From positions 1-26,289 of the forward strand of contig CAZTMG010000011.1 of NCBI GenBank assembly GCA_964614815.1: 26,289 nucleotides of DNA, written 5' to 3'. Of the stretch, positions 1 through 26,289 are shown one piece after another. The notes beneath the pieces are model-generated. The model ran no database searches and was not told the origin of the DNA. It saw nothing but the letters and a program-made list of their open reading frames with translations. Source of the stretch: an uncultured Rhizobium sp. (GTDB lineage Bacteria; Pseudomonadota; Alphaproteobacteria; Caulobacterales; Hyphomonadaceae). Position 1 is the first letter of the stretch. Every line of letters begins with the position of its first letter. The position numbers were made by a program, and so were the translations under genes.

Positions 1-294
1 CAGAAAAAAGTTACCGAGCGAAATCAGTCGGTTGCTAACCAGAACTGCTGGAAACACGCGACCAGATCCGGCCGGGCGTCTTCCTGTGCTAGAGTTGCTC
101 ATGGTCGACAAGTGGGTCAGCGCGAGGCGCATGGCCACGAACTCGCGAAGACACAGACCAGCGACGCCTTCGCACGACGCACCTGACGGCCTGCATTCAC
201 AACAACCGGTGATGTGAACCGCCCTCGCCCGGCGCGGCCGCGCCCTTTCGCGCGCGTGCTGGCGCGGGGGCGGCCGCCGGGAACGGAGATCAAG

Positions 295-1389
295 GTGAGA
301 CTGTTCAGGAAACGGGAGACGAAGACGGCCGTGCCGATGACCGCGATCTCCGACCTGCGCGCGGCGCAATGGTCGGGCGCGGGTCAGCTGGCGCGCGAGG
401 GATTCGAGCGCAATCCGGTGGCGTATCGCTGCATCCGCATGATTTCGGAGGCGGCGGCGAGCATCCGCCTTGCGCCTGTGGACGACAGGGATGCCGTGGC
501 GCGGCTGATCGAACGGCCCAACAGCGAGGAGCATGGCGCCGACCTGATGGAGGCGTTCTATGCGCACCTCGTGGTGTCGGGCGACGCCTTCCTCGAGGCG
601 GTGTCGATCGAGGGCGAGGTGCGCGAGCTTCATGTGCTGCGGCCCGACCGGATGCGGGCGCTGAAGGGGCCGCGCGGCTGGCCGCTTGCGTGGGAGCATC
701 GCGTCGGCGGCGAGGTGCGGCGCATCGCGCGGGAGGCGGACGGGTTCATGCCGGTGCTGCATGTGCGGCTCTATCATCCGGCGGATGACTATGAAGGGCA
801 TTCGCCGCTGGAAGCTGCGGCGCGGGCGGTGGATGTGCACAATGGCGGGGCTGCATGGGCGAAGGCGCTCATCGACAATGCGGCGCGGCCTTCGGGCGCG
901 CTGGTCTATGACGGCGCGAGCGACCTCACCGAGGAGCAGCTGGCCGAGCTGCGCGACGACCTGCAGCGGACCTACCAGGGCGCGGCGAATGCGGGGCGGC
1001 CGATGCTGCTGTCAGGCGGGCTGGACTGGAAACCGATGAGCCTCTCGCCGGCCGACATGGATTTCGTTGAGCAGCGCAATGTGGCGGCGCGCGAGATCGC
1101 GCTGGCCTTCGGCGTGCCGCCGATGCTTCTGGGCATACCGGGCGATGCAACCTACGCCAACTATCGCGAGGCGAACGCGGCCTTCTGGCGGCTGACCGTG
1201 CTGCCGCTGGCATGCAAGGCGGCGCGCGCGATCAGCGGCTGGCTGGCGATGCGGATGGACGGCGCGGCGGCGCCGGATCTCAATGACCTGCCGGCCTTCC
1301 AAGAGGACATCGCGAACAAGTGGTCGCGGATCGATGCCGCGTCATTCCTCAGCGTGGAGGAGAAGCGGAGGCTGGCCGGCGTGATCTGA
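295..1389 (+). CDS. Phage portal protein, HK97 family (GTA g3), 364 aa
   Basis: Motifs NPVAYRCIRMISEAAA, GDAFLE, LRPDRM, GHSPLEAA, NAARPSGAL, NAGRPMLLSGGLDWKPMSLSPADMDF, FGVPPMLLG, TYANYREAN. Start moved from the track's 214 to GTG 295, which follows a GGAG RBS. Confidence 0.95.
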   Translation: MRLFRKRETKTAVPMTAISDLRAAQWSGAGQLAREGFERNPVAYRCIRMISEAAASIRLAPVDDRDAVARLIERPNSEEHGADLMEAFYAHLVVSGDAFLEAVSIEGEVRELHVLRPDRMRALKGPRGWPLAWEHRVGGEVRRIAREADGFMPVLHVRLYHPADDYEGHSPLEAAARAVDVHNGGAAWAKALIDNAARPSGALVYDGASDLTEEQLAELRDDLQRTYQGAANAGRPMLLSGGLDWKPMSLSPADMDFVEQRNVAAREIALAFGVPPMLLGIPGDATYANYREANAAFWRLTVLPLACKAARAISGWLAMRMDGAAAPDLNDLPAFQEDIANKWSRIDAASFLSVEEKRRLAGVI

Positions 1390-1446
1390 AGAGCCTGGCG
1401 CGTTCGCGTCTGAAACGGCCTTGGCGCTGGCGCGCCTGGGGTGGGC

Positions 1447-1480
1447 GAGCGGGCGGCCTTCGGGTCGCCCGCTCTTTTTT
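1447..1480 (+). terminator. Intrinsic terminator after portal
   Basis: 12-bp stem GAGCGGGCGGCC / GGTCGCCCGCTC (one G-U), C(UUCG)G tetraloop, then TTTTTT at 1475-1480. Confidence 0.9.
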
Positions 1481-1500
1481 CAAGCAAGGAGAAGCGACGC

Positions 1501-1689
1501 ATGAAGGATGTGATCGTGAACTATATCATCGACAGGCTGCGCGAGTTTTCGACTTGGCGCGGCATCGCCGCGCTGGCGGCGACGGGCGGCGTGCTGATCG
1601 CGCCGGAACAGCTGGACGCGGTGTACAAGACGTTCATCGCGGTGCTGGGCCTGGCGGCCGTTTTCACGCCGAGCCGGAAGGCGGCGTAA
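1501..1689 (+). CDS. Small two-TM protein, holin-like (STWRG motif), 62 aa
   Basis: AAGGAG RBS, ATG 1501. Two hydrophobic segments (GIAALAATGGVLIAP; FIAVLGLAAVF), basic C-terminus, and an ExSTWRG motif I associate with small phage membrane proteins. The CDS looks solid; the holin function is inferred. Confidence 0.6.
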   Translation: MKDVIVNYIIDRLREFSTWRGIAALAATGGVLIAPEQLDAVYKTFIAVLGLAAVFTPSRKAA

Positions 1690-1702
1690 GACGCAGGTGT
1701 TC

Positions 1703-1724
1703 TCCTCCCCCGAACGGGGGAGGA
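1703..1724. repeat. Palindromic hairpin between convergent genes (REP-like / bidirectional terminator)
   Basis: TCCTCCCCC-GAAC-GGGGGAGGA, perfect 9-bp stem. Confidence 0.6.
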
Positions 1725-1729
1725 TGAAG

Positions 1730-1912
1730 TCAGGTCGACCGCTTCACCAGGCCAAGCTCGTGGGCGCGTGCGAAGGCCTGTTCCGGGGTACGGGAGAGGC
1801 GAGCGGCGATCTCCGTCATGGCGCGATTGGCGCGGACAAGGCGGCGGAGTTCGCTGTCCTGCGCGGGCGTCCACGGATGGGTGGAGGTGCGGATGTGGGT
1901 CGGCGCGTTCAT
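1730..1912 (-). CDS. Small HTH protein resembling the GcrA N-terminal DNA-binding (Myb/SANT-like) domain, 60 aa
   Basis: AAGGGAG RBS 7 nt before ATG. WTPAQDSELRRLVRANRAMTEIAARLSRTPEQAFARAHELGL matches the W-T..L++L....IA..L......H.LGL pattern of GcrA-type HTHs. Confidence 0.65.
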   Translation of the reverse strand: MNAPTHIRTSTHPWTPAQDSELRRLVRANRAMTEIAARLSRTPEQAFARAHELGLVKRST

Positions 1913-1999
1913 GGCGTTGCTCCCTTCGGCAAGGAAAAGACCGCCCTAATCGTCCCTTGGGCCGATCTGGGGCTTTTGGACGGAATTTCAACCGGAAGG

Positions 2000-2101
2000 T
2001 CAGGCCAAGACTGACAGGCACATGAGCCCGATGAGGCCGACAGCGATGACGACGCGCACGCCCATGCGGACCATCGCGGCCGGACGAGTGGCTTCGGACA
2101 T
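2000..2101 (-). CDS. Putative 33-aa single-TM peptide (not in ORF track)
   Basis: Translates MSEATRPAAMVRMGVRVVIAVGLIGLMCLSVLA. GGAG RBS 9 nt upstream; starts 6 nt after the DUF262 stop. Confidence 0.5.
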   Translation of the reverse strand: MSEATRPAAMVRMGVRVVIAVGLIGLMCLSVLA

Positions 2102-2107
2102 GAAAAT

Positions 2108-2821
2108 CTACTCCGCTGCAACGCGATAACGGCTGGCAGGCTCAGGCGCGTTTCCGGGCCGGATGTCAGCCGCGGCCGCGTCCCGCGGCGGGGGGATGGC
2201 CGGGCGTGCGATGGGCGCAAGGGCTTCGCTTGCAGCGAGGGAGCGCACCACGGCCGTATGGTGCATCAGGAAATCCGTGATGCTGCGCAGGTCGTGCACG
2301 TCATAGTCCGAAAAGACGTGTTCCATGAAGCGCGCGGCGAGCAGGAGTTCACGCGGCGAGCCGGGCGGCGCGGTGGACGACAGGCGCGTGGTGGCGCCCG
2401 GCGGCAGGATGAAGTGGGCGAACCAGGCGTGATCCTCCGGCGTGAGCCGCAGGCGTGGTTCGGGAGGGCGGCCAAGGGCGCGCCGGACGAGCAGGCGGTC
2501 GAGTTCATTCCGCTCGCGATGCGTGGGCATGCGGTCACGCGCGAAGGCCAGGAACATGGCCAGCACGATGAGGCGTTGCTGGCCATCGAGCAGCGTATAG
2601 ACCCCGCCCTTGCGGCTCGCGACCGTTACGACGCCGAGATAGAGGCGCTCTTCGGAGACATCCTCCTCGTCTTCCGAATCATGGGCGGCGTTCTCGAGAT
2701 CGACGACGAGCTGCGCCACGAGCGGCGGGCCCCAGTGAAAGCCCTGTCGCCCGGCGCCGCACCTGTAGCGCGAACGCCCGGAAAACAGGCTCCGCACGGT
2801 GACGACGTTCGCACGCTTCAT
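2108..2821 (-). CDS. Stand-alone DUF262 (GmrS-like ParB/Srx-fold) protein, 237 aa
   Basis: YLGVVTV...LLDGQQRL hallmark motif. N-terminal YRCGAGRQGFHW is a degenerate Y.IP.YQR.Y.W. GGGAG RBS before ATG 2821; no C-terminal HNH domain visible. Confidence 0.75.
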   Translation of the reverse strand: MKRANVVTVRSLFSGRSRYRCGAGRQGFHWGPPLVAQLVVDLENAAHDSEDEEDVSEERLYLGVVTVASRKGGVYTLLDGQQRLIVLAMFLAFARDRMPTHRERNELDRLLVRRALGRPPEPRLRLTPEDHAWFAHFILPPGATTRLSSTAPPGSPRELLLAARFMEHVFSDYDVHDLRSITDFLMHHTAVVRSLAASEALAPIARPAIPPPRDAAAADIRPGNAPEPASRYRVAAE

Positions 2822-2890
2822 TGCCGGGACACTCCCGAAGCGACGCCGCCCAGCCCGAGAGTGACCCGATGGATAGCAGAGGAAACGGAG

Positions 2891-3112
2891 ATGATCGACA
2901 GGAAAATCACACTGGCGCTGATCCTTGCGCTGATCGTTGAATCGGCGGGCGTATTCATGTGGGCCGGGGCCACGGCCGAACGGCTCGACGAGCTGGAGGC
3001 GCGCGTTTCGTCGCAGGCCGTGATGGTCGAGCGGCTGGCGCGAGTCGAAGTCCAGCTCGAACAGGCGAACGCGCAGCTGAAGCGCATTGCGCAGAAAGTG
3101 GATGCGCTGTGA
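2891..3112 (+). CDS. GTA g3.5-like small protein (N-terminal TM + coiled coil), 73 aa
   Basis: MIDRKITLALILALIVESAGVFMWAGATAERLDELE; sits directly before the protease with a TGATG overlap; AGAGGA RBS. Confidence 0.75.
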   Translation: MIDRKITLALILALIVESAGVFMWAGATAERLDELEARVSSQAVMVERLARVEVQLEQANAQLKRIAQKVDAL

Positions 3113-3582
3113 TGCGGTCACTGGTGATCGAGGGGTATGCCTCGCTGTTCGGCGTCGAGGATCTGGCGGGCGACGTGGTGCGGGCGGGGGCGTTCACGCG
3201 GACCCTGGCCCGCGGCGGATCCGTCGGCATGTTGCTGGCCCATGTGGGCGGCCGGACGGCGGGCCGCTGGACCACGCTGCGCGAGGATGGACGCGGCCTG
3301 TTCGCACGCGGGTTCGTTTCGGACGCGACACCGGCCGGGGCGGCGGCGCTGAAGCTGATCGAAGCCGGGAAACTGGACGGGCTGTCCATCGGGTTCGTTG
3401 CGCGGGACTGGTCGCCGCGCGTCGGCCGCGGGCGGGAGCTGAAGGAGATCGAACTCCGGGAGATTTCACTGGTGACCTCCCCGATGCTGCCGGGGGCGCG
3501 GTTCACCGCGCCGGGCAGTGGAGAAAAAGTTACCGCTGGCGGGGGCGGCCTGACGCAGCGTCAGGCTTTCCGCTGGGGGTAA
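3112..3582 (+). CDS. HK97-family prohead protease (GTA g4), 156 aa
   Basis: IEGYASLFG..D..GDVV..GAF, LDGLSIGF, EISLVTSPM.PGAR. Start at ATG 3112 (or GTG 3109), coupled to g3.5. Confidence 0.93.
   Translation: MRSLVIEGYASLFGVEDLAGDVVRAGAFTRTLARGGSVGMLLAHVGGRTAGRWTTLREDGRGLFARGFVSDATPAGAAALKLIEAGKLDGLSIGFVARDWSPRVGRGRELKEIELREISLVTSPMLPGARFTAPGSGEKVTAGGGGLTQRQAFRWG
3548..3566. promoter_or_regulatory. Perfect inverted repeat, candidate operator upstream of the 3664 gene
   Basis: GCCTGACGC-A-GCGTCAGGC (9-bp arms), flanked by GTTAC (3529) and GTAAC (3579, 3589). Confidence 0.35.
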
Positions 3583-3663
3583 CGGGGCGTAACACTGCGA
3601 GGGGAAACCCGCGTGAACCACCGGACGCAGACTCCGGGGAGGACGCGACGGAGGAGAACGGCC

Positions 3664-4728
3664 ATGAAAACGAGATTGCTGGCTGCGACGGCCCTGTGCG
3701 TCGCCGCCATGCTGGGCGCAGGCGCGGCTTCAGCCCAGGCGCCGGGCTACACGCCCCCCAAGACGAGCTGGGGCGCGCCGGACCTGCAGGGGTTCTGGAA
3801 CAATACCTCGATCACCAGCCTCCAGCGTCCGCCTGACGCCAAGAGCCTGGTGGTCGACCAGAAGGAAGCGGACCGGCTGGTGAACCGCAATGTCCTGGTC
3901 GTGCTGACCAAGGAGGACAATTCGCGCAACGGCGAGGACCCGAACAACACCAAGATCCTCGAGGATGGCAACAACGATCGCGGCTACAACGCCTTCTGGA
4001 TCGATCCGGGCTCGAAGCTGGCGACAGTGAAGGGCGAGCTCAGGACGTCGTGGATCGTGGAGCCGGCGAACGGCCGCATCCCCTACAAGCCGGGCGCGGC
4101 GCGCGGCGGCGGCTATGCGATCACGAATTTCGACGGACCGGAAGTCCGCCCCATGGCGGAGCGCTGCGTGCTCAGCTTCTCGGGCTCGTACGGGCCGGTG
4201 ATGCAGAACAGCATGTACAACAACACCTTCCAGTTCGTGCAGACGCCCGGGTCGGTGATGATCCTCGTCGAGATGAACCACGATGTGCGGAACATACCGA
4301 TCGTGGCGAGCGCGGCGGAGGCGAAGCACGGACCGGTGCCGAAATGGGGCGGCGACTCCGTCGGCTGGTATGAAGGCAACACGCTGGTAGTGAAGACCAC
4401 GAATGTGCATCCGAACCAGCGCGCCCTGATTTCGCCCACGGGCATGCTTACCGAACGCTTCACGCGCTGGGACGATCACCAGATCCTCTACGAGTTCGAG
4501 GTGGACGATCCCTCGCTCTACAGCCAGGTGTGGAAGGGCGAGATGGCGCTGAACACAAGCAAGCCGATGTACGAGTATGCCTGCCACGAAGGCAATCACG
4601 CCATGCCTGGCATCCTCGGCGGCGCGCGCCAGCTGGAGCGCGAAGGCAAGGTGCCGGGCATGGGGCCGGGCATTGCGGCGGGACTCGTCCTGCCCCGCGA
4701 CGAGGCGGGCGGCGAGGGCTTCAACTAG
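3664..4728 (+). CDS. Secreted conserved hypothetical protein (PDLQGxW ... YEYACHEGN family), 354 aa
   Basis: GAGGAG RBS; Sec signal peptide ending ASA-Q; strong C-ending codon bias; motifs WGAPDLQGFW, ERC, YEYACHEGN. Confidence 0.85.
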   Translation: MKTRLLAATALCVAAMLGAGAASAQAPGYTPPKTSWGAPDLQGFWNNTSITSLQRPPDAKSLVVDQKEADRLVNRNVLVVLTKEDNSRNGEDPNNTKILEDGNNDRGYNAFWIDPGSKLATVKGELRTSWIVEPANGRIPYKPGAARGGGYAITNFDGPEVRPMAERCVLSFSGSYGPVMQNSMYNNTFQFVQTPGSVMILVEMNHDVRNIPIVASAAEAKHGPVPKWGGDSVGWYEGNTLVVKTTNVHPNQRALISPTGMLTERFTRWDDHQILYEFEVDDPSLYSQVWKGEMALNTSKPMYEYACHEGNHAMPGILGGARQLEREGKVPGMGPGIAAGLVLPRDEAGGEGFN

Positions 4729-4756
4729 GACTTCTGGCGGGAGACGGGATGGTGAG

Positions 4757-4790
4757 AGGGGCGCGGTCGAGGCCGCGCCCCTTCTTCATT
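4757..4790 (+). terminator. Intrinsic terminator after the secreted protein, upstream of capsid
   Basis: AGGGGCGCGG(T) / (G)CCGCGCCCCT stem with CGAG loop, then TCTTCATT. Confidence 0.7.
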
Positions 4791-4879
4791 CTCCCGGGAC
4801 TTCCGGCGCCGTCCCGGCGCGGCGCGCCGCGCGGTCTTTCATGGCCGCTTTGCGAATGAAGGCCGAAGGCCGGAAACAG

Positions 4880-4913
4880 CGACCGCGATGCTTCGCGGCG
4901 GTCGATGCTTTTT
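4880..4913 (+). terminator. Terminator-like hairpin in the capsid leader
   Basis: CGACCGC...GCGGTCG stem followed by ATGCTTTTT, about 25 nt before capsid ATG. Confidence 0.45.
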
Positions 4914-4937
4914 GAGCGAAGCGAACAAGGGAAACCC

Positions 4938-6173
4938 ATGACAATCGAGACGAAGATGAGCGCCCCGGCAGGGGCGAATGCCGAAGCGCGTCTGCTTTCG
5001 GCAGACGTGCTGGCGGCGTTCGAGGCGCTGAAGGCGGCGAACGATGCGCGGATCGACGAGATCGAGAAGCGCGGCGCGGCCGATCCTCTTCTGGACGCCA
5101 AGCTGAAGAAGATCGAGCAGACGCTGGACAGACAGCGCACGGCGCTGGAGCGGCTGGCGCTGGAGCAGGCAAGGCCGGCGATCGGCGATGATCCGCGCCG
5201 GACAGACCCCGAACACAAGTCGGCCTGGAGCGCCTATCTGCGCAAGGGCGACGACAGCGGCATCGCCAGGCTGGACCTCAAGTCGCTGAATGTCGGCACC
5301 GAGGCGCAGGGCGGCTATGTGGCGCCGCCGGAGCTCGACCGGCTGATCGAACAGCGGCTGACGGCGTCCTCGCCGATGCGGCAGATTGCAACCGTGCGCC
5401 AGACGTCGGCCACGGTGTTCCGCAAGCCTGTCAGCCTGGGAGCCGCGTCGTCCTGGGTGAGCGAGACGGGAGCCCGCGCGGAGACGACAGCGCCGCAGCT
5501 CGATCTGCTCGAGTTTCCAGCGGCGGAGCTCTACGCGATGCCGGCGGCGACGCAGACGCTGCTGGATGACGCCTATGCCGACATCGACGAGTGGCTGGCG
5601 GACGAGGTGGAGGCAAGCTTCTCGGCGCAGGAGTCGGCCGCATTCGTGAACGGCGACGGGGTCGGGCGACCGAAAGGGTTCCTCGATCAGGAGATGATCG
5701 CCGACGCCTCCCACGCATGGGGAAAGATCGGATACATCCTGTCCGGAGCGGACGGCGCGTTCGCCGCCACCAATCCGGCGGACCGGCTGATCGACCTGGT
5801 CTACGCCCTCAAGAGCCAGTTCAGGGCCAATGCGCGGTTCGTCATGAACCGGCGCACGGTTTCGGCTGTGCGCAAGCTGAAGGACGGCGACGACAACTAT
5901 CTCTGGCGGCCCGGCATGGCGGGCGAGTCGGCCAGCCTGCTCGGCTATCCGGTGACGGAGATCGAGGACATGCCGGACATGGCCGAGGACTCGTTCTCCA
6001 TCGCGTTCGGCGATTTCCGTCGCGGCTACCTGATCGTGGACCGCCAGGGCGCGCGCGTGCTGCGCGACCCCTATTCTCAGAAGCCCTACGTGCTGTTCTA
6101 CACGACCAAGCGCGTGGGCGGGGGCGTGCAGCACTTCGACGCAATCAAGGTGATGAAGTTCGCCGCCGCGTAG
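4938..6173 (+). CDS. HK97-fold major capsid protein (GTA g5), 411 aa
   Basis: N-terminal coiled-coil delta domain, GGYVAPPE, SPMRQIA, ELYAMPAATQTLLDD, FVNGDGVGRPKGFL, FVMNR..V..VRKLKDGDDNYLW, FGDFRRGYLIVDR, VLFYTTKRVGGGV. AAGGG RBS before ATG 4938. Confidence 0.97.
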   Translation: MTIETKMSAPAGANAEARLLSADVLAAFEALKAANDARIDEIEKRGAADPLLDAKLKKIEQTLDRQRTALERLALEQARPAIGDDPRRTDPEHKSAWSAYLRKGDDSGIARLDLKSLNVGTEAQGGYVAPPELDRLIEQRLTASSPMRQIATVRQTSATVFRKPVSLGAASSWVSETGARAETTAPQLDLLEFPAAELYAMPAATQTLLDDAYADIDEWLADEVEASFSAQESAAFVNGDGVGRPKGFLDQEMIADASHAWGKIGYILSGADGAFAATNPADRLIDLVYALKSQFRANARFVMNRRTVSAVRKLKDGDDNYLWRPGMAGESASLLGYPVTEIEDMPDMAEDSFSIAFGDFRRGYLIVDRQGARVLRDPYSQKPYVLFYTTKRVGGGVQHFDAIKVMKFAAA

Positions 6174-6301
6174 AGGGAAGGCGGCAAGTCGGGCGAGCCT
6201 GATCCGGAGTTGACGCATGAGCAGAAACTGACGGGTTCCCAACTCGACGGCTGCGCCGGCGATGCCTTAGCCTCGCCGGCGACAGCTGGAGACTCCCCCG
6301 C

Positions 6302-6676
6302 ATGGGTTCACCCTCGCCTGACGCAACTGCGAATCTCTTCATCGAACGGTTCAATGCAGGAGATGCGGCTGGATTTGCGCTCCTTTATGCGGAGGACGCG
6401 GTCTTCACCTATGACGGTCAGGAAAGAGCTGTCGGGCGGAGCCAGATCGAGCGGGCGATCGCCGGCTTCATGCTGGCGGGGTTCAAGATGCGGGGGCGGA
6501 ATGTGACGACGCACGTGGCGGGGGACATTGCCCTCACGCGCTTTGCCTGGGAACTGCATGACGCGCAGGACGCAACCGTGGCCTCTGGCGTTTCGACCGA
6601 GGTGCAGCGGCGGGGGGCGGACGGGCTCTGGCGGTTTGTCATCGACGATACGGCGGGCGGAAGCCGGACGCCTTGA
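6302..6676 (+). CDS. NTF2-like / SnoaL-like (YybH, DUF4440) protein, 124 aa
   Basis: F..RFNAGD...F..LYAEDAVF...G...GR..I ... EVQRRGADGLWRFVIDD. Confidence 0.85.
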   Translation: MGSPSPDATANLFIERFNAGDAAGFALLYAEDAVFTYDGQERAVGRSQIERAIAGFMLAGFKMRGRNVTTHVAGDIALTRFAWELHDAQDATVASGVSTEVQRRGADGLWRFVIDDTAGGSRTP

Positions 6677-6725
6677 TCTCGCCGGCGGCCTGGCGATTAT
6701 GCCGCGCAATCATGCGGAGGCTGAC

Positions 6726-7103
6726 ATGGGCGTGGACAGGCCGGAAGACATGGCCGAGGTCTTCAAGCAGCGTTTCAACGATCGGGACGAGGCCGGACTG
6801 CTGGCGCTGTACGCGCCGGATGCGGCGTTCACGATGGACGGTCAGGCGATCGCGCGCGGGACTGACGCGATCAGGGCGGCGATGGCCGGGATGCTGGCGT
6901 CGCCGTTCCGGATGAAGGGCGCGTATGTGAGCGTGCTGACGGCGGGCGATGTCGCCGTGTGCAAGCTGCGCTGGGAGATGCTCAACGCCGAGGGCTGGAT
7001 CGAGATGGATGGCGTGTCGCTGGAGGTGCTGAAGCGCGGCGGCGACGGGAAGTGGCGCTTCGCCATCGATGATGCCACAGGATGTTCGCGCGAACAGGAG
7101 TAG
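6726..7103 (+). CDS. NTF2-like / SnoaL-like (YybH, DUF4440) protein, tandem paralog, 125 aa
   Basis: FKQRFNDRD..GLLALYAPDAAF..DG..IARG..AI ... EVLKRGGDGKWRFAIDD. GGAGG RBS before ATG 6726. Confidence 0.85.
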   Translation: MGVDRPEDMAEVFKQRFNDRDEAGLLALYAPDAAFTMDGQAIARGTDAIRAAMAGMLASPFRMKGAYVSVLTAGDVAVCKLRWEMLNAEGWIEMDGVSLEVLKRGGDGKWRFAIDDATGCSREQE

Positions 7104-7143
7104 GCTGCCAGCAGCCCTGCTTCAGCGCCTCGCACGATCCCGG

Positions 7144-7167
7144 CTTCCCCCGCTTGCGCGGGGGAAG
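7144..7167. repeat. Palindromic hairpin between convergent genes (REP-like / bidirectional terminator)
   Basis: CTTCCCCCGC-TTGC-GCGGGGGAAG, perfect 10-bp stem; GCAA (GNRA) loop on the minus strand. Confidence 0.65.
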
Positions 7168-7181
7168 AGCTGGTCGGCGCC

Positions 7182-7964
7182 TCACCGCGGTTGCATGCGG
7201 ATGCCGCCGTCGAGACGGACGCTTTCGCCGTTGAAGTAGCCGTTCTGGATCATCTGGAGCGCCAGCGAGGCGTACTCGGTGGGATCCCCGAGGCGCTTGG
7301 GGTTGAGGACGGTGGCGGCGAGGGCCGCCTTGACGTTCTCCGGCGCGCCCGCGAGGAGCGGCGTGTTGAACAGTCCCGGCAGGATGGTGTTGACGCGGAT
7401 GGCTTCGCTCGCGAGGTCGCGCGCGATAGGGAGCGTCATGCCGACGACGCCGCCTTTCGAGGCGGAGTAGGCGGCCTGCCCCATCTGACCGTCTTCGGCG
7501 GCGACGGAGGCGGTATTGATGATCACGCCGCGATCGCCATCCGGCAGAACAGGCAGGGTGAGCATGCCGGCGGCGGATCTGGCGATGCAGCGGAACGTGC
7601 CGACCAGGTTGATCTGGATGATGCGGTCGAACTCGCTGATCGGGAACGACTTGATCTCGCCGGTTTCCTTGTTGCGGCCAGCGGTCTTGAAGGCGTTGCC
7701 GGTGCCGGCGCAATTGACGAGGATCCGCTCCTGGCCGTTGGCCGCCCGGGCCTTCGCGAAGCCTTCATCAACGGAGGCGTCGCTGGTGACATTGACATTG
7801 CAAAAGACGGCGCCGGTTTCAGCGGCGAAGGCGCTACCCGTCTTCTCGTTCATGTCGAAGATGGCGACCTTGACGCCCAGGGCGCGCAGGGCGCGGGCCG
7901 TCGCAGCGCCGAGACCGGACGCGCCGCCAGTGATGATTGCGGAGATCGAACTGTCGAGTTTCAT
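7182..7964 (-). CDS. SDR oxidoreductase, 3-hydroxyacyl-CoA dehydrogenase type II (HSD10-like), 260 aa
   Basis: TGGASGLG, VNCAG, NTASVAAEDGQMGQAAYSASKGG (YxxxK), RLDGGIRM. True start ATG 7964. Confidence 0.95.
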   Translation of the reverse strand: MKLDSSISAIITGGASGLGAATARALRALGVKVAIFDMNEKTGSAFAAETGAVFCNVNVTSDASVDEGFAKARAANGQERILVNCAGTGNAFKTAGRNKETGEIKSFPISEFDRIIQINLVGTFRCIARSAAGMLTLPVLPDGDRGVIINTASVAAEDGQMGQAAYSASKGGVVGMTLPIARDLASEAIRVNTILPGLFNTPLLAGAPENVKAALAATVLNPKRLGDPTEYASLALQMIQNGYFNGESVRLDGGIRMQPR

Positions 7965-8484
7965 GAGGTGTCCTGCCTGCTCTGTGACGTTCGCGGAAGG
8001 TGTAAAGCGGCATCGACCCACGAAACAAGTATGACCCGGCGACAGGGGGCGTTTCACGACGCCGGCGGAGCCGTCCCAGGCGTATGGCAGGCCCGCCGGC
8101 CAGGCCCGTTTCCCGGCGTCGTGACCCAAGGCGCCCCGTTCTGATCCCGCTGGATGGGCCTGACAGGTCCGGCGTTCAAATCCGCCCCGGGACGGCGCGC
8201 TCATCATCCAGATGCGCCCGGACGAAGGGTTAGGGTCGACAGTCCGTTCCGCGCAGGCGCGTGGCGCACTCGACCGAATGGCGCAAGGCCTGGTTGCTGA
8301 CATCAAGCAGCGCCGGGACATGCGGAGCCGCAAGGCGGGCCGATCCTGAGCCCGGCGACAGCAACAGGGTCGATCGTCCCGTGCAGATTCGCAGGGGCGA
8401 CGTCCATCCGGCGAAGGCCGGCGACGATCGGCGTGTCGCGTTCGGGCGAGATGCCCGGAACGCAATTTCAGAAGGACGACAGGA

Positions 8485-9057
8485 ATGATTGTAACGACGC
8501 TGGCGGGGCCGGCGGCGGAGCCCGTGGGCTTGGCCGAGGCCAGGGAGTATTTGCGCATCGGGAACGACGGACAGGACGCGCTCGTCGGCAGGCTGATCGC
8601 AGCGGCGCGGGCGCGAATCGAGGAACTCACCGGCGTCGCCATGATCGTGCGCAGCCTGCGCGTGACGATGGACTGGTGGCCGCGCGGGACGTCGGAGCGA
8701 CGGTGGATGCGCTTGCCGGTACGACCGGCAGGCGTGCTGGCGGCCGTGCGTGTCCATGATGGGCGCGGCAATGCGTCCGTTGTGACGAGCCGGTTCACGC
8801 TGCCGCCGGGGCGGGCGGCCAAGCTGATGTGGGTCGATGGCGTATTCCCCTGGCCCGGTCAGCGGGTCGGCGGGATCGAGATCGACTACGCGGCCGGTTT
8901 CGGCGAGACAGCCGACGATGTGGCCGACAGCCTGCGGTTGGCGGTGAAGCGCCTGGCGGCGCACGCCTACAATACCCGCGATCCGGGGACGATCGCAGGA
9001 CCTCTGCCGGTGGACGTTGCGGGCCTGATCGGTCCGTGGCGCAGGGTGCAGCTGTGA
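8485..9057 (+). CDS. Head-tail adaptor/connector (GTA g6, gp6-like), 190 aa
   Basis: PAAEPVGLAEAREYLRI...D.L...LIAAAR..IE..TG, GIEIDYAAGFG, LRLAV..LAAH.Y..R, P..V..LI.PWRRVQL. Confidence 0.9.
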   Translation: MIVTTLAGPAAEPVGLAEAREYLRIGNDGQDALVGRLIAAARARIEELTGVAMIVRSLRVTMDWWPRGTSERRWMRLPVRPAGVLAAVRVHDGRGNASVVTSRFTLPPGRAAKLMWVDGVFPWPGQRVGGIEIDYAAGFGETADDVADSLRLAVKRLAAHAYNTRDPGTIAGPLPVDVAGLIGPWRRVQL

Positions 9058-9461
9058 GCGCGGCCGAGGCGCTGGTTGAGCAGGCGCTGCTTGACCTGCT
9101 GGCTGCGGATGCGGGGGTGCAGGCCGCCCTCGGCGATCCGATACGGGTAAAGACGGGAGACGCCGACAGACCAGCCTATCCGTTTCTCGAGATCGCGGCG
9201 CATCAGAGCCGCACCACGGACGTCGCCGGCTTCGCTGGCGGGGAGCACATCATCGATCTCGCGGTGACCTCCTTCAACGACAAGGGTCAGGGCGGACTTG
9301 CGGGACTGGGGGCGGTGCGGGCCGCTCTCCGCGATGCAAGGCTTTCCATGGACGGCTGGCGGGACGTGCTGATAACCCCGATCTTTGCCGATATCCTGCG
9401 GGCGGCGCCGGGTCTCTGGCGCGCGATCCTGCGCCTGAGGATCGTGATCGAGGAAGCCTAG
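9054..9461 (+). CDS. Tail terminator / tail completion protein (GTA g8, DUF3168), 135 aa
   Basis: GTG start overlapping the g6 stop (GTGA); Q.AL...L.AD..V.A.LG, P.YPF, EH...L.V.S pattern. Confidence 0.8.
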   Translation: MSAAEALVEQALLDLLAADAGVQAALGDPIRVKTGDADRPAYPFLEIAAHQSRTTDVAGFAGGEHIIDLAVTSFNDKGQGGLAGLGAVRAALRDARLSMDGWRDVLITPIFADILRAAPGLWRAILRLRIVIEEA

Positions 9462-9949
9462 CGGCCGAGGCGACCCAGTACATAGAGCGCGCCTCCGCCC
9501 AGGAGGCCGGGGATGGCCAGATCGGCTGTCAGGAGAGGCAGGTCCATGCGCATGGCGAGATCCGGCCGGGCGTGAAGCATTGCGGCATAAAGCCCGACAA
9601 GGCTGCCGACGATGACCCCGGCGGCGCCCAGCACGATCGCGAATGTGCGGCCGGTCTCCTTCAGCGTGTGCAACGCACGGCCACGCGCCGCGGCATAGTA
9701 CTTGCGGCCGATCGCCTGACGCTTGCCTGCCAGAAGCCAGGCGCCGAACGCCAGGGCGAGTCCGAAGGACACGAGGCCGGCGACGGCCATGGAGGACAGA
9801 CCGCTGGCATAGGCCACGACGACAGCGGGAGGCCCGAACGCGCTGGCGTCATGGCGCGTCAGGCCCAGCACGACCGGCAGGCCCGTCAGCACGAGCAGGA
9901 TGCTGGCGGCGGAAACGATACGAAGTCGCCGGGTCTTGTAGAAGCGCAT
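9458..9949 (-). CDS. Hypothetical multi-pass membrane protein, 163 aa
   Basis: About four hydrophobic segments separated by Arg/Lys-rich loops; fills the gap between g8 and the Kef gene. No family recognised. Confidence 0.6.
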   Translation of the reverse strand: MRFYKTRRLRIVSAASILLVLTGLPVVLGLTRHDASAFGPPAVVVAYASGLSSMAVAGLVSFGLALAFGAWLLAGKRQAIGRKYYAAARGRALHTLKETGRTFAIVLGAAGVIVGSLVGLYAAMLHARPDLAMRMDLPLLTADLAIPGLLGGGALYVLGRLGR

Positions 9950-10129
9950 GGCGGATCCCGAGTAGGACCCCTGCCTGACACAGGCTGGTTAAGATCAGCT
10001 TGGGCGAGGCGTCGAAATTCCTCCGCCGGAGCAAGTTGCGAAGAACTTCTTGCTTTCCCGAATTGCGATCTGCGAAGCTGGAAATCCCCGAAATGTCCGG
10101 GGCATGAGCTTGAAAAGGCGTACATACGC

Positions 10130-11812
10130 TTGTCGCACCAGTCGCCGCTGATCGCGCTGCTGGCCATCGGGTTCGGGATGGCGTTCGTGTTTGGCGCCAT
10201 CGCGAGCCGGCTGAAGCTGTCGCCGTTGCTGGGATATCTTCTGGCGGGCGTGCTGATCGGGCCCTCGACCCCCGGATTCGTGGCGGATGAAGGGCTGGCG
10301 CAGGAGGTCGCGGATGTCGGCGTGATCCTGCTGATGTTCGGGGTTGGCCTGCATTTCTCGCCGCGTGACCTGCTGTCCGTGCGTGCGGTGGCGGCGCCGA
10401 TCACGCTGCTGACGATCGCGTTCACCGTGGCGCTTGGCGTGGCGGTGGGGATTGTCCTGGGCTGGGGCGTCGAGGCGGGGGTGGTGTTCGGGCTGGCGCT
10501 GTCGGTCGCCTCAACCGTGGTGTCGCTGCGCAACCTGCAGGACCGGCGTCTGATCCAGACTGAGCGCGGCAAGCTGATGGTGGGCTGGCTGGTGGTGGAG
10601 GACCTGGCGATGGTGCTCGCCATGGTGCTGCTGCCGACCTGGGCGACGATCCGCAGCCAGACGGGCGGCGGAGAGGCGATGACGGTCCTGCAGCTGCAGG
10701 ATATAGGCCTCGCCGTGGCGCTGACGTTCGGCAAGGTGGCGCTGTTCGCCATGATCATGCTGCTTGCGGGCAAGCGCCTGGTGCCATGGATCCTGCACGG
10801 CGTCGTGCACATGGGATCGCGCGAGTTGTTCCGGCTGTGCGTGCTGGCGATTGCGCTGGGCGTGGCGTATGCGGCGTCTGCGCTGTTCGGAATCTCGGTG
10901 GCGCTGGGCGCATTGTTCGCCGGGCTGATCATGGCGGAGAGCGAGCTGTCGCAGCAGGCGGCGAACGAGACGCTGCCCTTGCGCGACGCATTCGCCGTGC
11001 TGTTCTTCGTGTCGGTCGGCATGCTGTTCGATCCGCGCCTGCTGCTGGGCAACCCCTGGCCGCTTCTGGCGGCGCTGGCGATCATCGTGGTCTTCAGAAC
11101 CGTCCTGAGCCTTTTCCTCCTGCGGATGTTCGGCCAGTCGCGCGAGGCGGCAGGCACCGTGACGGCCGCACGGGCGCAGATCGGCGAGTTCTCGTTCATC
11201 CTGGCGGGGATCGGGATGCAGCTGGGGCTGATCCCGGTCGAGGCGCGCAACGCTATCCTCGGGGGGGCGATCATTTCGATCGTGCTCAACCCGGTCGTGT
11301 TCGCCCTGCTGGATCGCAGGACGAAGAAGAAGGAGGCTGCCGGGCCGGAGCCGGCCCCCGCGCCCGTTCCGGCGCCGGAGCCGAAGCGGGCGGTGCTGAT
11401 CGGCTATGGCCGCGTGGGATCGCTGATCGGCAAGGCGCTGGACCAGGCCGGGGCGAATTACTCCGTCGTCGAGGACCGGCCGGACGTGGTCGAGACGCTG
11501 CAGGCGCGGGGCGTCACGGCCATTCAGGGGAACGGGATTTCCCGCGAGTCGCTGCAGGCGGCGGGGGCGGACACGGCGGATCTTGTGTTCGTGACCGTGC
11601 CGGACGGCTTCGAGGCGGGCGGCATTGTGGAGCTGGCGCGGGAGCTGAACCCCGGCGTGAAGGTGTATGCGCGCGCGCATTCGGACGCCGAGGTTGAGCA
11701 TCTGCGGGCGCTGGGCGCGGACCTGATCGTTTCGGGCGAGCAAGAGATCGCGGACGCCATGATCGACAAGGCGACGGCGTTCATTCCGAAACGGATTGTC
11801 GCGCGTCGCTAA
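10130..11812 (+). CDS. ybaL: CPA2/Kef-type cation:proton antiporter with C-terminal TrkA-N domain (YbaL/RosB-like), about 560 aa
   Basis: SPLI...GFGMAF.FG..A.RLKLSPLLGYLLAG, GVILLMFGVGLHFS, SVASTVV, GWLVVEDL, LPLRDAFAVLFFVSVGM, QIGEFSFILA, GYGRVG. Probable TTG start at 10130. Confidence 0.92.
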   Translation: MSHQSPLIALLAIGFGMAFVFGAIASRLKLSPLLGYLLAGVLIGPSTPGFVADEGLAQEVADVGVILLMFGVGLHFSPRDLLSVRAVAAPITLLTIAFTVALGVAVGIVLGWGVEAGVVFGLALSVASTVVSLRNLQDRRLIQTERGKLMVGWLVVEDLAMVLAMVLLPTWATIRSQTGGGEAMTVLQLQDIGLAVALTFGKVALFAMIMLLAGKRLVPWILHGVVHMGSRELFRLCVLAIALGVAYAASALFGISVALGALFAGLIMAESELSQQAANETLPLRDAFAVLFFVSVGMLFDPRLLLGNPWPLLAALAIIVVFRTVLSLFLLRMFGQSREAAGTVTAARAQIGEFSFILAGIGMQLGLIPVEARNAILGGAIISIVLNPVVFALLDRRTKKKEAAGPEPAPAPVPAPEPKRAVLIGYGRVGSLIGKALDQAGANYSVVEDRPDVVETLQARGVTAIQGNGISRESLQAAGADTADLVFVTVPDGFEAGGIVELARELNPGVKVYARAHSDAEVEHLRALGADLIVSGEQEIADAMIDKATAFIPKRIVARR

Positions 11813-12243
11813 AGCAGCGTGGCGAGAACGCCGAGCATCCTTTCCCAGGCGGCGCGGGAACGGTCGATGAAGTCGGCCCATTCCGGCGCCATCTCGTGGA
11901 CGAGTCGGAGGGAGCATCCGTCTGCGGTCGGCGTGATGTCGATGGAGACGACAGACGGATCATCATCGCCCTCGCCCGCGATGGCCCAGGTGAAGACGAT
12001 GCGGGTGGGCGGGACGAGTTCGAGGAAGCGGCCGACATGGTCGATCTCATGCTCGCCGCGGCGGACCTTGTAGGAAAATTCGCCGCCAATGCGTGGATCG
12101 TTGTGGATATGGAGGATGGTTTCCTCGCGCAGCAACGGGCCGAACATGAAGCGGGCGATCATCTCCGTATCGAGGATGGCGTCGTAGACGCGCTGGGCCG
12201 GGACACGGAATATCTGGACGGCGATAGCGGCGGGCTTGGACAT
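11809..12243 (-). CDS. SRPBCC / AHA1-START-like domain protein #4, 144 aa
   Basis: F.VP..RVYDA..D, G.F.ELVPP.RIVFTW, V.IDI.P..DG..L.L.HE, W..ML..L. Confidence 0.9.
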   Translation of the reverse strand: MSKPAAIAVQIFRVPAQRVYDAILDTEMIARFMFGPLLREETILHIHNDPRIGGEFSYKVRRGEHEIDHVGRFLELVPPTRIVFTWAIAGEGDDDPSVVSIDITPTADGCSLRLVHEMAPEWADFIDRSRAAWERMLGVLATLL

Positions 12244-12245
12244 CG

Positions 12246-12719
12246 TCAGTGGCCCTCCGGCCATTTTGTGGATTCGATGAGCGGTTCGCCGGTTTCGAGC
12301 AGGCTCTTGAGGCTGGCGAAGAGATGCGGCCAGCCTTCGGACATGGCGCCGAGGATTTTCGAGTCGGGGACGTCGGTTTCCTGGATCAGGGTGAGTTTCA
12401 CGGAAGTTCCGACCTCTTCCAGCAGATAGGCGACACGAGTGGGGCCCTCGGCCTTCAGCTCGGGTTGGAAGTCGATGGCCCAGTGGATGACCAGCTTCTT
12501 CGGGTAGTCGACCTCGAGAATCTTGCCGATATCGCCGACGCGGCCATCGGGGATCATCAGGCGCCAGTCCGAGCCGGGTCTCCAGTCGGACACTTGATGC
12601 GTCCCGGCCCAGTAACGTTTCGTGAATTCAGGCTGAGTCAGCGCCGCCCAGACCTTCTCCGGGGTGGAGCGGATGTAGGTGACATAGACGAAGCGGGAGC
12701 CCGATTGACCGACCGTCAT
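12246..12719 (-). CDS. SRPBCC / AHA1-START-like domain protein #3, 157 aa
   Basis: FVYVTYIRSTPEKVWAALTQPEFT..YW, G.ILEVD.PKKLVI.W, GWP.L.ASLKSLLETG; TGATG-coupled to the upstream gene. Confidence 0.92.
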   Translation of the reverse strand: MTVGQSGSRFVYVTYIRSTPEKVWAALTQPEFTKRYWAGTHQVSDWRPGSDWRLMIPDGRVGDIGKILEVDYPKKLVIHWAIDFQPELKAEGPTRVAYLLEEVGTSVKLTLIQETDVPDSKILGAMSEGWPHLFASLKSLLETGEPLIESTKWPEGH

Positions 12720-13198
12720 CAGCTTTTCCTTTCCCAGTCTGGATGATAGGGGGCCGGGGCGCCTTCGAGCACGCTCTTGAGGCATGAGAGGATGGCGGGC
12801 CAGCCATTCGAGATGCTGATGCGCACGCGGGAATTGGCCTTGAAGTTGGCGTGCGTGACCCTGAGCATCGTGTTGGCGCCGCTTTGTTCCAGCTCGTAGG
12901 TGACCAGGGTAGGGCCTTCGTCATGCTGCGGGCCGGGGCCTTCGACGTGGAAGGTGTAGACGAGTCTGTGGGGCTCGTTGCGCTCGAGGATTTCACCGCG
13001 CACATCGACCTTGCCATTGCGACGGTAGACGATCGGGTCGCCGACCTTGAACGTCGAGTCATGTCGGGTGTCGGCCCACCAGCGGCGGATGGTCTCGCCA
13101 TCAACGAGCGCATCCCAGACCTTCTGCTGGCTGGCGGCGATGTAGATCACGTAGACGAATTCGGGGTCGGCTTCGGCGTGGGGTTTCGGAGCAGGCAT
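12719..13198 (-). CDS. SRPBCC / AHA1-START-like domain protein #2, 159 aa
   Basis: FVYVIYIAASQQKVWDAL, GEILE..EPHRLVYTF, GWPAILSCLKS.LE. Confidence 0.92.
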   Translation of the reverse strand: MPAPKPHAEADPEFVYVIYIAASQQKVWDALVDGETIRRWWADTRHDSTFKVGDPIVYRRNGKVDVRGEILERNEPHRLVYTFHVEGPGPQHDEGPTLVTYELEQSGANTMLRVTHANFKANSRVRISISNGWPAILSCLKSVLEGAPAPYHPDWERKS

Positions 13199-13209
13199 TC
13201 TGCAGTCTC

Positions 13210-13659
13210 CTAGAAGGGGGATGGAAGGGGCTTTCCAGTTTCGACAAGGGTCTTGAGGCCGGCCAGCAGAGCGGCCCAGCCCTGCACGGCGCTGTCCGTG
13301 ATGTCCTGAGGCCATTTGCGGCCGTGGTATTCGCGGATGGCGACGCGGGTTGTGCCGTTCGAGGCTGGCTCGATAAGGAACTCGACGCGATCGGGCGGCG
13401 GGTCGTTGTCGAAGCCCCAGGTGATGAGCAGCCGGTTCGGAGGTTGCTTCGCGAGAACAATGCCGGTGATGGCCGGCCATTTGTCTGTGGCGTGGCGGAT
13501 CCAAGGCTCGCCGATCTCGCCGATCTCCGTCCGGCCGCCGAAATAAGTGGCCTGGTCTTCGGGGTCGGTGAAGGCGCGCCACACGCGGTCGACGCTGGCG
13601 TTTATGTAAGTGACCGCGACGTAGTCCGGCCGTTCGGGGAGGGCGTCGTCCGGCGTCAT
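13210..13659 (-). CDS. SRPBCC / AHA1-START-like domain protein #1, 149 aa
   Basis: YV.VTYINAS..RVW.AFTDP, G.VL..QPPNRL.ITW, GW..LL.GLKTLVETG; ATGA overlap with arsR. Confidence 0.9.
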   Translation of the reverse strand: MTPDDALPERPDYVAVTYINASVDRVWRAFTDPEDQATYFGGRTEIGEIGEPWIRHATDKWPAITGIVLAKQPPNRLLITWGFDNDPPPDRVEFLIEPASNGTTRVAIREYHGRKWPQDITDSAVQGWAALLAGLKTLVETGKPLPSPF

Positions 13660-13964
13660 TCCGATTCTAGCTTCCTCTTGAGGTCGACAAGCGCGTCGAC
13701 GCGGCGGCGTTCGAATTTCCGTATCCACCGGTTGGCGATCTCTGCGATCGGCACCGGATTGAGGTAGTGCAGCTTCTCGCGTCCACGCTTCACGGTGGCG
13801 ACGAGATTGGCTTCTTCCAGGATCGCAAGATGTTTCGAGACGGCCTGACGCGTCATGGCGAGGCCAACGCACAGCTCATTCAGCGTCTGGCCGCTGTGGG
13901 CGCAGAGGCTGTCGAGCAGGGCGCGGCGGCTGCCGTCCGCAAGGGCCCGGAACACCAGATCCAT
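13656..13964 (-). CDS. ArsR/SmtB-family transcriptional repressor, 102 aa
   Basis: VFRALAD.SRR.LLD.L, MTRQAVSKHL.ILEEANLV...KRGREKLHYLNPVPI. Confidence 0.95.
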   Translation of the reverse strand: MDLVFRALADGSRRALLDSLCAHSGQTLNELCVGLAMTRQAVSKHLAILEEANLVATVKRGREKLHYLNPVPIAEIANRWIRKFERRRVDALVDLKRKLESE

Positions 13965-13969
13965 GCCTC

Positions 13970-13999
13970 ATAATAGGCAACCAAAAGGTTGCATGTCAA
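13970..13999 (-). promoter_or_regulatory. sigma70-type promoter of the arsR-SRPBCC operon, probably leaderless
   Basis: Minus strand TTGACA (13999-13994), 18 nt, TATTAT (13975-13970). Predicted +1 falls at about 13964, the ATG itself, and there is no RBS. A second TTGACA lies at 14012-14007. Confidence 0.75.
13977..13992. promoter_or_regulatory. ArsR operator (inverted repeat)
   Basis: GCAACC-AAAA-GGTTGC in the -35/-10 spacer, typical of ArsR autorepression. Confidence 0.75.
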
Positions 14000-14026
14000 C
14001 CCTTCATGTCAAGAAAGGAAAGAGCG

Positions 14027-14449
14027 ATGGCGGGCCAGAGAGGCCGCGACGTGCTGATCAGCATTGGCGATGGCGACGTGCCGGAGACGTTCGTGCCCGT
14101 GGCGGGCATACGCGCAAAGACCATCAGCCTGACTGCGGGGCTGATCGAGGCGACGACCGCGCAGAGTCCGGACGGATGGCGCGAACTGATCGCCGGCGCC
14201 GGCGTGAAGCGGGCGGAGATCGCGGGCAGCGGCGTGTTCAAGGACACGCTTTCCGACGCGCTCATCCGCGCCGCGTATTTCGCGGGCGATGCCTCGACCT
14301 ATCAAATGATCATACCGGATTTCGGCCTGATGCAGGGGCCCTTTGTCATCACCGAGCTCATCTATGGGGGCGAGCATGCGGGCGAAGCAGAGTTTTCAAT
14401 CCGCCTTGCATCGGCGGGCCTCGTGACGTTCGAAGCAGGAGACTTCTGA
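14027..14449 (+). CDS. Major tail tube protein, TP901-1 family (GTA g9), 140 aa
   Basis: MAGQRGRDVL..IGDG, GIRAKTISL, GWRELIAGAGV, GSGVFKD..SD, IPDFG...GPF.ITEL.YGGEH.GEA.F.I.LASAG. AAAGGA RBS. Confidence 0.95.
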   Translation: MAGQRGRDVLISIGDGDVPETFVPVAGIRAKTISLTAGLIEATTAQSPDGWRELIAGAGVKRAEIAGSGVFKDTLSDALIRAAYFAGDASTYQMIIPDFGLMQGPFVITELIYGGEHAGEAEFSIRLASAGLVTFEAGDF

Positions 14450-14450
14450 G

Positions 14451-14756
14451 ATGACGGATCAACGCGAGGACGGCGCCCGGGCGGCGGGCGATGCGCTGGA
14501 AGCGGCGCTGATGCGGGCGACGCAGGCGGTGGAGCGCGAACTGGCGCGGATCGTCAGAGCTGGCGAGGAGGATCTCGACCGGCTGGCGCGAAAGATTGCC
14601 GAAACGCTGGCGCAACTGGCGATCGACGGCGTGCTCGGGAGTGTGCTGGAGGACCGAGACGGCGCCGGCAAGACGACGCCTGCCGGGCCGGCGTCTCTCA
14701 ATGGCGTCGCGGCGGCGCTGGCGCGGGCGGTGCAGCGCGGCGGGAGATTCATATGA
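14451..14756 (+). CDS. Very short tape-measure-like protein (GTA g11 position), 101 aa
   Basis: Lies between tube and distal tail. Helical Ala/Glu/Arg-rich, ending in the ALARAV.RG.R.I pattern typical of GTA TMP C-termini; ATGA overlap with g12. Confidence 0.7.
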   Translation: MTDQREDGARAAGDALEAALMRATQAVERELARIVRAGEEDLDRLARKIAETLAQLAIDGVLGSVLEDRDGAGKTTPAGPASLNGVAAALARAVQRGGRFI

Positions 14757-15379
14757 GCGGGTTTCATGAGGTGAGCCTGCCGCTGGCGCTGGCCATCGGC
14801 GCGGCTGGCGGGCCGGAGCGCGTCGTGGATGTGGTTCGCCTGGCGTCGGGCGCTGAAAGCCGGAATGCACGCTGGGCAGGATCGCGACGTAGGTGGGAGG
14901 TCGGCGGAGTCGCGCTGGGGTCAGACGAGGCGCATGCTCTGGTGACGTTCTTCGAGGCGCGGGGCGGGCGGATGCATGGCTTCCGCTTTCGCGACCCGGT
15001 GGACTGGAAGAGCTGCGCGCCGGGCGCTGCGATCAGCGCGACGGACCAGCCGCTGGGCGTTGGCGATGGCGTGGAGACCCGGTTCCAGTTGACGAAGCGC
15101 TACGAGAGCGGCGGGGCGTTCGCCGACCGGACGATCCGTAAGCCCGTGGCGGGAAGCGTTGTAGCGGCCGTGGATGGCGCAGCGACCGTGGCGTTTGTGG
15201 TCGATACCGTGACGGGGATCGTGACGTTCGATGCGCCGCCGGCGAACGGCGCAGTGCTGACGGCCGGGTTTGCATTCGACGTGCCGGTGCGTTTCGACAT
15301 CGACCGGCTGGAGATGGCGCTCCTGGGGCGCGAGGCGGTGCGCGTGCTGCGCGCGCCGGTGGTCGAGATCGAGGAATAG
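14753..15379 (+). CDS. Distal tail protein (GTA g12, DUF2460/TIGR02217), 208 aa
   Basis: FHEV..P...A.GA.GGPE, E.RNARW..SRRRW, FFEAR.GR.HGFRFRDP.DWKS, FQL.KRY, TAGF.FDVPVRFD.DRL. Confidence 0.95.
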   Translation: MSGFHEVSLPLALAIGAAGGPERVVDVVRLASGAESRNARWAGSRRRWEVGGVALGSDEAHALVTFFEARGGRMHGFRFRDPVDWKSCAPGAAISATDQPLGVGDGVETRFQLTKRYESGGAFADRTIRKPVAGSVVAAVDGAATVAFVVDTVTGIVTFDAPPANGAVLTAGFAFDVPVRFDIDRLEMALLGREAVRVLRAPVVEIEE

Positions 15380-15382
15380 ACA

Positions 15383-16255
15383 ATGAGGCAGATCAGTGAG
15401 GCGTTCGCCGCCAGGCTGGCGGCGGATGCGACGACGCTGTGCGCGTGCTGGCGATTCACGCTCAGCGATGGCGCAGTGTTCGGCGCGACGGATCATGACC
15501 GCGCGCTGACCTTTGAAGGCGTGACGTTCGAGCCGGCGGCCGGACTGGCGGGCGCGACATTCGAGAGCGGGAGCGGGCTGGCGCCGGGGCGATGCGCGGC
15601 GGAAGGGGCGGTGTCGCTCGATTTCGTCACCGCGGCGGATATCGATGCAGGCCTATGGGACGGGGCGCGGGTGGACGTCTGGCGCGTCGACTGGGCGGCG
15701 CCCGAGCACCGGGTGATGATCTGGTCGGGGCGGTTGTCCGAGATATCGCGGCGTGGGGCGGCCTTTGCGGCGGAGCTGGTAAGTCTCAAGGCGGGTCTGG
15801 AGCAGAGGATCGGGCGTGTCTATTCGCGCAGCTGCGATGCCGATGTGGGCGATGCACGGTGCGGCGTGGATCTCGCCGATGCGGCCTACCGGGCGGAGGG
15901 CGTCGTCACGCAGCTCATCGGCGCACAGAGGTTTCTGGCGAGCGGACTGGGCGGGTTTGAACACGCCTGGTTCACGGGCGGCGTCCTGACCTGGACCGGC
16001 GGGGCGAATGCGGGGCGCGCCATGCGCGTGTCGCGCCACAGCGGAAGCGAGATCGAACTGGCCCGCGCGCCGCGGCTTGCTGTGGACGAGGGTGATGCGT
16101 TTGTCGTCACGGCGGGGTGCGACAAGAGCTTTGCGATGTGTGGCGCGCGATTTGGAAATCGTCTGAACTTCCGTGGCTTTCCACACATGCCAGGACCCGA
16201 GGCCGTGCTTGCCGGACCTGCGGCAGGCGGGAATGACGGCGGGAGGCGCGGATGA
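15383..16255 (+). CDS. Baseplate hub protein (GTA g13, DUF2163/TIGR02218), 290 aa
   Basis: TTLCACWR....DG..FG.TDHD, G.WDGA.V..WRVDW, CDA.VGDARC, GCDK.F..C..RF.N..NFRGFPHMPG (conserved Cys set). Confidence 0.95.
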   Translation: MRQISEAFAARLAADATTLCACWRFTLSDGAVFGATDHDRALTFEGVTFEPAAGLAGATFESGSGLAPGRCAAEGAVSLDFVTAADIDAGLWDGARVDVWRVDWAAPEHRVMIWSGRLSEISRRGAAFAAELVSLKAGLEQRIGRVYSRSCDADVGDARCGVDLADAAYRAEGVVTQLIGAQRFLASGLGGFEHAWFTGGVLTWTGGANAGRAMRVSRHSGSEIELARAPRLAVDEGDAFVVTAGCDKSFAMCGARFGNRLNFRGFPHMPGPEAVLAGPAAGGNDGGRRG

Positions 16256-16698
16256 GCGGATTATCGCGCGCCGCCATCGTCGACGAGGCGCGACGGTGGA
16301 TCGGGACGCCCTACCGCCACCAGGCCAGCGTGCTGGGCGTGGGAGCCGATTGCCTTGGCCTCGTTCGCGGGGTGTGGCGCGGGGTGATCGGACCGGAGCC
16401 GGTCAAGGCGCCGCCCTATACGCCGGACTGGGCGGAGATGCGGGGCGGCGACCACCTTATGGAAGCTGCGCGACGCTGGCTGACGGAGATACCTGTCGGG
16501 GCTGCGAGCGCAGGCGACGTGTTGCTGTTCCGCATGGCGCTGGGCGCGCCGGCGAAGCATGCAGCGATCGTCAGCGGGACCGAGCGGATCATCCATGCCT
16601 ATTGGGGGCGGTCGGTCTGTCAGACCCATCTCGTGCCGTGGTGGCGGCGACGGATCGCGGCGGCATTTTCATTTCCGGGAGTTGAGGCTGATGGCTGA
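16252..16698 (+). CDS. NlpC/P60 cell-wall peptidase (GTA g14, TIGR02219), 148 aa
   Basis: ARRWIGTPYRHQAS..G.GADCLGLVRGVWR (catalytic Cys), Y.PDW, GDVLLFRM, AKHAAI, IIHAY. Confidence 0.95.
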   Translation: MSGLSRAAIVDEARRWIGTPYRHQASVLGVGADCLGLVRGVWRGVIGPEPVKAPPYTPDWAEMRGGDHLMEAARRWLTEIPVGAASAGDVLLFRMALGAPAKHAAIVSGTERIIHAYWGRSVCQTHLVPWWRRRIAAAFSFPGVEADG

Positions 16699-19600
16699 AC
16701 TCGTTCTGAGTCGCGTGGGCGCGGAGGTCGGGAAGGCGTTTCTGCCGAAGGGATTTGCAGTCCTTGCGCAGGCGGCGGGGCGCCTGGCGGGAGGGATGCT
16801 CGACAGGCAGTTCCTGTCGCCGCCGGTGGAGGGGCCGCGTGTGCAGGCGTTCCACCTCACGGAAGGACGCGAGGGCGCCGGGATTCCCCTGGTGTACGGA
16901 CGCTTCCGCGTTGGCGCTCAGCTGATCTGGGCGGCAAACTTCAAGGAGCGGCGCGAGGTGGAAGGCGGAAAGGGCGGACCGCGCGTGGCGGACTATTCCT
17001 ACACGTTGAGCTTTGCCGTGGGGCTGTGCGAGGGCGAGATCGCGCGCGTGTCCCGCTGCTGGGCGAACGGGGCGCCGTTCGACCTTTCGCAGGTGACGTG
17101 GCGGCTCCATCACGGGACGGAGGACCAGGCGCCCGATCCGCTGATCGAGGCCATCGAGGGCGAAGCGCCCGCCTATCGCGGTCTCGCCTACATCGTGTTC
17201 GAGGACATGCCGGTCGATGCATTCGGAGCACGCATGCCGCAGCTGTCGTTCGAGATCGTGCGGCCTGCGGGCGGCGGAGCGGAGCGAATGGAGAATGTGA
17301 TCCGCGCAGTGAACATCATCCCGGGATCCGGAGAGTTTTCGCTGGCGACGGACATCGTTAAGCGAAGGACCGGGCCAGGGCGCGAGACGGCGGAAAACCT
17401 GCACGGTCCGGAGGTGAAGAGCGATTTCGAGGCGTCGCTGGACCAGCTGGAGGCGGAGCTGCCGAACGTGTCGCGCGTGAACCTCGTCGTTGCGTGGTTC
17501 GGGACGGACTTGCGATGCGGGGAGTGCCTGGTGCGTCCGGGCGTGGAGATTGCGGCGAAAACGACCGTTCCGCATGCATGGAGCGTTGCGGGGATGGCGC
17601 GACATGCCGCGCATGTGATCTCGACCACGGGCGGGCGCGCGAACTATGGCGGAACGCCCTCGGACACAAGCGTGCGACAGGCGATCGCCCTGCTGAAGGC
17701 GCGGGGATATCACGTGACGCTCTATCCCTTCCTGCTGATGGACGTCCCGGCTGGGAACGGGTTGCCCGATCCCCATGGCGGCGATGAGCAGCCAGCGTTT
17801 CCGTGGCGCGGGCGAATAACCGCGGTTGCGGGAGACGTCAGCGCGCAAGTGGAAGCGTTCTTTGCGCGGTATCGGGAGATGGTGCTGCACTATGCCGGCA
17901 TAGGCGCGCAAGAGGGCGTCGACGGCGTTCTGATCGGATCGGAACTGGTGGGACTGACGCGGTTGCAGGCAGGCGCAGATTTCCCCGCGGTGACCGCGCT
18001 GTGTGCGCTCGCGGAGGATGTACGCTCTGTCGCCGGGGCGGACATCGAAGTGAGTTATGCTGCGGACTGGACGGAGTATGGCGCGCATGTCGTTGGCGGT
18101 GATGTGACATTCCCGCTCGACGCGCTCTGGGCGCATCCGGCGATCAGCTATGTCGGACTCGACTGGTATGCGCCGATGGCCGACTGGCGCGACGGGGATG
18201 GTCACGCGGACGCCGCCTTCGGGGATGGACGGTCAATCGCCTATCTGACGGGCAACGTTGCAGGAGGCGAGGCGTTCGACTGGTATTACGCTGACGTCGA
18301 GGGGCGGCTGGCGCAGGACCGTCTTGCCATCACGGATGGAGCGCATGGCGAGCCGTGGGTGTTCCGGCAGAAGGACATTCGCAGCTGGTGGGGCAATGCA
18401 CATCATCCGCGAACGGACGGCGTTCGCGCGGAGACGCACACTGCCTGGACGCCCGGAATGAAGCCGGTGCGCTTTGTCGAAATGGGCGTGCCTGCGGTCG
18501 ATCGTGGCGCGAACCAACCGAATGTGTTCTACGACCCCAAGAGTTCGGAGAGTTCGCTCCCGCACTTCTCCGACGGATCGCGCGACGATGTGATCCAACG
18601 CCGGGCGATCGAGGCTTTCCATGCGTTCTGGAGGGACACTGGGAACAATCCCGCATCGACCGTGTATGACGGCCGAATGCTGCCTGAGGACGGCGTTGTC
18701 CTGTGGGCCTGGGACGCGCGGCCGTTCCCTGCCTTTCCGGGCCGCAGCGATGTGTGGAGCGACTCAGACAACTGGCGACTTGGGCACTGGCTCAACGGAC
18801 GTGCGGGAGCGGCGATGCTGGCCGATGTGGTTGCAGACGTGGGCCTGCGCGCCGGCGTACGCTTCGACACGACAGATCTCGTTGGCGTTGTATCCGGTTA
18901 TGGCCTTGTCGGACCAGCGAGCGCACGGGACGTTCTGGAGCCGCTGGCGTTGGCTCACGGTGTCGATGCGGTCGAGCATGACGGCATGATCCATTTCCGG
19001 ATGCGCGGCGAAGCGAGCTTCACGATCGATGGCGGACGACTTGTGGCGGAGGATGGGCCGGAGAGGGTCATGGCGCGAGCCGGCCTGGAGCAGGACGAGG
19101 CTGTGGTGCGGCTGGGCTTTGTCAATGCGGAGCAGGAATATGAGCCTGGGCTCGCGCTTTCGACGGGCGGCGCAGATGCGCGTCTGGTCGATGTCGAACT
19201 CGCCCTGGCCATGGATCGCGGGCAGGCGCAGCGCTGCGTCGAACGGCTGGCGCAGGATTTGATGCTGGGACGCGAGCGGGTGCGGTTCGCGATGGCGGCG
19301 GATGGCGCCGTCATCGAGCCGGGTGATGTGGTGACGCTCGATGGGGAAACGTGGCGCATTGTCGAGATTGGCGATGGGCGTACCGTTGCCTTTGAAGCCG
19401 TGCGGGCAGGGAATTCTGAAGCTCCTGTGCTGACGCCGGCGGCGCCGTCGGCTGCGGCGCCTGTGGCGCCGGAAGCCGAACCGGATGTCGTGATCGTGGA
19501 TGCGCCGCCCTTGCAGGGGGAAGAGAATGATCTGCGTCCGCTGGCCTTCGTGTTTGCGGAGCCGTGGACAGGGCCCGTCACGTTCCGGGCAGGCGCCGAG

Positions 19601-20374
19601 GCCGGCCAGCTGACGGAACGCGGACGCGTAGGGCGGCCATGTGTGATGGGCCGCCTGATCGGCGCGATGTATCCCCACGTTTCAGGACGGTGGCAGGAGG
19701 CGTCGATCTGGGTGAGCGTTGCGGGTGGCGCGCTGCCGTCGGCGACGCGGGCAAGCGTACTCAATGGGGCGAACAGGGCGCTGGTCGAGACGGAAGCTGG
19801 CTGGGAGATGATCCAGTTCGAGGAGGCTGAACTCGTCGATGTGGAGACGTATCGGCTCACAAACCTGTTGCGGGGCCAGCAGGGGTCGGAAGAAGCCATG
19901 AAGGCCGGGGCTCCCGCGGACGCGCGGATCGTGTTTCTCACGGGCGCGGAGCAGCGGCTGGAAGTGGCTGAGTGGGAGCAGGGAGTCCCGCTTGAATGGC
20001 GCGCCGGCGAGGCATCGGGCGTATACAATCACGCAGCCAAGGCGGGCCGCCCCTGGTCTCCCGCCCATTTGCGCGCGCGGCGGGACGAGGGGGACATCAT
20101 CCTCTCATGGACGCGGCGAGCGCGGACCGGCGGCGACTGGTGGGGAGGCGGGGAGCCCCCGGGGGAGGGGGCGGAGGTCTACCTGATACGCGTCACAGGA
20201 GGAGAATCGTCGCGGGAGTGGCAATCCGCAACGTCATCGGCAATCTATCGGGCCCTGGATCAGGCAGCGGATTTTCCCGGGGGAGGCGTGGCCCTGATCG
20301 AGGTGGCGCAAGCCGGGCGGCATGGCGAGCCCGGAGCCTGGAGCCGGGTTGAAGTCGCCATTCCCGCATCGTAA
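16691..20374 (+). CDS. Megatron / host-specificity baseplate protein (GTA g15; TIM-barrel and phage-tail domains), 1227 aa
   Basis: EGAGIP.VYGR.RVG.QLIWA, PAYRGLAYIVFED, IPGSGEF, WFG.DLRCGEC, GGTPSD.SV, YAADWTEY, KPVRFVEMG.PAVDRGANQPNVFYDPKSSES, WDARPFP.FP, W.LGHWLNGR, LRGQQGSE, W.RRAR.GGD.W. Start ATG 16691. Confidence 0.95.
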   Translation: MAELVLSRVGAEVGKAFLPKGFAVLAQAAGRLAGGMLDRQFLSPPVEGPRVQAFHLTEGREGAGIPLVYGRFRVGAQLIWAANFKERREVEGGKGGPRVADYSYTLSFAVGLCEGEIARVSRCWANGAPFDLSQVTWRLHHGTEDQAPDPLIEAIEGEAPAYRGLAYIVFEDMPVDAFGARMPQLSFEIVRPAGGGAERMENVIRAVNIIPGSGEFSLATDIVKRRTGPGRETAENLHGPEVKSDFEASLDQLEAELPNVSRVNLVVAWFGTDLRCGECLVRPGVEIAAKTTVPHAWSVAGMARHAAHVISTTGGRANYGGTPSDTSVRQAIALLKARGYHVTLYPFLLMDVPAGNGLPDPHGGDEQPAFPWRGRITAVAGDVSAQVEAFFARYREMVLHYAGIGAQEGVDGVLIGSELVGLTRLQAGADFPAVTALCALAEDVRSVAGADIEVSYAADWTEYGAHVVGGDVTFPLDALWAHPAISYVGLDWYAPMADWRDGDGHADAAFGDGRSIAYLTGNVAGGEAFDWYYADVEGRLAQDRLAITDGAHGEPWVFRQKDIRSWWGNAHHPRTDGVRAETHTAWTPGMKPVRFVEMGVPAVDRGANQPNVFYDPKSSESSLPHFSDGSRDDVIQRRAIEAFHAFWRDTGNNPASTVYDGRMLPEDGVVLWAWDARPFPAFPGRSDVWSDSDNWRLGHWLNGRAGAAMLADVVADVGLRAGVRFDTTDLVGVVSGYGLVGPASARDVLEPLALAHGVDAVEHDGMIHFRMRGEASFTIDGGRLVAEDGPERVMARAGLEQDEAVVRLGFVNAEQEYEPGLALSTGGADARLVDVELALAMDRGQAQRCVERLAQDLMLGRERVRFAMAADGAVIEPGDVVTLDGETWRIVEIGDGRTVAFEAVRAGNSEAPVLTPAAPSAAAPVAPEAEPDVVIVDAPPLQGEENDLRPLAFVFAEPWTGPVTFRAGAEAGQLTERGRVGRPCVMGRLIGAMYPHVSGRWQEASIWVSVAGGALPSATRASVLNGANRALVETEAGWEMIQFEEAELVDVETYRLTNLLRGQQGSEEAMKAGAPADARIVFLTGAEQRLEVAEWEQGVPLEWRAGEASGVYNHAAKAGRPWSPAHLRARRDEGDIILSWTRRARTGGDWWGGGEPPGEGAEVYLIRVTGGESSREWQSATSSAIYRALDQAADFPGGGVALIEVAQAGRHGEPGAWSRVEVAIPAS

Positions 20375-20479
20375 GGGGGGAGAAACCTTCAGTTTCGCCC
20401 AAAAATACCCATCTTCTCGCTTGTCTTGCGGGGGGAAGAGGTCCCACGTTGGGGGCCAGACGTTCGCCAAGGGTCGTCA

Positions 20480-21373
20480 GTGAGTTGGGATCCCTATGCC
20501 GCGCTAGGAGTGCCCAAATCCTCCAGCGCCGAGGAAATCAGGAAGGCCTATCGCAAGCTCGCCAAGGAGCTGCATCCAGACGTGCGCCCGAATGACAAGG
20601 CGTCGGCGGAGCGATTCAAGCGGGCGACGGCGGCTTTCAACCTGTTGATGGACGAGTCGCTCCGGGGCCGCTTCGATCGCGGCGAGATCGACGCCGACGG
20701 CAATGAGCGGCCGCAATTCCAGGCGGGCGCAGGCTTTGGCGGGTTTGCCGGAGCAGGCGCCGGCGCACGGGCGCGCGGAGGACGGGGCGATGTGTTCGAG
20801 GACCTGTTCGACGGGCTGTTCAGCCGGGGAGGCGGCGCACGCGGCTTTGGCCAGCAGCGCGGCGAGGATGTGCGTTATCGCATGGAGGTGGATTTTCTCG
20901 ATGCGGTGAACGGCGGGAAGCGTCGCGTGACCATGTCGGACGGGCGGACGCTCGATCTGGCGATTCCGGCGGGGCTGACATCCGGCCAGACCCTGCGCCT
21001 GAAAGGACAGGGCCTTCCCGGAATTGGCGGCGGACCGCCAGGCGATGCACTGGTCGAGATCAGGGTGGGTGAGCATCCGCTGTTCAGGCGGGATGGCGAC
21101 GACATTCGCATGGACCTGAGAATCTCCCTGGCCGAGGCCGTGGAGGGCGGGCGCGTGCCGGTCAACACGCCGTCGGGCATGGTAACCATGTCCGTGCCGG
21201 CCGGGTCGAGTTCCGGCGATATCCTCAAGCTGCGCGGCAAGGGCGTGCAGACGCGGCCTACGCCGGGGGACCTGCTGGTGCGACTCATGATCGTGCTGCC
21301 GCGCAAGGATGACCCGGAGTTGCGCGAATTCGTGCGGACATGGTCTGGCCGCAAGACCGAAATCCAGCGGTGA
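20480..21373 (+). CDS. Class II DnaJ-family co-chaperone (CbpA-like), 297 aa
   Basis: J-domain with HPD, G/F-rich linker, DnaJ C-terminal domain, no Zn finger; GTG start at 20480. Confidence 0.92.
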   Translation: MSWDPYAALGVPKSSSAEEIRKAYRKLAKELHPDVRPNDKASAERFKRATAAFNLLMDESLRGRFDRGEIDADGNERPQFQAGAGFGGFAGAGAGARARGGRGDVFEDLFDGLFSRGGGARGFGQQRGEDVRYRMEVDFLDAVNGGKRRVTMSDGRTLDLAIPAGLTSGQTLRLKGQGLPGIGGGPPGDALVEIRVGEHPLFRRDGDDIRMDLRISLAEAVEGGRVPVNTPSGMVTMSVPAGSSSGDILKLRGKGVQTRPTPGDLLVRLMIVLPRKDDPELREFVRTWSGRKTEIQR

Positions 21374-21434
21374 TCCCCGTGTCGGGGAAGGCAAAGGCAG
21401 TGAAAACTGAAAGGTTTTCCTGCGTGATGCAGTC

Positions 21435-21450
21435 GTTCAGACGGGGTTCA
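21435..21450 (+). promoter_or_regulatory. 11-bp-spaced direct repeat GTTCA-N6-GTTCA upstream of the PepSY-RR-HK operon
   Basis: GTTCAGACGGGGTTCA; fits an OmpR-type tandem box and also the alphaproteobacterial LexA consensus GTTC-N7-GTTC. Confidence 0.4.
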
Positions 21451-21454
21451 CGCT

Positions 21455-21784
21455 ATGGGCGTTAAATCCGGCCTCATGTTCCGCAAGGCCCTGATTTCGC
21501 TGATGGCCGCCCTGCTTGCCGCAGGCGGCGCTGTCGCTCCCGCCGAGGCCCAGCGGGGGCAACGCGGCGACTCGCCGTTCAACCAATGGGACCAGCCCCG
21601 CGAGGAACGAATGCCCGAGCGGGAGGTCTCGCTCAGCGAGGTGCTCCGCGACCTGCGGATGAAATACGGCGGCCGGCACCTCGATGCGCGGAAGGCGGGC
21701 GGCTACTACATCATTGCCTGGATGACGGAGGATGGACGCCGCCTGAACATCCGGGTGAACGCCCAGACTGGCCGTGAAGACTAA
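21455..21784 (+). CDS. Exported PepSY-like protein (FeuN-like modulator)
   Basis: Signal peptide ending AEA-Q; C-terminal SLSEVLR.L...YGGR.LDA...Y.I.W.T.DGRRL.I.VNAQTG. The start may be ATG 21476. Confidence 0.75.
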   Translation: MGVKSGLMFRKALISLMAALLAAGGAVAPAEAQRGQRGDSPFNQWDQPREERMPEREVSLSEVLRDLRMKYGGRHLDARKAGGYYIIAWMTEDGRRLNIRVNAQTGRED

Positions 21785-21804
21785 GACATCCCAAGGATTC
21801 TGGC

Positions 21805-22485
21805 ATGAGAGTTCTAGTCGTCGAGGACGATCCCGATCTGGGCCGGCAGCTGACAGACGCGCTGTCGCAGAACGGCTATGCCGTCGACCTGGCGCCGGAT
21901 GGAGAGGAAGGTCATTTCCTCGGCGACACCGAGCCTTATGACGCCGTGGTGCTCGACCTGGGCCTGCCGAAGATGGATGGCGTGCGCGTGCTGGAAAAAT
22001 GGCGCGCGGCTGGAAAGGACATGCCGGTGCTGATCCTGACGGCGCGCGATCGCTGGAGCGAGAAGGTGGCCGGATTCGATGCGGGCGCCGACGACTATCT
22101 CACCAAACCCTTCGTGACCGAAGAGCTGCTTGCGCGGCTGCGGGCGCTGATGCGCCGAGCCGCGGGGCATGCAAGTGCGGCGCTTGAATGCGGCGATCTC
22201 AGGGTCGACACCCGCTCGGCGCGGGCGTCTGTCGCGGGCGAGCCCATCAAGCTGACGGCGCACGAGTACAGGGTTCTTTCCTACCTGATGCACCATCAGG
22301 GAAGGGTTGTGCCGCGGACGGAGCTGGTCGAGCACATCTACGACCAGGACTTCGACCGGGATTCCAACACAATCGAGGTGTTTGTCGGCCGCCTGCGGCG
22401 CAAGATCGGCTCCAACCGCATCTTGACGGAACGCGGGCTGGGGTATCGGTTGATTGATCCGAAGGCCGAGAAGATCGTCGACTAG
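21805..22485 (+). CDS. OmpR-family response regulator (FeuP-like), 226 aa
   Basis: MRVLVVEDD, VVLDLGLP (phospho-Asp), GADDYLTKPF, winged helix with SNTIEVFVGRLRRKI, T.RGLGY. Confidence 0.95.
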   Translation: MRVLVVEDDPDLGRQLTDALSQNGYAVDLAPDGEEGHFLGDTEPYDAVVLDLGLPKMDGVRVLEKWRAAGKDMPVLILTARDRWSEKVAGFDAGADDYLTKPFVTEELLARLRALMRRAAGHASAALECGDLRVDTRSARASVAGEPIKLTAHEYRVLSYLMHHQGRVVPRTELVEHIYDQDFDRDSNTIEVFVGRLRRKIGSNRILTERGLGYRLIDPKAEKIVD

Positions 22486-22486
22486 C

Positions 22487-23896
22487 ATGACCGAAATGGC
22501 AGGCGCCGAGACCGAAGGGGCGCGCACGCGCGGCTCCATCGCGCGGCGCATGCTTGTCGCCGCTGCGGTGTGGAGCGCTGCGGTGCTGTTGGTGGCGGGC
22601 TGGTCGCTGCAGGCTTTCTACCGGACCGAGACGGACCACCAGCTCGACCTATCCTTGAACGAGACGCTCACGACGCTTGCCAACGCCGTCAGTTCCGAGG
22701 GCGGCGACGTGCGCTTCGATCTTGACAAGTTGCCGCGCGACGAGCGGTTCAGCCGCGCATTTTCCGGTCGATACTGGGCGTTCCTCGATCTGGATGACGC
22801 GAACGAGGTCGTCGGCCGGCGTGAATCCGACAGCTTCTTCGAGGAAGATCTCGATCTTGCTCCGGCCATTCGCGCCAATGCCGTGGCGCGACCAGGCGTT
22901 ATCCTGCACCAGGATGCGCCGGGACTGGACGACAAGCAGATGCGCATCGGCGTGCAGGCCATTACCTTTCCGGGACGAGCCAACCCCATTCTACTTTACG
23001 CCGGAATCGACAGGACAAGCGCGGACGCCTCGGTCGGGAGCTTCACGCTGCGGCTGGGGGTAGCGCTTGGCGTTCTCGCCCTGGGGCTGATTGTCGGCGT
23101 GCTGGTGCTGATCCGATACGGTCTGAGGCCGTTGCACGAGATACAGGACAAGCTGGGTGATGTGCGCGCGGGGCGACGGGACAATCTGGACGGGGAGTAT
23201 CCCGGAGAACTCCTGCCGCTGGTGAAGGAGATCAACACGCTGATCTCGCACAACCGCGCCGTGGTGCAGCGTGCGCGCACGCACGTCGGCAACCTGGCCC
23301 ACGCGCTGAAAACCCCTCTCGCCGTTCTCAAGAACGAAGCGAAAGGCAGCGACAAGCTGTCCGAACTCGTGCGGCGGCAGACAGAAGCGATGACGAGCAA
23401 CGTCAACTCCTACCTCAAGCGGGCTCAGGCGGCGGCGCAGGCTGAGGTGCTCGGCGCGCGCACGGAAGTCAGGGAGCCCGTTGAAGGGATTGCCCGCATG
23501 CTTGAGCGGCTGCACCGGGACAAAGGCGTGGCCATCGAGGTCGATGTCGATCCCAAGGCGGTGTTCCGGGGCGAACGCGGCGATTTCGATGAACTTGTCG
23601 GGAACCTGTTGGAGAACGCCGCCAAATGGTGCAAATCGCGGGTCAATGTGTCGGTGATACGGAACGATGACGGCATGGAGGTGATTGTGGACGATGATGG
23701 TCCCGGCCTTCCGCCCGAGCATCGCGCCAAGGCGCTGGAACGCGGCAAGCGGCTCGATGAAACCGCGCCGGGAACGGGTCTGGGATTGTCTATCGTGAAC
23801 GAACTCGCCGATATCTACGGTGGAAGCTTTCATCTCGAAGACAGCCCGATCGGCGGCTTGCGGGCGCGCCTTGTCCTGCCGGCGGCGCCGTTGTGA
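22487..23896 (+). CDS. Membrane sensor histidine kinase (FeuQ-like), 469 aa
   Basis: Two TM segments, HAMP, H-box NLAHALKTPL, GNLLENAAKW, DDDGPG, GTGLGL, GGL. Start ATG 22487. Confidence 0.95.
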   Translation: MTEMAGAETEGARTRGSIARRMLVAAAVWSAAVLLVAGWSLQAFYRTETDHQLDLSLNETLTTLANAVSSEGGDVRFDLDKLPRDERFSRAFSGRYWAFLDLDDANEVVGRRESDSFFEEDLDLAPAIRANAVARPGVILHQDAPGLDDKQMRIGVQAITFPGRANPILLYAGIDRTSADASVGSFTLRLGVALGVLALGLIVGVLVLIRYGLRPLHEIQDKLGDVRAGRRDNLDGEYPGELLPLVKEINTLISHNRAVVQRARTHVGNLAHALKTPLAVLKNEAKGSDKLSELVRRQTEAMTSNVNSYLKRAQAAAQAEVLGARTEVREPVEGIARMLERLHRDKGVAIEVDVDPKAVFRGERGDFDELVGNLLENAAKWCKSRVNVSVIRNDDGMEVIVDDDGPGLPPEHRAKALERGKRLDETAPGTGLGLSIVNELADIYGGSFHLEDSPIGGLRARLVLPAAPL

Positions 23897-24627
23897 TCTG
23901 GCTTGGTCTCTTCGCCTTTGTTGTCGTCGCTGGCGGAACATGGCTGGCGGCAAAGTCCATACGCGGCCGCGCTGTCGTTCTGGGGCTGGGGGCCGCGAGC
24001 GTCGCGGCCTACTGGTTCATTGGCCATCCCGGCATGGCGGATCAGCCGCTGGACGCGCGGATGGAGGCGATAGACGCCCAGATCAAGGACAATCCCGAGA
24101 GCCTGACCGAGCAGCAGATCATTGCGGTTTCCGAGCGGCAGGCGCGACGCGCGCCAAAGGATCCGACGCCGCATCTCATGATCGCGCGGATGCATGAATC
24201 GCTGGCCAGGAAGGCGCAGGCCGAGGGCATGCGACTGATGCAAGAGGGCAATGAGCGGGCCGCGGCGGAGAAGGCGTCGGCCATGCAGGCCGCGCTCATG
24301 CACGCCGAGGAAGCGTATGGCGAGGCGCTTCGGCGGGCGCCCGACGACCCCGGAATCGCGGCGGAGCTGGCAGACTTGCGATTCAAGACGACCGGCGAGG
24401 TCGACGAAATGACCACGCGTCTCTACCAGACGGCATTTGCCGCCAAGCCGGATCAATTCCGACTTGGCTATCTGGCCGGGATCGGGCTCTGGCTGCAGGG
24501 CAAGAAGAAGGAGGCGGAGGCGCTTTGGGCCGGGATCGACAGTCGGGCGCCGAAGGATGGGCCAGAGCGGCAGATGTTTGCTGCGCTGCGTCAGATGTTC
24601 GGTGTCGACCAGCCGTCGCCTCCCTGA
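23893..24627 (+). CDS. ccmI: c-type cytochrome biogenesis protein CcmI/CycH-like (TPR), 244 aa
   Basis: Two N-terminal TMs, YW.IG.PGMADQPL.AR motif, TPR-like helices; directly upstream of ccmE-ccmF. Confidence 0.75.
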   Translation: MIWLGLFAFVVVAGGTWLAAKSIRGRAVVLGLGAASVAAYWFIGHPGMADQPLDARMEAIDAQIKDNPESLTEQQIIAVSERQARRAPKDPTPHLMIARMHESLARKAQAEGMRLMQEGNERAAAEKASAMQAALMHAEEAYGEALRRAPDDPGIAAELADLRFKTTGEVDEMTTRLYQTAFAAKPDQFRLGYLAGIGLWLQGKKKEAEALWAGIDSRAPKDGPERQMFAALRQMFGVDQPSPP

Positions 24628-24741
24628 TTTCCCCCGAAGATTTGACCAGATTTTGCGCCATCGTGTCGCTGGCGCGAGACGGCGGGGTTCATATAGTCTT
24701 CCAACCCGACGGGGCGGGCCGGATAAGGAGACGTCTGACCC

Positions 24742-25215
24742 ATGCGCAAGCGTTCACAGAGGCTCTGGCTGATTGGCGCCGCGGGCGTGCTCGTGGCCGG
24801 CGCAGTTGCGCTGGCGGTGATCGGCCTGCAGGGGGCGGTCGCCTTCTTCCAGTCGCCTTCCGATATCGCCGCGAAGGGCGTGTCCAGTTTTCACCAGAGC
24901 GTGCGCGTTGGGGGACTGATCGAGGTTGGCAGCCAGAAGCATGAGGAAGGCGGCAAGCTCCTGACCTTTACCATCACGGATGGCAAGCACACCGTGCCCG
25001 TGGTGTTCGAAGGCATCCCGCCGGACATGGTCAAGGAAGGGAAGGGCGTGGTGGCCGAGGGCAAGTTCGATGCGTCGGGCACGCTGGTCGCTTCGCGCGT
25101 GCTGGCGAAGCATGACGAGAACTACATGCCCAAGGAGGCGTATGACGCGCTGAAGCGTGCGTCTGAAGCCCCGGGCGGACCCGATTACGGCTATGGCAAA
25201 GAGCCGTCCACTTGA
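24742..25215 (+). CDS. ccmE: Heme chaperone CcmE, 157 aa
   Basis: N-terminal anchor, VRVGGLI..GS, G.PPD...EG.GVVAEG, heme-binding LAKHDENYMP. Confidence 0.97.
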   Translation: MRKRSQRLWLIGAAGVLVAGAVALAVIGLQGAVAFFQSPSDIAAKGVSSFHQSVRVGGLIEVGSQKHEEGGKLLTFTITDGKHTVPVVFEGIPPDMVKEGKGVVAEGKFDASGTLVASRVLAKHDENYMPKEAYDALKRASEAPGGPDYGYGKEPST

Positions 25216-26289
25216 TCGCTGAACTCGGCCACCTGCTTGCGTTTCTCGCGCTGGCGGCGGCGTGCGGTCAGGCCGTGCTCGGCCTGACGTCCGGCGGAGA
25301 GACGCCTCGCAGGCTTGCGGTGGCCGGCGGGATTTTCTCGATGCTGGCGATGGTTGCGCTGATCGTCTGCTTCGTGCGTCTGGATTTCTCTGTCGCCCTG
25401 GTCGCCGAGAATTCGCATACGCTGAAACCCCTGATCTATCGCATTGCGGGCGCATGGGGAAACCATGAAGGCTCCATGCTGCTGTGGTGCATGGTGATGG
25501 CCGGCTATGGCGCCGTCGCGGCGCTGACGATGGCGAATGACCGGCTTCGTGACCGCTCGCTCGGCGTGCAAGGCCTGCTGACGGCCGGATCGCTGGCCTA
25601 TCTGCTGTTTGTCTCAAGCCCGTTCACGCGTCTCGCCGACCCGCCCTTCGACGGCGGCGGGATGAATCCATTGCTGCAGGACCCGGCTGTGGCCTTGCAT
25701 CCGCCGTTCCTTTACCTCGGCTATGTCGGCATGTCGTTCGTGTTCTCGATAGCGGCCGCCGGGCTGATCAACGGACAGATCGATCGCGAATGGGCGCGAC
25801 GCGTGCGGCCATGGGCGCTGTTCGCGTGGAGCGCGCTCACAATCGGCATCGCGCTGGGCGCCATCTGGGCCTACTACGAACTCGGCTGGGGCGGGTGGTG
25901 GTTCTGGGACCCTGTCGAGAACGCCTCGTTCATGCCGTGGCTTGTGGGCGCTGCGCTGGTCCATTCGCTCATCGTGACAGAGAAGCGGGGCGGAATGGCG
26001 TCATGGACGGTGTTCCTGGCCGTGCTGACATTCGTGCTGGCGCTGCTTGGGACATTCCTTGTGCGATCCGGCGTGATGACGTCCGTGCATGCGTTCGCGA
26101 CGGATCCGACGCGCGGTCTGGTGCTGCTGTCGGGGTTGGGAGTCATGGGCGCAGCGGCGCTGGCGCTGTTCGCATGGCGCGCGCCGCTGCTCAAGCCGGG
26201 GCCGGAGTTCGATCCGGTGAGCCGCGAAGGCGCGATGGTCCTGAACAACCTGTTCCGGTCGGTGGCGGCTGCGCTGGTGCGGGTCGGCC
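25212..26289 (+). CDS. ccmF: Heme lyase subunit CcmF (3' end outside window)
   Basis: TTG start overlapping the ccmE stop. MIAELGH, WGNHEGSMLLW, NPLLQDP...HPPFLYLGY, WAYYELGWGGWWFWDPVENASFMPW, RSGV.TSVHAF; frame open to the window end. Confidence 0.97.
   Translation, partial: MIAELGHLLAFLALAAACGQAVLGLTSGGETPRRLAVAGGIFSMLAMVALIVCFVRLDFSVALVAENSHTLKPLIYRIAGAWGNHEGSMLLWCMVMAGYGAVAALTMANDRLRDRSLGVQGLLTAGSLAYLLFVSSPFTRLADPPFDGGGMNPLLQDPAVALHPPFLYLGYVGMSFVFSIAAAGLINGQIDREWARRVRPWALFAWSALTIGIALGAIWAYYELGWGGWWFWDPVENASFMPWLVGAALVHSLIVTEKRGGMASWTVFLAVLTFVLALLGTFLVRSGVMTSVHAFATDPTRGLVLLSGLGVMGAAALALFAWRAPLLKPGPEFDPVSREGAMVLNNLFRSVAAALVRVG

Follow-up and report, generated by a model that had tools for sequence, protein, structure and literature searches.

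An RcGTA-type head–tail cluster split by host genes

The window, that is, the whole stretch of DNA analysed here (26,289 nucleotides), covers positions 1‒26,289 of contig CAZTMG010000011.1 in the Hyphomonadaceae genome GCA_964614815.1, which is 69% complete. Pfam profiles assigned g3, g4, g5, g6, g8, g9, and g11‒g15 in the order of the RcGTA cluster (Rhodobacter capsulatus, g1‒g15; reference structures 6TBA, 6TE8, and 6TE9), with the same families running from portal, protease, and capsid through g6, g8, and g9 to g11‒g15. The GTA-specific Pfam domains DUF2460, BR0599, GTA_TIM, and Rcc01698_C are present, and the locus is an RcGTA-type head–tail cluster. It differs from RcGTA in lacking g7, g10, and g10.1 and in being split by approximately 10 kb of host genes. 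TerL (g2) was not found in the window's own 69%-complete genome, in which the contig ends just upstream of the portal gene, and TerL is intact in congeners. Since g10 and g10.1 are absent and g2 lies off the contig, the locus falls outside the "complete" clusters of Kogay et al. (2024), defined as carrying all 14 genes other than g1, g3.5, and g7 (PMC10883770).

The neck consists of the head–tail adaptor g6 (190 aa; 8485‒9057, + strand; Phage_connect_1) and the tail terminator, or tail completion protein, g8 (135 aa; 9054‒9461, + strand; Tail_completion_gp17, positions 1‒124 of 124). The tail genes, all on the + strand, encode the major tail (tube) protein g9 (14006‒14449; Phage_tail_2, full length, 111 bits), a miniature tape measure protein g11 of 101 aa (14451‒14756; Tape_meas_lam_C, 23.9 bits against a cut-off of 23), the distal tail protein g12 (14753‒15379; DUF2460, 251 bits), the baseplate hub g13 (15383‒16255; Phage_phiJL001_Gp84_N and Phage_BR0599), the cell-wall peptidase g14 (16252‒16698; NlpC/P60), and the megatron, or host specificity protein, g15 (16691‒20374; GTA_TIM with 420 bits, Phage-tail_3, and Rcc01698_C). 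The Pfam scan of g15 covered 16694‒20374, its ATG lies at 16691, and it is alignable to its relatives over the full length. The likely start of g9 is the second ATG, at 14027, which matches the relatives. As the initial annotation stated, tube, distal tail, hub, peptidase, and megatron are intact, g9 and g12‒g15 all being full length.

A 4.5-kb block of unrelated, host-type genes (9458‒13964), on which the initial annotation was silent, separates g8 from g9. By Pfam, it contains a membrane protein gene (9458‒9949, − strand), a Kef-type cation/proton antiporter gene (about 10100‒11812, + strand), four AHSA1/SRPBCC genes (11809‒13662, − strand), and an ArsR regulator gene (13656‒13964, − strand). 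Kef, AHSA1, and ArsR occupy the same place in congeners, with dN/dS of 0.06‒0.28. The genes inserted across the cluster belong to ordinary host families (Kef, AHSA1, ArsR, SDR, and SnoaL), and this interruption of the cluster into modules could disturb its co-expression. Congeners share both the flanking and the inserted host genes, which indicates vertical inheritance at a fixed chromosomal site without phage lifestyle genes, and the clusters group by genus on the g12‒g15 tree.

Adaptor and terminator are coupled in the absence of the stopper

The g8 GTG start lies on the g6 stop codon, forming a GTGA overlap at 9054‒9057, and an alternative GTG for g8 is found at 9036. Related loci, representing at least 10 genera, share this overlap: in 37 of 40, g8 starts 4 or 22 bases ahead of the g6 stop. 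Both proteins are recognisable neck components: a g6 profile built from 32 relatives gives a full-length match to the RcGTA adaptor Rcc01688 (6TBA; E = 1.6e-29), and the g8 profile finds the RcGTA terminator Rcc01690 (E = 3.3e-7) as well as SPP1 gp17 (E = 1e-9).

The stopper was sought as a gene of approximately 105‒115 aa between adaptor and terminator that matches PF05521 (SPP1 gp16-like). Neither the window's own genome (69% complete) nor any of five related genomes gave a PF05521 match. Across the family, 8 of 121 Hyphomonadaceae genomes have a match, none of them between GTA g6 and g8, and the positive controls, two outgroup clusters (L019 and L033), scored 41 and 76 bits. A survey across the taxonomic order recovered g7 in 2 of 40 genomes of this family, compared with 13‒28 of approximately 40 in each of four other families. 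Other genera of the family and the Maricaulis/Hyphobacterium group resemble the window in that g6 is directly coupled to g8 without g7; unlike the window, most of them keep g10 and g10.1, have a g11 of 121‒171 aa, and carry no insert between g8 and g9. Judging from these surveys, the loss of g7 is ancient and family-wide.

A compensating extension of g6 or g8 was looked for in the g7-less lineages and rejected, the lengths of both proteins being alike with and without g7. The C-terminal PWRRVRL end of g6 is identical in g7-bearing and g7-less lineages. When g6 and g8 were modelled as a complex (alignments A1 and A2), the prediction scored 0.00 and carries no weight either way.

The tape measure protein has been shortened in steps

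The assignment of g11 as a tape measure protein is based on its position between the tube and distal tail genes, the Tape_meas_lam_C motif, and its predicted helical structure. The family profile of g11 also finds a phage tape measure of known structure (25vf_5, E = 3e-10). The RcGTA tape measure comprises a 113-aa helix, 83 aa of β-structure and loops, and a 20-aa helix (PMC7296036), which sum to approximately 216 aa; the proposal that the ruler is roughly halved thus holds. In alignments with full-length GTA g11, the 101-aa protein corresponds to the helical core and the C-terminal helix and lacks the β-rich middle and part of the N-terminal helix. AlphaFold2 predicts a helix at residues 2‒70, a linker, and a helix at residues 81‒100 (mean pLDDT 82.6).

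Among the relatives, g11 forms a length series with domain-wise deletions, from 171‒221 aa through 121‒147 aa to 88‒103 aa. Hyphobacterium and the family's other genera have already lost the β-rich middle, which Maricaulis (L021, 171 aa) retains. On these alignments, g11 is a protein that shrank in two separate steps.

The short g11 gene is tightly packed. It follows g9 with a 1-nt gap (TGA-G-ATG, 14447‒14453), and its stop codon is overlapped by the g12 ATG (ATGA, 14753‒14756), so that all three junctions described in the initial annotation, including the GTGA overlap, can be read directly from the sequence. The tight g6/g8, g9/g11, and g11/g12 junctions leave no room for g7, g10, or g10.1; together with the Pfam assignments, they establish that the absence of g7, the absence of g10/g10.1, and the 101-aa g11 are real. 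The order g9, short g11, g12 is repeated in 22 other loci, and this recurrence, with that of the g6‒g8 overlap in related loci, shows that the layout is not due to chance. Apparent g9‒g11 fusions in two loci (L066 and L076) were rejected: they represent an open alternative frame, and g9 ends at a stop codon of its own at all loci.

Tail assembly chaperones were lost last

The chaperones were sought as two small overlapping genes, g10 (PF11836) and g10.1 (PF09550), between the tube and tape measure genes. Neither profile had a hit in the chaperone-less congeners or in the genome of the window, which is 69% complete. The whole-genome search for g7, g10, and g10.1 suggested in the initial annotation thus gave nothing in this genome or in four near-complete congeners, with the sole exception of L012, in which g10 and g10.1 are located in the cluster, between g9 and g11. 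The profiles recover the genus's own g10 and g10.1 with E-values of 1e-11 to 1e-12.

A normal neck and a chaperoned tail may still exist if proteins encoded elsewhere, possibly by the inserted genes, act as stopper and chaperones, being either unrelated to g7, g10, and g10.1 or too diverged to be recognised. Our searches used Pfam profiles only, in a genome 69% complete in the case of the window, and George et al. (2022) raised the same possibility for the Rickettsiales (PMC9254644). However, the profiles are sensitive, as judged from the genus's own chaperones and the outgroup g7, and find nothing in near-complete congeners; in addition, the inserted genes are of ordinary host families. Since g11 is short regardless, the tail would be short in this case as well. 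We consider such stand-ins quite unlikely and regard the absences as genuine.

In two members of the genus clade, L012 and L008, both chaperone genes persist next to a g11 that is just as short. Chaperone-less clusters have a g11 of 88‒103 aa only, and chaperone-bearing clusters one of 94‒221 aa. On the tree used for this mapping, which was built from the GTA genes g12‒g15, the chaperone-bearing clusters L012 and L008 are embedded among chaperone-less ones. The mapping requires at least four changes of state, and a common clade of the chaperone-less clusters is rejected by the AU test (p = 1e-4). On this gene tree, g10 and g10.1 are the last genes to be lost, more than once and only where g11 was already approximately 100 aa long. 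A single deletion taking g10, g10.1, and the N-terminal half of g11 was rejected because L012 and L008 have a short g11 together with both chaperones. A g10.1‒g11 fusion in L012 (a 191-aa open frame) was also rejected; g10.1 is a separate 65-aa gene with a 17-nt overlap with the start of g11.

The initial annotation described the three reductions as coordinated deletions. This is only partly right, since the losses differ in age: that of g7 is family-wide and ancient, g11 shrank in two steps, and the chaperones went last and repeatedly. Nor are the reductions particular to this genome. The proposed survey of relatives found them widely shared, with the qualification that L012 and L008 keep the chaperones.

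Purifying selection and recurrent loss

The neck and tail genes (g6, g8, g9, g11, and g12‒g15) have dN/dS values of 0.10‒0.28 at dS of 0.6‒2.2, values that are rough because dS is partly saturated. Individually, they are 0.17‒0.23 for g6 and g8, 0.10‒0.26 for g9, and 0.13‒0.28 for g11. Host genes in the same genome pairs fall in the same range (0.05‒0.28). Since the remaining genes are under purifying selection, the losses do not reflect random decay of this copy; being of different ages and common to many relatives, they represent a lineage trait and not damage in one genome. The initial annotation inferred selection from the precision of the junctions. Selection is indeed seen, in the constraint on the remaining genes, but the seamless junctions are not independent evidence for it, as the removal of an entire gene from a translationally coupled array would be expected to leave just such joins.

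In the survey of 121 family genomes, g12 was found in 86, g6 in 95, g10 in 64, g10.1 in 61, and g7 in 8. Within the genus, g12 is absent from 10 of the 19 sampled species. In three congeners (G097, G107, and G046), g12‒g14 and most of g15 are deleted, and g6, g8, and g9 remain, some of them frameshifted. In one further congener (G120), g6 is interrupted by a stop codon, and in others g6 is present as fragments. As far as these genomes represent the genus, about half of its species have lost the system or retain it only in gutted form, an observation overlooked in the initial annotation. The system is therefore dispensable in the genus, and selection to keep it is weak or patchy there.

These losses bear on whether the cluster in the window is itself decaying, with the missing genes as early steps, no working tail or DNA transfer, and the rest intact owing to a time lag or another purpose. 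The state of the congeners and the interruption by cargo genes would fit such a process, and recurrent GTA loss and pseudogenisation have been reported (PMC10883770). Against it, g7-less clusters are intact in approximately 80 genomes of at least 17 genera, and chaperone-less clusters are intact across a dS of about 1, with dN/dS, including that of the 101-aa g11, equal to that of neighbouring host genes. Where decay is real, it is obvious as deletions and frameshifts, and the window has none. Decay thus seems unlikely for this cluster, and we favour a maintained, reduced system.

The initial annotation also raised the possibility that heads and tail/baseplate are unjoined and work as separate products, e.g., a tailocin-like or adhesin-like baseplate and DNA-filled heads. 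The cargo does divide head, neck, and tail modules, and the tail module lies beside the divergent ArsR gene; apart from this layout, we found nothing in its favour. The constrained joining genes argue against it, since g6 and g8 serve only head–tail joining and yet are conserved, and the C-terminal end of g6 is unchanged. Moreover, the decayed congeners delete the g12‒g15 tail tip and keep g6, g8, and g9, and no module is retained alone. Separate products are thus highly improbable, and joined particles remain the preferred reading.

A model for a miniaturised GTA tail

We consider it probable, though not strongly so, that the locus encodes the neck and tail of a vertically inherited, progressively miniaturised RcGTA-type GTA, from which we infer a working, short-tailed variant without a stopper. 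As read from gene content and the g12‒g15 tree, we count the order of events (g7, then g11, then chaperones) as shown. In this history, g7 was lost once, in an ancestor of the family and the Maricaulis/Hyphobacterium group, with g6 coupled to g8 since then. The β-rich middle domain of g11 was lost next. A further shortening followed in the ancestor of the genus and its sister genera, where g11 gave up a short strand and some of its N-terminal helix; the approximately 100 aa that are left form a helix of 69 residues and, after a linker, the conserved C-terminal helix. With g11 that short, g10 and g10.1 were deleted several times independently.

Bárdy et al. (2020, PMC7296036) described the RcGTA tail as 49 nm long, with five tube hexamers and with rings that share one fold. 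They also reported that the DNA passes through the stopper, which does not obstruct the channel, and that the tape measure and baseplate probably retain it. Because this fold is common to the rings of stopper, terminator, tube, and distal tail, it is plausible that the g6 12-mer docks straight onto the g8 hexamer. Since the RcGTA stopper leaves the channel unplugged, the loss of g7 need not release DNA. By analogy with RcGTA, a g11 trimer in the tail lumen may set the tube length, and the short g11 would probably set a tube of approximately 2‒3 g9 rings instead of five. It may be small enough to fold and load without chaperones and, with the baseplate iris, would continue to close off the tail lumen. 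The expected particle would be a working GTA with a clearly shorter tail.

The RcGTA tape measure resembles the tail needle gp26 of phage P22, a rod-shaped trimer plugging the channel (PMC7296036). In shape, a helix-linker-helix g11 of approximately 100 aa made without chaperones seems nearer to such a plug than to a ruler. It is possible, though we hold it more doubtful than not, that this GTA lineage is moving from a siphophage-like to a near-podophage-like tail, with a neck of adaptor and terminator, a needle-like g11 plug, and chaperones lost only at a g11 of approximately 100 residues. Unlike P22 and other short-tailed phages, the window keeps the tube gene g9 and a siphophage-type baseplate.

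Reduced RcGTA-type gene sets under purifying selection, of unknown function, were described in Rickettsiales and Holosporaceae endosymbionts (George et al. 2022, PMC9254644), and these clusters resemble the present one in that tail parts are missing under such selection. They belong to obligate symbionts and lack the tube and other tail parts, whereas the lineage of the window is free-living and retains a full baseplate along with the tube and terminator, its losses being confined to the stopper, the chaperones, and half of the ruler. In the literature, we found no description of the GTA layout of this family and no particle, transcript, or transfer data for any of its members.

Implications

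GTA surveys regard g7 as "not easily detected" and discard clusters without g10 or g10.1 as incomplete (PMC10883770). In this family, the absences of g7 and g10/g10.1 are genuine and of long standing, they fit with prolonged purifying selection on the rest, and the loss order is clear: stopper, then ruler, then chaperones. The family includes cultured genera and is thus bench-testable. If particles are made, the minimal neck of a tailed particle would consist of two ring proteins, not three, and clusters now called incomplete would need recounting as possible GTAs. The graded series in this family (g11 of 221, approximately 130, and approximately 100 aa, with and without chaperones) could then test the linkage among ruler, tube, and chaperones. 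If the podophage-like shift is true, the family would provide a natural experiment defining the ruler length below which chaperones are dispensable.

Gene content and junctions of the cluster

The window, a complete contig of 26.3 kb whose closest relatives are Hyphomonadaceae genomes, carries by Pfam an RcGTA-type head-tail gene set in the customary order: portal (214‒1389), g4 (2959‒3582), g5 (4905‒6173), the adaptor g6 (8485‒9057), the terminator g8 (9054‒9461), the tube g9 (14006‒14449), g11 (14451‒14756), which encodes a 101-residue Tape_meas_lam_C protein, g12 (14753‒15379), g13 (15383‒16255), g14 (16252‒16698), and g15 (16691‒20374). The three junctions described in the initial annotation, namely the GTGA overlap of g6 and g8, the 1-base gap between g9 and g11, and the ATGA overlap of g11 and g12, are exact in the sequence. 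It had left unmentioned 4.5 kb of ordinary host genes between g8 and g9, assigned by Pfam to a membrane protein, a Kef-type antiporter, four AHSA1 genes, and an ArsR regulator; further host genes separate g4 from g5 and g5 from g6. We consider it very improbable that the heads and tails encoded by this interrupted, customarily ordered set are separate products.

The ArsR-family gene is located immediately upstream of g9 in divergent orientation (13656‒14026), as also in the related loci L004, L005, L010, L012, and L013. It is 84‒93% identical across the genus with a dN/dS of ~0.06, and since it is kept there, the tail module begins beside the ArsR promoter region in all of them. The g4‒g5 interval contains a 371-residue gene (3613‒4728) whose product resembles a signal peptide at the N-terminus and belongs to no Pfam family; the gene occupies the equivalent position in congeners (72‒90% identity), and G075 (locus L085) has it as a tandem duplication. 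A minus-strand ORF between the portal and g4 (2108‒3121) matches GmrSD_N (DUF262) weakly, short of the Pfam cut-off, and is 60‒75% identical in congeners (L085 and L086). TerL was not found in the window's genome (2.77 Mb metagenome-assembled genome, 287 contigs, 69% complete), and the window's contig stops a short way upstream of the portal. Among congeners, the closed chromosomes of G075 (L085) and G068 (L091) carry an intact TerL 9‒13 kb upstream of the portal, with a creatininase-family gene among the host genes in between.

Loss of the stopper gene

As the initial annotation had proposed, g7, g10, and g10.1 are missing: their profiles (PF05521, PF11836, and PF09550, respectively) gave no credible match in the window's 69%-complete genome. 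Because this genome is incomplete, five related genomes, single-contig chromosomes among them, were also searched whole. The stopper g7 was found in none of the five, and g10 with g10.1 only in the genome of L012 and in Hyphobacterium, exactly between g9 and g11 in both. The profiles are sensitive enough for this search, as control scores for g7 of outgroup clusters (41 and 76 bits) and for g10 of L012 (50 bits) demonstrate. That unrecognized substitutes stand in for the missing proteins seems quite unlikely to us.

Among 121 sampled genomes of the family, profile matches were obtained for g6 in 95, g12 in 86, g9 in 81, g10 in 64, and g10.1 in 61. Only 8 matched g7, and none of these matches lies between g6 and g8 of the resident GTA. 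One belongs to a second, complete cluster of G034 (contig C42, ~19100‒22700; g6, g7, g9 pieces, g10, g10.1, and g12) beside a g7-less resident cluster; this more complete cluster perhaps represents a prophage or a GTA-like element gained by horizontal transfer. The g8 start lies 4 or 22 bases ahead of the g6 stop in 37 of 40 loci from at least 10 genera. Across the order, g7 was matched in 2 of 40 genomes of the window's family, versus 13‒28 of ~40 in each of four other families, and a gene of 104‒115 residues separates g6 from g8 in Caulobacteraceae and Parvularculaceae clusters. Together, these observations show a single, ancient loss of g7, after which the two-gene neck was retained in dozens of species. 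The deletions noted in the initial annotation recur in relatives, the g7-less neck family-wide and the chaperone-less arrangement in 22 other loci, and the reduced layout is not specific to the window's genome.

The stopper gene has been described as "not easily detected across clades", and clusters lacking even one of the other 14 genes have been set aside as incomplete (PMC10883770). Reduced GTA tails are known from Rickettsiales and Holosporaceae symbionts (PMC9254644). In the literature searched, we found neither this family's layout nor the stepwise shortening of the ruler nor the repeated chaperone loss described.

Shortening of the tape measure and loss of the chaperones

The protein alignment across clusters shows that the tape measure g11 was shortened stepwise, by domain-wise deletions. 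In Roseicyclus, Rhizobium, Parvularculaceae, and Maricaulis, g11 (171‒221 residues) consists of an N-terminal helix, a conserved helical core, a β-rich middle with an LVGERGPE-type motif, a short strand, and a C-terminal helix. The β-rich middle is missing in Hyphobacterium and most genera of the window's family (121‒147 residues), and the window's genus and three sister genera (88‒103 residues) lack, in addition, the short strand and ~25 residues of the N-terminus. AlphaFold2 predicts helices at residues 2‒70 and 81‒100 of the window's g11, joined by a 10-residue linker (mean pLDDT 82.6), and the profile of the g11 family hits a phage tape measure of solved structure (E = 3e-10). The 101-residue protein is the remnant of a genuine tape measure rather than a chaperone.

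In chaperone-less clusters, g9 and g12 are 271‒341 bases apart and g11 has 88‒103 residues; the corresponding ranges in chaperone-bearing clusters are 763‒1225 bases and 94‒221 residues. Since L012 and L008 carry g10 and g10.1 in a tight overlapping array (TGATG, ATGA, and a 17-nt overlap) beside a g11 of 94‒100 residues, the ruler shrank before the chaperones were lost. In the maximum-likelihood tree of g12‒g15, these two loci branch among congeners without chaperones, and G070, which kept its chaperones, pairs as sister with a clade from another genus that lacks them. The tree requires at least four state changes of chaperone presence, and the AU test rejects a single chaperone-less clade (p = 1e-4; group defined after tree inspection). 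Recombination could mimic repeated loss on this tree. The g9‒g11 spacers vary among subclades, ranging from an overlap to a gap of 26 nt, which fits several separate events. By these comparisons, chaperone loss was late and repeated.

Constraint and dispensability

Nei-Gojobori dN/dS values over seven genome pairs, which are rough owing to saturation (dS 0.6‒2.2), are 0.17‒0.23 for g6, 0.18‒0.23 for g8, 0.10‒0.26 for g9, 0.13‒0.28 for the short g11, and 0.10‒0.25 for g12‒g15; host genes within or beside the cluster gave 0.05‒0.28 in the same pairs, paralogous matches left out. Even as rough figures, the neck and tail values do not fit neutral decay. The system is dispensable in the window's genus. 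g12 is absent from 10 of 19 sampled species, and g12‒g14 are deleted in the gutted tail modules of G097 (L122), G107 (L123), and G046 (L124), where g9 is followed by a g11 fragment or nothing and then by a g15 C-terminal remnant alone, with the chromosomal site and the ArsR and DnaJ-like neighbors unchanged. Frameshifts additionally occur in g8 and g9 of G107, a stop codon interrupts g6 of G120, and fragments are present in G116 and G038. These losses agree with the published recurrent loss of GTAs (PMC10883770). With such losses on one side and the constraint on the other, we regard a decaying or functionless cluster as an unlikely reading.

Long-read assembly frameshifts or early pseudogenization may explain three further irregularities: the short g11 split into two ORFs in L009 (9702‒10004), the g15 of L009 and L005 aligning in several pieces, and an abrupt divergence in the C-terminal third of g8 in G022 (L102).

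Possible architecture of a short-tailed particle

These comparisons demonstrate which genes are present, in what order the others were lost, and that those left are constrained; how the particle would work can be proposed from the structure of RcGTA (Bárdy et al. 2020, PMC7296036). In RcGTA, a single fold is common to the rings of stopper, terminator, tube, and distal tail, the stopper leaves the channel open with DNA passing through, the tape-measure trimer together with the iris of the baseplate probably retains the DNA, and the tape measure occupies the lumen of five tube rings and the distal-tail ring. One ring could therefore be dropped from this homologous stack, with g6 sitting directly on g8. 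At 0.15 nm per residue, the predicted 69-residue helix of the window's g11 would extend ~10 nm, versus ~17 nm for the 113-residue helix of RcGTA, to which a β domain is added; by this comparison, the short g11 would be expected to give a tube of some two to three rings, and a ruler this short may do without chaperones. On balance, we slightly favor a working particle with an adaptor-terminator neck, a tube of about this length, and a ruler that perhaps needs no chaperone.
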